Part shown: one piece after another, positions 1 through 64,000 of the stretch | Position numbering within the stretch: the stretch's first letter is position 1 | Layout of the letters: every line of letters starts with the position of its first letter | Source of the DNA: a virus | Lineage: Duplodnaviria > Caudoviricetes | IMG/VR virus record: IMGVR_UViG_3300042271_000539 | Location: 1 to 64,000 of that record | Length of the DNA stretch: 64,000 nt | Reading direction: 5' to 3' (one strand) | Translations under genes and position numbers: made by a program | Notes under the pieces: generated by a model | Seen by the model: the letters and a program-made list of their open reading frames with translations, nothing else | Told to the model about the DNA's origin: nothing | Databases searched by the model: none

Positions 1-1614
1 ATGGGTATAACTGTAGATATTATGACAGCCAGAAAGAACAGACAGATTATAGTTCCAGAGAAGCATGATGCTTTTGAGTTAATAAGACGTGTAGAACCTA
101 CTGTACCTATTAACCTTGGTGTAGAGTCGATAATGTTTGTTGGGGACTATATTTATGTAATACCAGGAAAAAGTACAGCACCTTTAAGAAGAATCCATAG
201 GACAACTTTTGCATTAGAAGAGACAACCTTTAATCCTGGTGTATGCTCTAATAAAGCTCTCGTAGAAGATGACATACACATATACCTAACAGCTTCATCT
301 AAAGTATATAAGATAGACAAGACAACTTTTGAGAAAGTTGCTGAGCTATCTCACGGAGCAGGTACTAGAACATACATTTCTCAAACAGACACTCATATAT
401 ATGTAGCTGGTGAACAAACCAATCCTGTTGTACAACAGATTGAGAAGAGTACTTTTAGTAGTTTTACCACAGTATTTACTAGAGCTGGTTATAGCATAAC
501 AGATGTAGAAGCTTCTGGAGACTACCTATACATAAGAGCCTATAAAAACTTTATTAAATACAGAATTTCAACAGACAGTATTTTATATGATATAGAGTAT
601 GAGGATATGAGAGTAAGTGGTACTTATGGGCACGGATTTTTTATTACTAGCCGATATGTATTTATACCAGAATCATATAGTAACACTGGCATCTATGTTT
701 TAGACGCAGATGATCTATCATTAGTAACATATATTTTTGATGCAGACAATGCTAAACCAATAAGTGGCGAAGGGTCAATAACTAAAAGTGAGAATTATGC
801 ATACTACACAGCTTTTGGTAGTGGTGCTGGTGTCGTTAGGATACACACCACAACCTTTGAAGTAACATATATTGAGTCAGCTTCATACCTCCCTCATATC
901 TATGAAAAGTGCAATGCAACAGACGGTGAACTTTTTGTTACATCAGATGGTGATACAGGGGCAATTGAAATAAGGTATCTAAACGCATCTATCCCAGACT
1001 TTGAGTCTGACTATATAACAGTAGACACTACAGACAGATACCAGACTATTGCTAACTCTTCTAACAGCGACCGTGTGAGTAAACAGCATGTATTTTATAC
1101 TACCATAAATACTATTTTAAATAATCCAGATGACTTTGTAATTACTTTACCAGAGAACCCAGATGCTAGCACATATTTTAATGGTGTTGGTGCAGGGATG
1201 CAGTTTACTATACAAGATACCGTTAAGGGCACAGTATATAATGACAACATCCCTTGGCCTGGAATAGCATCTCTAAAACAAGCTGGTGTGGCAAACTATG
1301 CAACTATTACAGGGGAGATAACAGTATCTATCGCAGACGCTTTAGCTGTATCGGCCTACGGTTTCTATAATTATCTAAGTTTAATTCCAGAGGAAGACTG
1401 GGACACTATAATGCAATTTAGTGCAAACATTTCTCTAGGGTGTTCTTTTGCTACAATGTCAAGAGAAGACAGAGTTGACTACTATCAACTTCATGAATCC
1501 TTTATCCCACACCCTTATGCAAGGGTAAAGAATCCTTATAAGGGATTGGGTCCTAAAGTTCCAACAGTAAAGACAAGCCTAAAGACAATGAGAAGAAGAC
1601 GTAGTTCAGAATAA
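1..1614 (+). CDS. Putative virion structural / tail-fibre-associated protein, beta-rich (possibly 5'-incomplete at window edge)
   Basis: 537-aa ORF with repeated beta-strand/turn pattern (beta-propeller-like), T/S/Y-rich; no diagnostic motif recognised. Confidence 0.35.
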   Translation: MGITVDIMTARKNRQIIVPEKHDAFELIRRVEPTVPINLGVESIMFVGDYIYVIPGKSTAPLRRIHRTTFALEETTFNPGVCSNKALVEDDIHIYLTASSKVYKIDKTTFEKVAELSHGAGTRTYISQTDTHIYVAGEQTNPVVQQIEKSTFSSFTTVFTRAGYSITDVEASGDYLYIRAYKNFIKYRISTDSILYDIEYEDMRVSGTYGHGFFITSRYVFIPESYSNTGIYVLDADDLSLVTYIFDADNAKPISGEGSITKSENYAYYTAFGSGAGVVRIHTTTFEVTYIESASYLPHIYEKCNATDGELFVTSDGDTGAIEIRYLNASIPDFESDYITVDTTDRYQTIANSSNSDRVSKQHVFYTTINTILNNPDDFVITLPENPDASTYFNGVGAGMQFTIQDTVKGTVYNDNIPWPGIASLKQAGVANYATITGEITVSIADALAVSAYGFYNYLSLIPEEDWDTIMQFSANISLGCSFATMSREDRVDYYQLHESFIPHPYARVKNPYKGLGPKVPTVKTSLKTMRRRRSSE

Positions 1615-1680
1615 GTTGACTTTTATTTCAGCATAGTGCATAGAATAGTTCAGGTAAATTAACAAGGAGAGAAACAATAA

Positions 1681-2280
1681 ATGATTTTACAACACTTATT
1701 TACAGCTATTACAATTGAAGATATAGGTTACCTACTATCTTTCTTCGCAGGTATTTTAGGTTCTATTCTAACTGTCTGGGCTTTCTCTTCTAAAGTCAAG
1801 CAAAGTCGAGATGATAATATCTCGTTAATTGTAACTAAAGCTTTAGATGAGTATAACGATAAGTTAGAGGACCGAATGGAAAAAAAGATAGCTTGTGCGG
1901 ACAAAGTTTCAGAACAGAAGATTTTCGGTAGCTTAAGTCGACTGGAGGGCACTCTTAAGGAGAACATTGAATTACAGAAAGAGATAAATGCAAGTAACGC
2001 CGAAGAGATAGACTTATTGAAACAGTCTTTAATAGAAACCTATAAGCAAGACATCAGAGACATATACTATAAACTAAGAGAGACTGGTATAATAACAGAC
2101 ACTGATAAATCTTACATTGATAAGCTTATGCCTAAGTATACTAACCTAGGTGGAAACTCAGATGTCCACGCTAAATATGATGAGATCTGTAGAGTTTACG
2201 AGAAGATTACAGAGGAGAACTTTCTAAAAGCAAGAGAAGAGTTCTTAAGGAATAAAATAAAAAAAGAAATAAAAGAGTAA
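1681..2280 (+). CDS. Membrane protein of lysis-module type (N-terminal TM helix, C-terminal YxxLGGN motif)
   Basis: RBS AAGGAG; hydrophobic segment YLLSFFAGILGSILTVWAF; KYTNLGGNS resembles small phage proteins commonly found next to holins. Confidence 0.45.
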   Translation: MILQHLFTAITIEDIGYLLSFFAGILGSILTVWAFSSKVKQSRDDNISLIVTKALDEYNDKLEDRMEKKIACADKVSEQKIFGSLSRLEGTLKENIELQKEINASNAEEIDLLKQSLIETYKQDIRDIYYKLRETGIITDTDKSYIDKLMPKYTNLGGNSDVHAKYDEICRVYEKITEENFLKAREEFLRNKIKKEIKE

Positions 2281-2307
2281 TTTACTTTCAGAAAGGAAGG
2301 TGTCCTG

Positions 2308-3375
2308 ATGGGAAAGCATACTTTCAAAGACGAATATGATGACGATGGTAGCCTAGTTTCTATTACAGAATACGACGAACAAGGCAACGAAGTGTACTAT
2401 GAAGATGATGAAGGCTACTGGAACAAAAGAGAATATGACGACAAAGGCAACGAAGTTTACTTTGAAGACAGTGACGGCTTCTGGTACAAACAAGAGTACG
2501 ATTCTCAAGACCATGTGGTCTACTATGAAACCCGTGATGGCTACTGGAGCAAAAGAGAATATGATTCTCAAGGCAACTTAGTTTACTATGAAGATAGTGG
2601 TGGCAGAGTAATAGACAAAAGACCCAAAGAAACACATACAGAATCAATAAAAGGAGAAAGAGAAATGATTAAACTTAGCATTGAAGATGCAATTTATGTT
2701 ACAAGTTGGGCAGCTTATAGTGAAGGCATGAGCCTGTCAAGAGGAGGTTGGTTTAGACTAATAGACCTAGCTAACCTGCCCGAAGAAGAAATTTTTAATG
2801 AGTTTAGAAAAGTTGGTCTAGAACCAAGAGGCAGAGACGAGGAACTGGTAGTTCATGATTATGACGATTACACTGGCATAGGCTACTATGAATTATACGG
2901 AGAAGCTTATCCACTAACTATCGTAAGTCTTTACGAGAAGCTTTTAGAATTAGATGAAGCTGAGCTTATTGCCTTTATCGGTGTAAAAGAGAATAGAGGT
3001 GCTTCTGAGGCTTTAGAGTACTTAGAAGATGGCTATCTAAACAACTATAATTACTATACTGAACAGGGCTTTGATGAATTTCTAGAGGAAATGTTAGAAG
3101 AGCTAGTTCAATATGACCCTGACAAAGCACGTCAATACATTGACGAAGACCAAATCAGAAGAGAGTATGAGATGGACATCTCTTACGATGAAGATACAGG
3201 CGAACCAGAGTATGAAATAGATGACTATATGCTTGAAGAGATTATCCAATCAATGCCTAAAGAGCGTCTATCTTACTATCTAGATGTAGAAGAGTACAAA
3301 CGAGAGGTCCTGATGGATGGTTACTATGAAGAAGTCGAAATTGACGGAGAGACTTATTATATCTACGAGATGTAA
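2308..3375 (+). CDS. ardA: Fusion: ~115-aa YYEDxxG-W-KREYD repeat cassette + ArdA-like antirestriction (DNA mimic) domain
   Basis: Residues 1-119 are ~19-aa repeats. From M120 (2665, own RBS AAGGAG 2651-2656) the motifs IYVTSWAAYSEG..GGW, EELVVHDYD, YIDEDQIRRE and YLDVEEYKRE match ArdA hallmarks (IYVANLGKYNEG..GAW, EEYAIHDYE, YIDYEAYGRD); highly acidic. Confidence 0.6.
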   Translation: MGKHTFKDEYDDDGSLVSITEYDEQGNEVYYEDDEGYWNKREYDDKGNEVYFEDSDGFWYKQEYDSQDHVVYYETRDGYWSKREYDSQGNLVYYEDSGGRVIDKRPKETHTESIKGEREMIKLSIEDAIYVTSWAAYSEGMSLSRGGWFRLIDLANLPEEEIFNEFRKVGLEPRGRDEELVVHDYDDYTGIGYYELYGEAYPLTIVSLYEKLLELDEAELIAFIGVKENRGASEALEYLEDGYLNNYNYYTEQGFDEFLEEMLEELVQYDPDKARQYIDEDQIRREYEMDISYDEDTGEPEYEIDDYMLEEIIQSMPKERLSYYLDVEEYKREVLMDGYYEEVEIDGETYYIYEM

Positions 3376-3380
3376 ATGTT

Positions 3381-3815
3381 ATGAGACTTATAAGATTTAT
3401 ATCTGACAAAGAGCTAGACGCTTTGATAAGTTTTGAAACTATAGAGCCTATATACGAAACTGTAGTCTACTTCTTTATTGAAGACGAAGCTATTAACTAT
3501 GTTAACAAAACTAAATTTAAAAGTTTTTTTGACTACTATGAAGATAATATAGAAAACAATATTATATTCTACTCCTTTATAGCCTCAGATATTTCTGGTA
3601 TAAAAGACTACGCCATTGTTGTAGATATACCAGAAGAGAGAATAAAGATGCTAGGTGCCAAGTACACGGATCCGACATATCTATTCCTCAATGAAGAATC
3701 TAAAGGGGAGACAATATTTATAAAAGAAGCTACAGTTAAAAGTTATTCTATAGACGATTTAGTCGAAGCTTATGAATTAAGTGACAATCTATTTACAATA
3801 GACAGAATATATTAA
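3381..3815 (+). CDS. Hypothetical protein
   Basis: 144-aa ORF tightly packed between neighbours. Confidence 0.6.
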   Translation: MRLIRFISDKELDALISFETIEPIYETVVYFFIEDEAINYVNKTKFKSFFDYYEDNIENNIIFYSFIASDISGIKDYAIVVDIPEERIKMLGAKYTDPTYLFLNEESKGETIFIKEATVKSYSIDDLVEAYELSDNLFTIDRIY

Positions 3816-3836
3816 AATTTAAGGAGAGTTAAAGTT

Positions 3837-4100
3837 ATGAAAAGAAATGAGTTTGAAAAAGAAAATTTTCAACCACTAAAGCTGATGATTGAGCAGACAG
3901 TCTTTTATTATGGTGTGCATATTAACAACAAAGGCAGAAAAGAATGCCTTCATTGTGGTACCGACTTAACAGACATTTTCGAAAGAGAATCTGATACTGT
4001 TAATTTCTGTTACCATTGTGGTTTTGATTTAATTAGCGCCAGAGTCCCAGAGTTTCCTCGCAGACACTCAGATCCAAATTTTAAAGAAATGGATGACTAA
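3837..4100 (+). CDS. Small zinc-ribbon protein (paralog of 4861-5091)
   Basis: CLHC...CYHC pairs; RBS AAGGAG. Confidence 0.6.
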   Translation: MKRNEFEKENFQPLKLMIEQTVFYYGVHINNKGRKECLHCGTDLTDIFERESDTVNFCYHCGFDLISARVPEFPRRHSDPNFKEMDD

Positions 4101-4500
4101 GATGATACTAGACTTTGATAGAATCTATCATGGCACAGAAGTGGCACAGTATATGAAAGACATAACTCCACTAGAAGAGAACAAGCCTACCTATTATGCT
4201 AATATGATTAGAGGCAGCTACTTTCAACTAACAGAGATACCACTAAAAGAAGTTCTAGATATCTTAAAAGATGACCCAGGTATTATGGATTACTTAGAGT
4301 GGTACAACCCAAGATACTATGGTTCAGACTTTGATGGGTTTTACACTCATGATGATGATAGCCCAGCAGACATTGAGGAGCAAGACCTGTATAATCCTAT
4401 AGTTATCTTTGACGGTATACTTTTAGACGGCTACTCTAGATTATCAGAGCATTTACACAATAGCAACAAAACTTCTATACTGGCATTTATTTCAGTATAG
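4093..4500 (+). CDS. ParB/sulfiredoxin-like small protein (paralog of 11604-11993)
   Basis: PIVIFDGILLDGYSR resembles the ParB-N PIxV...xDGxxR motif. Confidence 0.45.
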   Translation: MTKMILDFDRIYHGTEVAQYMKDITPLEENKPTYYANMIRGSYFQLTEIPLKEVLDILKDDPGIMDYLEWYNPRYYGSDFDGFYTHDDDSPADIEEQDLYNPIVIFDGILLDGYSRLSEHLHNSNKTSILAFISV

Positions 4501-4534
4501 ACAAAAAATAAAAAGTTAAAGGAGACATAAGATT

Positions 4535-4864
4535 ATGTTAGAAAAAGAAGAAGTTTTAGAGATTAGAGAACCAATAAAGGTATATTTTTCTGATAGGTTT
4601 AAGGATTCGAGCATATGTGCCTATGGGTACGTATTGGACGTAATAGAAAGGGACAGTGACAGCTTCCATGGCTGTGATGTTACTCCTATCTATCGGGTAT
4701 ATGACAAGACAAGTCATTCCATAGTAGCACTAGAAAAAGAAGACCTATTTTATTCTTTTGAAGAATGTAAAAATTATATGATACAAATTTATAAAGAAAC
4801 TGTTGAAAAGGAGCTCATGCTATTAGAAAGCATGGAGGATCCTAGTAAGAAGACAAAGTTATGA
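4535..4864 (+). CDS. Hypothetical protein
   Basis: 109-aa ORF with RBS AAAGGAG. Confidence 0.6.
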   Translation: MLEKEEVLEIREPIKVYFSDRFKDSSICAYGYVLDVIERDSDSFHGCDVTPIYRVYDKTSHSIVALEKEDLFYSFEECKNYMIQIYKETVEKELMLLESMEDPSKKTKL

Positions 4865-5091
4865 AATCATATACAAGAGTAGAAACAAAGGATACAATAC
4901 TACTAGGTGTAGTAATAAAAGAAGATAAGGTTACGGACCCAAGAGAGGGCACATATACAATACAAAAGCTATACTGTATAAACTGTAATAGCAATTTAAC
5001 AAATATGGTAGAATATGATAATAGTGTTAATTATTGTCCATATTGTGGACTAGACCTTATCGGTGGTAGAGTATCACAATTCCCAAAATAA
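4861..5091 (+). CDS. Small zinc-ribbon protein (paralog of 3837-4100)
   Basis: CINC...CPYC; C-terminal CGLDLIGGRVSQFPK aligns with CGFDLISARVPEFPR. Confidence 0.6.
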   Translation: MKSYTRVETKDTILLGVVIKEDKVTDPREGTYTIQKLYCINCNSNLTNMVEYDNSVNYCPYCGLDLIGGRVSQFPK

Positions 5092-5120
5092 AAAATAAAA
5101 GTTAAAGGAGACATAAGATT

Positions 5121-5540
5121 ATGTTATTAAGTATTATGGAACAAGAATGGTTCCAAATTATCCTAGGGGCATTAGCACTAGGAGTTGCAGGTTTAATCAC
5201 CTGGGCATTTACAATTTTTCAAGCTTGGTTAAACACTAAGATTAAGAATGAAAAACTAAGAGCTGTACTAGATGCGGTACTAGATATTGTTCAAAAATCA
5301 GTATTAGCCATACAACAAACATTTGTAGAACAACTTAAAAAAGACGGCAAATTTGATAAAGAGAAACAACAAGAAGCTTTAAAGAAAGCAGTCGACTTAG
5401 CCCTCTCTAACATTTCCGCAGAAGCTAAGAAAATTCTAGAAGAAAACTTTGGTAATCTCGAAGACTGGCTTACAATGCAAATAGAGGCTTTAGTATTAAG
5501 ATTACCAGGACACAGCAACGACATAGCAAAACTTCAATAA
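5121..5540 (+). CDS. Holin, LL-H family-like
   Basis: Single N-terminal TM helix followed by IVQKSVLAIQQT...KQQEALKKAV...IEALV pattern typical of LL-H holins. Confidence 0.7.
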   Translation: MLLSIMEQEWFQIILGALALGVAGLITWAFTIFQAWLNTKIKNEKLRAVLDAVLDIVQKSVLAIQQTFVEQLKKDGKFDKEKQQEALKKAVDLALSNISAEAKKILEENFGNLEDWLTMQIEALVLRLPGHSNDIAKLQ

Positions 5541-5556
5541 AATTTAGCACTAGGGG

Positions 5557-7647
5557 GTGTCATATATGAATGTTACAGATATACTAGAGGCGATAGATGA
5601 AGAGTTCGGTCAAGAAGAAGTTTACATGTGGTCTACGTACATATTACCTAACGGACACTTCCTAAACCCAGACAAGAGTGATTTTTCTACCCCAGCTTAC
5701 GAACATGAAGACTTTCATTATTGGATAGGGGTTACTTTTGGAATTACTGGGTTTAAGGCACTAGATGACTATTGTATCAAGATGAATGTTACTTACCCTT
5801 ATATTCATCTACCAAACAACAGACTGACACCAAAACAATTAAAAGCTATTAGAAAGATTATAGACCGTAAGGACCTATTTGAATATGCTTTTGAGGACAT
5901 AGCCGAAATAACAGATAGCGTTAGATTTAACTCGGATATATCAGAACCTCTATTAGTTTCAACAGAAAATGACAGTATAGTCTTTGATTTATCTATACAC
6001 AACGCTGATGATATCATTAAAACTATAACACGATCATATTATACAGGTAAGTTTTTATTTGAGTCTTCTAATAGTACAATGGCAAAGCATACTTTTGAAG
6101 ACGAATATGACGACGAAGGCAACTTAGTTTCTGTTACAGAGTTTGATGAACGTGGCAACGGGGTCTCCTTTGAAGATAGTAGTGGCTATTGGTGGAAAAG
6201 AGAGTATGACTCTAAAGGCAACGAAATCTACTTTGAAAACAGCAATGGCTTTTGGCGCAAAAGCGTGTTTGATGCGCAAGGTCACCAAGTCTATTATGAA
6301 ACCAGTAACGGTTACTGGCGTAAAAGCGAGTACGATAAACGAGGTGACTTAGTTTACTTTGAAGACAGTGATGGCACTGTGATAGACCAAAGACTTAAAG
6401 AAACACAAACCGAAGCCTCTAAAGGCCACACCTTTAAGGACGAGTTTGATGAAGATGGCAACCTATTTTCTACTTCAGAGTTTGATGAACAAGGCAACGA
6501 AGTCTACTATGAAGACACTAGAGGTTACTGGTACAAACAAGAGTATGATGAACGAGGTAATATGACCTACTTTGAAGATGATGAGGGCCGTTGGTTTAGA
6601 AAAGAATATGATTCTCGAGACAACCAAATCTACTATGAAAATGATAGTGGTTTCTGGAGCAAAAGAGAATATGACGAACAAGGTAGATTAGTTTACTATG
6701 AAGATAGTATGGGTGAATTTATGGACAATAGACCTGATTCCGTACAAACAGAGTCAACAAAAGGGAATTACTTCAAAGAGGTTTATGATGAACAAGGTGA
6801 CCTATTCTCTATTTCAGAATACGACTCTCAGGACCGCCAAATTTCTTTTGAAAACGCAGAGGGCCAATGGTGGAAAAGAGAGTTTGACGAGCAAGGTAAC
6901 GAAATCTATTATGAGAGTAGTTACGGTAATAAAACCACAAGAGAGTACAGTTCTGAAGGAGTTACAATATACAGAGAAGAGAATGATTACTGGGAAAAGG
7001 AGTATCTTGACCCTCAAGGCAATGGAATTTACTATGAAAATAGTAATGGCAATTGGTACAAAAGAGAATATAACTCTCAAGGAATTGAAATCTACTATGA
7101 AGACAGTAAGGGCAATGTGCTAGACAAAAGGCCCAAAGAAGCACACACGGAATCAATAAAAGGAGAAAGAAAAATGAAACCTACAGATTACGAGAAATTT
7201 ATTACGAAACAGTTTAAACGAGTATTAGACTATATAGATGTTGAATCACTGCGTATGGAGTTAAATAACGCAGGAGATATGGATACGTACTCCTATTACT
7301 TAGGGGCACTTGATATGACAGAAGTACTACAAAAATTATGGGACCTTGCTAGTAAAGCTGATACAGACACTGAGTGTTTCTTACAGGGTGCTGTAGAGAT
7401 ACTTTTCTTCCTTGATAATGAAGAGGACTTAATGACTTTAGAAGATTTTGTTACTCCTGCTGACTTAGAAGATGACCTTAGTGGAGAAGGTAGCCCATGT
7501 CAGCACGACTTACATTTAGGTGTGCAGTACGCCCTTGAGTTTGTTCAGAGACTTGTTGATTACAATACTAGTGGCACAGATCTTTCAATTGGAGATTATC
7601 TAGAAGGCATCCTAGCTGTGCAAGGACAGCTTCAGAGGTTTATATGA
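5557..7647 (+). CDS. Multi-module protein: N-terminal domain + three tandem YYEDxxG-W-KREYD repeat cassettes + C-terminal helical domain with internal RBS/ATG (7174)
   Basis: Cassettes between 6079 and ~7165 are homologous to the N-terminus of 2308-3375; linkers TEASKG, TESTKG, TESIKG. Confidence 0.65.
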   Translation: MSYMNVTDILEAIDEEFGQEEVYMWSTYILPNGHFLNPDKSDFSTPAYEHEDFHYWIGVTFGITGFKALDDYCIKMNVTYPYIHLPNNRLTPKQLKAIRKIIDRKDLFEYAFEDIAEITDSVRFNSDISEPLLVSTENDSIVFDLSIHNADDIIKTITRSYYTGKFLFESSNSTMAKHTFEDEYDDEGNLVSVTEFDERGNGVSFEDSSGYWWKREYDSKGNEIYFENSNGFWRKSVFDAQGHQVYYETSNGYWRKSEYDKRGDLVYFEDSDGTVIDQRLKETQTEASKGHTFKDEFDEDGNLFSTSEFDEQGNEVYYEDTRGYWYKQEYDERGNMTYFEDDEGRWFRKEYDSRDNQIYYENDSGFWSKREYDEQGRLVYYEDSMGEFMDNRPDSVQTESTKGNYFKEVYDEQGDLFSISEYDSQDRQISFENAEGQWWKREFDEQGNEIYYESSYGNKTTREYSSEGVTIYREENDYWEKEYLDPQGNGIYYENSNGNWYKREYNSQGIEIYYEDSKGNVLDKRPKEAHTESIKGERKMKPTDYEKFITKQFKRVLDYIDVESLRMELNNAGDMDTYSYYLGALDMTEVLQKLWDLASKADTDTECFLQGAVEILFFLDNEEDLMTLEDFVTPADLEDDLSGEGSPCQHDLHLGVQYALEFVQRLVDYNTSGTDLSIGDYLEGILAVQGQLQRFI

Positions 7648-7835
7648 AATACTATATTGTAAAAACAGAAGTAACTAAGAAAGTAGAAAGAGTCTATAGT
7701 GTCCTAGCTAATAGTGAAGAAGAAGCTATAGACAAATGGGCTGAGGACAAATTTGAGGACTTCACTGAGGTTACTCTAGGCATTGATGAAGAGAGAGTCA
7801 AAGACGTTTTTGAAGAGGGCTCAAAGTTTATATGA
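7644..7835 (+). CDS. Hypothetical protein
   Basis: 63-aa ORF, ATGA-coupled to both neighbours. Confidence 0.6.
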   Translation: MKYYIVKTEVTKKVERVYSVLANSEEEAIDKWAEDKFEDFTEVTLGIDEERVKDVFEEGSKFI

Positions 7836-7996
7836 CAGACAAAAGCAAGGAATCTACACAAGCTGGTAACGTTGCTGTAGGCAAGGTTTACGACTACCCC
7901 AGAAACAAAGCAACCTCTAAAGTCTCTATGTTAAAAGGCTTAAAGGTTGATGACAGTCAATTTAAGATAAAGAAGACTAGAAAAGAAAAGAGGTAG
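7832..7996 (+). CDS. Small basic hypothetical protein (54 aa, not in ORF track)
   Basis: ATG overlaps TGA of upstream gene (ATGA); open to TAG 7994-7996; fills the intergenic gap. Confidence 0.5.
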   Translation: MTDKSKESTQAGNVAVGKVYDYPRNKATSKVSMLKGLKVDDSQFKIKKTRKEKR

Positions 7997-8000
7997 TACT

Positions 8001-8456
8001 ATGCTATCTATCCAGGCAAAAGATATTATTAAAAACGAGCTGGGGTTTAGAAACAACAGTGTTGGTTATGGTAGGTCCTATCCCGCACTAGAGGTCTTAG
8101 AATTTGAATGCAAAGAACTTTATAATGAAGACATACCGTTTACTCTCTACGATCAAGAGTTAATAAGTGAGCCCACTTATGAGGCATCTGTTGATTTTAT
8201 AGAAGGAATGCAACAAGTCCTGGGGAAGACTTTATATGCCTTCTGGCTTTGTGCTAGTGAGGAAGATGTAAAAAAGTATTACCCTGATGAATATGGCTAT
8301 GAATACGAAGATAATATTATCTCTTCTGTGGACATCTATAGCCTACCTAGGTGGCATATGGTATTATCGGATCTTGGCGTAGAAGGAGTCTTGTTTTTGT
8401 CCAAAACACCACTAGAAAAAAATTATATTAAAACAATTTATTATGAAGAGGAATAA
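8001..8456 (+). CDS. Hypothetical protein
   Basis: 151-aa ORF, RBS GAGGT. Confidence 0.6.
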   Translation: MLSIQAKDIIKNELGFRNNSVGYGRSYPALEVLEFECKELYNEDIPFTLYDQELISEPTYEASVDFIEGMQQVLGKTLYAFWLCASEEDVKKYYPDEYGYEYEDNIISSVDIYSLPRWHMVLSDLGVEGVLFLSKTPLEKNYIKTIYYEEE

Positions 8457-8459
8457 ACT

Positions 8460-9083
8460 ATGGAAAAATTTATAATAGAAACACCCTACGGTTACGTAGA
8501 AGCTTTACGTAACAACGATGATGACGTAAGATTTACTGGTGTTCTCAATAGAGCAATGCACTTTGATACCTCTGACGAAGCTTGGGACTTTGTTGATGAA
8601 TACTTTACTGATGACTATGATGAGCAAGAAGCTTTAGGCATTTATGTTAATAAAGTCGACTATTCAGAGTTAACTGCTCAAGGACCTGAGGAATTTATAA
8701 TCACTACGGCTTTAGGTTATGTTGCAGGTCTTAAAGATACAACGGATCCTTCAGAAAGAGAAAAAGATGTAATCTTTGTAAATGCTAACCAAATAGACAA
8801 GGCAATGAGATTTGCTAGTGAAGAGGAAGCAGAGAAATTTATAAAAACTTATGTTGACGTATATGGCAAATATATGGGTACCGAGGCTGGTGCTTATGTA
8901 AGAAAAGTAGATGCTAAGAAGAGACCTGAAGCTAAGTCCTCTGGAATAAATATAGAGCTACTAGGCAACGAGGTAGACTCTCTACTAGATTTAATTAATG
9001 ACCAACTAGGGGATGACTCCCCAGTTAAAGGTAAATCTTTAGACGGCTTATTATCTATAGCAAGTAAACTACTAGGCAAATAA
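8460..9083 (+). CDS. Hypothetical protein with internal two-fold repeat
   Basis: FIIETPYGYV...RAMHFDTSDEAWDF repeated as FIITTALGYV...KAMRFASEEEAEKF. Confidence 0.6.
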   Translation: MEKFIIETPYGYVEALRNNDDDVRFTGVLNRAMHFDTSDEAWDFVDEYFTDDYDEQEALGIYVNKVDYSELTAQGPEEFIITTALGYVAGLKDTTDPSEREKDVIFVNANQIDKAMRFASEEEAEKFIKTYVDVYGKYMGTEAGAYVRKVDAKKRPEAKSSGINIELLGNEVDSLLDLINDQLGDDSPVKGKSLDGLLSIASKLLGK

Positions 9084-9087
9084 TAAT

Positions 9088-9630
9088 ATGAGCAAACCAA
9101 CTTACATAGATCAAGACAACACAGAACTCTATGACAATTATGACAGATTCCATGGAGACAGTCCTGTGCCACAAATGCTACTAGATGCTGAAGTTGTAGC
9201 ACAAGACAAATACAATCAAATAAAAGTGTTTATAGACTACCCGATAGAGGGCAGTATCTTTTGTCTTGGTGGAGATGTTGGTAGATCTACTGTAGACGCT
9301 GAAGCTGGTAAGAAAGCTTTTGTACATAAGGGTAGATACAATCATCCTGTAAAAGGTTGGTCCAGTTCCATTTCTTATTGGCACCCTTTAACTTATATAG
9401 AAGAATGTCTACTTCTATTTCAAAGAAAAGGTGCAACTGTAAAAACAATAGAAGAACTAATAGAATCCCGAGTAGTCGACTACGACTTAGAAGAAGTATT
9501 TGGTCCTCTTGAGGGAGAACTATTTTATCCAGTAATAGATTACATTCACGAAGATCAAGAGGGTCTTCACAGAGCAGTGTATGCTTTAATTAAAGACATA
9601 GATTTAATACCTGTGATTATTATAAAATAA
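9088..9630 (+). CDS. Hypothetical protein with ParB/Srx-like C-terminus, immediately upstream of RT
   Basis: PVIDY..EDQEGLHRAVYA...IPVIII resembles the ParB-N xGxHR motif. Confidence 0.4.
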   Translation: MSKPTYIDQDNTELYDNYDRFHGDSPVPQMLLDAEVVAQDKYNQIKVFIDYPIEGSIFCLGGDVGRSTVDAEAGKKAFVHKGRYNHPVKGWSSSISYWHPLTYIEECLLLFQRKGATVKTIEELIESRVVDYDLEEVFGPLEGELFYPVIDYIHEDQEGLHRAVYALIKDIDLIPVIIIK

Positions 9631-9646
9631 CAAGAGGAGAAGTTAT

Positions 9647-10834
9647 ATGGATTACATAGAGTTTATAAGTTCAGAGCAATCGTGGTTAGACTTCTTAGAC
9701 TATGAGGAGTCTAAAGGAGATTACAAAGACACAAAGCTAATAGAAACAATCACTAAAATATTAGCACATAAGGCTTATATCAAGTTTAATCAACAATATC
9801 TTAGCGATTTTAAATTACCAATAAAAAGAGAATTAAAGAAACACAATACCAAAAAGACTAGAACTGTTTATGTATATACGGGCTATGGCATGGCTTTACT
9901 AAAACTAACAGCTTTCTATATTCTCCAAAAGTACAATGATAAGTTTTGTGAGAATTCTATAGCCTATACAAGAGGCAGATCCGTAAAGACAGCATTTACT
10001 TTATTAAAGTCTTATAAATTAAAACCGAATGACACAGTCTATAAGAATGATTTTACAGATTACTTTAATTCAATTCGTGTAGACAGACTAGAAGATAAAG
10101 TAAGGATTTTTCTAGAGGACGACCAAGAGCTGTGTGACTTTATCATCCAAATTCTTAAAGAACCCAGAGTAAAATCTAGAGGCGCTATTATTGAGGTACC
10201 TACTAAAGGGGTTATGGCAGGCTCCCCCATATCAGGAATTCTTGCAAACATCTACATGGATGATATAGACAAGCAGATGTTAACTAAAGGTTACAAATAT
10301 ATCCGCTATGCTGATGACACTCTTATTGTAGGAGAAGAGGCATTAGAGTACTTTAAGTCACAGATAAAACTTCTAGATATAAAACTCAACCCTAAAAAAG
10401 AAGAAATCATGAACATAAGAGATGGCATTGACTTCCTGGGCTTTACTTTTAAGAGGGGTACTATAGACATCTCTGAAAAAGCTAAAGACAAAATGAAGTC
10501 TAGACTAAAGCGCAGAGCCAAGTGGTATAGACAGTGGATGCTAAAAAGAAATGTAAAAAAGGAAGTAGCTATAAGAGATTATATTAAGAAGATAAACTAT
10601 AAACTGTTTTCTGACCAAGACGACTCTATTAACTGGTCCAGATGGTATTTACCAAACATAAATACTAAAAAGACACTGAAGTATCTAGACAATTATTTTG
10701 TTGACTGTATCAGATATTTAGATAGTGGCACATGGACAAAAGGTAAGAGTTTTTATAGACTTTCTTATAAAGACATCAAAAAACTAGGTTTCAGAAGCTT
10801 AGTTAATGAATATTATAAGAGAAGTGTGTGGTAA
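9647..10834 (+). CDS. Reverse transcriptase (stand-alone, non-DGR, non-canonical-retron class)
   Basis: RT motifs: KNDFTDYFNSI (motif 3), GVMAGSPISGILANIYM (motif 4), YIRYADD (catalytic), FLGFTF (motif 7); RBS GAGGAG. Confidence 0.92.
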   Translation: MDYIEFISSEQSWLDFLDYEESKGDYKDTKLIETITKILAHKAYIKFNQQYLSDFKLPIKRELKKHNTKKTRTVYVYTGYGMALLKLTAFYILQKYNDKFCENSIAYTRGRSVKTAFTLLKSYKLKPNDTVYKNDFTDYFNSIRVDRLEDKVRIFLEDDQELCDFIIQILKEPRVKSRGAIIEVPTKGVMAGSPISGILANIYMDDIDKQMLTKGYKYIRYADDTLIVGEEALEYFKSQIKLLDIKLNPKKEEIMNIRDGIDFLGFTFKRGTIDISEKAKDKMKSRLKRRAKWYRQWMLKRNVKKEVAIRDYIKKINYKLFSDQDDSINWSRWYLPNINTKKTLKYLDNYFVDCIRYLDSGTWTKGKSFYRLSYKDIKKLGFRSLVNEYYKRSVW

Positions 10835-10844
10835 CCTAAGGAGC

Positions 10845-10885
10845 AACACACACTCATACTATATAATATAGTGTAAGGGTATATA
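10845..10885 (+). promoter_or_regulatory. Promoter-like block with TATAATATAG (-10, no canonical -35) upstream of RT-associated ncRNA
   Basis: TATAAT at 10862-10867; 41-bp block identical to 43777-43817. Confidence 0.6.
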
Positions 10886-11081
10886 ACATAGTACTAGTAT
10901 TTACTAGACTATTTAGGTAAGTCAACAGTCCTATAGACTCCAAAGCGTTCCTAAGCGCCTATAGAGACAATTGACAAATACAATAGGAGAGGAAGCTTTC
11001 ACTTCCGTTAGCTGTCCTCTCAGATCGGGACGATGCTCCTGTGTCGATCAGCGTCCCGATCTCAGTCAACAACTTATATAC
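10873..11081 (+). ncRNA. RT-associated structured ncRNA, copy 1
   Basis: Closing stem GTATATAA/TTATATAC (10879-86/11074-81); hairpins 10888-10912, 10921-10975, 10987-11021, 11022-11062; 66-nt block 10912-10977 identical to 43835-43900. Confidence 0.8.
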
Positions 11082-11117
11082 TAAAGAAATAAAAATTACA
11101 AGAGAAAGAGGTAAAAC

Positions 11118-11342
11118 ATGGAGAATATTAAACAGGCCAGAGGTGTAGTAAAAAGTTTTAATCCTATAAAAGGATACGGCTTTATATCTTGCACTGAATC
11201 TCTTGATGAAGATATCTATGTCCACTTCTCTCAAATTCTTATGGATGGCAAGAAAACTTTAAACGTTGGTGACGAAGTTGAGTTCCTGTACAAAGAGTTT
11301 GAGGACAGAGGTCTTAGAGCGTATCAAGTTAGAAAGATTTAA
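11118..11342 (+). CDS. csp: Cold-shock domain protein
   Basis: [15 protein letters not shown] (RNP1) and DIYVHFSQI (RNP2) motifs, 74 aa. Confidence 0.9.
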
Positions 11343-11367
11343 AGAATAATTTGAAAGGTGGTATTTT

Positions 11368-11595
11368 ATGGACCACATATATATCTACTATGTAGATGAT
11401 TATGAAAAAACCGTGTCCTTTGAGGTACAGCCATATCCTATCTATGAGAATAGTTATCACGATGAGCTAGACTTTGAAAGTTTCCAGGAATTTATTACGG
11501 AGTACGCTGAGAATGCTTATGCCTATAGAGTTCATATAGACAGAGAAGATCAGGACAAGCTCGATAACTATTTTGGTTATGACATATTACACTGA
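11368..11595 (+). CDS. Hypothetical acidic protein
   Basis: 75-aa ORF, RBS AAAGGTGG. Confidence 0.55.
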   Translation: MDHIYIYYVDDYEKTVSFEVQPYPIYENSYHDELDFESFQEFITEYAENAYAYRVHIDREDQDKLDNYFGYDILH

Positions 11596-11603
11596 GGTAT
11601 TTT

Positions 11604-11993
11604 ATGCCTAACTTTAAAGACAACATTTACGAAGGTCAGTGGGTCGTCGAGTATATAGAAGAGATAACTCCATTTGAAGATGACATCCCTGAGCGCTGGC
11701 TCAATACATTAGTTAGACCAAACACCTTTGAGCTTAAGAGTATAGACATTAATGAGGTACTGAATGATCCATCTTTCAAGGACTTTTTTGACTTTTACTC
11801 ACCACGATATAAGTACTCAGAATTTGATGGGTTTTATGTTGATGCAGACTATAACCCAGTCGACTTTGTATCTGAGGAGACACTATACTCTCCAATAGTT
11901 ATAGTTGATGGTAGTATCATTGACGGCTACTCGAGAGCAGCAGAATTACTTCTAGCTGGTGCAAGTACCATTGAGGCTTTTGTTAACATTTAG
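11604..11993 (+). CDS. ParB/sulfiredoxin-like small protein (paralog of 4093-4500)
   Basis: YSPRY..SEFDGFY...PIVIVDGSIIDGYSR aligns with 4093 ORF. Confidence 0.45.
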   Translation: MPNFKDNIYEGQWVVEYIEEITPFEDDIPERWLNTLVRPNTFELKSIDINEVLNDPSFKDFFDFYSPRYKYSEFDGFYVDADYNPVDFVSEETLYSPIVIVDGSIIDGYSRAAELLLAGASTIEAFVNI

Positions 11994-12033
11994 GGTGATT
12001 CTAACTTAGCACTATGCAAATAGAGGTGAAAAT

Positions 12034-12285
12034 ATGAAGGGTGGCTTAGCAGATAAAATGTCTATAGAGGACATTGCTAAAAAACACAACATACCAGTTG
12101 AAACTATTATTGAACAAGTAGAGATTGGTTATGAAATAGAATTTGAACACACAGATGACGGGTCTATCGCTTTAGAAATAGCTTTAGACCACTTAGTCGA
12201 AATTCCTGATTACTATACAAGACTAGTAAAAATGGAAGAAGAGGCTAAAGAAAATTTAAGGGAACAGGAGAATGATTATGAGTAA
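12034..12285 (+). CDS. DUF5661-like small phage protein
   Basis: KGGLAD..., EIEFEHTDD...EIALDHL.E.PDYYTRL pattern. Confidence 0.6.
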   Translation: MKGGLADKMSIEDIAKKHNIPVETIIEQVEIGYEIEFEHTDDGSIALEIALDHLVEIPDYYTRLVKMEEEAKENLREQENDYE

Positions 12286-13993
12286 AAAACTAATCAAGAA
12301 TAGACAGTTTAACGTTGGTATTGTTGAATCATACAAAGCTAAATCAGAGGACAAGGGGCACGGAATTGACAGCCCAATCCTAGGAGAATTTTTTGTTAAG
12401 GGTATGACTGTAGAGAATACTATAAGTCAAAATAGAACTAAGTATCCTACTGAGGCATGGTCTCAGAGAAACGCTTTTGGTTCTGGAGGAAAATTCCTCG
12501 ATGAGAGTGGTAAGCTAAAACCTGCGACCTTATTTGGAAGCGTAGACCACCCTACAGATGACAGAGCAGAGCTTTTACTATCTGAAGCAGCTATTGCTTG
12601 GTATGATGTTAAAAGAAACGATGATGGATCTTGGGATGGTAAAGCTGATGTTTTAAACAATCCACAAGGTAAAATTGTCAAGACTTTCTTAGAGTATGCT
12701 AAAGAGCGTGGGGGTTCTGGTTTACTTGGCGTATCTTCTAGAGCTTTAGGAGAAACAAGACTAGAGGAATCATCTGAAGGTCAATATGAGTCTATTGTTC
12801 CTGAGAGTTTTGAACTAATGTCATTTGACTTCGTTTACAATCCATCTTTCCAAACAGCAACAGCCGTTTTAAACGAGTCAGCTAAGGGTGGAAGAAAAAC
12901 TTTAACTGAGTCAATCAAAGCCTTAGCTAAAGAAGATGAAGAGCACGCTGATGTCTACAATAAAGTTATTGAAGATTTAGAACAAAGATCCAAAGAAAAG
13001 TCTACTAAAAAAGAAAGCAAGACTGTAGACCAAGCTAAGAAAGAATATTATAAAACTTTAAGGGCTAAAGAGAAAGACTTATACAATGCGCTATATGACT
13101 TAGAAGAAATGTCTGAAGAAGACTTCAAGAAAGAATACGGACAAGTCGACAAAGCTAAAGTAGAAAAGAATATGAAAGCTGAGTACGAAGAAGTCTTAGC
13201 AGAAATTCAAAAGCTAAAAGAACCTAAAGTTGAAAATAGAAAAGAGGACAACATGCCTAAAGAAAAAATAAATGAAAAGACAGTTATAGAAGCTAAAATG
13301 TATAATATTGAATTACCTAAAGATAAGGCTAAGAAATTAGCTCAAGCTTTAAAGGATGAGAACATTTACTATGAACCATCAAGTGCTGGTGACTTAATTC
13401 ATTTTGAAATTAAATGTGATGAAACTCAAAAAGAAGCTATCGAAAAATTCTTACAGACTATTAGCGAATCTGTAGAAATCATTAAAGAATCTACTTACGT
13501 AATCAATGAAGAGAATAAAACCATAGGTGACTTCGTTGATGAAGCCAAAGAAAAAGAAAAAGACTTGTTTGGTGAAGAAGACGAAGACTCTGACGAAGAC
13601 TCTGAGGGTGAAGAAGACGACGAAGACCTTGAAGAACTAGAAGCTGAAGAAGACTCTGAGGAAGACGAAGACCTTGATGGTGAAGAAGAGGAAGACCTTG
13701 AAGAAGAGGAAGAACTATCAGTCGAAGATCAAATCAAAGAACTGAGAGACCTAGTACAACAATTAGTCGACTTCTTAATGCCTGTAGAAGATCCTGAAGC
13801 AGAACTTCTAGATGATGACTTAGAGGGTGAACTATCTGAGGAAGAAGATGACTTAGAATTAGAAGATTCCGAAGGCGAAGAAGACTCTGAAGAAGACGGT
13901 GAACTTCTTGGTCTAGAAGAACTTACCGATGAGGACCTTGACGATTTAACTGATGAGGAACTAGAAGCACTTCTAGATAACATAGAGGACTAA
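12272..13993 (+). CDS. Prohead protease (T4 gp21-like) fused to acidic scaffold/core domain
   Basis: QNRTKYP, GSVDHP, GVSSRALG, FDFVYNPS motifs; D/E-rich C-terminal third; shortly upstream of MCP. Confidence 0.8.
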   Translation: MIMSKKLIKNRQFNVGIVESYKAKSEDKGHGIDSPILGEFFVKGMTVENTISQNRTKYPTEAWSQRNAFGSGGKFLDESGKLKPATLFGSVDHPTDDRAELLLSEAAIAWYDVKRNDDGSWDGKADVLNNPQGKIVKTFLEYAKERGGSGLLGVSSRALGETRLEESSEGQYESIVPESFELMSFDFVYNPSFQTATAVLNESAKGGRKTLTESIKALAKEDEEHADVYNKVIEDLEQRSKEKSTKKESKTVDQAKKEYYKTLRAKEKDLYNALYDLEEMSEEDFKKEYGQVDKAKVEKNMKAEYEEVLAEIQKLKEPKVENRKEDNMPKEKINEKTVIEAKMYNIELPKDKAKKLAQALKDENIYYEPSSAGDLIHFEIKCDETQKEAIEKFLQTISESVEIIKESTYVINEENKTIGDFVDEAKEKEKDLFGEEDEDSDEDSEGEEDDEDLEELEAEEDSEEDEDLDGEEEEDLEEEEELSVEDQIKELRDLVQQLVDFLMPVEDPEAELLDDDLEGELSEEEDDLELEDSEGEEDSEEDGELLGLEELTDEDLDDLTDEELEALLDNIED

Positions 13994-13998
13994 CACAC

Positions 13999-14808
13999 AT
14001 GACAAAAGAACAACAAAAGGAATTCTTTGACTTATACGAGACAAGCGAACGAGAAGCTTTAAAGTATTTAAGAAAACAAAGATTAGTACCTGACGAACTT
14101 AATGACCTATACAAAAAAGTCCTAAGATATAATTCTATCTATGAACGTGAGGGTTTTGTATCAGAAGATGACTTTGACGCATACTTAGAAGCCAAGATAG
14201 ACCTTTTCACAGCTTTGGGCATAGAAGACCCAGTATTAAGAGAAAACACTCACCAAGAGGCTAAAATTGTACTCAAAGAAGCTCTATCTGAAGATGTTAA
14301 TATCTATAGCCTATTCACTTATTGGAGTGTTCCAATAGATGATGTAGCGAAAGAGTACCAAGATGAGTACAGAGAGAACTATGAAGACGAGATTGCTGAG
14401 TATGATCATATAGTAGTGACAGAAGATATGATTGAAGATTTTTCTTCCGCAGACTTTATGAGCTTTGAAAGAGATGAGTTTTTATACTATGTAACAGACG
14501 AGCTTTTACCTGGGGACTATTATGGTTACCTAGCATTCATGTACAAGGCTAACTGGAGAGGTTCTTCAGCATATACTTTAACTGAAGATATTGAAAGAGC
14601 AGTATTCTTTGATCATGATGCAAGTCTTTACTATCAATCTAAAGGTCCTGGTTATGTCAAGCTTACTTATGCTAGTCATGACGTACCTACAGGTTCTGAC
14701 TATTACATCATAGGATTGGACAGAGACACCTATGAGACCTTAGAAGAACTTGACTTTAATGAAGTCAAGGACTTCGTTAGCACTTTAGATTTATTTCCAG
14801 AAGAGTAA
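13999..14808 (+). CDS. Hypothetical acidic protein in head module
   Basis: 269-aa ORF between protease and MCP. Confidence 0.55.
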   Translation: MTKEQQKEFFDLYETSEREALKYLRKQRLVPDELNDLYKKVLRYNSIYEREGFVSEDDFDAYLEAKIDLFTALGIEDPVLRENTHQEAKIVLKEALSEDVNIYSLFTYWSVPIDDVAKEYQDEYRENYEDEIAEYDHIVVTEDMIEDFSSADFMSFERDEFLYYVTDELLPGDYYGYLAFMYKANWRGSSAYTLTEDIERAVFFDHDASLYYQSKGPGYVKLTYASHDVPTGSDYYIIGLDRDTYETLEELDFNEVKDFVSTLDLFPEE

Positions 14809-14820
14809 TTAAACTAAACA

Positions 14821-14854
14821 AACCCTTAAACAAACAGGGTTACATATAATATAG
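14821..14854 (+). promoter_or_regulatory. Hairpin + TATAATATAG promoter-like element upstream of MCP
   Basis: AACCCT/AGGGTT inverted repeat 14821-14841 then TATAATATAG 14845-14854; no -35. Confidence 0.45.
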
Positions 14855-14914
14855 TTTTTCAGTTATAGGCAGAGTTAAGAGTTACTAAAAATAAAAACAA
14901 GGAGAAAAACTATT

Positions 14915-16594
14915 ATGACAAAACAAGAACTTCTAAAGAAAATAGCTGAACGTAAAAAAGAAAGAGAACGTCAAGCTGTACTAGAAGCTGCTAGACAAAG
15001 AGTTAAAAAACCTGTATACTCTAAGAAACTTAACGAAAATGTTGAAGGATCTAAAGTATTAAGAGAAAGAACTCTTGCTAGAAAACCTAATGAACCTCGT
15101 ACTATTAATGAGGCAATCGCACAAAGAATTGAACCTTTCAAATCAGACGCTCAAAAACACTTATACAAAACACTATCTGAGAATATGGTTCAAGCCGTAA
15201 AAGTACTTACTGAAGCAACACAAGCTGGTCCTGCTGTATCTAGCGTAACTGGACAAGGCGCTGGTGTTGGTTTAATGAAGACATACTTTGACATTTTCTT
15301 CGGTTATTTCCCTAACTTAATTGTTCCTGAAATTGCATCAACACAACCGATCAAAACTGAAAAAGCTATGATTTTCTACTACAATACTATTGCGGGAACT
15401 GACAAAGGTAACGTTGAAGCTGGAGACGCTTTAATCACACCTTTCAAAATCAGCACTGATAAGAACTACACATCTTACTTAACAAACTTACCTGCTATCG
15501 GTACTGACACATTAACTTATGACACAGACCACAATGAATATGATTCAGGATCTAAAACTTTATGGGCACCACTTGTTGCTAGATCTGTTAAAATCAAAAA
15601 CGCTGTATTAACATGGTCTACTGACACAGCATTCACAGGTGTTTATACAGAAGCTGATGGAACTGAAATCGCAATTACTAATGGTGTTGTTACTGCTGAT
15701 GCTACATCTATTCAAGTAACATTTGACATTGCTAAGGACGTAAACGGTTGGAACCCTGCATTAGAAATTACTTATTCATATGACAACAAATATGCACCAA
15801 CTGAAGTTCCTGAATTAAATGCTGATATCGACTCAAGAGAAATTACTGCTATGGCAAGAACAGTTAAAACTAACTATTCATTCCAAGCTGGTTTCGGTTT
15901 CGAAGCGCAATTCGGTGTTAAACTTGAAGACAAATTAGCTGAGTCTGCTATGTACGAACTTAAACGTGAGACTGACTTAGACTTCGTATTTGAAATTATG
16001 AACTCTGCACCTGTCCAAGTAATTTGGAACAGAGCTGGTGGAGTAGCTAATGGTCTTTACGAATTCCATAAACAATCATTTAGAGATGCTATCGTTGGAG
16101 CTTCTAACTACATCTTCAAAGTTTCTAAACGTGTACGTGGTAACGTATTACTAGTTGGTGTTAACGCACAAACTATCGTTGAGACTCTACAAGATTTCAA
16201 AGGTTCTGACTTCGGATCTCAAATTGGTGGGCCTTCTGTAATTGGTAAACTTAAAGACATCAAAGTTATCGCTGTTCCTGACTTAGGAGAAGATGACTGG
16301 GCTGTTATCTACAAAAATGATAAAGACAACTTAGACGCTGGTATCGTATTCGCACCTTACATCCCTGTAGTTGCTACACAACCAGTAACTCTAGACGACT
16401 TACTAATCCGTAGAGCTTACACAATGTCTTATGGTAAATTAGTTACTAATGCTGACTACTTTGTAAAAGGTAGAATCATCAATGACCCTATGGCACAACC
16501 TGTTTACTTAATTTCTAAAGAAGGTACAGAATCTACTCTTGGTGTTATCGGTACTGACGCTGCTTTAGCTACAGCACCTGCATTCCCTAGCTAA
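14915..16594 (+). CDS. Major capsid protein (T4 gp23-like)
   Basis: IASTQPIKTEKAMIFY, AMARTVKTNYS, KRETDLDF, GIVFAPYIP, YGKLV motifs of gp23-type capsids; charged N-terminal propeptide. Confidence 0.88.
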   Translation: MTKQELLKKIAERKKERERQAVLEAARQRVKKPVYSKKLNENVEGSKVLRERTLARKPNEPRTINEAIAQRIEPFKSDAQKHLYKTLSENMVQAVKVLTEATQAGPAVSSVTGQGAGVGLMKTYFDIFFGYFPNLIVPEIASTQPIKTEKAMIFYYNTIAGTDKGNVEAGDALITPFKISTDKNYTSYLTNLPAIGTDTLTYDTDHNEYDSGSKTLWAPLVARSVKIKNAVLTWSTDTAFTGVYTEADGTEIAITNGVVTADATSIQVTFDIAKDVNGWNPALEITYSYDNKYAPTEVPELNADIDSREITAMARTVKTNYSFQAGFGFEAQFGVKLEDKLAESAMYELKRETDLDFVFEIMNSAPVQVIWNRAGGVANGLYEFHKQSFRDAIVGASNYIFKVSKRVRGNVLLVGVNAQTIVETLQDFKGSDFGSQIGGPSVIGKLKDIKVIAVPDLGEDDWAVIYKNDKDNLDAGIVFAPYIPVVATQPVTLDDLLIRRAYTMSYGKLVTNADYFVKGRIINDPMAQPVYLISKEGTESTLGVIGTDAALATAPAFPS

Positions 16595-16650
16595 TCTGAT
16601 ACTGACTTAAGATATTACTAGAATAACTTTATAGAATAATTGAGGTACAT

Positions 16651-16689
16651 CTTTGGGGTATCTATTAAGGTACCCCAAGGCTTACCTTT
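16651..16689 (+). terminator. Putative intrinsic terminator after MCP
   Basis: 12-bp stem CTTTGGGGTATC/GGTACCCCAAGG followed by pyrimidine-rich tract. Confidence 0.55.
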
Positions 16690-16696
16690 AATTATC

Positions 16697-16744
16697 TATT
16701 TAGATATCTAAATATGAGCATAGTTTTATGTTTAGATATCTAAA
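16697..16744. promoter_or_regulatory. Two palindromic TTTAGATATCTAAA operator-like sites
   Basis: 18-bp perfect palindrome 16697-16714 and 14-bp palindrome 16731-16744, centres 32 bp apart. Confidence 0.55.
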
Positions 16745-16767
16745 TATTAAAGAAAGGACTTTACTAT

Positions 16768-17772
16768 ATGAATGATCTTGTGTCTCTATTTGTTATGATG
16801 CCAGAGACTGCTCAAATTATTGATATTATAAACGGAGATGAACAAGACTTTATTTCTGACTACTTAGAGACTATTAATAAAATTGGCGAAGATGAAGATG
16901 ACTACATCCTGTGCAATTCAAATGCTTTAGGTAATTTCTCTTTAAGAAAAACTATTGACTCTGGTATGAAACTCATCGAGTTAAAGGACTACTTATTACA
17001 AATAACAAGTCTACAAGAATTGATGGACTTTATGGTTACTAGAGCATTGTTTGAATATGAATACAATCTCTCAACATTTTTAAAATCTGTAGAGGTTTCT
17101 GAGTTCATAGCTTCACTTGAACAATACCGTGTCGTAGATGTAGACATTCTTGATGACGATGAGAAAAGAGACTTGATAGAGGATTTCGTTGATAACATGT
17201 CTTTTACTTATATGGAGAGGCAAGGTCTCTTTGATGCAGAAGCCTTTGGCGAGGATTTACTGTCTGGCCAAATCTACTCTGAGATTGAGTATATTGTAGA
17301 TTCTCATATAGATCCTCATATACTAGAGGCACTTGACATAGAATCTGATGACTTGGTAGCTGAGCTAGACGACAACAGAGATGACCTTTATGAATTTATT
17401 AATGGTGAAGAATTAAAATATAGCACTGATGAAGATGAAGATGGCGATTACTCAGCAATAGTAGAAGATTATATCAGTGCACTCTACTCAATAAGAGAAG
17501 AGATCGAGAGAATGGTAGATGACCCAGGACAATGGATTATTGATTATATAGAGTCATCTTTTGCTAAAAGCGTGGATATCTATGAACTCAGTAAACATTT
17601 CAGTGGTATATATGACTATTTCGATAAAGAGGAGACACTTGAGTGGATACAAGAAGACTTAGAGGAGCAAGGTGAAGACACTCTTTATAGACTTATTGAC
17701 CTCGTAATATATACACCCGAGTATATGTCTAATTACCGTATGCTTGATGAATGGATTAAAGTTAGTGTATAA
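16768..17772 (+). CDS. Highly acidic protein, possible ArdA-like DNA mimic
   Basis: FDAEAFGEDL resembles the ArdA IDYEAFGRDL motif; very D/E-rich. Confidence 0.35.
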   Translation: MNDLVSLFVMMPETAQIIDIINGDEQDFISDYLETINKIGEDEDDYILCNSNALGNFSLRKTIDSGMKLIELKDYLLQITSLQELMDFMVTRALFEYEYNLSTFLKSVEVSEFIASLEQYRVVDVDILDDDEKRDLIEDFVDNMSFTYMERQGLFDAEAFGEDLLSGQIYSEIEYIVDSHIDPHILEALDIESDDLVAELDDNRDDLYEFINGEELKYSTDEDEDGDYSAIVEDYISALYSIREEIERMVDDPGQWIIDYIESSFAKSVDIYELSKHFSGIYDYFDKEETLEWIQEDLEEQGEDTLYRLIDLVIYTPEYMSNYRMLDEWIKVSV

Positions 17773-17792
17773 CATAAATAAAGGAGAGCTAT

Positions 17793-18320
17793 ATGAAAGA
17801 TAAAAGAAAGACCAACAAGCTTATTAACAACCTATTCGAGACAGGGTTAGTAACAGCAGAAGAGAGAGATTTATATAGTGAAACTCTCAAAGAAATTAAA
17901 GATGAGGATTCTTTAGCAATCCTAATAGAAGATTTAGAGACAAAGGCTATCTCTAGAGGCTCTATACAAGAGGACATTGCTAGGTTAGTAAGAATCATTA
18001 TGTTTGGTGCTATAAACAAAAACATTACAGAGAGAGAAATCTTCTCTATGTTTGAGAAACCAGAAAGATTTAAGATCACAGCCATTGATATATATCAGTT
18101 TAAATACAAAGATAGCCCATATTACCATCCGATTATAACAATAGAATACCAAGATAACAAGTATTCTTTCGGTTTTAATAATCAAAAGCTCGCATTATCC
18201 TATTCAGTAAACGATGGGCCCGTTTTGTGGTTTAACTTTGCTAAGGAAAGCGAAGAGCATATTGACGAGGAGCTGGCTTATATGATAACTGATATTTTAG
18301 GAATAGACGTTTTTGCCTAA
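17793..18320 (+). CDS. Hypothetical protein
   Basis: 175-aa ORF, RBS AAAGGAG. Confidence 0.55.
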   Translation: MKDKRKTNKLINNLFETGLVTAEERDLYSETLKEIKDEDSLAILIEDLETKAISRGSIQEDIARLVRIIMFGAINKNITEREIFSMFEKPERFKITAIDIYQFKYKDSPYYHPIITIEYQDNKYSFGFNNQKLALSYSVNDGPVLWFNFAKESEEHIDEELAYMITDILGIDVFA

Positions 18321-18331
18321 GGGATTAGATT

Positions 18332-18931
18332 ATGTCACTAAGTGATTTTGACAGAGCTTTTACAAGTAAAGTCAAGGCATGGTTCTCAAATACCATATAT
18401 GCGCCAACAGATACACTTTACAACGTAGCCTTCCATCTTGCCGACGGTGATTCTCTAAAAGAAGCTTTAAGTTTCCCTTTAATAGGTATTTATAGGCCCT
18501 CTGGGTTTAACTTAAATGAAACTCAAACATTCGCAGCTCGGAGAACTGGTGTAGAGTACTACTATGACGATATTAATAATAAAGGTGGCTTTGCTAGATT
18601 TCTTTCAGTTAATCTCCCTTATCAATTAGATATATACGCTAAAACTCCTGAGTCCTTGAATTCAATCACTGAACAAGTCATGTTCGCCTTGAACTTGGAC
18701 CAAAAATTATCGGTAACTCAGACAGACAGTGAGAATGAAAAAGATTACGTAGAGTCTTATGATATAACTTATGCAAGTGGGCCTGTGGAACAAAGCGAGT
18801 TTTCTGATGACGATAGAGTTTTTCATTACTCAATAGCTTATGATATTAAGAACGCTAGAATACTGAACTTCAAAGATATCTTAGATGTTACATCAGTTAT
18901 CAATGATATAGACATTGAGGAGGAAACTTAG
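18332..18931 (+). CDS. Tail completion / terminator protein (gp15-like)
   Basis: FPLIGIYR...VNLPYQLDIYAKT...ITY pattern; position upstream of sheath. Confidence 0.5.
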   Translation: MSLSDFDRAFTSKVKAWFSNTIYAPTDTLYNVAFHLADGDSLKEALSFPLIGIYRPSGFNLNETQTFAARRTGVEYYYDDINNKGGFARFLSVNLPYQLDIYAKTPESLNSITEQVMFALNLDQKLSVTQTDSENEKDYVESYDITYASGPVEQSEFSDDDRVFHYSIAYDIKNARILNFKDILDVTSVINDIDIEEET

Positions 18932-18977
18932 TGCTTAGATATAAGAAAAATTTACACAGCCTAGGAGGAGAGATTAC

Positions 18978-19391
18978 GTGAGAATAACAACCTTTGATTT
19001 AAAAAAATATAATGAAAGTTTACAGAGACTGAGACAGAGAAAAGCACCCAACTATGTTATCGAAGCATATAAAGAGGGGCATATATCGGTTGTAAATGAG
19101 TATTATAGAATAAAACTTGAAAATAGAGTGAAGGGTATACGTCCTAATCAGACTGAGGGCCTAGTAGCTTTAGAAGAGTCTTTAAAATTTTCAGAAGAGT
19201 TTCTAGAGGATAACCATTTCCTAAAAGAAGCTACTTCAGTTAAAGACTTAGATTTCATTAAAGCTTTCTTCAAGATGGCGAACTTAGACCTAGTGTCGGG
19301 AGATAGACTTCCACCGAATGCTAGCAAACTAATAAGACAAAAGATTTCAAAAGACTTTGGTCTTAAAGATCTTTTTAAAAAATTACGATAA
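18978..19391 (+). CDS. Hypothetical protein (GTG start), possibly virion-associated
   Basis: RBS AGGAGG; several xNE-S/xEE-S/xKE-A motifs. Confidence 0.5.
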   Translation: MRITTFDLKKYNESLQRLRQRKAPNYVIEAYKEGHISVVNEYYRIKLENRVKGIRPNQTEGLVALEESLKFSEEFLEDNHFLKEATSVKDLDFIKAFFKMANLDLVSGDRLPPNASKLIRQKISKDFGLKDLFKKLR

Positions 19392-19407
19392 AGAGAGGTA
19401 ATTATGG

Positions 19408-20658
19408 ATGTCAATTAAAATAAACATGTCAGTTCAGAGGTCAGTACCTACATATAATGATGATGGTCTAACCTTAGTTATATTTAAGAATGCTGTACTA
19501 AATGAGGGAAGAGAAGCTCTTGTAAGGGTAGATTCCTGGCAAGAATTATATGACGCTTTTAGTGATACATATGACGGTAGCACAGCAACCGAACTTAAAG
19601 CTTTTAGAGAGCTTTACTCAGCGGAGTATCTAGTAACGAGGGGGGTAAGTCTTCTTTGTTATACTACAGCCGTAGCTGATACCTTTAGTGCAACAGACGT
19701 AGCCAATATTTCAGATCAAGAAGAGTTGAATTACAAGTTTATCGTAATGCCTTATGATTTTATATCATTCAGTGTAGACACTACTACTTACAATTCGGCA
19801 TTAATGAATATGGTTAGCACTCTTGAAAATCAAATTGATGCGCAGCTTCTCCTAGACTTAGCTCCTGATACTGACTCTGACAACATTGCTTCTATTATAG
19901 AAGATATGGACGCTTCATTATCATCTAAGATTGAGATTTTTATAAACTCTGGATTTTTGGGGCTTTCTAGTAAATTTGGTTTGCCTAGTACTGAGGGATT
20001 TTCAACATCAGAATCGACTCTCGCCAATGGCGAAGCCTATGATCCTGCAACGGACTTCGTAGGTATACCAGCTTCCTTGGCAGTCTTAGCCAGAAAAGCG
20101 CTTATACTAAAAGAAGGTAGACCTTGGACCCCAGTAGCTGGGGAAATAAATGGTATTATTCCAGAGTTTAGCACTTTACAGAGAAGACTATTCACTGCAG
20201 AGAAAGAAGCATTCCAGGCTGCAAACATTAATGTCCTTATTAATAGGAGAGGTGTTGGGAACCTAATGGTATCTCAAAACACTATGGCAGACACTACGGT
20301 TTCTACTAATCCGCTAATTAGAAGCCATGTAGTAACTGAAGCTCTTTGGCTTAAGCGTTGGATAGATAGATTCGCAAATTCTGTTATGAATCTACCAAAC
20401 AATCAAAAGACATGGAATTTAACAAAACTTAAATTAGACAGAATACTAAGCAACGCTAAAAACAGTGACGGTATTGAGTGGTACTCTATCCTAGTCGGAA
20501 AAGATATCACGATGACAGAAGAAGACATTGTGAACGGTATCATGAAAGTCACTGTTCGCTATGTACCAATCAGACTAATTGAAGAAATTGAATTCAATGT
20601 AATCATACAAGAATCAGATAATACTGCAGAGGTTTCTGTAGTTGGGGGTGACTTATAA
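19408..20658 (+). CDS. Contractile tail sheath protein
   Basis: PWTPVAGEING, ANINVLI, V..SQNT, EPNNQKTW-like and V..VPIRLIEEI C-terminal sheath motifs; precedes tube gene. Confidence 0.8.
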   Translation: MSIKINMSVQRSVPTYNDDGLTLVIFKNAVLNEGREALVRVDSWQELYDAFSDTYDGSTATELKAFRELYSAEYLVTRGVSLLCYTTAVADTFSATDVANISDQEELNYKFIVMPYDFISFSVDTTTYNSALMNMVSTLENQIDAQLLLDLAPDTDSDNIASIIEDMDASLSSKIEIFINSGFLGLSSKFGLPSTEGFSTSESTLANGEAYDPATDFVGIPASLAVLARKALILKEGRPWTPVAGEINGIIPEFSTLQRRLFTAEKEAFQAANINVLINRRGVGNLMVSQNTMADTTVSTNPLIRSHVVTEALWLKRWIDRFANSVMNLPNNQKTWNLTKLKLDRILSNAKNSDGIEWYSILVGKDITMTEEDIVNGIMKVTVRYVPIRLIEEIEFNVIIQESDNTAEVSVVGGDL

Positions 20659-21254
20659 TGCCTACAATGCCAATTAACACTAGAAAACTAGACACTCAAA
20701 AACTATTGGGTGATGTAAGACGTAACAACAATTTCATTGTTACTATTAACGGTGTGTCCGACGACAATGACTTAGAATTAGTAATTCAAAAAGCATTCTT
20801 ACCTTCAGTAAGTCTAAATGTGTTAGACTTAAGACATGGTAATGACTCTAAGAAATTCGCTGGTGTTGCTACTTGGAACGGTGGACAGATGAGTATTATA
20901 GATACTCTTAGCAAAGATGAACTAAATGCAGTACTTGCTTGGTTTAAATCAACTTATGATTGGACTAACGCTGCTGTTGGTGTTGCTAAAGACTATAAGA
21001 AAACAGGCTTCATCACAGAGTACGCTGCAGATGGTAAGTTTACTAGACAGTGGAAAGTAGAGGGTATGTGGATTTCTAATATTGACCTGGGGGCTTTAGA
21101 CGCTTCTTCAGGAGAACTAAAAGAAGTTGCACTTACTATCGAAATTGATCCTTCTAGAAACTTTGCTCCAGAGTATGGTCCAGAGTATCCTGAAGATACT
21201 GTCGACTTAAACGATGAGACAACAGGAACAGAAGTAAGCGAATTCTTCGATTAA
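20658..21254 (+). CDS. Tail tube protein (gp19-like)
   Basis: RNNNFIV, AFLPSV, KFAGVATW, DYKKTG, W.VEGMWISNIDLG pattern; ATG overlaps sheath stop. Confidence 0.8.
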   Translation: MPTMPINTRKLDTQKLLGDVRRNNNFIVTINGVSDDNDLELVIQKAFLPSVSLNVLDLRHGNDSKKFAGVATWNGGQMSIIDTLSKDELNAVLAWFKSTYDWTNAAVGVAKDYKKTGFITEYAADGKFTRQWKVEGMWISNIDLGALDASSGELKEVALTIEIDPSRNFAPEYGPEYPEDTVDLNDETTGTEVSEFFD

Positions 21255-21310
21255 TAAGTTAAAATAAAAGTTATATAGTAGAAGTTAACAAAATAATAAA
21301 ACTCGTAGCT

Positions 21311-21346
21311 CGGGGACTTGTTAATTTCAGGTTCCCGTTTCTATTT
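21311..21346 (+). terminator. Intrinsic terminator after tail tube gene
   Basis: CGGGGAC/GTTCCCG stem followed by TTTCTATTT. Confidence 0.6.
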
Positions 21347-21358
21347 GAAATTAAACAT

Positions 21359-21420
21359 AAAATAAAATGTTCCATAAAAATGGCACAAAATAAAATGTTC
21401 CATAAAAATGGCACAAAATA
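21359..21420 (+). repeat. Tandem 28-bp direct repeat (AAAATAAAATGTTCCATAAAAATGGCAC x2 plus partial) in AT-rich intergenic gap
   Basis: Units 21359-21386 and 21387-21414 identical. Confidence 0.9.
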
Positions 21421-21496
21421 ATTTAGTATAATTTCATTTTCGTGTAAAATAAGTAAAAAATAAATATAATAAACGTGAAAGTTAAGGAGAAAGTAA

Positions 21497-22180
21497 ATGA
21501 ATAACATAGATAAAGTTGTATTACCCTCTAATGGACTATTAGAGGACGTTCCTAGAGAAGTAACTATCAGGGATATGAAAGGGAGAGAACTGTCTACTCT
21601 CTTCAGCTCACTAACAGATGCTTCCGTAGATTCTGTAATTGCCAGTGTAGTCTCACCAAAGATTAATCCAGAAGCCCTAACGGATGAAGACAAACACTTC
21701 ATTCTGCACAAGACTAGGGAACTAACCTTTGGAGACACTGTAGAGCAATCTTTAAGATGTCCTATATGTGGAAGTATAGATAACTACCAAGTAAACTATT
21801 CGGATCTTGATTTTATTCTTTTAGATGAAGATAAATATAAAGAAGAGGTAAAGCTTTCTGATGGCACTACTATTACTAGGAAGATTCCAACTAAGGCTTC
21901 TTGGGAAAAGATACATAGGTATAAGGAAAAGAGAAATCTACCCGACGATTACTCATTCATATTACTACAAGCGGCTAAGATAGAGACAATAGATGGAAAA
22001 ACAAAAAGCCTCGGTGAGATTATTACTTATTTAGAGAATCTCCCCGCAAAAGAGCTAAGACAATTATATGATAACTTAAATATAAAGTTTGGGTTAGACA
22101 CCACTTTTAAAGTAAAGTGTACTTCATGTAAGTCAGAGTTTACTGGAGGTATAGGCATTAACGCCGATCTTTTTCGTTAG
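21497..22180 (+). CDS. Baseplate hub / tail assembly chaperone (T4 gp26-like)
   Basis: LPSNGL, V.IR.MKG.E, CPIC and CTSC zinc motifs; between tube and tape measure. Confidence 0.65.
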   Translation: MNNIDKVVLPSNGLLEDVPREVTIRDMKGRELSTLFSSLTDASVDSVIASVVSPKINPEALTDEDKHFILHKTRELTFGDTVEQSLRCPICGSIDNYQVNYSDLDFILLDEDKYKEEVKLSDGTTITRKIPTKASWEKIHRYKEKRNLPDDYSFILLQAAKIETIDGKTKSLGEIITYLENLPAKELRQLYDNLNIKFGLDTTFKVKCTSCKSEFTGGIGINADLFR

Positions 22181-22244
22181 TGTAATATACCTATATAGTG
22201 TAGGGTTTGACAAGTTAGATGAGTTATCTAAAGAAGACCAAGAT

Positions 22245-22433
22245 ATGTTCTTTAGAAATAGGGAAACAGAAATTCAAAACATAATGGAACTACAATTCGT
22301 GCTTGCCTATCTAGGTAATGTAAGCAAGAAAGATTCTGATGAGATGACACCATACGAACTAAAAAGTTGGTATAGTCTCCTTAAGAAAAGAAAAGCCTTA
22401 GAGGACGAGAAAGCTAACGAGTTGAGGAAATAG
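22245..22433 (+). CDS. Small tail-assembly ORF, possibly expressed as frameshift extension of 21497-22180
   Basis: Frame open from 22155; no clear RBS before ATG 22245; directly upstream of TMP. Confidence 0.55.
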   Translation: MFFRNRETEIQNIMELQFVLAYLGNVSKKDSDEMTPYELKSWYSLLKKRKALEDEKANELRK

Positions 22434-22445
22434 AGGTGACCTAAC

Positions 22446-24500
22446 TTGGCAACAAACGGACCAAAGACAATTAAAGACTTAGACATAAGAGAACTACAGA
22501 TGTACTTAAACTATAAGCCTGAAGAGTATAAGGGTAAGGACCGATCATTAGCAGCTTACTTGACAAAAGAGAATGCTGATACTCTAGCGAAGATGCTAGA
22601 ATATGTTAAAGAAACTGTAAAAGAAGAAAACAAGAGACTAAAAATATATAAATCTCTAGATAAATATCTAAAGTCTTATGCTAAGATAGATAGAGAAAAA
22701 GAAAAGATCCTTAAGAATGAGATAGATTTATTAGACAAATCTACTAAGGAGATGAAAAAACAAGTCACAACTCAGGACCTGTTAAATGACCTTAGAAGAG
22801 AGGGTAACTATCTACTTAAGGACACTATAAAAAATAACGCAGAAATATTCCGTATAGCTCATGATATGCAACTTGAGTCCAATGTTACATGGAAGAACTA
22901 CCGAAAACTTTATAGCGAAGCTTACGAGGCTACTAGAAAGGCTAATAAAGAAGTAGAGCAGTCTATTCACAATGTTAAAGACCTGGTAGAGACTCAGAAC
23001 AGACTATTGGGTACTGGTTGGAGAAATATAGACACTCAGACTCTAACAAATGTTTCTTCTGCAGTAATGATGTTACAAAAGACTTTAGGTAAACTTGATA
23101 CAAGTCTAGTGAACGCTCTTCAACAAAGCTACAGGGTATTAGGGGATCAGACAAATACATTTATTCTAAACCTTGGTAATCGACTAAACGAATTTTCGAA
23201 TACTTTTGGGGTAACTGTAGATATGTTATCCGTTGCAGTAACTGATATGATAGAGTCTAATAACTTTATTCACCGAAGTAATTTAACTGCTTTAACTGCA
23301 GCTAACGAGAGTTTAATTAAAGCTTCTACGTTAGTCGGGGCTACAGGTTTAATGTCAACATCTTTCATAACTAAATTAGCTGAAGTTGCACAATTTGGTA
23401 CTATGGAAGAGATGGCTTCTATATACCAGGGTGGTGCTTTACTACAAGGCTTTGATACACAAAGATTCCAACAACAGATGATTGAGTCTGACTATGAGGG
23501 GGCTACTGAGCAACTCCTTAGGAGCATTTATGGAACTCTTAATAATATAGATGATCATTACTTACGAGCAGAATACATGCAACAGATAGGTTCAGCTTTT
23601 GGACTATCTAGAGATGAGTTAAAGGTAATAGCAACAAGTGGTGTAAATCTAGACGAGTACTCTAAACAAATGCAAGAAAAACTCTTTGGTGTTAACACAT
23701 CAATGAAAGATGAACTAACAGATCTTAGAGTTAATCTGGTAGATAGAGTACAAAATGCTATTCAGAACTCCTGGGCCTCAGAGCAACTCGGTTCCGCTTT
23801 ACAAGAGTTAGGACTGTATGGTCTTGAGGGGTATATGGTTAAGGTACTTAATTGGCTTAGAGTAATAGGTACTCAATCTCTAGCTAAAAATGTGGCAGGT
23901 GTTCTCGGTAAATCTGGGGGTACTGCAAGTATACTATCCGAAGGTATGTTAGGCAAAGGACAGATCCCTGTAATAGGAGACGGTGCTGATTCAACAATCA
24001 AGGTTAACACTGGGAGAAGTGCTGTTTTGGCAGGTGTGGGTAGAGTGGCCTTAGGTGCTGGTGGTCTAGCTGTTGGTATTGGCGCCAATCAGTGGGGGTC
24101 ATCTATGATACGTGACCCTGAGAGAAACGCTAATTGGGGTGGAGCTATCAATACTATAGGGGGTTCTATTGGTGGTGCTATGCTTGGTGGTGCTGTAACT
24201 GGTGGCCCTGTTGGAGCTTTACTAGGTGGTCTAGCTGGCTTGGGTTACGGTATTTATAATACTAGTCAAGCGAACAAAGAAAGAGAAAGTGCTCTTCAGG
24301 AACTAGAAGACCAAGAGAGAGCAGCTAGAAGAGCTAATGCAGCTTCTACCTTTGTAGACTATGGTGACCCTGTAGTAAACGCTATTAATGCACAAACCCA
24401 AGCACTAGTTAAAATTATTTCGGGTAATCATGAAGAGAATAAAACTTTCATTTTACTGGGGGAGACTTATAAGAAAACTACTACATTATCGGAGGTGTAA
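22446..24500 (+). CDS. Tape measure protein
   Basis: 684 aa, helical/coiled-coil N-terminus, Gly/Ala-rich hydrophobic C-terminal segment; canonical position; TTG start with GAGGTG RBS. Confidence 0.7.
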   Translation: MATNGPKTIKDLDIRELQMYLNYKPEEYKGKDRSLAAYLTKENADTLAKMLEYVKETVKEENKRLKIYKSLDKYLKSYAKIDREKEKILKNEIDLLDKSTKEMKKQVTTQDLLNDLRREGNYLLKDTIKNNAEIFRIAHDMQLESNVTWKNYRKLYSEAYEATRKANKEVEQSIHNVKDLVETQNRLLGTGWRNIDTQTLTNVSSAVMMLQKTLGKLDTSLVNALQQSYRVLGDQTNTFILNLGNRLNEFSNTFGVTVDMLSVAVTDMIESNNFIHRSNLTALTAANESLIKASTLVGATGLMSTSFITKLAEVAQFGTMEEMASIYQGGALLQGFDTQRFQQQMIESDYEGATEQLLRSIYGTLNNIDDHYLRAEYMQQIGSAFGLSRDELKVIATSGVNLDEYSKQMQEKLFGVNTSMKDELTDLRVNLVDRVQNAIQNSWASEQLGSALQELGLYGLEGYMVKVLNWLRVIGTQSLAKNVAGVLGKSGGTASILSEGMLGKGQIPVIGDGADSTIKVNTGRSAVLAGVGRVALGAGGLAVGIGANQWGSSMIRDPERNANWGGAINTIGGSIGGAMLGGAVTGGPVGALLGGLAGLGYGIYNTSQANKERESALQELEDQERAARRANAASTFVDYGDPVVNAINAQTQALVKIISGNHEENKTFILLGETYKKTTTLSEV

Positions 24501-24503
24501 TGC

Positions 24504-25820
24504 ATGATTGATTACTTAACAGAGAATAAACCTTGGTCCTCATATCAGACTTATATGAAAGGACCTACACAATTAAATATACATACTCCGAGTACAGAGA
24601 CATCTCTTTATTTATATAATGTTAACACAGAAGAAGAGATAAACTTCAAACTAATCCCAGACCAGTTAGTAGAGAGCTATTCTCCAAATATTATATCTGA
24701 GTCACCTTTCGGTATTTTACACCCAATAAATTTTTACACTGGTGGCTCAGATAAAAAGCTATCTTTTAGCTTTGACATACATGAAGATATGATAATAGCT
24801 ATGGATATTGCTAAAGATTTATATAGTGCCATGGATAAACTTAAGAGAATGAGTGAGCCTTATGTAATCTCTGGTGTCTACAGAGAGCCTCTAGTATACC
24901 TTCAGATGGGCACGCAGTTTGCGGGTAAGGGGCATATAGTAACTTCTATAAGTTATAATAAACCGTTCAGCAATAAGGCTTATAAGTTAGCTAGTATTTC
25001 TGTAACTTTTACATTCCATGAACTGTTTGCTACACAAAACATCAACAGAATGTTTTTAGAGCCTACTTTAACAGAAGATATTTCTTTTTCTTTAGATCTT
25101 ACTGGCACTGAGTTTGCTGATATGGGAGAAACTTCTTCTGAAGCCATTACTAATTTTTACCAAACCAATCTAGATCCTAGTTATATTGTAAACAGTATTT
25201 TATTTTCTGATAAGATGTTGGAGAATTTTTGGAGTCCTTTAGTAGAAGATGACCCAACAGCGAGTGTTGGATATCTAAAAGATTTTAGTATTGAAGAGAT
25301 AAAAAAGCTTTTAATTTCAACTACTGTCGACGATGATGGCAACACCTTTTTCGGCTATAATGATATACTGAATAACACCTTTTTCCAAACTACAGCACAA
25401 GCGTGGTTTAGAATGCTTTTTACGACTTATGCTAAATTTATTAGAATTCTTTTAACTAGAAAACTTTATAGTTACGAAGATCTGATAAGTAACCTAGATA
25501 GTGTGCTTGATGCTTTGGATGCAATAGAGAAAGATTATATGAACTCTTTTTATAATATACCTGGTGATCCTGTGCTTTATTTAAGAGATGTAATTCGTAT
25601 AGCTTATACTAAAGCAGAAATACTTGAGATGTTAAATACTGGTGCTACTTCAGATATTCTTTCGGGTTGGTATAGACCAGGAACAAGTGATGACTTTTAC
25701 ATACAGTTAAGTGAAGAACAGGAGAATGTGCTTATTGATTACGGTGTTAATGTGTTAAGAAGCATTGTCACCTCTCAGATAAGCGCATACACACTATTAA
25801 GAAATAAGGCGGGGGACTAA
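24504..25820 (+). CDS. Baseplate/tail-tube initiator protein (paralog of 25822-26967)
   Basis: IPDQLVESYSPN...YTGGSDKKLSFSF.IHEDM shared with next ORF. Confidence 0.5.
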   Translation: MIDYLTENKPWSSYQTYMKGPTQLNIHTPSTETSLYLYNVNTEEEINFKLIPDQLVESYSPNIISESPFGILHPINFYTGGSDKKLSFSFDIHEDMIIAMDIAKDLYSAMDKLKRMSEPYVISGVYREPLVYLQMGTQFAGKGHIVTSISYNKPFSNKAYKLASISVTFTFHELFATQNINRMFLEPTLTEDISFSLDLTGTEFADMGETSSEAITNFYQTNLDPSYIVNSILFSDKMLENFWSPLVEDDPTASVGYLKDFSIEEIKKLLISTTVDDDGNTFFGYNDILNNTFFQTTAQAWFRMLFTTYAKFIRILLTRKLYSYEDLISNLDSVLDALDAIEKDYMNSFYNIPGDPVLYLRDVIRIAYTKAEILEMLNTGATSDILSGWYRPGTSDDFYIQLSEEQENVLIDYGVNVLRSIVTSQISAYTLLRNKAGD

Positions 25821-25821
25821 A

Positions 25822-26967
25822 GTGGCAGATATATTAAAAGGCTTTGCAGGGCCTACTAATCAAGTAGAAACTATAAGCACATCTGGTGATAAAGACTCTC
25901 AAAATGCTACTACTATTTATTTCCTATATGAAATTAAAAATAAGATGTTGGAAATAAAAATAGATGACATAATACCAGATACTTTATCATACTCATATTC
26001 CCCAAACTACTCAGGACAGAACACTTTGGGGAGAATGTCTCCAATCCAGATATACTCTGGAGGTTCTGCAAGAGTATATAGCTTTTCTTTACTTGTACAT
26101 GAGGACATGATAGAGACTAGTACAAACTTTGGCAATATTACAGACTTTGTAGATGCTATAAAAACATTATCCTATCCATTTGTAAATTCTTTGGGGGAGA
26201 CGGTAAAACCTAGTGTTGAATTTTATATAGGCAAAATTTCTGGTAAGGGTATAGTAACAACAGACATTTCATGGAAAAAACCTTTCAGAAACGGTAGATA
26301 TATTGTTGCTGAGATATCCTTTAGTATTACTGTGGAGAAAATAAATCCAGTACCCAACCTAAGAACAGAAACAACAAAAGAATATGTAGAAGGCAACTTA
26401 GTGTATAATGATAAGATTATAGTATCTGAGGACGTTACAGACTTATTAAATAATAATGTTTTTGAGGAGTTAGATTACTACGAGTATTATGAGTATGACT
26501 ATTATAAAGTTCTTGGCAACCTAGATATAGAGAACATCACTCTGAGTAACTTATTGACTGTAAGGAATACTACTAATGCAGAAAGAATCAACAATGCTAT
26601 ATTTTTAAGAGATTATTTTGACATGTCACGAGACATTTTTAGTAGTATACTAGGGGTAGCTGAGACTAGCACAGAAGAATCGCTTAATTTACGCAGTAGC
26701 ATTGGTAGACTTGATGCCATCTATTATGATTTAAACAATTATATAGACTCCTATTCTAAAGACCCTTTAGAGTCTTTCAGTTCTGTAAAAGAGTCTTTAG
26801 ACTTATTAGAAGATAGGTTTATAGACTATCTTGACTATTACTATGAAAACGTAGATAAGGACATGACTCGAGATGAGTACAATAAAGTAAAAGATGAGGT
26901 TATAATAATAATAGACAACATGAGAGACATGTATGAGGCGGTGAGAAAATATGCCGAAGTCAGTTAA
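25822..26967 (+). CDS. Baseplate/tail-tube initiator protein (paralog of 24504-25820)
   Basis: IPDTLSYSYSPN...LGRMSPIQIYSGGSARVYSFSL.VHEDM. Confidence 0.5.
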   Translation: MADILKGFAGPTNQVETISTSGDKDSQNATTIYFLYEIKNKMLEIKIDDIIPDTLSYSYSPNYSGQNTLGRMSPIQIYSGGSARVYSFSLLVHEDMIETSTNFGNITDFVDAIKTLSYPFVNSLGETVKPSVEFYIGKISGKGIVTTDISWKKPFRNGRYIVAEISFSITVEKINPVPNLRTETTKEYVEGNLVYNDKIIVSEDVTDLLNNNVFEELDYYEYYEYDYYKVLGNLDIENITLSNLLTVRNTTNAERINNAIFLRDYFDMSRDIFSSILGVAETSTEESLNLRSSIGRLDAIYYDLNNYIDSYSKDPLESFSSVKESLDLLEDRFIDYLDYYYENVDKDMTRDEYNKVKDEVIIIIDNMRDMYEAVRKYAEVS

Positions 26968-28642
26968 CGTTTTAATGGAGGTAAACACTAAAGAGGGTGG
27001 TGGTGAGAGACGCTCTTTCAATATAAATAACGATGGCTTAGTGAACATGAGTTTTGACCGCTACTTAGGTAGCACTAAGGATAGCAAGTCTCAAGTTCTT
27101 AGCAAAGTCGACCTAGCTCTCTTTGATAAATCAGGTGGTGATATACTTTCCATTATACAACAGAATAAAGGGAAACTCAGATTTAGATATGGCTTTGACG
27201 GTGATATGTCAGAGATATTTGAACTGTCAATTACACAGTTAAACTCCACGTATAATAACTTAGGGTGTATGGTAGCTATTGGGGCTGTGGGTACTCAAGT
27301 AGGTAAAAAATTTGATGCCAATATCTTTATAGCAGGTACTTTGATTGAGGACATCTTAATTGCCATGGCTAAGAGAAATAACTGGGGCATTGGCGAAGAA
27401 TACATAGAAGATAACAAAGTACGTTATAGAAATATTGATTGTCAAGTAAAGATCCCCGTAGAACTTTTAAAAGAGAGTGATGAGACAGACATATCATTTA
27501 TAGAGAATAAGCTTCTACCCATTGCCAATCTTTCCGTATCAACGCCCGATGCTTCTTATAACAAAGAGCTTTGGGACTTTAGACTTTATGATATGGGTGG
27601 CAAAGCCGTACTAAAGTTCAAACCTTACGCAGACAGTAGTGGGTTTAGATCAGATACTATCAGGGTCTGGGAATATTCTTATGGGGATTCTATTTCAAGT
27701 AAAGTTATTGATTTTAAAAATACTTTAAACTATAACTTTCTGATTAATGGTCTTTCTATAAAGATACCAGCTTTACTTCTCGAAACTATCGGAGAAAACA
27801 AAATTACAGAAGAGTACTTAGGCGAGTTGATTTATAATGATAAGTGGACACTCATAGAACAGACTTTAGAATCATACAGACTTCCTGTCCCAAGTAAAGA
27901 CACCTTTGCTCTTAATGTTGAGATAGTACCATTAGAGGAACTAAACAATCCAGACAATCTAAAGTCGATTGAAGACAGAATTGTCGATGCTATAAAAAAC
28001 GCTATTATGTCAATGAATACAATAAATCTTAAGGTGATAGGCAACCCTAAAATATTACCAACGGACCTAATAGATTTAAAGATATACAATAGACCTAGTG
28101 GGGGAAATAGGACGAATCCTAACATCCTATCAGGAGTTTGGAAAGTTATCAAAATTAAAGACGAGGTTGGTTTAAACGGGTTCACTACTACTTTAGACTT
28201 AGTTAGATACATACCGAAGCTTATAGAAGTAAAGCCTGAGTTATCTCTAAATCAAAATGATACAGGTATTCTGGCGTCCACTTTTAAGAACAGCTACATA
28301 ACAAGTGCTACTGCTAGAACTTTAAGGGTTAGCATTCCAAACCTATCTGATGGTTGGTATACCTTATCCTTTAATAAGTCTATACTAGATGTCACTTCTG
28401 GCGCTTTAATAGATGATTTATCAGATCCAACAGTTGGGGCTTACTACACAAATAAAAATGGCACTTACTATATACCAGATCAAACAGAGACATCATATGG
28501 AATTAAAAACTATAATGAAGAGACTTCTACTATGGATATCTACATAAAAGGTGGTACCTTTACAATAGAAGCTTTATTTAAAGATATTTTTGATGTGGCT
28601 TACTTAAACAGTACACATTTAGGACTTACCTTTGTTTCATAA
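26951..28642 (+). CDS. Baseplate hub protein (gp27/late-control-D-like)
   Basis: LRFRYG, ESDETDISFI, L.VIGNP.I.P, LSGVWKVIKI.D.V...GFTTTL.L pattern. Confidence 0.6.
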   Translation: MPKSVNVLMEVNTKEGGGERRSFNINNDGLVNMSFDRYLGSTKDSKSQVLSKVDLALFDKSGGDILSIIQQNKGKLRFRYGFDGDMSEIFELSITQLNSTYNNLGCMVAIGAVGTQVGKKFDANIFIAGTLIEDILIAMAKRNNWGIGEEYIEDNKVRYRNIDCQVKIPVELLKESDETDISFIENKLLPIANLSVSTPDASYNKELWDFRLYDMGGKAVLKFKPYADSSGFRSDTIRVWEYSYGDSISSKVIDFKNTLNYNFLINGLSIKIPALLLETIGENKITEEYLGELIYNDKWTLIEQTLESYRLPVPSKDTFALNVEIVPLEELNNPDNLKSIEDRIVDAIKNAIMSMNTINLKVIGNPKILPTDLIDLKIYNRPSGGNRTNPNILSGVWKVIKIKDEVGLNGFTTTLDLVRYIPKLIEVKPELSLNQNDTGILASTFKNSYITSATARTLRVSIPNLSDGWYTLSFNKSILDVTSGALIDDLSDPTVGAYYTNKNGTYYIPDQTETSYGIKNYNEETSTMDIYIKGGTFTIEALFKDIFDVAYLNSTHLGLTFVS

Positions 28643-28654
28643 AGGAGAATTACT

Positions 28655-30628
28655 ATGGCAATAGAAATGAATAAAATATACATAGGTAGTGTTGTTGAAG
28701 TCATTAAAGATGACTTTGATGTCCCTACATCTGAGCTTAGGATAAGAATACCTAGTGTTCATGGCTCAAGTGGTTCTGGGGGTGTAGCTGATAACAAGTT
28801 ACCAATAGCCAGACCTTTAATGTTTCCTGGGACAATATTTAGTAAACCTAATTTTTTAAAGATTTCTGACAGTATAAAGATAGCCTATGTTATATTTGAG
28901 GCGGGGACTCCCACTAAGCCAGTATACTTTGGCTTAAGAACAGACACAACACTGTATGACATATCTTCTTTAACAGAAATTGATATTTTAGATTTCACAC
29001 CTATAGATGCTCCAGAATATAAAGAGGGTCGACTATTTTACGACAGGAATGTGAACTTCCTATCTTATTATAATGAACATGAAGATGTTACTGTCAATAT
29101 AGGTGGTGCACTTTTGAAACCTGTTATAAACATGACAGATGAGGAAATACCAAACGGGAAAGTAATTTACCCCACAGGGGTAGACCCAGAAACCTCAAGG
29201 TTTACAGTTGAATTAGCAGACTGTAGGTCTAGAGAGAAAAGTTTCCCCATAGCCGTAACTACGACGCCACTCCCAGCAAATGGGGGAAAAGGTTATGTTA
29301 CATCTGATGGTACTGTTAGAGGTATTGACACTAGTTACTTAGACCCTGCGCAACCTGTTTACTTAGATCAGTTTAATCCAGGAGGCTTATCAAATACAAG
29401 GCCTGACGATGGTGCTTTCATAACTCTCGTTGGTCGAGTTAAGGTAGTTGGATTAACTGATGGGGAACTTGAGGTGGACCGAAACTACTCAGATGTCACC
29501 GCTGAAGTTAATTCTGGTATTAACGGCTTCTCCGATTTTATGAGAAACAACACTGTGCTTTCTGTTGATACCTCTACAAGAACTTTCACTATTCAGATGG
29601 ACCCATCAGCAGTAGATTCTATGGGCAATCCTTGGGGAGACAAATTTCACTTCTACATAAATGGAAGAAAGGTTGAAAAAGAGGGTGCTTCTAGTTTAGT
29701 ATTTCCTGACGAATATGGAGAGCATTATATCTACTTTGATAGGGAAGACGAAATTCTGAAGGAGATAATTAATCCCACAGCAAGTGAAATGTCAGAGGTT
29801 TTTATTGATAACTGTGCTGTAGCCTTTTTCTACTGGGATTCTGACATTCAAGACATTGTTCTAAATATATCAGACGAGAGACATGGGATACTTATGGACT
29901 CTTCAACTCATAGATATTTGCACACCATATTTGGTTCCAGATATGTTTCTGGGATGCAGGTCAGTGATGTTGATTATACTAACGCCAAGTTTACTGTGAG
30001 CTCAGGAGTATTTTATGATGAAGACTTGAGACACACTACAGAGGAAAAAACAATCAATCAAGGTCTCCCAATACTGTACCAATATGGTAGTGGTGTTGTT
30101 GGGAAAGTCACACTACCAGATTACCCAATAAGAACAAAAGTCACAACTCAACTTAACTCAGCATTTAAGATATTTGAGGGCGGTACTAGGGTGGCTAGAA
30201 ATTATTATGATATTGCATTAAATGAGTGGTCCGTTGTAGAAGTTCAAAACGCAAAGTTCACATTGTATCATTTATTTGCGTCCAATAGTATTAGTGGGGA
30301 ACTATTCATGATTATGGGACAAGAGCAGTATGAGACAGTATCGTCAGCTCGTGAGGCTGCATTAACAGAGATAGGTAATATAAGAGCAAATTTAAACTTT
30401 CCAGAATTTATTACTATAGCAACTTTTATAGTACAAGCTACTGCCAACACAGCGGGTTGTGAAATAGTACCTACAGATGAGGGTGCACCTTACATAGACT
30501 GGAGAACTACTAAGGCAACAGGTGTTGGGGGCTCTGCTTATGAGCTACCTTATGCTACTGATTCCACTATAGGTGGTATACGTATTTCCGTAGAGGGTAC
30601 TATAGCAAACATATATACAAGTGACTGA
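28655..30628 (+). CDS. Baseplate spike (gp5-like OB-fold N-terminus) fused to fibre-like domains
   Basis: YIGSVVEV..D....ELRIRIPSVHG and V.V.FE.G....PV.FG motifs. Confidence 0.6.
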   Translation: MAIEMNKIYIGSVVEVIKDDFDVPTSELRIRIPSVHGSSGSGGVADNKLPIARPLMFPGTIFSKPNFLKISDSIKIAYVIFEAGTPTKPVYFGLRTDTTLYDISSLTEIDILDFTPIDAPEYKEGRLFYDRNVNFLSYYNEHEDVTVNIGGALLKPVINMTDEEIPNGKVIYPTGVDPETSRFTVELADCRSREKSFPIAVTTTPLPANGGKGYVTSDGTVRGIDTSYLDPAQPVYLDQFNPGGLSNTRPDDGAFITLVGRVKVVGLTDGELEVDRNYSDVTAEVNSGINGFSDFMRNNTVLSVDTSTRTFTIQMDPSAVDSMGNPWGDKFHFYINGRKVEKEGASSLVFPDEYGEHYIYFDREDEILKEIINPTASEMSEVFIDNCAVAFFYWDSDIQDIVLNISDERHGILMDSSTHRYLHTIFGSRYVSGMQVSDVDYTNAKFTVSSGVFYDEDLRHTTEEKTINQGLPILYQYGSGVVGKVTLPDYPIRTKVTTQLNSAFKIFEGGTRVARNYYDIALNEWSVVEVQNAKFTLYHLFASNSISGELFMIMGQEQYETVSSAREAALTEIGNIRANLNFPEFITIATFIVQATANTAGCEIVPTDEGAPYIDWRTTKATGVGGSAYELPYATDSTIGGIRISVEGTIANIYTSD

Positions 30629-30640
30629 TAATTAAGAGAG

Positions 30641-32680
30641 GTGTTTATTTTGGGTAATATAAGGAACTTAAAAGTAAATGATATAACTATAGAAGAATTG
30701 AATATAGATGCTCAAGTTATAGACACACTCTATATAGATGGCGTTATATATTTCCTAACGTTGGTGGAGCCTAGTATTTTAAACTTCAGTAAAGAATATA
30801 TGTCTATATCATTTAGATTAAGAAATAATGACTTGAATCCTACCAACGTCTATTATGAGGTTGATGAACCATTACCCAACACAGAGTTTGTTACCTTGGA
30901 CTCTGAAGAAGTATCAAGTTTAATAACAATATCGGATATCTCTTTAAATGTGGATCACACTCTATACGCTAGAAGTTTTAAGCTAGGACAATTCTCTGAT
31001 ATAGTTACTACTGTAGACTTTAGAATAGTAGAGATTAGTTTAGACATACTAAAGACTTTACTTCTTACTTTAGAGTCTACAACAGACTTTAGAACACCGA
31101 AGAACTTAGACATTGCTAAAGACTTAAGTTTAACTTTAGACTCAACATATAAATTAACTGAGCATTTAGACATACTAAAGACACTTTGGTTAGCTTTAGA
31201 CTCAACTACAGACTTTAGAACGCCTAAGAACTTAGACATACTAAAGACTTTACTTCTTACTTTAGAGTCTACAACAGACTTTAGAACACCGAAGAACTTA
31301 GACATTGCTAAGGATCTAGGTCTGGCTTTAGATTCTACATATAAACTTACAGAACATTTAGACATACTAAAGACTTTACTTCTTACTTTAGAGTCTACAA
31401 CAGACTTTAGAACGCCTGAGAATTTGGACATACTAAAGACTTTACTGCTTACTTTAACCTCTACAACAGACTTTAGAACTCCTGAGAACTTAGACATTAC
31501 TAAGGATCTAGGTCTGACTTTAGACTCAACATATAAATTAACTGAGCATTTAGACATCTTAAAGACTTTACTGATTACTTTAACCTCTACAACAGACTTT
31601 AGAACACCGAAGAACTTAGACATACTAAAGACACTTTGGTTAACTTTAGACTCAACTACAGACTTTAGAACACCTAAAGATATAGACATACTAAAGACTA
31701 TTAACTTATCGCTAGATGCTGTAACAAGATTTTCTCAATACTTTGATTTAGACATACTAAAGACACTTTGGTTAACTTTAGAGGCTACTACTGATTTTTC
31801 AACACCAGATAATCTGGAGATATTAAAAACTTTATTATTAACTTTAGAGTCTACAACAGACTTTAGAACTCCTAAAGGTCTAGATATAAACAAAACGCTC
31901 GGAATAGCTTTAAATGCAACTTTTGTTCTAGAAGATATATACTTAGTTACATATTACTTAAATGGTGGTGCAAATCACGCCTCAAACCCAGCAACATTTT
32001 ATGCTGATGACTTACCTATTGCTCTAGGAGACCCTACGAAGACAGGCTACACCTTCAATGATTGGTACACAGAGGCAGGGTTTACTAACGCAATAAGTAG
32101 CCTTACAGAAGAACAAAACTACTCATTATATGCTAAGTTTACAGCTAATACATATACAGTAGTCTTTAATGCTAATGGTGGTTCTGGGACAATGTCAAAC
32201 CAGAGTTTCACTTATGATGTTTATCAAAATCTTAGAACTAATACCTTTACTAGATCTGGTTATGCCTTTATAGGTTGGGCGACAAGCCCTTCAGGAAGTG
32301 TAGTATATGACGATGCTGAATATGTTAGAAATTTAGCAACTGGTGGTACTGTTAACCTTTATGCTAAGTGGGAGTTACTAAGAACAACCACAACACCGAA
32401 TATTACAGACTATGGTGTTAGATTAATAACAGGAGATTTAGGTAACTTTAACCAATTCTACTGGAAAGTTCAAAATCTAGACTCTCTATCAGCAGAAATA
32501 TTCAGTGAGCATACTGATACAGATCCAGATATAAGTAGAGGGGTAATAGCTTCTAATGCTAAGACTGGGGAAATTACCTACACTACAAGTATAAGCACTA
32601 CGTCAATTACAGTTTATGCTAAGGCTAAAGCTGGCGTTCACAATATGTCTGCTATAGATAGTCAAGTTATAAGTTTATAA
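30641..32680 (+). CDS. Tail-associated protein with 14 tandem 20-22-aa repeats and two Listeria-Bacteroides (InlB-B/Flg_new-like) repeats
   Basis: LDILKTLLLTLESTTDFRTPKN-type repeats; YLVTYYLNGG...PTKTGYTFNDWY...YAKF and YTVVFNANGG...RSGYAFIGW...YAKW. Confidence 0.7.
   Translation: MFILGNIRNLKVNDITIEELNIDAQVIDTLYIDGVIYFLTLVEPSILNFSKEYMSISFRLRNNDLNPTNVYYEVDEPLPNTEFVTLDSEEVSSLITISDISLNVDHTLYARSFKLGQFSDIVTTVDFRIVEISLDILKTLLLTLESTTDFRTPKNLDIAKDLSLTLDSTYKLTEHLDILKTLWLALDSTTDFRTPKNLDILKTLLLTLESTTDFRTPKNLDIAKDLGLALDSTYKLTEHLDILKTLLLTLESTTDFRTPENLDILKTLLLTLTSTTDFRTPENLDITKDLGLTLDSTYKLTEHLDILKTLLITLTSTTDFRTPKNLDILKTLWLTLDSTTDFRTPKDIDILKTINLSLDAVTRFSQYFDLDILKTLWLTLEATTDFSTPDNLEILKTLLLTLESTTDFRTPKGLDINKTLGIALNATFVLEDIYLVTYYLNGGANHASNPATFYADDLPIALGDPTKTGYTFNDWYTEAGFTNAISSLTEEQNYSLYAKFTANTYTVVFNANGGSGTMSNQSFTYDVYQNLRTNTFTRSGYAFIGWATSPSGSVVYDDAEYVRNLATGGTVNLYAKWELLRTTTTPNITDYGVRLITGDLGNFNQFYWKVQNLDSLSAEIFSEHTDTDPDISRGVIASNAKTGEITYTTSISTTSITVYAKAKAGVHNMSAIDSQVISL
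31040..31936 (+). repeat. Coding tandem repeat: 66-bp (A) and 60-bp (B) units in a higher-order A-B-A pattern
   Basis: Unit order ABAABAABAACAAD read from translation. Confidence 0.9.
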
Positions 32681-32705
32681 AGACAAATAGGAAGGAAATA
32701 AAATA

Positions 32706-33083
32706 ATGGATGCAAAAGACAAAGAATTAATTATGTTACTACTAACAGCTAGTGGTGGTATAGATAGGATTGCTATTGGTGGATCTTATGCTGCAACACC
32801 AGATCCCATAGCAACTATAATAACAACTTTAAGTACTGCTACATGGACAGTAGCTAGCACAGGTGTTGCTACTTTAAACTCGGTGCCTAAAGTTTGGGAA
32901 TTGTCTGGACTGAATGCAGGTACTATTGCGGAAATGGTATTAGTTTACAGTTCAGGGAATCAACCCACCGGTGATGCGGACTTCGGGGACTTAGTAGAAT
33001 TTGATTCAATATCACCAACAAAGTCTTGTGTAGATGGTGATATTGCCCAAGTCACTGGTGCAACATTAACAATAACAGACTAA
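32706..33083 (+). CDS. Small structural (fibre/baseplate-associated) protein
   Basis: T/G/A-rich beta protein; C-terminus GDIAQVTGATLTI similar to next ORF. Confidence 0.45.
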   Translation: MDAKDKELIMLLLTASGGIDRIAIGGSYAATPDPIATIITTLSTATWTVASTGVATLNSVPKVWELSGLNAGTIAEMVLVYSSGNQPTGDADFGDLVEFDSISPTKSCVDGDIAQVTGATLTITD

Positions 33084-33101
33084 GGAGGTAAAGGACTTAA
33101 T

Positions 33102-33497
33102 ATGAATGCAACTACAAGAGCGGTATTAATGGCAAAAATAAGAGCTGGATCTAATATAATAAATAAACTGGTGCCTTACGGGACTGCTAATGCTACAGTA
33201 AAAACACTATGTGATGCTCAAGACATTACTTGGAATGTACCAAGCGCTGGTGTTTCTTCTGGGAGACTAGTATTATCAGCACAAAAACTATTTCAAGTTA
33301 CAGCAACCGGTGCTACTAATGTGATCGGGGTACTGATTATAAATTCACAAAACACGAACCAGTCTTCTCCATATAATGGAATAGCCGTTGGTACGGGCAC
33401 CTATGGAATAAAAGCGCCTGACGATTCACCAATTGCTTTAGAGACTGGGGACTACGTTAGGGTTACTGCTTTAACTTTAGGTATTGATGGAGCGTAG
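33102..33497 (+). CDS. Small structural protein, paralog-like of 32706-33083
   Basis: ITWNV and GDYVRVTALTLGI similar to upstream ORF. Confidence 0.45.
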   Translation: MNATTRAVLMAKIRAGSNIINKLVPYGTANATVKTLCDAQDITWNVPSAGVSSGRLVLSAQKLFQVTATGATNVIGVLIINSQNTNQSSPYNGIAVGTGTYGIKAPDDSPIALETGDYVRVTALTLGIDGA

Positions 33498-33500
33498 GAA

Positions 33501-33647
33501 ATGAAAACTAATCTAGGATTTACCACAGAGGTAAAAATAGAAGTAATAAAAAAAGGTACCCCAGAGTGGTACAAAATAAAAGAAGAAGAGGAAAGAGCCT
33601 TAGAAGAAGCTAAGTCATCAGATTCTGAAAGTTTAGACAAGGAATAA
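33501..33647 (+). CDS. Small hypothetical protein (48 aa, not in ORF track)
   Basis: ATG 33501 to TAA 33647, fills gap between genes. Confidence 0.4.
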   Translation: MKTNLGFTTEVKIEVIKKGTPEWYKIKEEEERALEEAKSSDSESLDKE

Positions 33648-33673
33648 TTTTTGAAAGTGGGGAATAGATAAAG

Positions 33674-34066
33674 ATGCCTGAAAATAGAATTAAAGACCTT
33701 AAGGGGCACTTAGATGACTCTTATATAATAGGGCACTATCAAGTAAGTTATGATTTAACTAGTGATGATAGGTATAAACACATAGACGAACTTTTACTTT
33801 ATGATAAAAAACTAATAAAAGCCACCATGGGTCCTATTGATTTGAATTTTGAAGCTCAGGACTTTATTAGACCTATGTACATTGTCCCTGAGGAAAGAGA
33901 AAACCGTATAGACCTAATAGCTTTAGAGTACTATGGTGCATCTAAGTTTTGGTGGGTGATAGCTTATGCTAATAGGCTAGAAGACCCCTTTGATTTACCA
34001 AAAGGGAAGATACTAATAATACCAAGCTTAAAAGGAATTAGGGACTTCCCTAATCCACTTAACTAG
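33674..34066 (+). CDS. Baseplate wedge protein (gp53/LysM-like)
   Basis: RIDLIALEYYG..KFWWVIAYAN.LEDPFDL..G..L.IP. Confidence 0.75.
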   Translation: MPENRIKDLKGHLDDSYIIGHYQVSYDLTSDDRYKHIDELLLYDKKLIKATMGPIDLNFEAQDFIRPMYIVPEERENRIDLIALEYYGASKFWWVIAYANRLEDPFDLPKGKILIIPSLKGIRDFPNPLN

Positions 34067-34078
34067 AGGTGATATAAA

Positions 34079-34447
34079 ATGCCAACAGGTACAAATATAA
34101 AAGATTTATTTAATACATCATCAGGTGCAACAAAATTACTGTCCAATGTAGACCTGATAAAACAAGAAGTAGAATTCCTACTATCATTCCAAAAGTACAG
34201 TCTATTTTTTGGGAATGAGTTGGGCTTGGGTGCTGAAAAATTTCTTAACCTTAGAAACAGGGAAGCTACATTCAATTTAATAAGATCAGAGATACAAAAG
34301 CTTTTTACTAAGTACAGAAGAGTTAAGATAAGAAATATCTCCATGGCTTTTAGCAGAACAGAGAGTAAAATAACTATAGATTTAACACTATCTACAAGCT
34401 CTTATGATATGAATACGTTTAACGTGTCCTTTGATCTTTATAATTAG
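34079..34447 (+). CDS. Baseplate wedge protein (gp25-like)
   Basis: IKQEVEFLL...SLFFGNELG pattern; gp53-gp25-gp6 order. Confidence 0.7.
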   Translation: MPTGTNIKDLFNTSSGATKLLSNVDLIKQEVEFLLSFQKYSLFFGNELGLGAEKFLNLRNREATFNLIRSEIQKLFTKYRRVKIRNISMAFSRTESKITIDLTLSTSSYDMNTFNVSFDLYN

Positions 34448-34456
34448 GAGGCAACA

Positions 34457-35965
34457 ATGACAACTTTAACAACAGAACAAATTAACATAATAAATGCAGT
34501 AAAGGAAAAAATATATAAAAAACTTTCCTATACTAATCAAAGTTATAATGAAATTATTTTGGATATTATAGATTTATTTAAAGATCCGAACAAACTAAAC
34601 ACTAAGTGGGACAACATTTCTGAAGCTGATATAATGTTTATATTTATGTCTATATTAGCTGCGCATAAAGATATGCTAAATTATATGATTGATTATAGAA
34701 GTTTAGAATCATACATGGGGACAGCCAGAGAAGACCAGTCAATAAAAAGAATAGCAAACTCCTTCGGATTTAAACTACCAAGCTATAAAGCTGGTAGAGC
34801 CCTCGTAGAACTTCAAGCTGGTACTATAACGCTCACAAAGTTCCAATCATTGATAGATTCTAGTGGCGTTGTTTGGACTTACTTGGGAGATGATAAAACA
34901 GTCACTACTGAGTCTGGAGATAGAGCTATAGAACTCTTTCAAGGCACCAAGTTTAGTGTTGACAACATTGACCCTAGGAACTTTACTAACAACTCTACGA
35001 GAACCCACAAAATAAGCAACAAAGCAGTAGCAATTGGCAACACGTATAATAATACCTCTTGTTCTTTACTATACTCTGCTAACGGTACAGAAGAGGATAC
35101 AATAGTATTTACTGAGGTAGACAGTATCTATAATTACACTGGGGATGATAAGGTTTACGAGCTATTCGTGGACACTATTGGGGAAACCTGTATAAAACTT
35201 CCTTATAACATTGATATAAGCACCCTACCTAGTAATTCTAAGTTTAACTTTAGAGGTCTTATAACTTCTGGGGACTTTGTTGATGGTATTGATATTATTG
35301 AGACAGAGGATTACACACTAAGTCCAGTCATAGGAGAATTTTATAGAGGAGCAAATCCCCCAAACAAAGACATCATAAAAGATCTATTTAAAAACTATTA
35401 CAATGTGACTAACACGCTTGTAACTCTTTATGAGTATAAAAACTATATTCTAAATAAGCAAAAGTTTATTCCCGGTATTTCTAAATGTTTAATAGCAGAC
35501 ATACAACACGATACTTCTGGTGGTGAAGGGAGCTCTTTAGGTGAGGTTTTGAACATAGGTGTCTACTTATTAAAGGATGATAATGAGGAGTTAGGAATTA
35601 GTGACGACACAGAAGGTCTTTTAGAGGACTTACAGAATAGAACAGTATCTGGACTAACTATACATATAAATAATATGGGTGAGTCTGAGGGGTCACCTGT
35701 GGAGCCGTTAACTGAAGTTCCTATAGAGGTTCAATTAGCAGGTTCTGTCGATATTAATATAAAAGAAATAGTCATAGACTATATAAATTCTATTGGTATC
35801 GGGGGACAGTTATCTCAAAAAGGTATTAGTGATGCGCTTTCTGCTGAGGGTTACAATTTTTACGGGAAGGTAACGCTAACTAGCCCTACTCCTGAAGATG
35901 GTGTTGTTCAACTGGCTTTTAATGAATACGCTAGTTTAGATGAAGCAGATATAACAGAGGTTTAA
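34457..35965 (+). CDS. Baseplate wedge protein (gp6/baseplate J-like)
   Basis: E.Y..TAR...SI.RIAN..G.KL and LVTL.EY motifs. Confidence 0.75.
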   Translation: MTTLTTEQINIINAVKEKIYKKLSYTNQSYNEIILDIIDLFKDPNKLNTKWDNISEADIMFIFMSILAAHKDMLNYMIDYRSLESYMGTAREDQSIKRIANSFGFKLPSYKAGRALVELQAGTITLTKFQSLIDSSGVVWTYLGDDKTVTTESGDRAIELFQGTKFSVDNIDPRNFTNNSTRTHKISNKAVAIGNTYNNTSCSLLYSANGTEEDTIVFTEVDSIYNYTGDDKVYELFVDTIGETCIKLPYNIDISTLPSNSKFNFRGLITSGDFVDGIDIIETEDYTLSPVIGEFYRGANPPNKDIIKDLFKNYYNVTNTLVTLYEYKNYILNKQKFIPGISKCLIADIQHDTSGGEGSSLGEVLNIGVYLLKDDNEELGISDDTEGLLEDLQNRTVSGLTIHINNMGESEGSPVEPLTEVPIEVQLAGSVDINIKEIVIDYINSIGIGGQLSQKGISDALSAEGYNFYGKVTLTSPTPEDGVVQLAFNEYASLDEADITEV

Positions 35966-35985
35966 TAAAGAGAGGTTGATAGTTT

Positions 35986-38742
35986 ATGTACAATGAAATA
36001 CTGAGAATTATAAATAAAAAAAATCTTCATGAGACTAATAGCTGGGCAAGTTTTGTAGAAAATAACTTCTCTAGTGAGCAACTGATTACTCTGGACTTCA
36101 TATTAGAATCTTTTCCTGAGAACCTATTACTAACTGAGGGCATACCAAACACAGATATAATAACCATATTGGCTTTAATTGCATATGATATAGGGAGCTC
36201 TCGGGAACTCATAAAAAATTTAAAATACTCGAAAGATGTTGATTATATCTATGATCGAATTATAAGCACAACATCTACTAAGTACAGTAGTCGAGACGCT
36301 ATAGAAACCCCTTTAGTTGGAGATACTGTACTTGAAGATGGCACACTTTACAGATATTCTGCCTATTCCTGGGGAGATGGGGTACCTTGTCCAGACTATA
36401 TACCAACAAATCCCGAAGAGGGGGACTATTGGTATGATAGCAGTAGTGGATCAGTTTACAGATACTCATCATCATCTTGGGTAGAAGATCCTTTTGTCTC
36501 CAGAAAAGAGCTTAAGACACCATTTTATGGAGCAAAATGGTTAGACATAAAAACTAATACACTGTACGAGTATAGCAGTCCTTATTGGGAAAAGATAAAT
36601 ATACCAGAAAATAACTTAAAATTGTTATTACCTTTGCTTGAGGATATGAAGTTTTTTCTTTTAGATACTACTGATGATTTTTCTGTGAAAGAGAATCTAA
36701 TAAAAAACTTTAGAAATTTAGCTAGAGATAGTTTTAGCTTAGTAAAAAATTACGGAACTCTACCAACTTTAAAAAGGCTCATTGATAACTACTTATATGA
36801 CGCAAAAAATGAAGACGTTAGAATCCCTTTTACCGTAGATGACACATCTTCTCCCGGGGTTGTTTCGATAGATATACCTGAGTTAGTTGACTATGGATTA
36901 ATAGATCTACTTGATCTCAGTGAGTACTCTGGTACAGGACCTTATACTTTTCAGATTAATAAAGATTCCAATCTTTATAAGTATCTCATGAAACTAAAGC
37001 CTGCTGGTATATCATATAATATTGAATCAACGGGTAACTCTGAAGTCACTGCAACCTTAATAGCACCAACAGTAACTATACTTTCTGTTGATTATGATGC
37101 TGACTCCTATACACTTTCAATAAAAAATAATAATAGTTTTAGTGTTGGTCTCGATATAGTTGATAAAGAGTCATCATCATCTTATGGTCCATCAGAATCT
37201 TACCCGGTGCTTAAAGCAAATGAATATAGAGTAATAACTAGAAATGCAGATAATCCTGATTTTAGTGTATACGAAACAGAGACAAATATAAAAGTTGATA
37301 TATCCTACGGTATTTCAACTGAGTCTACTTCAGTGTCGCACACTGCAAATGCTATTTTAGCCTTAGGCGAAGCTGCTTTAACTGCAACTAAAGGTTATGA
37401 TCTTCTCGGGAATAATGGTTATGTTGACGTTGTGGTATATAATAACAATAGCAGAGACGTTAGAGCATATATATCTAGAAATTGGGGAACAGACCCAGTT
37501 ACAAACACAATACAAAATATAGCGGCAAATAGTTCTATAAGTCTTAGATATTATAACACAGTCTACAATACAGCCAGAGACTTTACTATAACAGCATACC
37601 TGGAAGATGTTTTAGGGAAATATGGAGACTCACCTGTGGACACAGATATTATAACAAGCGTTCCTGGGGTACCTAAATTAATATTTGCTGAAGGTGATCT
37701 AGCAACTGCTGAAGTTGTAAAAGTAGATGGAGGCTACATAGGTATAACTGTAGATAATCCTAATGAGGGTATTGAAGTATATGCCAAGACATCCGTTGTT
37801 TGGAAAACATCACTGGGTTCTATTCTAGGCACGGCTAACTATACCCACACAATCACACCACCAACCTACTCTACGTATTTTGAATTAAAAAATAACTATC
37901 AACTAGCGACGGCAGAAGTAACTGTATATCTTCAAGACCCAGATAGTTATTATGCTAACTCAGATTCAGACATAGACAGCGTGTCTAACATTGATGGAAA
38001 GCAATTGACTTTTGGTTCAGCAGATATTCTTTTAAATTCAACTACAATTGATGGCCTAGTTAACTCAGCACTAAATGTGCGAAACAGTAACGTTGGCTTT
38101 TCTGTAAACGCTGAGATAGATTATAGTTGGTCTGTTGGTAAGCTAGAAATACTTGGAGCTGATCCATCTTATGCTGGTAGCGAGGAAATAACTATAATTG
38201 ATTATGGTTTTGTAGATTCAATTAGATATAGTAAAGACTACCCTCTTAACCTTTCTCCTGCGTATTCTGATGGTGATATAGTTAGGGTGGATAGAGGTTA
38301 CTTAGAATTAAGTTTAGAAAATCCTGTGCCAGGAGCACAAATGTATATCTTAACCGACACTGATGCAGCATACAGCTACGGTATGGTAATGGACTTTTTA
38401 GAACAAGAGCACCCTACAGACTACAACAATCTTATTAATGGGGATCTTCCGAGCCTCTTTGTTGTAAGAGTTAATAAGTCAGATTCAGAGTATGTTTACT
38501 ATAAGCCACTCTATTCAGGTACTCTTTACGAGGGCACTTCAATATACAATAGATACTACTACTATAGATTGGATAAGCAAGGAACAGACACCCTAAGTTC
38601 TATTTCACCTAGTTTCTGGAAACAAAAAATATATGCAAGTGGGATGAAGTATACAAGACAATCACTGACTGTAAGCGTTACACTTAAAGCTAGTGGTTAC
38701 ACTGATTCAACTACAAGAACACGAACAAACACTAATGTTTAA
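35986..38742 (+). CDS. Large baseplate wedge / fibre-attachment protein
   Basis: YGTL...LKPAG motif in N-terminal half followed by T/S/N-rich beta domains. Confidence 0.5.
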   Translation: MYNEILRIINKKNLHETNSWASFVENNFSSEQLITLDFILESFPENLLLTEGIPNTDIITILALIAYDIGSSRELIKNLKYSKDVDYIYDRIISTTSTKYSSRDAIETPLVGDTVLEDGTLYRYSAYSWGDGVPCPDYIPTNPEEGDYWYDSSSGSVYRYSSSSWVEDPFVSRKELKTPFYGAKWLDIKTNTLYEYSSPYWEKINIPENNLKLLLPLLEDMKFFLLDTTDDFSVKENLIKNFRNLARDSFSLVKNYGTLPTLKRLIDNYLYDAKNEDVRIPFTVDDTSSPGVVSIDIPELVDYGLIDLLDLSEYSGTGPYTFQINKDSNLYKYLMKLKPAGISYNIESTGNSEVTATLIAPTVTILSVDYDADSYTLSIKNNNSFSVGLDIVDKESSSSYGPSESYPVLKANEYRVITRNADNPDFSVYETETNIKVDISYGISTESTSVSHTANAILALGEAALTATKGYDLLGNNGYVDVVVYNNNSRDVRAYISRNWGTDPVTNTIQNIAANSSISLRYYNTVYNTARDFTITAYLEDVLGKYGDSPVDTDIITSVPGVPKLIFAEGDLATAEVVKVDGGYIGITVDNPNEGIEVYAKTSVVWKTSLGSILGTANYTHTITPPTYSTYFELKNNYQLATAEVTVYLQDPDSYYANSDSDIDSVSNIDGKQLTFGSADILLNSTTIDGLVNSALNVRNSNVGFSVNAEIDYSWSVGKLEILGADPSYAGSEEITIIDYGFVDSIRYSKDYPLNLSPAYSDGDIVRVDRGYLELSLENPVPGAQMYILTDTDAAYSYGMVMDFLEQEHPTDYNNLINGDLPSLFVVRVNKSDSEYVYYKPLYSGTLYEGTSIYNRYYYYRLDKQGTDTLSSISPSFWKQKIYASGMKYTRQSLTVSVTLKASGYTDSTTRTRTNTNV

Positions 38743-38765
38743 AGTTTTATTATGGAGATGATTAG

Positions 38766-40778
38766 ATGCCTAGAGAATTAAGCACAGAAAAAGACTTTGA
38801 TTCTTTACTACAAAATATAAGTGACTTATACTCTACCGATGAGCTCGAGCAAATAAGACTGGCTTATGAGGACATGAAGTCCTCTCACAAAGCCAAGGCC
38901 GAGCTCATCAGGCCTATAGTCCCTATCAGAGAATGGATCAACAACCATTACTATGTCGGGCCTGATGGAGAAAATGTATACAGTTATTGGAAAGAGAGAG
39001 CTATTGAAATTTTTGAGCGACCTCAAGATAAAAGAATAAATCAAATTATATTAACAGGAGCTTACGGTGTTGGTAAGACAACATTTGCATCTCTTGTATT
39101 AATTAGAATAATTTATGAGCTTTCTTGCTATAAGCACATCTCAGCTTTATTTAATTTATTTGGGGTTTCCAGAATTGCTTTTGCTTATCTATCTGTTACT
39201 AAAGAACAGGCTCAGAGCACTGGGTTCTCGCTTTTAGTTGAGTGGTTAGACTCTATACCATACTTCAGAGAAAAGTTTAAAAGAAAAAATGGTATTGATT
39301 CCATGGTTATTTGGCCCGAAGAGCGTTTAATAATAACATATGGTTCAGTCGCAAACCACTTTATTGGTATGAACTTACTTGGGTCTATCCTGGATGAAGC
39401 AAACTTTTTCTCAGGAAACTCCAGAGAAGACTCTGAGTTTAAGATGAACTCAAAGGTTGCTAAGCTTTATACTAACATTATTACCAGGTCAGAATCCCGT
39501 TTCATTGTTGGTGGTATCAACTATTCAATGTCAATTTTGGTTTCATCATCAACTGTAGAATCTTCTTTTACAGAGGAGAGAATAGAAAAAGCGAGAAATG
39601 ATATACATACATTTATATCTTCGCCATCTATTTGGGATGTCAAGCCAGGGTCATACTCAGGGGAAAAATTCTTAGTTTACACTGGTGGGGATAACTTAGA
39701 CCCATTCGTTGTAAAAGACATACATGATATAAATATACTACTAAGAAACAAAAACCTGAAGTTACTATCAACAGACTTGGACGTAGACACGGCTTACAGG
39801 CTCCTGCCGAGCTTTATTCAGATAAACCTAATACAAATACCAGTAGAACATAAAAACTCCTTTGAGACGGACATAATTGCTTCATTACAGAATCTCGCTG
39901 GTATCTCTGTATCTTCCTCTGGGAAACTTTTTAGTTCAAATGTAGCATATAATAATTGTATAAACAACTCTCTACAACACCCTTTCAGTCGTGAACAGTT
40001 TATACTTTCTACGACAAACGAGCAGCTTAGGGAAGGATTCCTACCAATCAAATCTTACCTTTTTAATGATATTACCTTTCCGAATTTACATATGCCTAGA
40101 TTCATGCACGTTGACTTAGGTTTGACTGGAGACAGCTTGGGTATAGCTATGTGTTATATTAGTGGTTGGAAAACAATATATAAAACGGAGAGTCATCATG
40201 ACGAAGACGAGAGTGCAATTGCCGAAGAGATTAAAGTACCCGTTTTAGAATATGATTTTATGCTAAGAATAAACCCACCCAAAAAACCAAACAGAATTTC
40301 TTTAAGTAAAGTTAGAGATTTTATTGTATACTTAAGAAATGTAAAAAGAGTAAGGTTTGGGAAAATAACCTTTGACCAATTTCAAAGCGAACAAATACGG
40401 CAAGAGTTGGCGGAACTTAATTTTGAAGTAGATCTTCTTTCTGTAGATAGAACACCCGATGCCTATCTAAGTTTTGTCAATCTAATTTATGAAAATAGAG
40501 TAAAATTTTATGACTACGAACCATTTAAAAAAGAATTATTCACTGTCATATACTATCCAGGTAAAAAGAAAGTGGACCACCCTGTAGGAATGTCAAAAGA
40601 CGTTGCCGATGCTGTTGTTGGGTCTGCATTCAATGCTATTAAATCAGAGGACAAGTCCGATATTGATAATAATTCTCTTATGGATTTATTTATCGGAGCT
40701 AATCGCTCTGAGCAAAGTAAAAAAGACGTTATAGCTAATGCCTTGAGCGTTTTAACTGATATGCTCGGGCGTAGTTAA
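38766..40778 (+). CDS. terL: Terminase large subunit
   Basis: Walker A TGAYGVGKTT, Walker B ILDEANF, RNase H-like HVDLG, FDQFQS, KDVADAV. Confidence 0.9.
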   Translation: MPRELSTEKDFDSLLQNISDLYSTDELEQIRLAYEDMKSSHKAKAELIRPIVPIREWINNHYYVGPDGENVYSYWKERAIEIFERPQDKRINQIILTGAYGVGKTTFASLVLIRIIYELSCYKHISALFNLFGVSRIAFAYLSVTKEQAQSTGFSLLVEWLDSIPYFREKFKRKNGIDSMVIWPEERLIITYGSVANHFIGMNLLGSILDEANFFSGNSREDSEFKMNSKVAKLYTNIITRSESRFIVGGINYSMSILVSSSTVESSFTEERIEKARNDIHTFISSPSIWDVKPGSYSGEKFLVYTGGDNLDPFVVKDIHDINILLRNKNLKLLSTDLDVDTAYRLLPSFIQINLIQIPVEHKNSFETDIIASLQNLAGISVSSSGKLFSSNVAYNNCINNSLQHPFSREQFILSTTNEQLREGFLPIKSYLFNDITFPNLHMPRFMHVDLGLTGDSLGIAMCYISGWKTIYKTESHHDEDESAIAEEIKVPVLEYDFMLRINPPKKPNRISLSKVRDFIVYLRNVKRVRFGKITFDQFQSEQIRQELAELNFEVDLLSVDRTPDAYLSFVNLIYENRVKFYDYEPFKKELFTVIYYPGKKKVDHPVGMSKDVADAVVGSAFNAIKSEDKSDIDNNSLMDLFIGANRSEQSKKDVIANALSVLTDMLGRS

Positions 40779-40809
40779 TGCATTTTTAAAAAGTTGTGTA
40801 TTATATAGT
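40778..40809 (+). promoter_or_regulatory. Sigma70-like promoter (ATGCAT-TTTT...TATATAGT)
   Basis: Shares (T/A)TGCA(T/A)TTTT...TAT(A)AT motif with 50788, 54270, 59553, 62139. Confidence 0.55.
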
Positions 40810-40853
40810 ATTATGGAGGTATAGTCACAACACAAAAATACGGAGGTTACTAG

Positions 40854-41531
40854 TTGAGAACTAAACAAGCAATACTAAAAAAAGTAGAACACTGGAAATT
40901 ATATCCTATGATGGTTACGGGTATCTATAGATTATTTACCTATCTACCTTTTGAGGATATTCCAAAAGAGTACAAAGAATTTTTCCCAGAAGATGCAAAA
41001 GATTCATGGGCCGATGACTTAAAAAATTTCGGTAGGGAAGAAATAGAAACAGAATTGATTGTTGAGATGAGGGCGTTACTTCAAATTTTAGCTAAAAGAA
41101 ATATTATAAATGCATTAGGCGTTGTCCCAATGCTTTTTGCTGATATGTACATGGCTAACTATGGGGTATCTAGCTTTCAAGGAAAGCTTTTAAAAATTAC
41201 TAAAACATTTCAAGAGGTCGTAAATGTCGATAGGTCCCTAGCAGAGCAACTAGCCATGCAAGAGATTATTGAATTACTTAAAGAGATCATAAAGAAGATG
41301 AACTTAAAAGTTCCTTTTGACATGGATAAAGTTCTAGAACAGATGGTTGAAAGCTATGACAGAGCCTATAAAAAGGCAGGCATTGCTATGGCACAAGCGC
41401 AAGCAAGAGCTTTTAATCAGGCAAAAGACTCATCTGATACTTTAGACTATGATAAGATTATTGAAGAGGCTGAGGCTAAGGAGTTAGAGATGTCTAAGAC
41501 AAAAGGGGTTGACGTTAAGGGTGGCTTATAA
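40854..41531 (+). CDS. Hypothetical protein (TTG start)
   Basis: RBS GGAGG; 225-aa helical ORF. Confidence 0.55.
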   Translation: MRTKQAILKKVEHWKLYPMMVTGIYRLFTYLPFEDIPKEYKEFFPEDAKDSWADDLKNFGREEIETELIVEMRALLQILAKRNIINALGVVPMLFADMYMANYGVSSFQGKLLKITKTFQEVVNVDRSLAEQLAMQEIIELLKEIIKKMNLKVPFDMDKVLEQMVESYDRAYKKAGIAMAQAQARAFNQAKDSSDTLDYDKIIEEAEAKELEMSKTKGVDVKGGL

Positions 41532-42135
41532 AATATCGGCTTCCTTACTAAATAGTTGGATTTATTATAAAAACGATCCCTGCACCAAAAACTTCGATAG
41601 CTTTGTAGAGTCTCTGCGAGGTGAGTTTAAAGGAAATGTGTGGACGGAACGAGGTAATATTTATGAGTCGGAGGTATTCCAAGGAAAACATGGGAAGGTC
41701 TCCAAACTTGTAGAGTCCTTACCGAAGCAGGTTTGGTGTAATAGATATATAGATGTTGATGGACTAAGAATAAAGATTTCTGGAAAAATGGACGTTGTAG
41801 ACCACAACAAAAAAGTTATCTATGATATTAAAAGAACGACTAAATTTTCAAAAGATAAATATGATGACTCCATGCAACATGTTTTATATTTCTTTTTAAA
41901 CCCCATTGAATACAGAGAGTTTTACTATATCGTTGCTTATGACAACGAAGACTCGGAGAATGGTATAGATATTGGTATTATTCGTAAAACAAGACCAGAT
42001 GAGAAAGACTTAGAAAAAACTGTGATTAATACAATAAAAGAATTCTTTAAATTCCTTAAGGAGAGAGACCTTTGGGAAATATATAAAGAGAAACAACAAA
42101 CAAGAAAAAGAGGTAGCTATGTCGAAAAAAATTAA
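41509..42135 (+). CDS. PD-(D/E)XK (Cas4/RecB-like) nuclease
   Basis: ISGKMDVV......YDIKRT and QHVLY motifs. Confidence 0.7.
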   Translation: MTLRVAYKISASLLNSWIYYKNDPCTKNFDSFVESLRGEFKGNVWTERGNIYESEVFQGKHGKVSKLVESLPKQVWCNRYIDVDGLRIKISGKMDVVDHNKKVIYDIKRTTKFSKDKYDDSMQHVLYFFLNPIEYREFYYIVAYDNEDSENGIDIGIIRKTRPDEKDLEKTVINTIKEFFKFLKERDLWEIYKEKQQTRKRGSYVEKN

Positions 42136-43561
42136 TAAGGCAATACGTAAGGTAATTTTAAAAAATATTGAGTCCTGTAAAAGCCCTGGTGGTAGGATAT
42201 CCTGGAATAATCTTTTAGAGATACTGAGAGAAGAGTTCCCTTTTGAGAATCTTTCTTTTGATAGGGTTAGAAGTATTTACAGAAACACTAATGAAGATGA
42301 TTTAGATAAAACTAAAGAGACTTTAAAGAAAAAATCCGAGTACTATAAAAATTTAAGAGGGCAAGAAAAAGATGCTATGGACTCTTTATATGAGAAAGTA
42401 GAAGACTTTGAGGATGACTTAGAAGACTTAAACATGACTATGAAAAGGTCAAAAGATAAGTTAGAATCTACTATAGTGACAGATAAAAACCCTGCACTTC
42501 TTTCAATTGAAGAAATTGTAAAGCTCTTTAGACTAGATGTAACTAAGTGGGAGTGTGTTGGTTTTACCGCAAAAAGTTGGAACTCCTCAGTAAAAGCTGG
42601 TAAACACAATACAGATGTTGTGGTAAATTATTCAGTCAAAGCTAATTTTAAGTTGAAGGAAAAGGAAAAGGTAACTAAACAGGACCTATCATTCCTCTAT
42701 GAAGAGGCAAAAAAGGCATCTAGTCGACAAACTTTCACACCAAAGAGATCTGCCAAAAAAGACCGAAAGACTGGTAATACTCTAGTATTAGCGCTATTTG
42801 ACCAACATCTAGGAAAGCTGGCTTGGGGTGAAGAGACCGGGGAAAATTATGATATAAAAATAGCTTCTGAACGTTTCTTCAGTACAGCAAAAACATTAAT
42901 TGATAGAAGTTTAGGAGTAGGTTTTGATAAAATTATTTTCCCTATTGGTAACGATTTCTTCCAATTTGATGGTATGCATTCGGAGACGACCAAAGGCACA
43001 AGAGTAGACTCTGATATTCGTTGGAAAAAACTGTTTCAAGTTGGGGTTAAGCTAACAAGACAGGTCCTTGATTATGCATCTCAGTTCGCTGACATTGATG
43101 TTATTCTCGTACAAGGAAACCATGACAATACTATGTCTTTTTACTTATTTGAAACATTGCGTGGTTGGTATGACAGTAATCCTAATATCCACATTGACAA
43201 AGATATAAAAACACGTACATATAGACAAGTGGGTGTGAACCTGTTAGGTTTTACTCATGGAGATAAGGAAAAGGATAATATCTATAGAATCATGCAACAA
43301 GAGGCTAGAGAACTTTGGGGCAAGACCCTTTACTCTGAGTGGATAACAGGGCATTACCACAAAAACTTTATGGATGAAAAACAGGGAGTAACTAAGCGTG
43401 TTGTAGGCTCCTTAACTGGAACAGATGCATGGCACTATGAGAGTGGTTATGTGGGTTCTTTAAAGGCGGGGCAAGCATTAATTTACAATGAAAATCAATT
43501 AGGTCCTTTGGCGATACTTTATGAATCTGTAAATATTCAGGAAGAAGATGGGCAAAAGTGA
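42119..43561 (+). CDS. Calcineurin-like metallophosphoesterase with N-terminal extension
   Basis: DQHLG, GND, GNHD, THGD, GHYH motifs. Confidence 0.8.
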   Translation: MSKKINKAIRKVILKNIESCKSPGGRISWNNLLEILREEFPFENLSFDRVRSIYRNTNEDDLDKTKETLKKKSEYYKNLRGQEKDAMDSLYEKVEDFEDDLEDLNMTMKRSKDKLESTIVTDKNPALLSIEEIVKLFRLDVTKWECVGFTAKSWNSSVKAGKHNTDVVVNYSVKANFKLKEKEKVTKQDLSFLYEEAKKASSRQTFTPKRSAKKDRKTGNTLVLALFDQHLGKLAWGEETGENYDIKIASERFFSTAKTLIDRSLGVGFDKIIFPIGNDFFQFDGMHSETTKGTRVDSDIRWKKLFQVGVKLTRQVLDYASQFADIDVILVQGNHDNTMSFYLFETLRGWYDSNPNIHIDKDIKTRTYRQVGVNLLGFTHGDKEKDNIYRIMQQEARELWGKTLYSEWITGHYHKNFMDEKQGVTKRVVGSLTGTDAWHYESGYVGSLKAGQALIYNENQLGPLAILYESVNIQEEDGQK

Positions 43562-43755
43562 TAGTCAACAAGTACACTATAAAAATTTTAGACTATGATG
43601 CTACTGTTAGGGTTTACGATAATGTTGAATCTGATATAAAATATATCATCGAGGTAGACAGCATCCCAGGCCTTATTGGTGGTGGGGTAACCTTTGAAGA
43701 AGCTTTAGTAGAGGCTACTGAAGCTCTTCAAATGTTCTTAGAGGTAAGAGAATAA
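43558..43755 (+). CDS. HicB-like (antitoxin N-terminal domain) small protein
   Basis: IPGLIGGGVTFEEAL.EA.EAL...LE matches the HicB P.L.G...GxTxEEA motif. Confidence 0.65.
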   Translation: MIVNKYTIKILDYDATVRVYDNVESDIKYIIEVDSIPGLIGGGVTFEEALVEATEALQMFLEVRE

Positions 43756-43783
43756 GTGTGTTCTGGTGGCCACCAGAACACAC
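43756..43783. repeat. Perfect 28-bp palindrome GTGTGTTCTGGTGGCCACCAGAACACAC
   Basis: Self-complementary, read directly from sequence. Confidence 0.95.
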
Positions 43784-43817
43784 ACTCATACTATATAATA
43801 TAGTGTAAGGGTATATA
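43777..43817 (+). promoter_or_regulatory. Promoter-like block with TATAATATAG upstream of ncRNA copy 2
   Basis: Identical to 10845-10885; TATAAT 43794-43799. Confidence 0.6.
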
Positions 43818-43992
43818 GCAAAATGCAAGTGCGTTTTAGGTAAGTCAACAGTCCTATAGACTCCAAAGCGTTCCTAAGCGCCTATAGAGACAATTGACAA
43901 CAGTGAAGCTTATCACTTCCGTTAAGCTTCACATGAGGTTCGGATCTGGCACCCAAATCCGAACCTCTAGTCAATACTGTGCATACCCTTAC
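43805..43992 (+). ncRNA. RT-associated structured ncRNA, copy 2 (orphan)
   Basis: Closing stem GTAAGGGTAT/ATACCCTTAC (43805-14/43983-92); hairpins 43820-37, 43844-98, 43903-32, 43935-67; identical 66-nt core with copy 1. Confidence 0.8.
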
Positions 43993-44035
43993 CTTATATT
44001 GAAATAAATCATGTGATTTAGAAGAGAGGAATGAA

Positions 44036-44746
44036 ATGGCAGTAATACCAAAGCTAATGACTAAAGATCAGCTTAAACAGTATATTAAAGATGAGTTAAA
44101 TGCTGGTATTGTCAACTTAGAGTTATCTGATACAATTATAGATAGAAACCTAAACAGAGCATTATACCTATCTTCTGACTACTTTAATTATACTACTTAT
44201 AAGACAATTAGCATTGAAAAGACTACAGGATCTGGGGGTTACTATGACCTCAGCAATCTCGCTGATGATGGTCTTATACCAACTATTGTAGCAGTTTATC
44301 CAACAAAGAATGTGCTAAATATTGACGCAGCTTTACTTGGTTTAGGATCTGTATTTATAAATACAGTATCGGCACTAAATCCACAATTGAATGCCTATGC
44401 AAATATGTTAAATAAACTATCACAATTGGAGAGTATCCTAGGAAGAAATGCTAGAGTAATAGGTGATAAACTTTATGTTGATCATTACTTCGCAGATGTA
44501 ACAATTGAATATATACCACAGACAGTTCAGATAGAGAATATTCATGAGGGTGCTTGGATCAACTTTTTGATTGATTATACCGTAGCACTATGCAAAAGAC
44601 AGATAGCCCAATCTAGAGGTAAATATGTAATAGAGTCTAACCCAGCATCAATGAACGCTGCGGAATTATTAGAGCAAGCAAATTCAGAATTAATTAGATT
44701 AGAAGAAGACTTACAAACTAAAGGGGTACTTTTAGCAAGTAGATAA
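44036..44746 (+). CDS. Neck / head-completion protein (gp13-like)
   Basis: LKQYIKDELN...NLELSD.II...AL N-terminus and DY.VAL.K...AQ.RGKY C-terminus. Confidence 0.6.
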   Translation: MAVIPKLMTKDQLKQYIKDELNAGIVNLELSDTIIDRNLNRALYLSSDYFNYTTYKTISIEKTTGSGGYYDLSNLADDGLIPTIVAVYPTKNVLNIDAALLGLGSVFINTVSALNPQLNAYANMLNKLSQLESILGRNARVIGDKLYVDHYFADVTIEYIPQTVQIENIHEGAWINFLIDYTVALCKRQIAQSRGKYVIESNPASMNAAELLEQANSELIRLEEDLQTKGVLLASR

Positions 44747-44756
44747 AGGAGAAGTT

Positions 44757-45398
44757 ATGAATAAAAAAGAGTTAAGAGACTTTTTAAACTTACCAAGCAC
44801 AAACGCAAGTAACGCTTTATACAAACTCAAAGAATTTTTTACGGATAAGACTAACAGAGCTATAGTTATAAATTATATAGTTACATATCTGAGAGACAAC
44901 AAGAAAAACAAAAAGGATACTAGCTTACTATTTTATTATGCAACTAAGCAATTGGTAGAAAAGACAAGATTATGTAAGACTGATACAGCATCTTATAACT
45001 TATTGATGGCAGTGTGGAATGTTTTAAATATACACAACGAGGTAGTTTCTCGTGTTAAAGACAACTATAAGTTAATAGAGATAAAGACTCATGAACCAGA
45101 GTTAACGAAACCTGAAAAGCCTAAAAGATCTAGAAAGCAAAAAGAAACGCCCGAAGAGAGAGCTGAGAGGTTCCGTAAGCACACAGCCTACATGAGACAA
45201 CAAAAAGCCAAGAAAAAGGCTGAGGCTGAAGAAGCTCAGAAACGAAAAGAAGAAGCAGAGAGAGTGTTAGAAAACCACAGGAAACTACAGGATCCTAAGT
45301 CATCTAAGAATACACCCTCAAAAGACGCTAAAGAAACTAAAAAAGATGCTAAAGTTTCTGAAGCGTACTTAATGATGTTAAAAAATATGAAGGTATAA
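44757..45398 (+). CDS. Hypothetical protein with charged coiled-coil C-terminus
   Basis: 213-aa ORF, RBS AAGGAG. Confidence 0.55.
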   Translation: MNKKELRDFLNLPSTNASNALYKLKEFFTDKTNRAIVINYIVTYLRDNKKNKKDTSLLFYYATKQLVEKTRLCKTDTASYNLLMAVWNVLNIHNEVVSRVKDNYKLIEIKTHEPELTKPEKPKRSRKQKETPEERAERFRKHTAYMRQQKAKKKAEAEEAQKRKEEAERVLENHRKLQDPKSSKNTPSKDAKETKKDAKVSEAYLMMLKNMKV

Positions 45399-45423
45399 AA
45401 TTTAATATTGGAGGTCTAAACAA

Positions 45424-45891
45424 ATGCCTAATAGAAAACAACTAATTGTTTTCTACTTCTTAAGTCTTACTTGGGGGATATTGTTGACCCTAGTGGGGCT
45501 TTTTTCTTTCTTATTTATCTATCTATTTATGAGAAAGCAAGTAGAAATAAGAGTTATTGCAGGTAGAATTTCCGTTAAGTTTAAGTACATCTATTTCGGT
45601 GGACTGAGTTTAGGTTTAGTTTATTTTGTAGACAAGAGCGATAATTTAAACACACACAAGCATGAGCTTGGGCACACCATACAAAACACATGGTTTGGGC
45701 CACTGTTTCCTTTTTTGATAGGTATACCTTCTGTAATTAGATTTCAGCTCTGGGACTTCTTATCAAAGAGATACAGAAAAAAGTATAATAAGAGTCTATC
45801 TTATGATTCTATTTGGTTTGAGGGGCAGGCTACTAAGTTAGGTTATAAATATTTTGATAAGTACATCAACGAGAAAATTGGAGGCAACTAA
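45424..45891 (+). CDS. Membrane protein with HExxH motif (putative metallopeptidase)
   Basis: TM segments; KHELGHTIQ; downstream WFEGQA. Confidence 0.55.
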   Translation: MPNRKQLIVFYFLSLTWGILLTLVGLFSFLFIYLFMRKQVEIRVIAGRISVKFKYIYFGGLSLGLVYFVDKSDNLNTHKHELGHTIQNTWFGPLFPFLIGIPSVIRFQLWDFLSKRYRKKYNKSLSYDSIWFEGQATKLGYKYFDKYINEKIGGN

Positions 45892-46343
45892 TGTTTAACA
45901 AAGCACTATATACTACTAATAAAAACAGCATTACACTAGCCCCTTATTCTGATATTACAATGTTAATCGAAGAAAAGAATATGGGCATAATTAAGATCTA
46001 TGAACAAATAGGCGCTCAGATAGAAATGTGCAACAGAGTTCTAGAGACTGGAGAACCAAAAACAGTTAGCGCACAAACAGATGCCGGATTTGAAGAGGTC
46101 ACAATAGATGAACACAATGCTGAGGAGTATTTGAATCAAGCAAACAATTTACTAATTGCTTTGATGGTATATGTAGACGAAAACGACTTGTACGTAGAGG
46201 AGTTACCTAGCGACTTTAAAACAACTTATGCACAAATTGATGACGAGATAAAAGATTTTTTTAAAAGACGCTCTGGTTTAGTTGAAGAACAAGAACCATT
46301 TACTATGCAAGGTAAAAACAAGATTATATATAGAGGTTGGTAA
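45891..46343 (+). CDS. Hypothetical protein
   Basis: 150-aa ORF, RBS GGAGG. Confidence 0.55.
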   Translation: MFNKALYTTNKNSITLAPYSDITMLIEEKNMGIIKIYEQIGAQIEMCNRVLETGEPKTVSAQTDAGFEEVTIDEHNAEEYLNQANNLLIALMVYVDENDLYVEELPSDFKTTYAQIDDEIKDFFKRRSGLVEEQEPFTMQGKNKIIYRGW

Positions 46344-46723
46344 TTATGAAAATAAACGCAGAACAAAAAAGAAAAATACAAGAAACACTTATCAAGTTTA
46401 ACCCACCAGTATTTCTTGAGGGTAATACAATTCCTAAGTATGCTTTTGCTTATGTTACGAGAAAAACGTTAAGTACTTTGAATGAAAGCACTAAAGAAAA
46501 CGACTTTAAAGTTGTAAACCAAGGCAAGTCTAAAAAGTATAAAGGAACAATATATAAGTTAGAAGAGATTGACGGATTCTTCTTTATGGTTAGGGACATT
46601 GACGGTGATGAGGCCATAGTAAAAATAGAAAAGGAAGACCTTCCAGATAAAGAAAAATTATCTGCTAGTGACGTCGTTAGTTTAGGTGAAAGGCTTGATG
46701 ATGAAAGGCGTTTTGGATTATAA
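46337..46723 (+). CDS. Hypothetical protein
   Basis: 128-aa ORF coupled to neighbours. Confidence 0.5.
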   Translation: MVIMKINAEQKRKIQETLIKFNPPVFLEGNTIPKYAFAYVTRKTLSTLNESTKENDFKVVNQGKSKKYKGTIYKLEEIDGFFFMVRDIDGDEAIVKIEKEDLPDKEKLSASDVVSLGERLDDERRFGL

Positions 46724-48657
46724 TGGCAAAAGGCAAACAAAAACCTATAGACGAGGCTTTATCTAAGAATTTAAAAAAGGCCTTGGATAGGTTAAAGGAT
46801 AATCTAAAAAAAGAAAAGGGACTGTCTGAGGAGGAAGCCTTTTATGTAGCGTCCCTCTACGGAGAACTGAAAGACAAGGACCTTTTCGGCGCTAGTTATA
46901 TCAGAGACATTGAACTTGAGGCAGACCCCGGAGAAAAGATTCCAAACTTAAACAATTTAGATCAAATGGTTAAGTATCCAGAGCTGGTATACGATATTGT
47001 TTTTTCTGTTTTGTTAGAGACACCTGAGTTTCTGAATAACTATGACATAGTATATAATATAGAAGAGAAAGATATACATATAGAGAAAAAGAAAAAAGCT
47101 GAAGACGGTAAAGCAGTTATTTTTAAGACACCTTGGGATAAAATAAAAGTTGCAGAGGACGATAACTATGTAACCTTTGGACCAGAGGTGTTTGTTCCTG
47201 ACTTAAAATTTTACTACTTAAAAGTTTTTTCAGACGATCCTAGAATACAACGATCTAAAGTTTCGAGTATGTTAATGACATCATGGTGTGTTCTTAATAA
47301 TAGAGGCTACTTTTCTTCCCAGAAGACAAATCCCACAGACAGGTGGTTTTTCACTTTTTCTAAGCACAACCCAATTGACTCAATTGAGCAATACTTAAAA
47401 GAGAGCAATTTTTCTGATAAGGAAGTAAAAACAGCTATGTCCTTTTTCAACGAAGAAAATCCTAAGATTGAACTAGACTCATTAAAACCAACATCGAAGG
47501 CCTCTACACACAGCTACAACCTACGAGCAGAGCTTAGAAACAAAATACTCGGCGAAGCATTTTTAGACAGTGATTATGATGATGGTGGCTATAATAGTAA
47601 TCTTGGGATTCATAATTATAACAATAACCCAGGAGGGGGTATAAGTTCTTCATTACTTAACACGCCCAAATTATATGACTACACATCTTTGATAAGCACA
47701 ACAGGGGATTTTGCGATTGAGGGGGGAACACTTATTAGGTATAATGCTAATGCCAGTGTTATTGAGTTACCTGAAGGTATTGTAAAAATTGGCGATAATG
47801 CTTTTGTTGATAAGAAGGTCAGTGTCTTAGTATTACCAAAATCGCTAACTACTATAATGTCTGGGGCTTTTAAAAACTGCTCTCAGCTAACTCAGATCAG
47901 AGCGACCAACAACCTAGCTTATATACAAAGAAATGCGTTCGATAGTGTATCAGCTAATGACTTAGTATTAGGTGTGTTTTCAGAAGAGAAAGGCGCACTG
48001 ATTGTTAGTAAGCCTACTAGTCTAACTCACTACCCTAAAGGCGTATTCAATAAAGGTATGGGTGATAGGCCTGAGACAAAAACTGAGAGTAGAAAGATAA
48101 TCTCGGAAAAAGTGAGGATAAAAAATAAGCCTCTGTACGACTATGAATCAGAGTTCATCACAATAGAACACGGGGTTATGGAATTCAAACCTGAAGTAGA
48201 AGATAAAACCTTTGATTCTATTGTTATCCATGAGGGTGTTAAGTATTTAAAGGGTACTATTAAGGGATCATATAAATCTTTAGTTTTCCCCAAGTCTTTC
48301 CTGGGTTGGGAACACAATACAGAAAGACTTCTGAGCCCTAGTACAGTTATAAGTAACCTAGATTTTTCAAAATCGACAGGTATCAGAATTGTGGAGGACA
48401 AAAAGTTTCAAGCAGCGAAGGTGAAGGACTTGAGTTTGCCATCTTCAATTATAGGTATTGGAAACTCTTTTTTCGGTTCAGCTGTGCGGTCTATTTATAT
48501 ACCTAGCAGTGTTCAGGAGATAGACAGTAGATGCTTCACTGGTGCACTTAGACTAGACACTATATATACAGACAATATAGAAAAATTAAAAGAAACTTTC
48601 GAAAATCAAAATATCAGTTTCAGACGAGATATTAATTTTCAAGAGTCTACTCAATAG
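46723..48657 (+). CDS. Protein with BspA-type leucine-rich repeats in C-terminal half
   Basis: IELPEGIVKIGDNAF, LPKSLTTIMSGAF.NC..L, IPSSVQEIDSRCF repeats. Confidence 0.7.
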   Translation: MAKGKQKPIDEALSKNLKKALDRLKDNLKKEKGLSEEEAFYVASLYGELKDKDLFGASYIRDIELEADPGEKIPNLNNLDQMVKYPELVYDIVFSVLLETPEFLNNYDIVYNIEEKDIHIEKKKKAEDGKAVIFKTPWDKIKVAEDDNYVTFGPEVFVPDLKFYYLKVFSDDPRIQRSKVSSMLMTSWCVLNNRGYFSSQKTNPTDRWFFTFSKHNPIDSIEQYLKESNFSDKEVKTAMSFFNEENPKIELDSLKPTSKASTHSYNLRAELRNKILGEAFLDSDYDDGGYNSNLGIHNYNNNPGGGISSSLLNTPKLYDYTSLISTTGDFAIEGGTLIRYNANASVIELPEGIVKIGDNAFVDKKVSVLVLPKSLTTIMSGAFKNCSQLTQIRATNNLAYIQRNAFDSVSANDLVLGVFSEEKGALIVSKPTSLTHYPKGVFNKGMGDRPETKTESRKIISEKVRIKNKPLYDYESEFITIEHGVMEFKPEVEDKTFDSIVIHEGVKYLKGTIKGSYKSLVFPKSFLGWEHNTERLLSPSTVISNLDFSKSTGIRIVEDKKFQAAKVKDLSLPSSIIGIGNSFFGSAVRSIYIPSSVQEIDSRCFTGALRLDTIYTDNIEKLKETFENQNISFRRDINFQESTQ

Positions 48658-48671
48658 GGGGAAAGAGAACC

Positions 48672-49817
48672 ATGAGTAAAAAACAATTAAAATTATTACT
48701 GGAATCAAACTTAGCGACTTCTTCTGACTTTACTATAGATTCCTATTTAGAATTAGTTAGGGATCTTTCAGACAGTACTAGTCATGAGCCAGAACTGTTT
48801 TTTGACAGGCTTGGTGCGGACAACTACACAGAAGATGTAGAGACAACCTATAAGTCCTTTCCTATAGGGATTTATTTTAGGCAACTGCCAATTATAAAGG
48901 ACTCTGACTTTTTAGTTAAGGTTGTTATACTAAGACAAGCTGACAATTATGCTATTGTTATGCCTGAGGACGTTAAAGCCAAGTATAAACAAGTTAAAGA
49001 ATCTCCAGAGACTATTGATGAAGTTAACAAAAATTACTCGCTCTTTTCTGGGTTTTATGGCTTGGACGCAAAAGACCAAGAGCTTTTAGATTTAATAAAG
49101 ACGGCTTATATAGAGTCTGGTGGAGAGTTAGCTCCTTTTGAGATTGTTGGGGAACTAAAACAAGAATATGATAAGATCGTTTCCGAGGAAACTGTTGAGT
49201 CTGAAGACGACTTCTCTAGACCTACTGCAGATTTAGGAGGTTCTTCTGAAACAACAGGCGATGACTTATTCGGGGACATTGATAATACACAGACAAGTTT
49301 AGAAGAAACACCAGGCATTGAAGAAAACTTAAAAGCATTAAAGAAATTTAATTGCAACGGGGACTCTCTACAACGCCTCTTAGAAAAACTATATAAGATA
49401 TCAAATGGGACTATCAAACACTACACTAAGAAGTCGTACCTTAATGAAAATAAAAACGTTCTCGTCCTAGAGGTCGACAATAAAGAGATATTTAAAAGGT
49501 ACAAACACATACCAACAGTTGCAAAAAAACTACTATCTAATTTCGGCGAAGCGATACGAAAAAATAAAGACACCCAATTGGTAGACGCTTTTACTGACGA
49601 TAGAGGGAAAAAATACTTTATTATTGCTGAAAACTTAAGTAACAACTACTGGTATGTAAAAAAAGAAAAAATTGAAGAGGCTTCTGAGAACTCTATGGTA
49701 ATAGAGCCTTTGGCTAAAAATATAATAAAACTAAATAAATCTTCAATTAGACCTGAATCCAGGGCCTATAGACCTGTAACTGTAGATAAAAAAGTAATAT
49801 TCCAAAAAAACTTTTAA
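48672..49817 (+). CDS. Hypothetical protein (possible head/internal protein)
   Basis: 381-aa ORF with multiple xxE-S/N motifs. Confidence 0.5.
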   Translation: MSKKQLKLLLESNLATSSDFTIDSYLELVRDLSDSTSHEPELFFDRLGADNYTEDVETTYKSFPIGIYFRQLPIIKDSDFLVKVVILRQADNYAIVMPEDVKAKYKQVKESPETIDEVNKNYSLFSGFYGLDAKDQELLDLIKTAYIESGGELAPFEIVGELKQEYDKIVSEETVESEDDFSRPTADLGGSSETTGDDLFGDIDNTQTSLEETPGIEENLKALKKFNCNGDSLQRLLEKLYKISNGTIKHYTKKSYLNENKNVLVLEVDNKEIFKRYKHIPTVAKKLLSNFGEAIRKNKDTQLVDAFTDDRGKKYFIIAENLSNNYWYVKKEKIEEASENSMVIEPLAKNIIKLNKSSIRPESRAYRPVTVDKKVIFQKNF

Positions 49818-49874
49818 TTTATCCTTTACTTTCTAAATAGGCTGTTGTATAATATTAACCATAGGAGGTAAGAG

Positions 49875-50723
49875 ATGGACAAATTAAAAAGAGCTACATT
49901 TAAAAACCCTAGTGATCTTCCAGGAGCAGATAAAGGTAAAAAACCAGAGCCTTTTAGCCCAGGTAACATTATTTGGGACAAAGATTCTGTTATAGACCTA
50001 GTATACGAAGTAGCTCCTAAAGTCTTTCAGATTAAAAGGTTTTGGTTTGATGGCACAACGTATACCCAAGAAGACTTCACTCAAGACGCCGCTCTATTCA
50101 TTTGGGAAAAGATGGAAGAGGGTTACCTTGATTTGACAGCGCCACACCTAGAGAGCATAATATTCACCCTATTAAGTAACTACTTTATCTACAATAAAGC
50201 TAGATCTCTAACTAGAGAAAAGAACATTCACTCGTTGGACGATAAAATATCAAGAGATGGATCAGAAGAAGAAACATCTCGTATTGATACCATTTTAGAT
50301 GACAACCTGACTTCCGAAGATATTGCCTTAATAAGCAATGCTATCATTCACGGTGAGAGTATAATCAAAAAGCTAATCTCAGAACTAAATTTACTCCCAT
50401 TTCAATCAAGGAGCAAAAATTACAAAGGCACTTTTCGTGGCAAGAGTGTTGAGCTTAGCGAAAGAAGTCTCATGAGAATGTTTTTCTCTGGAATGAGCCT
50501 TAAGCAAATTCAAAATGCTTTTGATTCCAATATAGCGACTGAATATTCTAAAGCAAGACTAGTAGAAAAAAAGTTTAAACAGACTTTAGAAAAGATGGTA
50601 AGAAAAATAAATAACTTAGATGAAGATGACCGTTTTGATGTTAAACTCTATGCGTTAAGCAAGAGTCCTGTTGGTGTAGACCTATCTACAATACTTTCAA
50701 GGTCAGAAAGTCTCAGTAAGTAA
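49875..50723 (+). CDS. Sigma-factor-like transcription protein
   Basis: EDFTQDAALFIWEK (region 2-like), HSLDDKI...SRIDTI, C-terminal HTH-like segment. Confidence 0.5.
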   Translation: MDKLKRATFKNPSDLPGADKGKKPEPFSPGNIIWDKDSVIDLVYEVAPKVFQIKRFWFDGTTYTQEDFTQDAALFIWEKMEEGYLDLTAPHLESIIFTLLSNYFIYNKARSLTREKNIHSLDDKISRDGSEEETSRIDTILDDNLTSEDIALISNAIIHGESIIKKLISELNLLPFQSRSKNYKGTFRGKSVELSERSLMRMFFSGMSLKQIQNAFDSNIATEYSKARLVEKKFKQTLEKMVRKINNLDEDDRFDVKLYALSKSPVGVDLSTILSRSESLSK

Positions 50724-50750
50724 AGTAATAGTTAATCAGTTAAATATGCT

Positions 50751-50784
50751 AAGACTGTATACTATTATGCAGTCTTTTTATTTT
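50751..50784 (+). terminator. Intrinsic terminator
   Basis: AAGACTGTAT/ATGCAGTCTT 10-bp stem followed by T-rich tract. Confidence 0.7.
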
Positions 50785-50787
50785 CTG

Positions 50788-50817
50788 TTGCAATTTTCCA
50801 AAGTCATGTATTATAGT
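50788..50817 (+). promoter_or_regulatory. Sigma70-like promoter TTGCAA-18-TATAGT
   Basis: Upstream of RBS AGGAGG for the HU gene. Confidence 0.6.
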
Positions 50818-50841
50818 ATAGTATAGGAGGTAGTATAAATA

Positions 50842-51216
50842 GTGCTAGAAAAATTACAGAAAACAGATTCAGACACCTTAGAACTTATTGATAAGGTTAA
50901 AGAGTTTCTCTTTAGTATAAACGTCAGAGTTGACGATGAGAGGGCTTGGGAGATATTCAAGGGTGTATTTGTAATACCCTTTGAGATGTTGGTTGCTAAG
51001 AATCCCGAAATTAAATACCAAGGGGCGGGCCGACATTTGCGTCTGAAGAGTCACGCAAACCAACGCTTAGTTGTTAGAGGACTAGGTAAATTTGAATTAA
51101 AAGCAGTATCTTCTAAAAAAGATGAGAGGAAAAAAGCCTCGATTAAATTTATACCTGGTGAGGGTTTAAGAAAGACTATTGAGGAGAGAATTGTGGTGGT
51201 ACAGGATGTCAAATAA
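50842..51216 (+). CDS. Histone-like DNA-binding protein (HU/IHF family)
   Basis: LVVRGLGKFEL and IKFIPGEGLRK motifs; GTG start. Confidence 0.65.
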   Translation: MLEKLQKTDSDTLELIDKVKEFLFSINVRVDDERAWEIFKGVFVIPFEMLVAKNPEIKYQGAGRHLRLKSHANQRLVVRGLGKFELKAVSSKKDERKKASIKFIPGEGLRKTIEERIVVVQDVK

Positions 51217-52642
51217 AAAGTTTAGACATATTATGTGGCAACCAAAAGCAAAGCCCAAGGGTGACTTCCCTTTTACTTATGACATAGAATCAGTACCAGA
51301 AGAGGATACAAAAGACTTTTTAGAAAAAAATAGTGTTGATCTGACTATAGAGTACTACGTTGGTACAGATCTAAAAAAACTTATCAAAGAAGAGTTGATA
51401 AGCATTTTTCCTTTTTATAGATATACAGATGTAAACAGTACTGAGTATATAGGTAGAGACAATAATTTAGTTTACAATCTGAAGATAAATGTACATAACT
51501 ATACTGAGGCTGAGGGGAAAAAATCTAAAAAAGGTACTATCATAAAAACATGGGCTGTGAGATTAATAAATTTTCATACAAACTATCAGTTTAATATGGT
51601 TCGTAGCATTGAACAACTTAAGTCTATTTTAAATGTAGAGATACCTTATATGTCCTTTGACCTAGAAACCTCTGGTCTCGATCCAGAAGATGATATAATA
51701 ACAGGAGCATCATTCTCTTTAGAGCCCCGTATAGGCTATTACGTCCCTATTGAGACAGTTGCTCAGTATAAGCATAAAACATTGGGCTATGAGGCTTTAG
51801 ACGTGCTCTACGCAGCTATGTTGAGAGCTATGATAGTATTGCTATTCAATGCGGAGTTTGATATCAGGAAAATGCGCTTCTCTAAGCGTAAGTATGATAT
51901 GTCTAAAATAAAATTCATAGATGTACAATTACCAGCATGGTATATGGACACAGATAATAAAAATACAAGTTTGAAATGGTTCGAAAAATACTTTCTGGGC
52001 TACTATAGAAAAGATCTTAATGAGACAATGCAAACTTATGGTCTAGACACTTTTGACACTTCAAAAATTGATCCAGACCACATTCTGTTTTATGGTGCCC
52101 AAGATGGAATATCTACATATGAGCTATTCTTTATTGTGGAGGAATACTTAAAAGAATTTGGATTATCTGGACAGATAGACCTACAACTCATATACCCCTT
52201 TATGATAATGAAAGAACATCCAACTGATATCAACATAAAGTTATTAGAAGAGGAGCTCAACTATGTAATCTTAAGACTAGAAGAGCTTGACAAACTAATG
52301 GATGAATCTATAGGAGACGTAAACTTAAACAGTTCTACACAAAAAGAAGCCTTATTTAAGTCCTTTGGGTTAGATACTGGTGTACGAACTCCAGGTGGCT
52401 CTATGTCAACAAGTAAGGACGCAATTGATGGGTTAATAGAGAAGATGGAAAATAGTAATAGACCTATTCCCGAGTGGTTACAATATATGGGCGAGAGATC
52501 TAAATTGGAAAAACTAAGGTCTACATACTACGGAAGTTTAAAAGAACAGGTAAACTTTTATAATGGGAAAGTTAGAATAAATTATAGAAATACAAATGCG
52601 TCCACTGGGAGACTTAGTAGTGGTAAATTTATTTATGAGTAG
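51206..52642 (+). CDS. polA: DNA polymerase family A, N-terminal part (3'-5' exonuclease + thumb)
   Basis: ExoI FDLETSG, ExoII FNAEFD, ExoIII YGAQD, LNSSTQ, ends at TGRLSS; ATG 51206 preferred over the track start. Confidence 0.85.
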   Translation: MSNKKFRHIMWQPKAKPKGDFPFTYDIESVPEEDTKDFLEKNSVDLTIEYYVGTDLKKLIKEELISIFPFYRYTDVNSTEYIGRDNNLVYNLKINVHNYTEAEGKKSKKGTIIKTWAVRLINFHTNYQFNMVRSIEQLKSILNVEIPYMSFDLETSGLDPEDDIITGASFSLEPRIGYYVPIETVAQYKHKTLGYEALDVLYAAMLRAMIVLLFNAEFDIRKMRFSKRKYDMSKIKFIDVQLPAWYMDTDNKNTSLKWFEKYFLGYYRKDLNETMQTYGLDTFDTSKIDPDHILFYGAQDGISTYELFFIVEEYLKEFGLSGQIDLQLIYPFMIMKEHPTDINIKLLEEELNYVILRLEELDKLMDESIGDVNLNSSTQKEALFKSFGLDTGVRTPGGSMSTSKDAIDGLIEKMENSNRPIPEWLQYMGERSKLEKLRSTYYGSLKEQVNFYNGKVRINYRNTNASTGRLSSGKFIYE

Positions 52643-52651
52643 GGGGATAAG

Positions 52652-53560
52652 ATGAGTAAAGTAATATTTTTGGGTGATATACATGTTAGTAGTAGGACAC
52701 CTCTTTCAAGATTAGATGACTACAGTGACACTGTTTTAAAAAAACTGGAAGCTGTTTGTAATTATGCCTCAGAGCAAGGGATTAGTTTTGTAATAACAAC
52801 AGGTGACTTTTTTGAAAATTATCATGAACCAACTTCATATATGAATAAAATATTTGAGACCTTGAAAAAGTTCATGGATAAAAATATTGAAATTTTTTCC
52901 ACGATAGGCAATCATGACTTACCTTATAATAACATGAACTATTTTAACACGACACCTCTAAGCTTATTATTTAAAAGTGGGTTTGTCAAAAAATTAGACA
53001 ACCTTATTATTAATAATACAGTTATACATGGGTTACACTTTTCTGAGAGTTTGGATAAAATAGAGCTAGATAGTGAGATGACTAACATTCTAACTATGCA
53101 CTATGCTTTGAACGATACAGTTCCTTATGAATCAATAAAAGCAAAAGACTTATTAAATTTTGACATGGTGATAGCTGGGCACGATCATATGTACTATGAA
53201 CCCTTAACGGTAGAGGAAACTACTTTCTTAAGACCAGGTTCTTTAACTAGACAGACAAAAGACCAGTATAACCTAGAGAGAAGCATTGTCTTTTATGTTG
53301 TCGATTTAGAATCTTTGGAGTTTTCTGAGGTTTTAGTCCCAAATGTAATGCCTGCGGAAAAAGTGTTTAAGAACGAGGTTTTCTCAGAAAGGTCCTTGAA
53401 TCTTTACAGCAATGAGTTTAACTCATTATTCAGTGGAGACACTGAAGAGAAAGACCTTTACGATATCGAGAGTATTCTTGAAGATCTACCTCCGACAGTC
53501 CTTAAGAAAAGCAAAGAAGAGGTCATAAAATTCTTAAAAGCTAAGGGGTTGAACAACTAA
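52652..53560 (+). CDS. Mre11/SbcD-like nuclease
   Basis: GDIH, TGDFF, GNHD, GHDH, RPGSL motifs. Confidence 0.85.
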   Translation: MSKVIFLGDIHVSSRTPLSRLDDYSDTVLKKLEAVCNYASEQGISFVITTGDFFENYHEPTSYMNKIFETLKKFMDKNIEIFSTIGNHDLPYNNMNYFNTTPLSLLFKSGFVKKLDNLIINNTVIHGLHFSESLDKIELDSEMTNILTMHYALNDTVPYESIKAKDLLNFDMVIAGHDHMYYEPLTVEETTFLRPGSLTRQTKDQYNLERSIVFYVVDLESLEFSEVLVPNVMPAEKVFKNEVFSERSLNLYSNEFNSLFSGDTEEKDLYDIESILEDLPPTVLKKSKEEVIKFLKAKGLNN

Positions 53561-54270
53561 TGACAAAAACTCAGTTATATAACCTTGCTAGGAAAATACC
53601 AGAAGAACTAAAGTACACGAATAAATATACGTGGATGATAGACAAGGGTATTATTAAAGGAAGATTTTTGGGGATAAACGACACTTTTGACATGAAGACA
53701 CCTTTGAATGATTATATTAAGGAAGTGGGGGACATATTAGTCATCCCAAATATTGTAAATAAAAAGATTACTAGTCTTGTTGTTAAGCCTCTAGACAGTA
53801 CTAAAAAGATGTTGACTTTTGACACACTTAAGTTACCTTTTGGTATAGGGGGATTTCCTGAAGAATTCAGGTATGGGGACTTGATTGTTTTTGTTGAGGG
53901 CATTGCAGACTTGGGCGCTTTAAAATTGTTACTACCAAAGACCCCAATCATAGCTATGATGAGTAACGCCATAGCTAAGTCTAGTTACCCCTTTTATGCC
54001 ATGCTTACTGATAAAATAGTAATCATCCCAGATGGTGATAAAGAGGGACATAGTCAAATAGAACGAATGCGAAAAAGATTTAGTGACTTGGGCGTGAACC
54101 TCGGTATAGTAGAGCAGTATGGGAGTATGAAGGACACTGGAGAGATTATAGACTTATTTATGGAATATGAGCGCCAAGGTGGTAGGCAGTTAGGCAAGAA
54201 AGACTTCCAGGAAAAATTAAATTTACTTAGAGAGTATTACCAAGGGAGTTTAAGTTTATACAAAAGTTAA
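53560..54270 (+). CDS. DNA primase-like TOPRIM protein
   Basis: FVEGIADL and IIPDGDKEG TOPRIM motifs; no zinc finger seen. Confidence 0.65.
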   Translation: MTKTQLYNLARKIPEELKYTNKYTWMIDKGIIKGRFLGINDTFDMKTPLNDYIKEVGDILVIPNIVNKKITSLVVKPLDSTKKMLTFDTLKLPFGIGGFPEEFRYGDLIVFVEGIADLGALKLLLPKTPIIAMMSNAIAKSSYPFYAMLTDKIVIIPDGDKEGHSQIERMRKRFSDLGVNLGIVEQYGSMKDTGEIIDLFMEYERQGGRQLGKKDFQEKLNLLREYYQGSLSLYKS

Positions 54271-54303
54271 TGCATTTTTCTGTATTAACTTATTATAATA
54301 TAG
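54270..54303 (+). promoter_or_regulatory. Sigma70-like promoter ATGCAT-18-TATAAT for the polA C-terminal gene
   Basis: TATAAT 54294-54299. Confidence 0.6.
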
Positions 54304-54316
54304 TAGGGGAGATTTT

Positions 54317-55318
54317 ATGGCAAAAGCAAAAAAATATGAAAAATCTTATTTTATAGATATGAATATACAAAGTGCACCTAAACCTAAATCTAGAGATTGG
54401 TTTGTCCGCAAGGCAGATTCAAGTTCAATACCAGAATTCACTGTTTGTGGCTGGGAATTTACTTTAGATAGAAGAGAAGACTCTATAGGTATTTCTGAAG
54501 GACAGGACCCAAAGTTAAACTTTAGGAGGGTGTTTCTACCGTCAGAAGGGCACTATTGGGTCTCTCGAGACTTCTCAGGACAAGAACTTAGAATTTTAGC
54601 TAATCTATCTCAAGATGAAACTTTAATCAACACATTTCTTAGCGGTGGAGACCCACATAAAGCAACTGCAGTTTTGCTATGGGGAGAAGAAAACTATAAT
54701 AGTGATAAACGTAAACAGGCTAAAGCAATTAACTTTGGTTTGATTTATGGAAAAACAGCCATGAGCTTGGCGGATACTCTAGGTATTTCTGTAAAAGAAG
54801 CTGAGTCCTATATGGAAACCTATTTTAAACGTATGCCAAATATCAAAAAGTTTTTAGATAAGTGTGAATTGCTCGCTTCTAAGAATCATGATATTTCCAA
54901 TCTATACGGAAGAAAACGGCGTTTAAAGAGCTACATTAACCCATGGGGTAACATATCTCGTGCAGGGGCCAGACGTGCTTATAATCATCCAATTCAATCT
55001 CTAGGTGCAGACATAATTAAAATAGCCTTAATTAAGGTATATAAAAATATTATAGATGCTCCTATGTATAGGGACAAAGGACTGATTTATTTTCTGTCTA
55101 CCATCCATGATGAGATAAACTTCAGTGTTTCAAAGAGTATTCTAAATGAAGCTTGTTATAAAATAGGCAAGGAAATGGAACACAAAATCCCAGGGTATCC
55201 AGTACCCATCATCACTGATTTAGAAATAGGGAATTCTATGGGCTTAACTTGGAAGTTTGACCAAGATCTTGAAACTTTAGAATTAACCCCAAGATATGAA
55301 CCTTTAGAGGAGGTATAG
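54317..55318 (+). CDS. polA: DNA polymerase family A, C-terminal catalytic part
   Basis: Motif A DFSGQELR, motif B RKQAKAINFGLIYG, NHPIQS, motif C IHDE. Confidence 0.9.
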   Translation: MAKAKKYEKSYFIDMNIQSAPKPKSRDWFVRKADSSSIPEFTVCGWEFTLDRREDSIGISEGQDPKLNFRRVFLPSEGHYWVSRDFSGQELRILANLSQDETLINTFLSGGDPHKATAVLLWGEENYNSDKRKQAKAINFGLIYGKTAMSLADTLGISVKEAESYMETYFKRMPNIKKFLDKCELLASKNHDISNLYGRKRRLKSYINPWGNISRAGARRAYNHPIQSLGADIIKIALIKVYKNIIDAPMYRDKGLIYFLSTIHDEINFSVSKSILNEACYKIGKEMEHKIPGYPVPIITDLEIGNSMGLTWKFDQDLETLELTPRYEPLEEV

Positions 55319-55320
55319 AG

Positions 55321-55713
55321 ATGTCGGTTACTTTAGAACAAGCAAAAAAAGTTCTAGATAAGTACACAGAAGAAACAACTAAATTTTTAAAAGAATACAA
55401 ATTAAGTGAGCTACCAGCTTATTCCGAGTTGCAAACCAAGGAGACACTAGTAGAACACTATAGAGAAGACCAGTACTATTTTGAAAAAGTCTCAAATTTT
55501 AAGGCTAACTTTTACGGAATAAAGAACTTCTTCTTAAAATTTAAGGCAGAGAATACAGATCGTGTGACTACGAGAGAGGTTGATGCTATTGAGGGTATCA
55601 TTAATGAAAAAATCAAACATCTCGATGTTGTTTCTTCTACAGCTAAACAAAGGATTAACTTCTACGATAGAATCATATATCTAATCTCTAATATGTCCTT
55701 CGGTGATTACTAA
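55321..55713 (+). CDS. Hypothetical protein
   Basis: 130-aa ORF, RBS GGAGG. Confidence 0.55.
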   Translation: MSVTLEQAKKVLDKYTEETTKFLKEYKLSELPAYSELQTKETLVEHYREDQYYFEKVSNFKANFYGIKNFFLKFKAENTDRVTTREVDAIEGIINEKIKHLDVVSSTAKQRINFYDRIIYLISNMSFGDY

Positions 55714-55970
55714 TGAAGAATATAGATAGCAATGCAGTGATAGACGGTAAGCTGATCCGAAAGGGATGGGACTATTCAGTGTGCATAGACTTCAACTCTG
55801 ACAAAGCAACTATATCAGAGACTTTTAGAAAAGGAGACTTATTCATAACATTCTATGATAGACCTAAAAGTTATAGCACTAACATAACATTCCTATATCT
55901 AGTTCTGCACCCGATTCTACTGATCTTATTGATATCTAAGAAAAGGCACTTGGGGGGATCTAGTGACTGA
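55713..55970 (+). CDS. Hypothetical protein
   Basis: 85-aa ORF coupled to neighbours. Confidence 0.4.
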   Translation: MKNIDSNAVIDGKLIRKGWDYSVCIDFNSDKATISETFRKGDLFITFYDRPKSYSTNITFLYLVLHPILLILLISKKRHLGGSSD

Positions 55971-57501
55971 TTACACATTAAAAAACAAAAAAGGTATAAA
56001 GTTAAGTGAGGACCAAAATGAAATCGTAGAGGCCTTACTAAATAATGACTTCTATTTTAATTGTGCTCAAACAGGTTTCGGTAAAACTATAACTACAATT
56101 ACAGCAGCTATACACAAAGCTGTTCGTAGGAAAGCTGAAGATATACACTTTATCCTTTTAATACCCAGTAGTGCTGAAAAGGCTTTCAGAGATACTATTA
56201 CAAATATTTTAGGGCTCCCCGTGAGTTTTTATACAGCTAAAAAAAGAAGAATCATGAATAATGCGAGGTTTCATATATTTAATTACTCTTCCATAACTTC
56301 TGGTATTATGACTAAAGACAACCCAAGAAACACTAATGATTATATAGAAGCTGTCAAAGAACTAAAGAGAGAACACCCTAATTTATGGTTAATAGCTGAC
56401 GAGGCTCACGCCTTACAAGATCCTGAGACTAAGCAATATAAGGTTGTCGAGGTTATGATGAAGCTGTTCATAGGTGCTTGGGGTTTAACAGCCACACCAA
56501 TTCTAAATAATTTAGACGGTCTTTTTTATATGTCAAACCTGTTTAAACCAGGGTACCTAGCAAAAAACATTTATTCTTTTAGAAATAAATTTTGCACGTT
56601 TAGCGAAACTTTTTTCTGGATTACCAGAGGTGGTAAGAAAAAGAAAAAAGTTGTTAAAGAGGTTAACGGCTATAAAAACTTAGATATCCTTAGTGATAGG
56701 TTCTCTAAGATAAGTATCATAAAATCTAAACATTATGATATCGACTTTATTTATAAAGAAGCGAAATTATCAAAAGAAACTAGGCAGTATTATGCTTATG
56801 CTTCTGCGGGTTTATTTAGCGGAACTATTGACAAAGTTACAGGTAAAACTAAAAAGTCCAAACAGAATCATAATGCAGCTAGACTTCATGACTTACAGAG
56901 AGTTGTATCAAACTCCCACCCCAATTTTCAACAACTAAAAGATCCAAATAAGATAACAGAGAAAGAGTATCTACTGTTTCAAACTATAAAGGAAGTAATT
57001 GCTAATAATGAGGCGGTATTGATCTACTTTACTTATATTCCAACTTTAGAGAGAATAAAATATATACTCAATAAAGTTAGTGGTAGTCTAGGTATACCTA
57101 AAATACATGAGATATCTGGGAGTGTCGACTTAGAGTCAAGAAAAAAGGTCGAGTCAGCTTTAGGGCCTAAGGACGTTGTTTTGATAACGTCTGCGGGGAC
57201 TGAATCAATTAATTTACAAAGAGCTAATAATTTGATATTTTATGAAACACCATTCCCCTTGCGTGAATTTGTTCAAGCCTGTGGTAGAATAACTAGGACT
57301 AATTCCACCTTTGATAAATTCAAAGTATATATACTTGAGGCTGTTGGGACAATTGACAGTTATAAAAAAGCTAGAATTTTAAATCATATGGTGATAATAA
57401 AAAAACTTTTAGGCAGTAGTAACACACTTCCAGTAGAGGTTTTAATATTATCGGAAGAAGACAAAAAAGCTATGAAGGAAGATTTACTATGGAAGAAGTG
57501 A
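55963..57501 (+). CDS. Superfamily 2 (SNF2/DEAH-like) helicase
   Basis: QTGFGKT, IADEAH, TATP, QACGRITR motifs. Confidence 0.85.
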   Translation: MTDYTLKNKKGIKLSEDQNEIVEALLNNDFYFNCAQTGFGKTITTITAAIHKAVRRKAEDIHFILLIPSSAEKAFRDTITNILGLPVSFYTAKKRRIMNNARFHIFNYSSITSGIMTKDNPRNTNDYIEAVKELKREHPNLWLIADEAHALQDPETKQYKVVEVMMKLFIGAWGLTATPILNNLDGLFYMSNLFKPGYLAKNIYSFRNKFCTFSETFFWITRGGKKKKKVVKEVNGYKNLDILSDRFSKISIIKSKHYDIDFIYKEAKLSKETRQYYAYASAGLFSGTIDKVTGKTKKSKQNHNAARLHDLQRVVSNSHPNFQQLKDPNKITEKEYLLFQTIKEVIANNEAVLIYFTYIPTLERIKYILNKVSGSLGIPKIHEISGSVDLESRKKVESALGPKDVVLITSAGTESINLQRANNLIFYETPFPLREFVQACGRITRTNSTFDKFKVYILEAVGTIDSYKKARILNHMVIIKKLLGSSNTLPVEVLILSEEDKKAMKEDLLWKK

Positions 57502-57508
57502 GGCATAC

Positions 57509-58054
57509 ATGAGTTTAATGAGCGTAAGTAAAGATGGTAAAGGGGATAACTATGAGACCCCTAAGTATGTGGTAGAGATACTTTTACCATATCTAAGAAA
57601 AACTAACATAAGAACTATCTGGTGCCCTTTTGATAAGGCCCACAGTGAATACGTTAAAGTTCTTAAAGAAGCTGGATATATTATTATAAACGGACATATA
57701 GATGAGGGTAAAGATTTTTTTGAATACGAACCAGAACAGTATGACGCCATAATTTCTAATCCACCTTTTTCAAAGAAAAATGAGATTCTAGAAAGATGTA
57801 TAACCTTAGGAAAACCTTTTGCGCTACTTTTATCGGCAACGTGTATACAGAGTGCCTCTTTAATTGAAATTATAGCTAAAGCAAAAGACTTTAATTTCAT
57901 TATGTTTAATAAAAGAATTAGTTACAGTGGAGATAGACCACCATTCCCTAGTTGGTATTTTACCAGTCAAATTTTAGACGGGAACAAGTTCTATCTATAT
58001 GAGAGGGATCCTAAGGAATTATTTAGAGAATGGGAACAAAATAAGAGGGGGTAA
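57509..58054 (+). CDS. Adenine-specific methyltransferase-like protein
   Basis: YETP, IWCPFD, DFF, ISNPPFS motifs. Confidence 0.7.
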   Translation: MSLMSVSKDGKGDNYETPKYVVEILLPYLRKTNIRTIWCPFDKAHSEYVKVLKEAGYIIINGHIDEGKDFFEYEPEQYDAIISNPPFSKKNEILERCITLGKPFALLLSATCIQSASLIEIIAKAKDFNFIMFNKRISYSGDRPPFPSWYFTSQILDGNKFYLYERDPKELFREWEQNKRG

Positions 58055-58058
58055 CGTA

Positions 58059-59267
58059 ATGTTTGAGATTGTGGGTAAACATGGTTTAGCCAAAGTATTT
58101 GCTAAAGATTACGATGAATCTGCTATAAAGCAAATATACGGTATTTTAGCTAGTCCAATATCTAAAGATGCCAATGTGAGAATTATGCCAGATTACCACG
58201 CTGGTGCTGGTTGCGTCATAGGAACTACTATGAAGATCGGGGATAAAGTATGCCCAAATATTGTTGGGGTAGATATTGGTTGTGGCGTGTTAACTATCGA
58301 ATTAGGCAAGGCTAGCATTGACTTAGAGAAGCTAGACAACTTTATTAAAAGAGAGATTCCTAGTGGCTTTTCTGTAGGTAATTCTAGCAGTTTCTATACA
58401 GAGTGCCTGGTGAACGAATTAAGATGTTTTAAAGATATTAAAAATTTAGATAGAATTTATAAGTCTATGGGGTCTCTTGGTGGCGGAAATCATTTTATTG
58501 AGATTGATAAGGACGATGATAATAATAAGTATCTCTTAATCCATACTGGATCTAGAAACTTAGGTCTACAGGTTGCCAAGTACTATCAAGACAAAGCAAC
58601 TAAGAAGATATCAGATAGTCTAGGCTCTGCTAGAGAGACTTTAATTCATGAAAATATTAAAGCCTTAAAAGAGGCAGGTCTACAAGAGTCTATACCGAAC
58701 TACTTGAAAAACGAGGCTTCCTTCAAAAGAAGTTGGAGTAAAGACTTAGACTTTCTGGTGGGCCAAGACATGGAAGACTATCTTCATGATATGTTTATTT
58801 GCCAACAATTTGCTAGGGATAACAGACGAAGTATTGCTGAAAAAATATTAGACTTCTTAAATATAAAAGATTACGAATATTTTGATACAATACACAACTA
58901 CATAGATATAAAAAGCAAAATACTACGTAAAGGTGCTGTATCAGCCAAAAGGCAGGAGAGATTAGTTATACCCATTAATATGCGTGACGGTGCTCTGATT
59001 TGTATAGGTAAAGGTAACCCAGAATGGAACTGCTCAGCACCTCATGGGGCTGGTAGAATCCTATCTCGCAGTGAGGCTAAACGACAACTGACTGAAGATC
59101 AGTTTAAGGAGACCATGGATGGTGTTTATACATCAACAGCAACAATAGATACTATTGATGAATCACCAATGGCATATAAACCGATTGAGAATATTATAGG
59201 TAGTATTGGAGACACGGTAGAGATAGTAAAGACAATAAAACCAATTTATAATTTTAAGGCAAACTAA
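58059..59267 (+). CDS. rtcB: RNA ligase RtcB
   Basis: MPDYHAG, VGVDIGCG, GSLGGGNHF, HTGSR, HNY, RKGA, PHGAGR, DESPMAYK; ATG 58059 after GAGGGG. Confidence 0.95.
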   Translation: MFEIVGKHGLAKVFAKDYDESAIKQIYGILASPISKDANVRIMPDYHAGAGCVIGTTMKIGDKVCPNIVGVDIGCGVLTIELGKASIDLEKLDNFIKREIPSGFSVGNSSSFYTECLVNELRCFKDIKNLDRIYKSMGSLGGGNHFIEIDKDDDNNKYLLIHTGSRNLGLQVAKYYQDKATKKISDSLGSARETLIHENIKALKEAGLQESIPNYLKNEASFKRSWSKDLDFLVGQDMEDYLHDMFICQQFARDNRRSIAEKILDFLNIKDYEYFDTIHNYIDIKSKILRKGAVSAKRQERLVIPINMRDGALICIGKGNPEWNCSAPHGAGRILSRSEAKRQLTEDQFKETMDGVYTSTATIDTIDESPMAYKPIENIIGSIGDTVEIVKTIKPIYNFKAN

Positions 59268-59307
59268 TCTCGCAAACATTACGAGATAGCTTGCGAGAGA
59301 GGGTATT

Positions 59308-59526
59308 ATGGAAAACAAAAGGGTGAGAATTAATTACAACATTAAAGGAACAATTGAATTTGATGTGGGTGATAGTAACTTAGATAAGCCTCTCATTAAT
59401 GAACTTAAGGGGAAATTTAGAGAAGAGTTAACATCGAGTTTAAACTATGCGCTAAAGTATATCCCCGAGGGATCTGGAGACAAAGCTGAGTTTACGGTAA
59501 CAAAGGTAGCAATAGAAAGAATATAA
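59308..59526 (+). CDS. Hypothetical protein
   Basis: 72-aa ORF, RBS GAGGG. Confidence 0.5.
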   Translation: MENKRVRINYNIKGTIEFDVGDSNLDKPLINELKGKFREELTSSLNYALKYIPEGSGDKAEFTVTKVAIERI

Positions 59527-59552
59527 ATTTTATAAATTTTTTTCTATTTCTG

Positions 59553-59586
59553 TTGCATTTTTCACTTTTAGTGTATTATAATATAG
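59553..59586 (+). promoter_or_regulatory. Sigma70-like promoter TTGCAT-18-TATAAT(ATAG)
   Basis: Also shares TATAATATAGTGTAAGG with both ncRNA promoters. Confidence 0.65.
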
Positions 59587-59618
59587 TGTAAGGAATAAAA
59601 TTTAATTTAGGAGGAATT

Positions 59619-59795
59619 ATGAAAGGAACCTGGGATCCGAAAAAAGGAAAGTATGTAAAGTCAAAAAAAGAAAAGTCAGAAAGAAACTGGATTCATAAGA
59701 ATAACTATATTAAAACAAAGTATGGGATTATAAAGGGACCAAATACACCTTATGTAAAATCGAAAGGCGCTGAACCTGTTGAAGGTAAAGATTAG
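59619..59795 (+). CDS. Small Lys-rich protein (58 aa, not in ORF track)
   Basis: Strong RBS AGGAGG, ATG 59619, TAG 59793-59795. Confidence 0.6.
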   Translation: MKGTWDPKKGKYVKSKKEKSERNWIHKNNYIKTKYGIIKGPNTPYVKSKGAEPVEGKD

Positions 59796-60903
59796 AGACT
59801 TTCAGATAATTAAAGAAGCTGACCTGGAGTTTTCTCCAGGTATTACTGCCATTGTTGGTAGTAGTAATAATGGCAAAAGTTCTATTATCAGAGCCATAGA
59901 GGCAGCTATCAACAACAAAGGTGGGTCAAGCTTTATAAACTATGATTCAGACTCTTGTGAGGTTACTATTGAAGACAATGGGCATACAATTATATGGCAT
60001 AAAGATCAGTCCTCTAGAAAGTCTTTTTACGATATTGATGGTGAAAAACTTACTAAGATAGGACAAACTCAACTTGATGAAGTTGGTGCATTATTAAACA
60101 TGTCTGAAATATCAGTTAACAATGACAGATTTAGATTAAATTTCTGGAAACAGATGGACTTCCCTTTCTTAGTAGGTAGAACATCTTATCAACTTTTCGA
60201 TTTCATCTCTAAGTCAAAAGAACAAGAGATGATACAGGAACTAAGAGAAATATCGGTAGAAGACTTTAAAACATTAAAGAAAGACACGGATAATCTTGAC
60301 TCTAATATAAATTTAAAAACTAAAGATATCAGTGTCATAGAGAGTTCTTTAGAAGAGCTCAGGCCTTTTACGGAGTATAACCTAGTTAGGCTAGAAAAGC
60401 TTGTTGAAATTAAAGACCACCTATCAACATACTTAAAAGACTTTGATAGAACTACAGAAAATATTTCTAACTACACTTTTGGTCTGTCTGAGATAGTAGA
60501 AAAGATTTCGATGCTAACTGGTAAATTTAAGAGTATAGAGAGTCTGTATGAGTTTTCTGAGGCTCTAATGCCAGTTATTGAAGCATATGATGAATCAGTT
60601 TTCAACTTAGATTCTTTAGAAAATACTGATCTAAAAATATTGGACAGTAAAATAAAAGAAAACGAAAATAAGGTAATGAAACTCGAAGCCTTAGTTTCTA
60701 AGATTGAGGATCAAGAGAGAGTTAGAGCAGACTTACAAGACCTTTTAAAAGAGTACTGTGTCGTAGGTACCACCTTAGACACACACAAAGACTATATAAA
60801 TAATATAGAGGAAGAGATTGTTAAAGTGAACAAGTCTCTAGAAGAGTTTGAAGTATGCCCATTGTGTGGCAATAGTTTGAAGGAGGACAGTTGTGGACAG
60901 TAA
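59779..60903 (+). CDS. Rad50/SbcC-like ATPase, N-terminal half (Walker A, coiled coil, zinc hook)
   Basis: IRDFQ, GSSNNGKSS, Q-loop KQMD, terminal CPLCG; TTG start. Confidence 0.8.
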   Translation: MKVKIRDFQIIKEADLEFSPGITAIVGSSNNGKSSIIRAIEAAINNKGGSSFINYDSDSCEVTIEDNGHTIIWHKDQSSRKSFYDIDGEKLTKIGQTQLDEVGALLNMSEISVNNDRFRLNFWKQMDFPFLVGRTSYQLFDFISKSKEQEMIQELREISVEDFKTLKKDTDNLDSNINLKTKDISVIESSLEELRPFTEYNLVRLEKLVEIKDHLSTYLKDFDRTTENISNYTFGLSEIVEKISMLTGKFKSIESLYEFSEALMPVIEAYDESVFNLDSLENTDLKILDSKIKENENKVMKLEALVSKIEDQERVRADLQDLLKEYCVVGTTLDTHKDYINNIEEEIVKVNKSLEEFEVCPLCGNSLKEDSCGQ

Positions 60904-61138
60904 ACAACTACAGAGAAAGTATAGTGAGTTAAAAGAAAAACTAGATGATTTAAAATCTAGTAAGATAAAAAAAGAAACACTAAAGGAATCCTTAGAGAAA
61001 GAGAAACAGTCACTCGAGGAAAAAATCTTAAAACTAGCATCTACAAAAACTGTAGAAGAAGCTAGAGCTAAGTTAGATTTAGTTGAGAGCAAGCTATCTG
61101 AACTATTGACTGAGGCTGAGGCTATCATCAATGGATAG
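60893..61138 (+). CDS. Short coiled-coil protein between the Rad50 halves
   Basis: 81-aa heptad-rich ORF; RBS AAGGAGG. Confidence 0.6.
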   Translation: MDSKQLQRKYSELKEKLDDLKSSKIKKETLKESLEKEKQSLEEKILKLASTKTVEEARAKLDLVESKLSELLTEAEAIING

Positions 61139-61772
61139 TTCTAAAGTTATAGAGACCTTTAATTCAAAAATAAGCCTCTATAATTATAAGTTAAAGCAAT
61201 TAGAGGACACACAGAGAGAGAAAGAATCTTTAATTAAAGAAAAAGAATCCCTAGATAAAACTAAGGACTTGAAAGAGAACTTGATTTTAACTTGCAAGCT
61301 AATTGTTGAAAGGATAACCTATTCAAGCAAGGCTAAGTTAGAGAGGTTCCTAACTAAGGCCCTGAAAAGCATATTTACGGATCGTGACTATGAGATCAAA
61401 TTAGTTCTAAAAGAGGACACTAAAAAAGCTGGTTTAGATTTAGTACTATCAGAGAATGGTGTCGACCAAGAGATAACTGACGCTGTTGGTGGTGGTATTG
61501 TGTCTACTCTTGGGCTGTTATTGCAAATATACTATATTGAAGTATACCAACTAAATAAGATAATGTTTATAGACGAGGGTCTTAAGGAGATTTCTACTGG
61601 AGTTAATGCTGAAGGTGAGGCTGTTAACTATCTTAATAATCTTTTAACATTTTTGAAGTGGTTGGCAGAAACTAAGGAATACTCTCTAGTAATCATAACT
61701 CATGATAACACTGTAAAAGAGTTTGCCAATTCTGTATATACTGTAAGAAAAGGGAAGGTGGAAAAATGTTAG
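61131..61772 (+). CDS. Rad50/SbcC-like ATPase, C-terminal half
   Basis: Signature AVGGG, Walker B MFIDEG, H-loop IITHD. Confidence 0.8.
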   Translation: MDSSKVIETFNSKISLYNYKLKQLEDTQREKESLIKEKESLDKTKDLKENLILTCKLIVERITYSSKAKLERFLTKALKSIFTDRDYEIKLVLKEDTKKAGLDLVLSENGVDQEITDAVGGGIVSTLGLLLQIYYIEVYQLNKIMFIDEGLKEISTGVNAEGEAVNYLNNLLTFLKWLAETKEYSLVIITHDNTVKEFANSVYTVRKGKVEKC

Positions 61773-62113
61773 ATACCAAATTGATTGTTCTAATTGTTAT
61801 GGCTTTGACTCTCATTTTAATTTTATGTTATATGGGTATTGCTCATATTGTGCTTGGCAAGATTCCTTTAGAGATGACTACACAAGTTTTATCTCCAGGG
61901 AAGAAATATCACTTCAATTTTAAAAAAAGCTTATTTAGTGTGGGTAGCTTTGAGATCATACCCAAAGAAGACCACCAAACACTTTTAAAAATAACAGAGT
62001 ATTACAATGGTAATCGTGACTACCTTATACAGGCTTATATTTCTGGGTTACTGGTGTACTCTTCAAATCTAAAAAATGCTTATTTTATAGTAGATACAAA
62101 TGAAGATGAATAA
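61766..62113 (+). CDS. Hypothetical membrane protein
   Basis: N-terminal hydrophobic helix. Confidence 0.5.
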   Translation: MLDTKLIVLIVMALTLILILCYMGIAHIVLGKIPLEMTTQVLSPGKKYHFNFKKSLFSVGSFEIIPKEDHQTLLKITEYYNGNRDYLIQAYISGLLVYSSNLKNAYFIVDTNEDE

Positions 62114-62117
62114 GTAT

Positions 62118-62170
62118 TTGACATAGTGTCAAAAGTTATTGCATTTTTAGAAAGTTATACATTATATAAT
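62118..62170 (+). promoter_or_regulatory. TTGACA-TAG-TGTCAA inverted repeat and TTGCAT promoter for the RNA cluster
   Basis: IR 62118-62132; TTGCAT 62139-62144; TATATAAT 62163-62170. Confidence 0.55.
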
Positions 62171-62187
62171 ATTGGTAAGTATAATTA

Positions 62188-62300
62188 TTGCCTTCTACAG
62201 AGGTGCATGGAGTATATATTCATTGTATTTTCTTTTTTCAAAGCCAATCAGTAAATAAATCCTCCTTTCAGCCAGCTCTATGCATCTCTGTAGAGGGCAA
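62188..62300 (+). ncRNA. Long stem-loop RNA (26-bp stem, 61-nt loop with CCTCCTTT)
   Basis: Arms 62188-62213/62275-62300; all four deviations from a perfect IR are G-U compatible on the + strand. Confidence 0.55.
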
Positions 62301-62331
62301 TAGTCATAACCGAAAATAGAAACTGCTATCG

Positions 62332-62393
62332 TAGATGGACGTATACAGCAAAATGAAAGATGAATCTGTTAAATTCCTCCCTTAAACGTCTTG
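62332..62393 (+). ncRNA. Y-RNA-like unit 1 with Asn(GTT) anticodon arm
   Basis: GGACGT/ACGTCT stem, ATACAGCAA, GAAT-CTGTTAA-ATTC. Confidence 0.6.
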
Positions 62394-62420
62394 ACAATAG
62401 TATAATAAAAGTTAATAGTA

Positions 62421-62514
62421 TAGATGGACACATACAGCAACTAAACACATTCCAATGGTAGGAAAATTCTCTTATAAAGAATCTGAGCGGTTCAATTCCG
62501 CAAGTCGTGTCTTG
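62421..62514 (+). ncRNA. Y-RNA-like unit 2 with D, Ile(TAT) anticodon and T arms but no acceptor stem
   Basis: GGACAC/GTGTCT stem, ATACAGCAA, TTCC/GGAA, ATTCT-CTTATAA-AGAAT, GCGG-TTCAATT-CCGC. Confidence 0.65.
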
Positions 62515-62539
62515 TTACTATTAAAATTCGCTTTAAATA

Positions 62540-62668
62540 TAGATGGATGCATACAGCAAACTTTAGCGATGATCTTGTAAATCAGTGGCTATAGGTTCGA
62601 GTCCTATATAATTCACCTAGTGGGTTATTAGCTCAGTTGGTAGAGCACTTAGCGAAAAACGCATCTTG
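62540..62668 (+). ncRNA. Y-RNA-like unit 3 containing circularly permuted tRNA-Thr(TGT)
   Basis: GGATGC/GCATCT stem, ATACAGCAA; order anticodon arm, T arm, acceptor 3' strand, linker, acceptor 5' strand, D arm. Confidence 0.7.
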
Positions 62669-62707
62669 ATATTTAAAAATATAAAAGTTTTATATAATCA
62701 TTGTATA

Positions 62708-62835
62708 CCGTAAGTAACGGTTCGAGTATTACTTATGTGGATGTTGGTCTTCCGAAAATGACGGAGACATAAAACACAGAATATCATTTACTTGGATGTT
62801 AAACCGAGAGTAACGGTTCGAGTATTGCTCATGTG
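62708..62835 (+). repeat. Two 32-nt T-loop-like hairpin repeats (62708-62739, 62804-62835)
   Basis: 28/32 identical, GGTTCGAG loop, compensatory A-T to G-C change. Confidence 0.65.
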
Positions 62836-62852
62836 TATGAAAAGCATTCATT

Positions 62853-63437
62853 ATGAAGGCTTTTCATTTAGGAAGGTATAAAAGATATGAAAGACTTACA
62901 GGCCCTTATAAAGATCACTATATTACTTTTAGTGAGAGACCGATTATGGCTAAATTCCATGGTGAAACATTAGCTAGAAAATATAATAATATGCAGTCAA
63001 TTGTAGCAAATACTAATATCAAAGCAGTATTTGATTTAATCCTAGATGTTGCGGTTAGAAATAATTTACAACAAGAGGATCTACCAACTCATATTTATAT
63101 TTTCTCAGATATGGAATTTGACGAATGCGTTACTACATCTGAGGACCCTTGGATGAGAGTAACGCCAGTAAATAGAACTCTTTTTGAAAAAATCAAAGAT
63201 GAATACAGTAGAAGAGGTTATAGACTACCACAAGTAATCTTCTGGAATCTAGACGCTAGACATAACCAACATCCAGTTAAGCAACACGAAACTGGCGCAG
63301 CTCTGGTTAGTGGTTTCTCTCCAACAGCTTTTAAATTTATCTCTGAAGGTGTAATTTTAACACCTATGGAAGTTATGATGGAGACTTTAAATAGTCCTCG
63401 TTATGCCAAACTTTCTGAGCTTTTTAAGGAAGAGTAA
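62853..63437 (+). pseudogene. 5'-truncated DUF2828-like (TROVE/vWA-related) gene
   Basis: ITFSERP, NTNIKAVFDLIL, IFSDMEFD, IFWNL, VSGFSP motifs of the C-terminal vWA-like part; N-terminal domain and MIDAS DxSxS absent. Confidence 0.65.
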
Positions 63438-63508
63438 GACCTAGTAATTAGTAATTTAATAGGGTTATAAAAATTTATTTCGACTATAACTTTTATAGCC
63501 CTCTATTT

Positions 63509-63595
63509 GGAAAGTAAATTGCACTGGCGTGTAACCTAGTCTTGAAAACTAGTGGTTCCGAGAGGAATGGGGATCGATACCTCTGCTTTCCGCCA
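63509..63595 (+). tRNA. tRNA-Ser(TGA)
   Basis: GGAAAGT/GCTTTCC acceptor, G73, CCA; CTAGT-CTTGAAA-ACTAG; long variable arm. Confidence 0.85.
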
Positions 63596-63608
63596 TATTA
63601 TACTTGCA

Positions 63609-63673
63609 AATCTAGAAGACTTGGTAGGGAATTTGTTTTGATAAAACACTGGGATCGATTACCCAGCTAGATT
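63609..63673 (+). pseudogene. Degenerate tRNA-like element (possible Ile GAT loop)
   Basis: AATCTAG/CTAGATT closing stem, TGTT-TTGATAA-AACA, CTGGG-ATCGATTA-CCCAG; no CCA, short. Confidence 0.4.
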
Positions 63674-63713
63674 AAACTTATATGAAAGTCCTCCTTTGCA
63701 AGGGAGGCATTAT

Positions 63714-63788
63714 GGATGTGTAGCTCAATGGCAGAGCGATCGGCTCATAACCGATTGGTTGGGGGTTCAAATCCCTCCAGATCCACCA
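63714..63788 (+). tRNA. tRNA with CAT anticodon (Ile2 or elongator Met)
   Basis: Cloverleaf, ATCGG-CTCATAA-CCGAT, TTCAAAT T-loop, ACCA end; one acceptor mismatch. Confidence 0.85.
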
Positions 63789-63791
63789 TAT

Positions 63792-63884
63792 ATTCCTATA
63801 GTGTAATGGAAGCACCCTAAGCTACGTGGCAGAAATGCCTACGTATGTAGAGAAGTATAGGTTCGAGCCCTATTAGGAATTCCA
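63792..63884 (+). tRNA. Atypical tRNA-like RNA: intact acceptor/D/T arms and CCA, anticodon arm replaced by GAAA-capped hairpin
   Basis: ATTCCTA/TAGGAAT-T-CCA; GTGT/GCAC D arm; ATAGG-TTCGAGC-CCTAT; TACGT-GGCA-GAAA-TGCC-T-ACGTA. Confidence 0.6.
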
Positions 63885-64000
63885 CTTTTAAACTTAAGGG
63901 ACCGTGAAAGGTTAATCGAAGTTTCAGTCGACCATCACTAGACTGTTTTCACATTAGGCATGGTGATGCATGCCCCCTACATCTAACTACCGCTCAGTAG

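Follow-up and report, generated by a model that had tools for sequence, protein, structure and literature searches.

Structured RNA units at operon starts in a phage lineage carrying a UG26-type reverse transcriptase

In retrons, the msr-msd RNA is encoded upstream of the reverse transcriptase (RT) gene and is conserved with it, and to our knowledge every described RT-RNA system likewise has its RNA encoded beside the enzyme. The UG26 RTs (class 2 UG/Abi) are a group that has been catalogued but, as far as we know, never tested. A different kind of phage RNA is represented by lambda nutL and nutR and HK022 putL and putR, the promoter-proximal antitermination RNAs of the lambdoid phages. Among RTs of phages, those of the UG27 group copy the central variable hairpin of arrayed 135-167-nt ncRNA units into cDNA of 50-100 nt (bioRxiv preprint of September 2026, 10.64898/2026.09.22.753630). 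In UG26, a COG2852-like partner protein is present in only 9 of 35 members (Mestre et al., 2022; PMC9226505).

The window analysed here, 64,000 nt in length, covers the opening 64 kb of an IMG/VR virus record of 82 kb (IMGVR_UViG_3300042271_000539), classed there as a provirus about 90% complete. The plus strand holds all genes of this phage, and its gene content (Table 1) looks like that of a myophage. The genome is called G000 below where it has to be told apart from two other RT-bearing ones, G005 (91.7 kb, complete, with terminal repeats) and G006 (86.5 kb, 94% complete); at the level of single loci, L083 is this phage and L012 a fragment of the same phage. DNA and protein searches found no close relative among cultured phages, the top matches being at 31% identity for the RT and 28% for the capsid protein.

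The RT matches the PADLOC RT_UG26 profile with E = 3e-98 (residues 1-392 on profile positions 1-395 of 398), the runners-up being UG17 at 3e-30 and then UG27 at 2e-27. Its catalytic RYADD occupies residues 220-224, with motif 4 (GVMAGSPISGILANIY) upstream of it; homologues number 68, at 32-95% identity, and Y221, D223 and D224 are invariant across the 15 that were compared. A motif check found neither the retron motifs NAxxH and VTG nor the DGR SQ motif, and there is no intron context. A first-pass annotation, made from the letters of the sequence, had reported an intact RT with a YADD site and had set it apart from retron, DGR and intron enzymes; both points are supported, and the group to which the enzyme belongs is UG26.

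Bacterial UG26 systems are organized differently around the enzyme. In two homologues at 33-37% identity (L266 and L267), the order is a 166-179-aa partner gene, a closed structured RNA, and the RT, the RNA, which directly precedes the RT, being Rfam RT-5 (RF03026; 75 bits where 45.7 is the threshold). The phage RT has about the same length as these, the YxDD site, and a match to the UG26 profile from end to end, but lacks both companions. RT-5 was not found in the whole window at the gathering threshold, nor near the RT at E up to 10, and the gap 5' of the RT measures 16 nt (9-40 nt in the seven orthologue loci that include the upstream ORF, apart from L009). With the L267 partner (COG2852/YcjD-like) as query, there was no match in the phage genome, and the 180-aa ORF upstream of the RT is unrelated to that protein. 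The conserved neighbor of the phage RT is instead a cold-shock-domain gene (csp) inside the head-gene block. The phage clade has lost the RT-5 RNA, and its RT is a new, phage-borne, stripped-down member of UG26. What gives it interest is that such an enzyme, without RT-5 or partner, is here a core gene of a small lineage of myophage type (25 loci), with the capsid gene about 5 kb further downstream on each of its contigs.

The remaining features listed by the first-pass annotation, a TATAAT block, a terminal inverted repeat, and the hairpins P2, P3, P4 and P5, are all present, and all lie in the 283 nt between the RT and csp (Table 1). Of the hairpin that precedes the promoter-like block, the 3' arm (AACACACAC) is kept in all copies of the element; loop and 5' arm differ in the corresponding hairpins at 43756-43783 and in L109. 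The block that follows resembles a promoter by consensus. Its TATAATATAGTGTAAGG core recurs at 59.6, 70.3 and 78.5 kb, there 3' of a TTGCAT -35 box, and the RNA is predicted to start near G10873. A closing helix, P1, would pair GTATATAA (10879-10886) with TTATATAC (11074-11081); in this copy it is weak, and its register differs. The predicted fold as a whole (-72.5 kcal/mol, z = -6.2) was matched by none of 200 shuffles. Copy 1 sits in the predicted 5' leader of csp, with no terminator or promoter before that gene.

Table 1. Coordinates of features discussed in the text (positions in the 64,000-nt window).
Feature	Position	Strand	Basis or remark
Reverse transcriptase, 395 aa, UG26 group (class 2 UG/Abi)	9647-10834	+	PADLOC RT_UG26 profile, Pfam RVT_1, motif check
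Hairpin 5' of promoter block	10823-10854	+	Read from sequence; 5' arm is the last RT codons
Promoter-like block without -35 box: ACACACACTCATAC, TATAAT (10862-10867), ATAG	10845-10872	+	Consensus
Structured RNA unit, copy 1: P1, P2, P3, P4, P5, AGTCAA (11064-11069)	10873-11083	+	Fold, covariance model E = 6e-24, covariation
P2	10888-10912	+	
P3, 19-bp hairpin with 8-nt one-sided bulge	10921-10975	+	Helix invariant in 4/4 instances; bulge varies
P4, loop TTCACTTCCGTT	~10986-11021	+	
P5	11022-11062	+	
Core common with looser unit family: P4, variable hairpin P5, AGTCAA-N-CA	10986-11075	+	Motif order as in G005/G006 units
Cold-shock-domain gene csp, 74 aa	11118-11342	+	phrog_729, E = 3e-12
Major head protein	14915	+	
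Tail sheath	19408	+	
Large terminase	38766	+	
Perfect 14-bp hairpin, then promoter-like block of copy 2 (TATAAT 43794-43799)	43756-43804	+	
Structured RNA unit, copy 2	43805-43994	+	Fold z = -9.1; seed of models R1 and R3
236-aa gene, head of 44.0-50.7 kb block	44036-44746	+	Orthologues in G005/G006 also behind units
DNA polymerase	51-55 kb	+	
RtcB	58 kb	+	

The first-pass annotation had also spoken of two copies, and the second is found 33 kb away from the RT, where it leads a block of genes that a plus-strand terminator closes at 50751-50776. Its P1 joins GUAAGGGUAU with AUACCCUUAC and begins at the predicted +1, an exact coincidence that holds in copies 2 and 3. The two copies in the window have 41 nt of the promoter-like block in common, then an identical stretch of 66 nt that comprises J2/3 and P3 (10912-10977 and 43835-43900), and further the P4 loop CACTTCCGTT and the AGTCAA 3' of P5. 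P2, the P4 stem and P5 (43935-43967 in copy 2) differ in sequence between them, with pairing kept.

Two further instances (L109 and L228), both from one other phage, were recovered with nhmmer, with a covariance model and by pattern matching that allowed gaps; across IMG/VR, pattern scans of either sort, exact or gapped, returned only these and L083. In that phage the unit precedes, in order, a 257-aa gene, a GIY-YIG homing endonuclease gene and the portal gene. The 19-kb record shares with G000 only a repeat protein, a short tandem-repeat stretch, and the cassette of promoter plus RNA (87% identical over 163 nt). On the covariance model, pairing is kept in 93.7% of the paired cells of the four instances, compared with 82% in shuffles and 22-43% with slid partners, in an alignment that was fitted to the structure. 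Two-sided changes affect 18 pairs (10 of 11 in P5, 5 of 10 in P4, 3 of 7 in P2), and the 19 pairs of P3 are all invariant. Because the four instances amount to only three really distinct sequences, and the alignment follows the model, this covariation support is good but thin. Judged by fold and covariation, the RNA of about 210 bases is a real structured element, as the first-pass annotation had taken it to be, and its shape appears to be kept by compensating changes. It has no counterpart in Rfam 15, which at the gathering threshold recognized only a tRNA in the window, and which around either copy, at E up to 10, gave only chance hits of the miRNA type.

The first-pass annotation had gone on to couple this RNA to the RT in the manner of a retron, with P3 as recognition element for the enzyme and P5 as template for a short hairpin cDNA. 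There are real likenesses to msr-msd RNA: terminal inverted repeats close a multi-hairpin RNA, a long hairpin lies just inside the 3' arm, and an RT gene is adjacent. The analogy fails, however, on both RT motifs and gene order. The phage enzyme is without NAxxH and VTG and scores far better as UG26, and its RNA lies 3' of the enzyme's gene, within what would be the leader of a different gene, and is not conserved with the enzyme.

This last point comes from 15 IMG/VR loci of RT orthologues (31-100% identity). The order RT-csp is kept in 13 of them, and the element is missing from 13; apart from this phage, only L012 has it. Eleven of the loci lacking it run from the RT through 100-170 nt with a promoter-like block (TATATTATAT..GTAAGG) directly to csp, with no structure of about 200 nt. 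Three covariance models were available: R1 from one sequence (copy 2), R2 from four sequences, and R3 for the core, with copy 2 as seed. A search of related phages by such a model had been proposed along with the first-pass annotation. R1 and R2 had no match in G003-G010, G005 and G006 included, or in the other RT-bearing records searched. No units were found within the 3-kb flanks of 12 RT loci, nor in six RT-bearing records of 19-35 kb (by a pattern scan on five of them and a scan for structured gaps). With 13 orthologue loci, these six records, and two complete or nearly complete genomes all without the element, the proposed coupling is not borne out, RT homologues that lack the flanking structure being one of the outcomes which the first-pass annotation itself had named as speaking against it. 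Since the orthologue loci run RT, promoter-like block, csp with nothing between, copy 1 is an insertion between the csp promoter of the lineage and csp. By this comparison the RNA travels with promoter and operon starts and not with the RT; a role as template is therefore possible but unproven.

RNAs of a looser kind are present in the two other RT-bearing genomes. Scanning of structured intergenic regions and repeats in G005 yielded at least seven units, each with a 5' hairpin with covarying arms, a hairpin with the loop UAUCACUAACGCU or a variant of it, a long variable hairpin, and RUCAA-N-CAC. Some are in tandem (three at rc 13.5-14.0 kb, two at 55.9-56.3 kb); one is immediately 5' of the RT start, another 1.3 kb downstream of the RT, so that the RT gene itself is among the several genes led by units. 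In G006, three units form an array that follows a terminator and the promoter of the lineage, and one more stands alone elsewhere; the loop reads CGUUUCACUAACGYU and the 3' end AAUCAAACAC. The 3' half of the element in the window has the same parts in the same order: the P4 loop UUCACUUCCGUU, P5, and AGUCAA. What the looser relatives share with it is the P4 loop (UUCACU..CGYU) and AGTCAA, while P3 is confined to the G000-type subfamily, which argues against P3 as the site recognized by the RT.

Position provides the strongest link between the two types of unit. Orthologues of the 236-aa gene (tblastn, 50% and 67% identity), for which a protein search found no match among cultured phages, have units immediately upstream in each case: one in G000, three in tandem in G005, and one in G006. 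Model R3 does reach two known G005/G006 units among its top six matches, but only at E of 2-3, so that homology of the two types is not shown statistically. The element in the window may be a divergent subtype of the unit family, one with P3 and a closing helix, although this is not secured statistically. The structured leader of the G005 RT was considered as a homologue and rejected at the level of the models. In either form, the units make up a previously undescribed family of folded RNAs that evolve fast and stand at the starts of operons in the same phages.

How are such units best understood? Our tentative preference, held with somewhat less than even confidence, is that the element belongs to a lineage-specific family of promoter-proximal structured RNA units, and is a leader module independent of the RT. 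The following lines of evidence lead to it. Copy 1 interrupts the run from a conserved promoter-like block to csp; the 41-nt promoter block precedes every one of the four instances; and neither a terminator nor a second promoter parts copies 1 and 2 from the next gene. The L109/L228 unit precedes its 257-aa gene in an otherwise unrelated phage, while in G000, G005 and G006 units precede the orthologue of the 236-aa gene. In G005 the RT is only one of several genes that units lead, and in G006 the array follows a terminator and promoter. Finally, RT neighborhoods hold no unit in 7 of the 9 lineages with enough sequence. That the RT adjoins copy 1 would be explained by the csp promoter, which sits at that place across the whole lineage.

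As a leader module, each unit would be transcribed from a promoter without a -35 box (TATAATATAG in this phage) as the first ~200 nt of an operon transcript, the operons concerned being, in this phage, the one of csp, the portal-like gene and the head block, and the one that the 236-aa gene opens. A putative conserved trans-acting factor could then dock on the invariant parts, which are the P4 loop UUCACU..CGYU, RUCAA and, for this subfamily, P3, and might act in cis on the nascent transcript or on the transcribing polymerase. The outcome may be elongation competence, 5'-end protection or processing, with the variable hairpins serving presumably as scaffolding. If this is right, it would point to an as yet unknown mode of operon control, in a phage that depends on host RNAP and whose promoters have no -35 box. 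Neither sigma-70 region 2 nor a T7-type RNA polymerase turned up in profile searches of the genome, the polymerase search being one that had no valid control.

The nut and put RNAs offer a partial parallel. They too occur in several copies per genome, each just 3' of a promoter (here a consensus one) that heads a long operon, and they too combine hairpins with a short conserved linear motif, the copies differing in sequence while the fold is kept. The phage units are, however, much larger, at about 200 nt with a closing helix in addition to four hairpins, and in relatives they are arrayed in tandem; they have no detected homology to nut or put RNAs, no known binding factor, and no excess of terminators downstream. 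Intrinsic terminators and terminator-like sites downstream of the units are no commoner than in shuffles, and these scans, which cover Rho-independent sites, give no support for classical antitermination. Other observations also weigh against a leader module. Cis-regulatory leaders do not usually come in tandem and in varying copy number, an arrangement typical of RT-linked ncRNA arrays such as those of UG27; in the L109/L228 phage the unit is parted from the next gene by a sigma-70-like promoter with an extended -10, as would suit a separate ncRNA gene; no protein stands out as a candidate for binding the units; and the link from the G000 type to G005 and G006 consists of short motifs, their order and their position, not being significant in covariance searches. 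Because the RT is a core gene of the lineage, for which neither an RT-less relative nor a cultured one was found, there is no RT-less relative to act as control.

The second possibility is that the units are RNA partners or templates of the UG26-like RT, in cis or in trans: the enzyme would recognize the P4 loop and RUCAA and copy P5 into a short hairpin cDNA, which is the idea of the first-pass annotation with another recognition element in place of P3. On the analysis made here this is rather unlikely, though some facts speak for it. Class 2 UG RTs commonly use a nearby RNA, and bacterial UG26 enzymes have RT-5, which the phage clade has lost. Units are present in all three complete or nearly complete RT-bearing genomes, in which no other structured RNA was noticed to recur. 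They may stand alone or in tandem, in varying copy number, with variable hairpins flanked by short conserved motifs, as in UG27 arrays, and a unit adjoins the RT in G000 (on its 3' side) and in G005 (on its 5' side). Against this, the nearest unit in G006 is 10 kb from the RT, most lineages have none near the enzyme, and the conserved site for a unit is upstream of the 236-aa gene, not of the RT. The units have no similarity to RT-5, and a G000-type element is found in a phage fragment with different head genes that has no RT on its 19 kb (a record only 21% complete).

The UG27 cDNA result means that a mechanism of the kind proposed in the first-pass annotation does exist, in a neighboring RT group, and the comparison is a close one in several respects: a phage-borne class 2 UG RT, structured units of ~135-200 nt that are single or tandem, short conserved motifs with freely varying hairpins, and copy numbers that change between relatives. 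The differences are that the RT here is UG26 (3e-98 versus 2e-27), that no three-protein module was seen, and that the UG27 start motif AUC-N7-UANAG is absent from the phage units (four instances and the G005 RT leader). UG27 arrays are, moreover, beside the RT, whereas the phage units are scattered at operon starts, mostly away from it; cDNA copies are known from the UG27 side of this comparison. A specific and likewise doubtful form of the idea is that the scattered units are trans-acting templates of the UG26-like RT, RT-5 having been swapped for promoter-driven units at the heads of operons, whose variable hairpins would give short hairpin cDNAs during infection. Templates of this kind would extend the UG27 layout of "one enzyme, many RNAs" to a second RT group and to dispersed RNAs, and would make this the first RT-RNA system with its RNAs dispersed through the genome instead of beside the enzyme. 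Overall, the observations of the first-pass annotation are confirmed, and its interpretation is partly supported.

Another improbable reading is that the units, cut from the leader or transcribed by themselves, are stable stand-alone ncRNAs with a trans role independent of the RT, as a protein sponge or as a decoy for a host factor or defence protein, P1 setting the mature ends. P1 does make each unit a closed domain by bringing its predicted 5' end together with its 3' end, each unit is duplicated along with its own promoter-like block, tandem arrays occur, and the second promoter 3' of the L109/L228 unit would be in keeping with this. But no unit ends in a terminator, no Rfam family matches, P1 is not robust in copy 1, and a search of the phage's genome for antisense targets of at least 13 nt, for the variable hairpins and for P3, found none. 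Finally, it is very unlikely that the conserved blocks act as DNA (a mobile promoter cassette, like the T4 promoter/stem-loop cassettes, an operator, or a recombination site), with the RNA fold incidental: promoter block and P3 are 87-100% identical between loci and between otherwise unrelated phages whose flanks share nothing, and P3 is built of palindromic pieces such as CTATAG and GTCAA/TTGAC, but P2, P4 and P5 have changes on both sides that compensate each other, which shows that pairing within a single strand is selected for, all copies are on the coding strand and 3' of the promoter-like block, and GC skew has no inflection at either copy.

Several searches for further members of the family gave candidates that were set aside. 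A first metagenome scan for the element found nothing, and the matches of a second were to an unrelated AT-rich repeat family. Chance accounts for the 118 matches to TTGACAA..CACTTCCGTT and for 28 matches to a pattern of the P3 bulge, L109 excepted. Matches to TCCTATAGA..CCTATAGAGA proved to be mostly one conserved protein-coding sequence, whose reading frame (..SYRPNF..YPYREEM..) might, at a guess, be that of a late sigma factor.

The reverse transcriptase (RT) gene is followed by a cold-shock-domain gene (74 aa) and then by a gene for a 573-aa acidic protein, portal-like as judged by its position (window 9647-13993; loci L003-L016). This order is kept, directly 5' of the head genes, in 11-13 of the 15 RT orthologue loci. 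One possibility is that the real partner of the RT is its constant neighbour, the single-strand-binding OB-fold protein encoded by the cold-shock-domain gene. The C-terminal ends of the orthologues differ from that of the window RT, whose last codons are encoded by a hairpin arm, so the insertion at this site has reshaped this C-terminus.

In the cassettes of two bacterial MAGs, the layout is a partner protein of 166-179 aa, then the Rfam RNA RT-5, then the RT; the two partners are 34% identical, and a 12-16-bp outer closing helix of the RNA extends past the Rfam model. In G005, a complete, RT-bearing relative of 91.7 kb, a tmRNA gene and a c-di-GMP-I riboswitch both lie less than 4 kb from the RT.

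Features of the phage genome, its relative G005, a second phage with the structured RNA unit (L109) and bacterial RT loci (L266, L267)
Feature	Location	Detail
63-nt (21-aa) repeat	window 2308-2668, 6079-7177	14 copies, spread over two genes
Final RT codons (S V W stop)	window 10823-10834	5' arm of hairpin ahead of promoter block
TTCTAACTTAGCACTATGC(A/T)AA motif	window 11976-12020; L109 3520-3560, minus strand	
66/126-nt tandem repeats	window 30972-31920	within 679-aa ORF 30641-32680
Sigma-70-like promoter family	window 50789, 54271, 59554, 62140; genome 70.3 and 78.5 kb	
RtcB-type RNA ligase gene	window 57999-59267	phrog_1075, E = 9e-128
tRNA gene	window 63714-63785	
tmRNA gene	L009 6392-6747 (G005)	99.9 bits
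c-di-GMP-I riboswitch	L009 933-1011 (G005)	50.2 bits
UG26 cassettes	L266 2846-4721; L267 2814-4718	two bacterial MAGs

The sigma-70-like promoters have the consensus T(T)GCA(T/A)TTTT, a spacer and TATAAT (TATAGT at 50789), continued in several (59.6, 70.3 and 78.5 kb) by ATAGTGTA(A/G)GG. They have their -10 and start region in common with the -35-less promoters of both RNA copies; the capsid-gene promoter (14821-14854), also -35-less, has the same -10 and start region. The TTCTAACTTAGCACTATGC(A/T)AA motif is intergenic in the window and recurs just 3' of the RNA unit of the second phage (L109/L228), where it reads TTGTTG, 17 nt and TGCTAAAAT, an extended -10 promoter.

Among the few other features common to these two phages is a homologous repeat protein (68% identity), the 21-aa repeat being of the type ..GYW.KREYD..GN.VYYE... 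A stretch related to the tandem repeats of the 679-aa ORF occurs in record G001 (3876-4020). Large gene-poor gaps lie at 62-66 kb, and may hold further RNA genes.

What the first reader, a model, noticed from the sequence alone, without database searches (positions are those of the whole stretch)
62332..62668. Array of three Y-RNA-like units, each displaying a different tRNA anticodon arm
Seen: three units share TAGATGGA-NNN-ATACAGCAA...NNN-TCTTG, with a perfectly covarying 3-bp stem segment (CGT/ACG, CAC/GTG, TGC/GCA). Cargo differs: unit 1 has an Asn(GTT) anticodon arm only, unit 2 has D + Ile(TAT) anticodon + T arms without acceptor, and unit 3 has a permuted tRNA-Thr(TGT). Known: bacterial YrlA Y RNAs join a Ro60-binding stem to a tRNA-like module, and Ro60/Y-RNA loci often co-occur with rtcB (here at 58059). 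Inference: a constant protein-binding handle presents variable, non-chargeable tRNA fragments. They could be decoys for host anticodon nucleases or substrates for an RNA repair pathway.
Basis: partly seen in the sequence, partly recalled or inferred. Interest (0 to 1): 0.85.

Follow-up and report, generated by a model that had tools for sequence, protein, structure and literature searches.

The report
Handle-tagged tRNA-mimic RNAs, orphaned partner
Three small phage RNAs share a conserved "handle" joined to different pieces of tRNA; the same handle recurs beside Ro60-like ring-protein genes in hundreds of phages, so they look like an uncatalogued kind of Y RNA, though in this phage the protein gene has lost its front two-thirds.

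Summary
Three units (62332-62393, 62421-62514, 62540-62668) carry exact copies of TAGATGGA-NNN-ATACAGCAA and NNN'-TCTTG, and the NNN pairs covary perfectly.

The handle belongs to a widespread family, 5' AAGA-N4-NA-CAGCAA ... N4'-UCUUG 3'. A covariance model built only from other phages finds units 1 and 2 as the top two hits in the 64-kb window. It gives 155 hits in 80 phage loci that encode DUF2828, all on the gene's strand, and none in 100 control loci.

A full-length DUF2828 model matches Ro60/TROVE structures over its whole length. The cargo is made of tRNA parts. About a third of units carry an anticodon-arm mimic, most often Lys UUU, Ser UGA, Asn GUU, Ile or Met.

These RNAs are not canonical YrlA. 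Unit 3 scores 33 bits against a 69-bit threshold, and the GNCGAA motif is absent. No Rfam family matches, and I found no paper describing them.

In this phage the DUF2828 gene keeps only its last ~185 codons, so the array has no intact partner gene. Protein binding, expression and the decoy function are untested. Linkage to RtcB is not general.

This scan has already noted the same family on other DNA (198 notes, at least 141 genomes).

The parts
62156..62185 (+). promoter-like site (TATACA-18-TATAAT) ahead of the RNA cluster
   Evidence: 10 of 12 matches. Consensus match only; the number of sites in the region is no higher than in shuffles.
62324..62402 (+). Unit 1 with its outer stem (62324-62329 / 62397-62402). 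Core 62332-62393: inner stem GGACGU/ACGUCU, AUACAGCAA at 62343-62351, and an anticodon-arm mimic at 62362-62376 with loop CUGUUAA (Asn GUU).
   Evidence: Model R1, built from other phages, scores 31.1 bits, E 2e-5 over the window and 8e-7 locally.
62391..62419 (+). promoter-like site (TTGACA-17-AATAGT) whose -35 box overlaps the UCUUG of unit 1
   Evidence: Consensus match only. A perfect TATAAT also lies at 62401-62406 (read).
62413..62523 (+). Unit 2 with its outer stem (62413-62420 / 62516-62523). Core 62421-62514: the handle, then a D arm (62450-62464), an anticodon arm (62466-62482, loop CUUAUAA, Ile UAU) and a T arm (62487-62501). The handle stands where the acceptor stem would be.
   Evidence: R1 scores 21.1 bits, E 0.007 and 2.7e-4 locally.
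62533..62676 (+). Unit 3 with its outer stem (62533-62540 / 62669-62676). Core 62540-62668: the handle, then an anticodon arm (62569-62585, loop CUUGUAA, Thr UGU), a T arm (62591-62607), an acceptor stem closed by a CUA loop (62608-62628) and a D arm (62631-62646). This is a tRNA opened between positions 26 and 27.
   Evidence: Rfam YrlA 32.8 bits, E 8.9e-5, below the gathering score of 69; tRNA model 26.7 bits over 62557-62615. R1 aligns the handle and anticodon arm only, 14.6 bits. Fold.
62853..63437 (+). 5'-truncated DUF2828 gene. Only the C-terminal vWA part (DUF7788) remains, matching residues ~313-340 to the end of full-length homologues of 460-540 aa.
   Evidence: Pfam PF25043 at 2.8e-40 and phrog_850 positions 318-475 of 476. 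tblastn with ten full-length homologues finds no N-terminal remnant in 82 kb. PF11443 and PF05731 are absent.
63714..64000 (+). start of the phage's tRNA array (26-27 tRNAs plus a tmRNA, extending to 70206 in the full record). The three units sit at its head.
   Evidence: ARAGORN on the whole record.
57999..59267 (+). RtcB RNA ligase, 3 kb upstream (context only; not a general family trait)
   Evidence: Pfam PF01139 at 3e-58. RtcB is absent within 6 kb of DUF2828 in 91 other loci.

Best explanation
The three units are small RNAs of a widespread, uncatalogued class that plays the Y-RNA role for a divergent Ro60-like protein, DUF2828.

Each RNA is closed by a helix that varies in sequence but keeps its pairing. 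On the 5' side the helix is followed by the single-stranded motif NA-CAGCAA, and on the 3' side it ends in UCUUG. This handle is most likely the protein's binding site (inferred, by analogy with the closing stem and 5' motif of Y RNAs).

The variable middle is built from tRNA parts. Here it is an Asn anticodon arm alone, a tRNA body without an acceptor stem (Ile UAU), and a permuted whole tRNA (Thr UGU). The handle therefore presents tRNA look-alikes, above all anticodon loops, to enzymes that act on tRNA. The most likely targets are host anticodon nucleases that restrict phages; the RNAs would act as decoys or would tether the ring protein to the nuclease (inferred).

In this phage the DUF2828 gene has lost its TROVE-like N-terminal two-thirds, so the array has no intact partner gene. 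It may be a recent leftover, it may work with a Ro60-like protein supplied in trans, or it may act without protein.

Shown here: the repeats, the covariation, family membership, genomic linkage to DUF2828, the predicted Ro60 fold, and the enrichment of anticodon-like loops. Not shown: transcription, processing, binding, and any effect on nucleases.
For: 1. Exact triple repeat with 9 of 9 covarying pairs.

2. The same handle occurs in other phages. A regex finds 54 hits on the DUF2828 strand of 92 loci (1.10 Mb), 2 on the other strand, and 0 in 1.81 Mb of control sequence.

3. Alignment A4 holds 19 units, none from this genome. It is 97% paired, 12 of 13 pairs show compensatory changes, and 0 of 500 shuffles reach the observed values.

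4. Model R1 built from A4 ranks units 1 and 2 first and second in the window. It gives 155 hits in 80 DUF2828 loci, all on the + strand, in at least 61 loci and often in arrays of 2-6. It gives 0 hits in 100 control loci, even though each of those contains GATGGANNNATACAGCAA.

5. The reverse test: of 109 loci found by RNA pattern alone, 38 hold DUF2828 in the fetched stretch, and all 38 have it on the same strand.

6. Units end 25-100 nt upstream of full-length DUF2828 genes.

7. A DUF2828 model (pLDDT 84, pTM 0.82) has Ro60 structures as its 13 best PDB matches over 520-580 columns. These include 9kop and 9l5y (Thermus phage), 2i91, 1yvr and 1yvp (Xenopus) and 2nvo (Deinococcus), with E values from 8e-7 to 1.6e-4.

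8. Hairpins with a CUNNUAA loop occur in 23 of 93 unique units, against a shuffle mean of 0.17 and a maximum of 2, and in 0 of the reverse complements. Among the R1 hits, 34 of 113 have a CUNNNAA loop, against a shuffle mean of 0.46.

9. Phage Ro60 with upstream Y-like RNAs is an established arrangement (PMC12135203, PMC4201824). The PARIS nuclease AriB cleaves tRNA-Lys(UUU), Thr(UGU) and Asn(GUU) (PMC12409363). Two of those three anticodons are displayed here, and Lys UUU is the commonest in the family.
Against: The presumed partner gene is truncated here, and no other Ro60-like gene lies in the 82 kb. The RNP cannot form from phage parts alone.

The handle differs from every Ro60-binding motif described so far (GGUCCGA, GNCGAA, CGAA), so binding is argued from location only.

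The fold energies of units 1 and 3 are no better than shuffles.

About two-thirds of family units carry no recognisable anticodon arm, and Ser UGA is also frequent, so no single nuclease specificity explains the cargo.

A4 was chosen using pairing criteria, so its covariation test is partly circular; the strand and control contrasts are not. R1 contains an anticodon arm, so its hits lean towards that cargo.
Confidence: 0.55

Rival explanations
1. The units are substrates or sensors of an RNA-repair pathway, not decoys. Host nucleases cut the displayed loops, the Ro60-like ring holds the ends, and RtcB reseals them. Alternatively, the cut fragments report tRNA damage.
For: RtcB lies 3 kb upstream here and 1.3 kb downstream of DUF2828 in Listeria phage List-36, together with an HD phosphohydrolase and a second RNA ligase. 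In Salmonella, rsr-yrlBA-rtcBA form one operon that is induced by tRNA fragments (PMC7790460). Aravind's group describes TROVE proteins with a tRNA-like partner as an RNA-repair platform in jumbo phages (PMC7824862).
Against: RtcB is absent within 6 kb of DUF2828 in 0 of 91 metagenomic loci. Felixounavirus skuden has the units and DUF2828 but no annotated ligase in the 11-kb stretch shown. This phage lacks the ring protein.
Confidence: 0.15
2. The handle is a cis-acting leader or operator through which DUF2828 regulates its own mRNA, or it is a processing signal of the tRNA-cluster transcript. It would not be a trans-acting small RNA.
For: Many units end only 25-100 nt before the DUF2828 start codon, on the same strand. 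Some minimal units have almost no cargo. The units lie inside tRNA clusters, where RNase P, Z or E processing is expected.
Against: Arrays of up to 5-6 units extend 2-3 kb from the gene (L171, L209, L205). In skuden the units lie downstream of the gene, between tRNAs. The cargo is elaborate tRNA mimicry, which an operator does not need. Here all three handles are intact although the gene is truncated.
Confidence: 0.12
3. The units are decaying tRNA genes or fragments at the edge of a phage tRNA array, and the shared flanks are a repeated promoter or recombination scar with no RNA-level role.
For: The cargo is incomplete tRNA. The region also holds other odd tRNA-like pieces (62704-62839, 63509-63591, 63792-63884). 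Promoter-like hexamers overlap the unit junctions. The neighbouring gene is broken.
Against: The flanks covary as RNA pairs here and across unrelated phages. Hits are strictly strand-specific, 155 of 155. The cargo is not a close copy of the phage's own cognate tRNAs. The same three grafting plans recur elsewhere, for example L218 (a permuted tRNA with an Ile UAU arm) and L159.
Confidence: 0.05

Closest known systems
Bacterial and mycobacteriophage YrlA Y RNAs with Ro60/Rsr (Rfam RF02553; Chen et al. 2014, PMC4201824)
   Same: The RNA is encoded next to, and on the same strand as, a gene for a Ro60-fold protein. The 5' and 3' ends form a closing stem, with a conserved motif on the 5' side. Some members carry a tRNA-like module made of a T arm, a closed acceptor-like stem and a D arm (unit 3, L012, L013, L218). 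More than one RNA per locus is common.
   Different: The 5' motif is NA-CAGCAA after the helix, not GNCGAAN0-1G. The long P1-P2-P3 stem of YrlA is absent. Scores stay below the Rfam threshold (30-37 bits against 69). The protein is DUF2828, which Pfam does not place in TROVE. The cargo is modular and includes bare anticodon arms and whole tRNAs, which YrlA lacks. Arrays reach 5-14 units.
Thermus phage phiLo Ro60 with Yrl1 and Yrl2 (PMC12135203; PDB 9KOP, 9L5Y)
   Same: A phage-encoded Ro60-fold protein with two small RNAs just upstream. 9KOP is the best structural match of the DUF2828 model. The authors propose a role in the phage-host conflict.
   Different: The Yrl RNAs carry a CGAA motif in an internal bulge and no tRNA anticodon mimicry. 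Binding and a PNPase complex were shown there; nothing has been shown for the ACAGCAA class.
M. smegmatis YrlA, cleaved by RNase P and given CCA (PMC4201824)
   Same: Unit 3 has a 7-bp acceptor-like stem (GGGUUAU/AUAAUUC) followed by A-CC. RNase P cleavage and CCA completion are therefore conceivable.
   Different: Not tested here. Unit 3 also keeps an intact anticodon arm.
Phage tRNAs that defeat tRNA-cleaving defences (T5 tRNA-Lys, Thr and Asn against PARIS AriB; PMC11464382, PMC12409363)
   Same: The setting is the same (a phage tRNA cluster), and anticodon identities overlap (Lys UUU, Thr UGU, Asn GUU).
   Different: Those are complete, chargeable tRNAs that replace the cleaved host tRNAs. 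Units 1 and 2 here have no acceptor end, and in unit 3 it is closed by a loop, so they could only act as decoys, tethers or sensors.

Membership tests
YrlA (Rfam RF02553) | reaches the Rfam gathering score (69 bits) | tested here: not met
   Unit 3 scores 32.8 bits (E 8.9e-5). Units 1 and 2 give no hit at E up to 10. Look-alikes in other DUF2828 loci score 37.3 and 30.5 bits.
YrlA (Rfam RF02553) | GNCGAAN0-1G motif near the 5' end (the presumed Ro60 contact; PMC4201824) | tested here: not met
   The 5' parts read UAGAUGGA-NNN-AUACAGCAA. No GNCGAA is present.
YrlA (Rfam RF02553) | tRNA-like domain: T arm, closed acceptor-like stem, D arm | tested here: inconclusive
   Met by unit 3. Unit 2 has D and T arms but no acceptor-like stem. 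Unit 1 has neither.
YrlA (Rfam RF02553) | encoded within ~4 kb of a Ro60 (TROVE) gene on the same strand | tested here: inconclusive
   The units lie 185-460 nt upstream of a DUF2828 remnant on the same strand. That gene lacks its TROVE-like part. Full-length DUF2828 is predicted to have the Ro60 fold.
YrlA (Rfam RF02553) | bound by Ro60/Rsr in cells | not testable with these tools
   Needs immunoprecipitation or EMSA.
ACAGCAA-handle RNAs of DUF2828 phages (no published name; defined by this scan) | closing helix with covarying pairs, then NA-CAGCAA on the 5' side and UCUUG at the 3' end | tested here: met
   All three units. There is a local variation: AUGGA replaces AAAGA, the innermost pair is a mismatch, and there is an extra outer stem.
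ACAGCAA-handle RNAs of DUF2828 phages (no published name; defined by this scan) | significant hit of a covariance model built from members in other genomes | tested here: met
   R1 scores unit 1 at 31.1 bits (E 2e-5) and unit 2 at 21.1 bits (E 0.007). It matches unit 3 only in part (14.6 bits) because the long cargo does not fit the model.
ACAGCAA-handle RNAs of DUF2828 phages (no published name; defined by this scan) | same strand as, and close to, a DUF2828 gene, often within a tRNA cluster | tested here: met
   The gene remnant is at 62853-63437 and the tRNA array starts at 63714. In the family, 155 of 155 hits lie on the gene's strand.
ACAGCAA-handle RNAs of DUF2828 phages (no published name; defined by this scan) | cargo built from tRNA parts | tested here: met
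   Anticodon, D, T and acceptor elements as listed under parts.
tRNA (RF00005) | cloverleaf with an open acceptor end; found by ARAGORN or at the Rfam threshold (29 bits) | tested here: not met
   ARAGORN finds nothing at 62332-62668, even with relaxed or intron settings. Rfam tRNA scores 26.7 bits on part of unit 3.
Permuted tRNA genes (the type in the red alga Cyanidioschyzon; from my own knowledge) | 3' half placed before the 5' half, then processed through a circular intermediate into a normal tRNA | not tested
   Unit 3 is permuted, but the break lies between positions 26 and 27 and is occupied by the handle. I saw no bulge-helix-bulge motif. Processing cannot be tested here.

The most novel reading that the evidence does not exclude
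The handle RNAs form a modular decoy library. Each unit displays the anticodon loop of a tRNA that host defence nucleases cut. Most are tRNAs that read ANN codons (Lys UUU, Asn GUU, Thr UGU, Ile, Met), which share the U36-A37-A38 loop. The Ro60-like ring either captures the nuclease or shields the decoy. This phage, with three perfectly kept handles beside a dead partner gene, would then show that the RNAs can also work without the phage's own protein.
Probability: 0.2. Interest if true: 0.9.

Novelty: new variant of a known kind. Interest (0 to 1): 0.75.

Why it matters
Ro60 and Y RNAs are a conserved RNA-protein particle, and the job of the tRNA-like domain in the bacterial versions is still unknown. 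This class joins one short handle to interchangeable tRNA parts, often a bare anticodon arm. That makes the question directly testable: what is the displayed tRNA part for?

The RNAs occur in hundreds of phages. DUF2828 is present in 701 GenBank phage records. Units are found unannotated in culturable phages of E. coli K-12 (Felixounavirus skuden) and Listeria (List-36), so ordinary bench tests are within reach.

If the RNAs counter tRNA-cleaving defences, they would be an RNA-based anti-defence strategy distinct from carrying spare tRNAs. They also explain unannotated gaps in phage tRNA clusters. The orphan array here offers a natural test of whether the RNAs need the protein.

Tried and rejected
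- **Exact-handle scans.** In viral contigs there were 5 hits, all inside coding sequence. In 185,579 prokaryote genomes there were 120 or more single hits, none with the matching 3' half and tRNA-like cargo. In metagenome contigs there were 77 chance hits.
- **Closest relatives.** Relatives found through the upstream 213-aa ORF (L018, L019, 60% identity) lack the RNA array, RtcB and DUF7788.
- **Sequence search of DUF2828 against the PDB.** It found nothing; only the fold comparison shows Ro60.
- **RtcB linkage as a family trait.** Rejected.
- **Thermodynamic stability as evidence.** Rejected.
- **Loose helix + CAGCA scan of the genome.** Too noisy to use. R1 finds exactly three units in the 82 kb.
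- **Promoter-repeat explanation.** The promoter scan is not above shuffles.
- **Copies of the phage's own tRNAs.** The unit cargo is not a close copy of them.

Full report
**Setting.** The window is the first 64 kb of an 82,043-bp IMG/VR provirus record. Around the finding lie a split family-A DNA polymerase, a helicase, a methyltransferase fragment and RtcB (57999-59267). An AAA ATPase and two small ORFs follow. Next comes a 740-bp non-coding stretch (62114-62852), and then a 194-codon ORF that matches only the C-terminal vWA part (DUF7788) of DUF2828 proteins. From 63714 to 70206 the record holds 26-27 tRNA genes and a tmRNA. The three units therefore sit at the head of a large phage tRNA cluster.

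**Observation.** TAGATGGA-NNN-ATACAGCAA occurs three times without a mismatch and nowhere else, even when 3 mismatches are allowed (expected 0.43). Each copy is followed, 62-129 nt later, by the reverse complement of its NNN and TCTTG.
- Unit 1 carries a 4-bp hairpin with loop CTGTTAA.
- Unit 2 carries D, anticodon (TAT) and T arms, with the handle in place of the acceptor stem.
- Unit 3 carries, in order, an anticodon arm (TGT), a T arm, an acceptor stem closed by a 3-nt loop, and a D arm.

Rfam supports the reading of unit 3. The YrlA model aligns its T arm, closed stem and D arm at 32.8 bits, and the tRNA model aligns its anticodon and T arms at 26.7 bits. Both scores are below threshold. 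I also found an outer stem of 6-8 bp around each unit, with a different sequence in each, separated from the inner stem by a small internal loop. Fold energies are not better than shuffles for units 1 and 3.

**The handle is a family signature.** Weak YrlA hits inside the tRNA clusters of two other DUF2828 phage loci (L012, L013) turned out to have the same ends: GAC-NNN-(U)ACAGCAA at the 5' side and NNN'-GUCUUG at the 3' side.

A simple regex (helix, 1-4 nt, CAGCAA, then complement plus TCTTG) gave 54 hits on the gene strand of 92 DUF2828 loci. It gave 2 on the opposite strand and none in 1.8 Mb of unrelated control sequence. I aligned nineteen short units from other phages (A4). An 8-bp handle and a 5-bp hairpin are 97% paired, 12 of 13 pairs show compensatory changes, and slid partners drop to 32-48% paired. 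The sequences were picked with pairing criteria, so this test is partly circular.

The covariance model R1 built from A4 contains nothing from this genome. Its results:
- In the window it ranks unit 1 first (31.1 bits, E 2e-5) and unit 2 second (21.1 bits, E 0.007). It aligns the handle and anticodon arm of unit 3.
- It finds no further unit in the rest of the record.
- In 80 DUF2828 loci it gives 155 hits at E up to 0.01. All are on the gene's strand, they fall in at least 61 loci, and they often form arrays.
- In 100 control loci it gives none, although each control holds an exact GATGGANNNATACAGCAA.

I also searched from the RNA side with an 18-base pattern. Of the 109 loci it found, 38 included a DUF2828 gene in the fetched stretch, always on the same strand. 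Units typically end 25-100 nt before the start codon of full-length (460-540 aa) DUF2828 genes. The local handle is a variant of the consensus: AUGGA replaces AAAGA, the innermost pair is mismatched, and an extra outer helix is present.

**The protein.** Sequence searches do not link DUF2828 to Ro60 (Pfam gives only a sub-threshold vWA_Ro60 hit). An AlphaFold model of a full-length member, built from 32 homologues, is confident (pLDDT 84, pTM 0.82). Its 13 best PDB matches are all Ro60/TROVE structures aligned over the whole length: Thermus phage phiLo, Xenopus, human and Deinococcus (TM up to 0.58; E from 8e-7 to 1.6e-4). Some GenBank mycobacteriophage records already label homologues "Ro-like RNA binding protein".

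**Cargo.** Among 93 unique units chosen by handle alone, 23 contain a hairpin of at least 4 bp with a 7-nt loop CUNNUAA. The shuffle mean is 0.17 and the maximum 2, and the reverse complements give 0. Among 113 unique R1 hits, 34 have CUNNNAA loops: UUU 9, UGA 7, GUU 4, GAU 3, CAU 3 and others, and 22 of the 34 end in U36. This set is biased because the model includes such an arm.

Other units carry T arms, D-arm-like hairpins, YrlA-like permuted bodies, or whole tRNAs. The three grafting plans seen here recur elsewhere. For example, L218 is a permuted tRNA with an Ile UAU arm, and L159 has D, anticodon-like and T arms inside a handle. The units here are not close copies of the phage's own tRNA-Asn, -Thr or -Ile.

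**What it is not.** It is not YrlA in the strict sense. Scores are below threshold, the GNCGAAN0-1G motif that defines the presumed Ro60 contact is absent (PMC4201824), and there is no long three-part stem. No Rfam 15 family matches these units here or in 13 related loci. Full-text searches for DUF2828 found only plant papers. Searches on TROVE, phage and Y RNA returned the known Ro60/YrlA work, a jumbo-phage survey that mentions TROVE proteins with a tRNA-like partner, and the Thermus phage Ro60 study.

**The local oddity.** The DUF2828 ORF here begins at the equivalent of residues ~313-340 of full-length proteins. No N-terminal remnant exists anywhere in the 82 kb (tblastn with ten homologues), and PF11443 and TROVE are absent. 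I see no Shine-Dalgarno sequence before the ORF (read), and a 15-bp hairpin overlaps its start. The nearest database homologue (69% identity) is also short, at 147 aa, and lies on an 84.6-kb contig; I could not fetch it. The three handles are nevertheless identical to one another, while their cargo is unrelated.

**Mechanism.** By analogy with Ro60 and Y RNAs, the handle is the likely binding site of the ring protein, and the cargo is the effector module. Known Y RNAs have a closing stem plus a 5' motif that binds the ring, and a variable module that tethers partners such as PNPase. Anticodon-arm mimicry points to enzymes that read anticodon loops.

tRNA-cleaving defences are common. PARIS AriB cuts tRNA-Lys(UUU), Thr(UGU) and Asn(GUU) (PMC12409363). 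These match two of the three anticodons here and the commonest one in the family. A decoy or tether role is therefore my preferred reading, but it is inference.

An RNA-repair role is the main rival. It is weakened because RtcB is not linked in 91 metagenomic loci, although it is linked in Listeria phage List-36. A cis-regulatory role fits the minimal units next to the start codon. It does not fit distant arrays, units downstream of the gene in Felixounavirus, or the elaborate cargo.

**Earlier notes.** After my own analysis I looked up this scan's notes. 198 findings in at least 141 genomes describe the same ACAGCAA-handle and DUF2828 pairing, with the same closest-known family. They agree with what I tested here. 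This window adds a handle variant with an outer stem and an array left without its protein.

**Limits.** E-values from R1 are rough because its calibration was shortened.

Noticed in passing
window 62704-62743 and 62800-62839: Two copies, 85% identical, of a 40-nt element with a T-loop-like core (GUAACGGUUCGAGUAUU). They lie between unit 3 and the truncated gene. They have no ACAGCAA handle and R1 does not find them.
   Followed up: partly
window 62180-62308: A long imperfect inverted repeat (33-nt arms, 85% complementary, 63 nt apart) lies right after the promoter-like site and before unit 1. Another first-stage note covers it.
   Followed up: no
window 63509-63591: A tRNA-like gene with loop CUUGAAA (Ser UGA), a long variable arm and an encoded CCA. 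ARAGORN misses it. It scores 44.1 bits on the tRNA-Sec model, just under the threshold of 47.
   Followed up: no
window 63792-63884: A CCA-ended tRNA with a 17-32-nt insertion in the anticodon arm. ARAGORN calls it tRNA-Arg with an intron; Rfam tRNA scores it 39 bits.
   Followed up: no
G000 67617-67692 (L331) and other tRNAs of the array: The phage's own tRNA-Thr(UGU) has C33 (loop CCUGUAA), whereas unit 3 displays the canonical CUUGUAA. Several phage tRNAs (Lys, Ala, Ile, Glu) have A in place of T54 (GGAUCG). All 26 tRNAs encode CCA.
   Followed up: no
L163, L170, L177, L153, L217 (about 200 nt upstream of the DUF2828 start): tRNA-like genes whose anticodon-loop position holds an insertion made of a local hairpin followed by UA-ACAGCAA. 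Here the handle motif is grafted into a tRNA rather than closing the RNA.
   Followed up: partly
L332 6713-6780, 6880-6938, 7275-7343 (Escherichia phage skuden); L333 4662-4718, 4751-4807 (Listeria phage List-36): Handle units lie in unannotated gaps of the tRNA clusters of cultured phages, beside genes annotated 'vWFA protein' or 'RNA-binding protein'.
   Followed up: partly
window 62560-62568 and 62648-62654: Unit 3 has a direct repeat, CUU(U)AGCG, just before its anticodon arm and just after its D arm. It may be a scar of the permutation event. Unexplained.
   Followed up: no
family units, e.g. L303, L321, L249, L314, L329: A second recurrent cargo type: 5-bp hairpins with 7-nt loops such as UUAGGGA, UUGGGGA or UUUGGGU. 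They may be D-loop-like or mimics of anticodon loops that have G at position 37.
   Followed up: no
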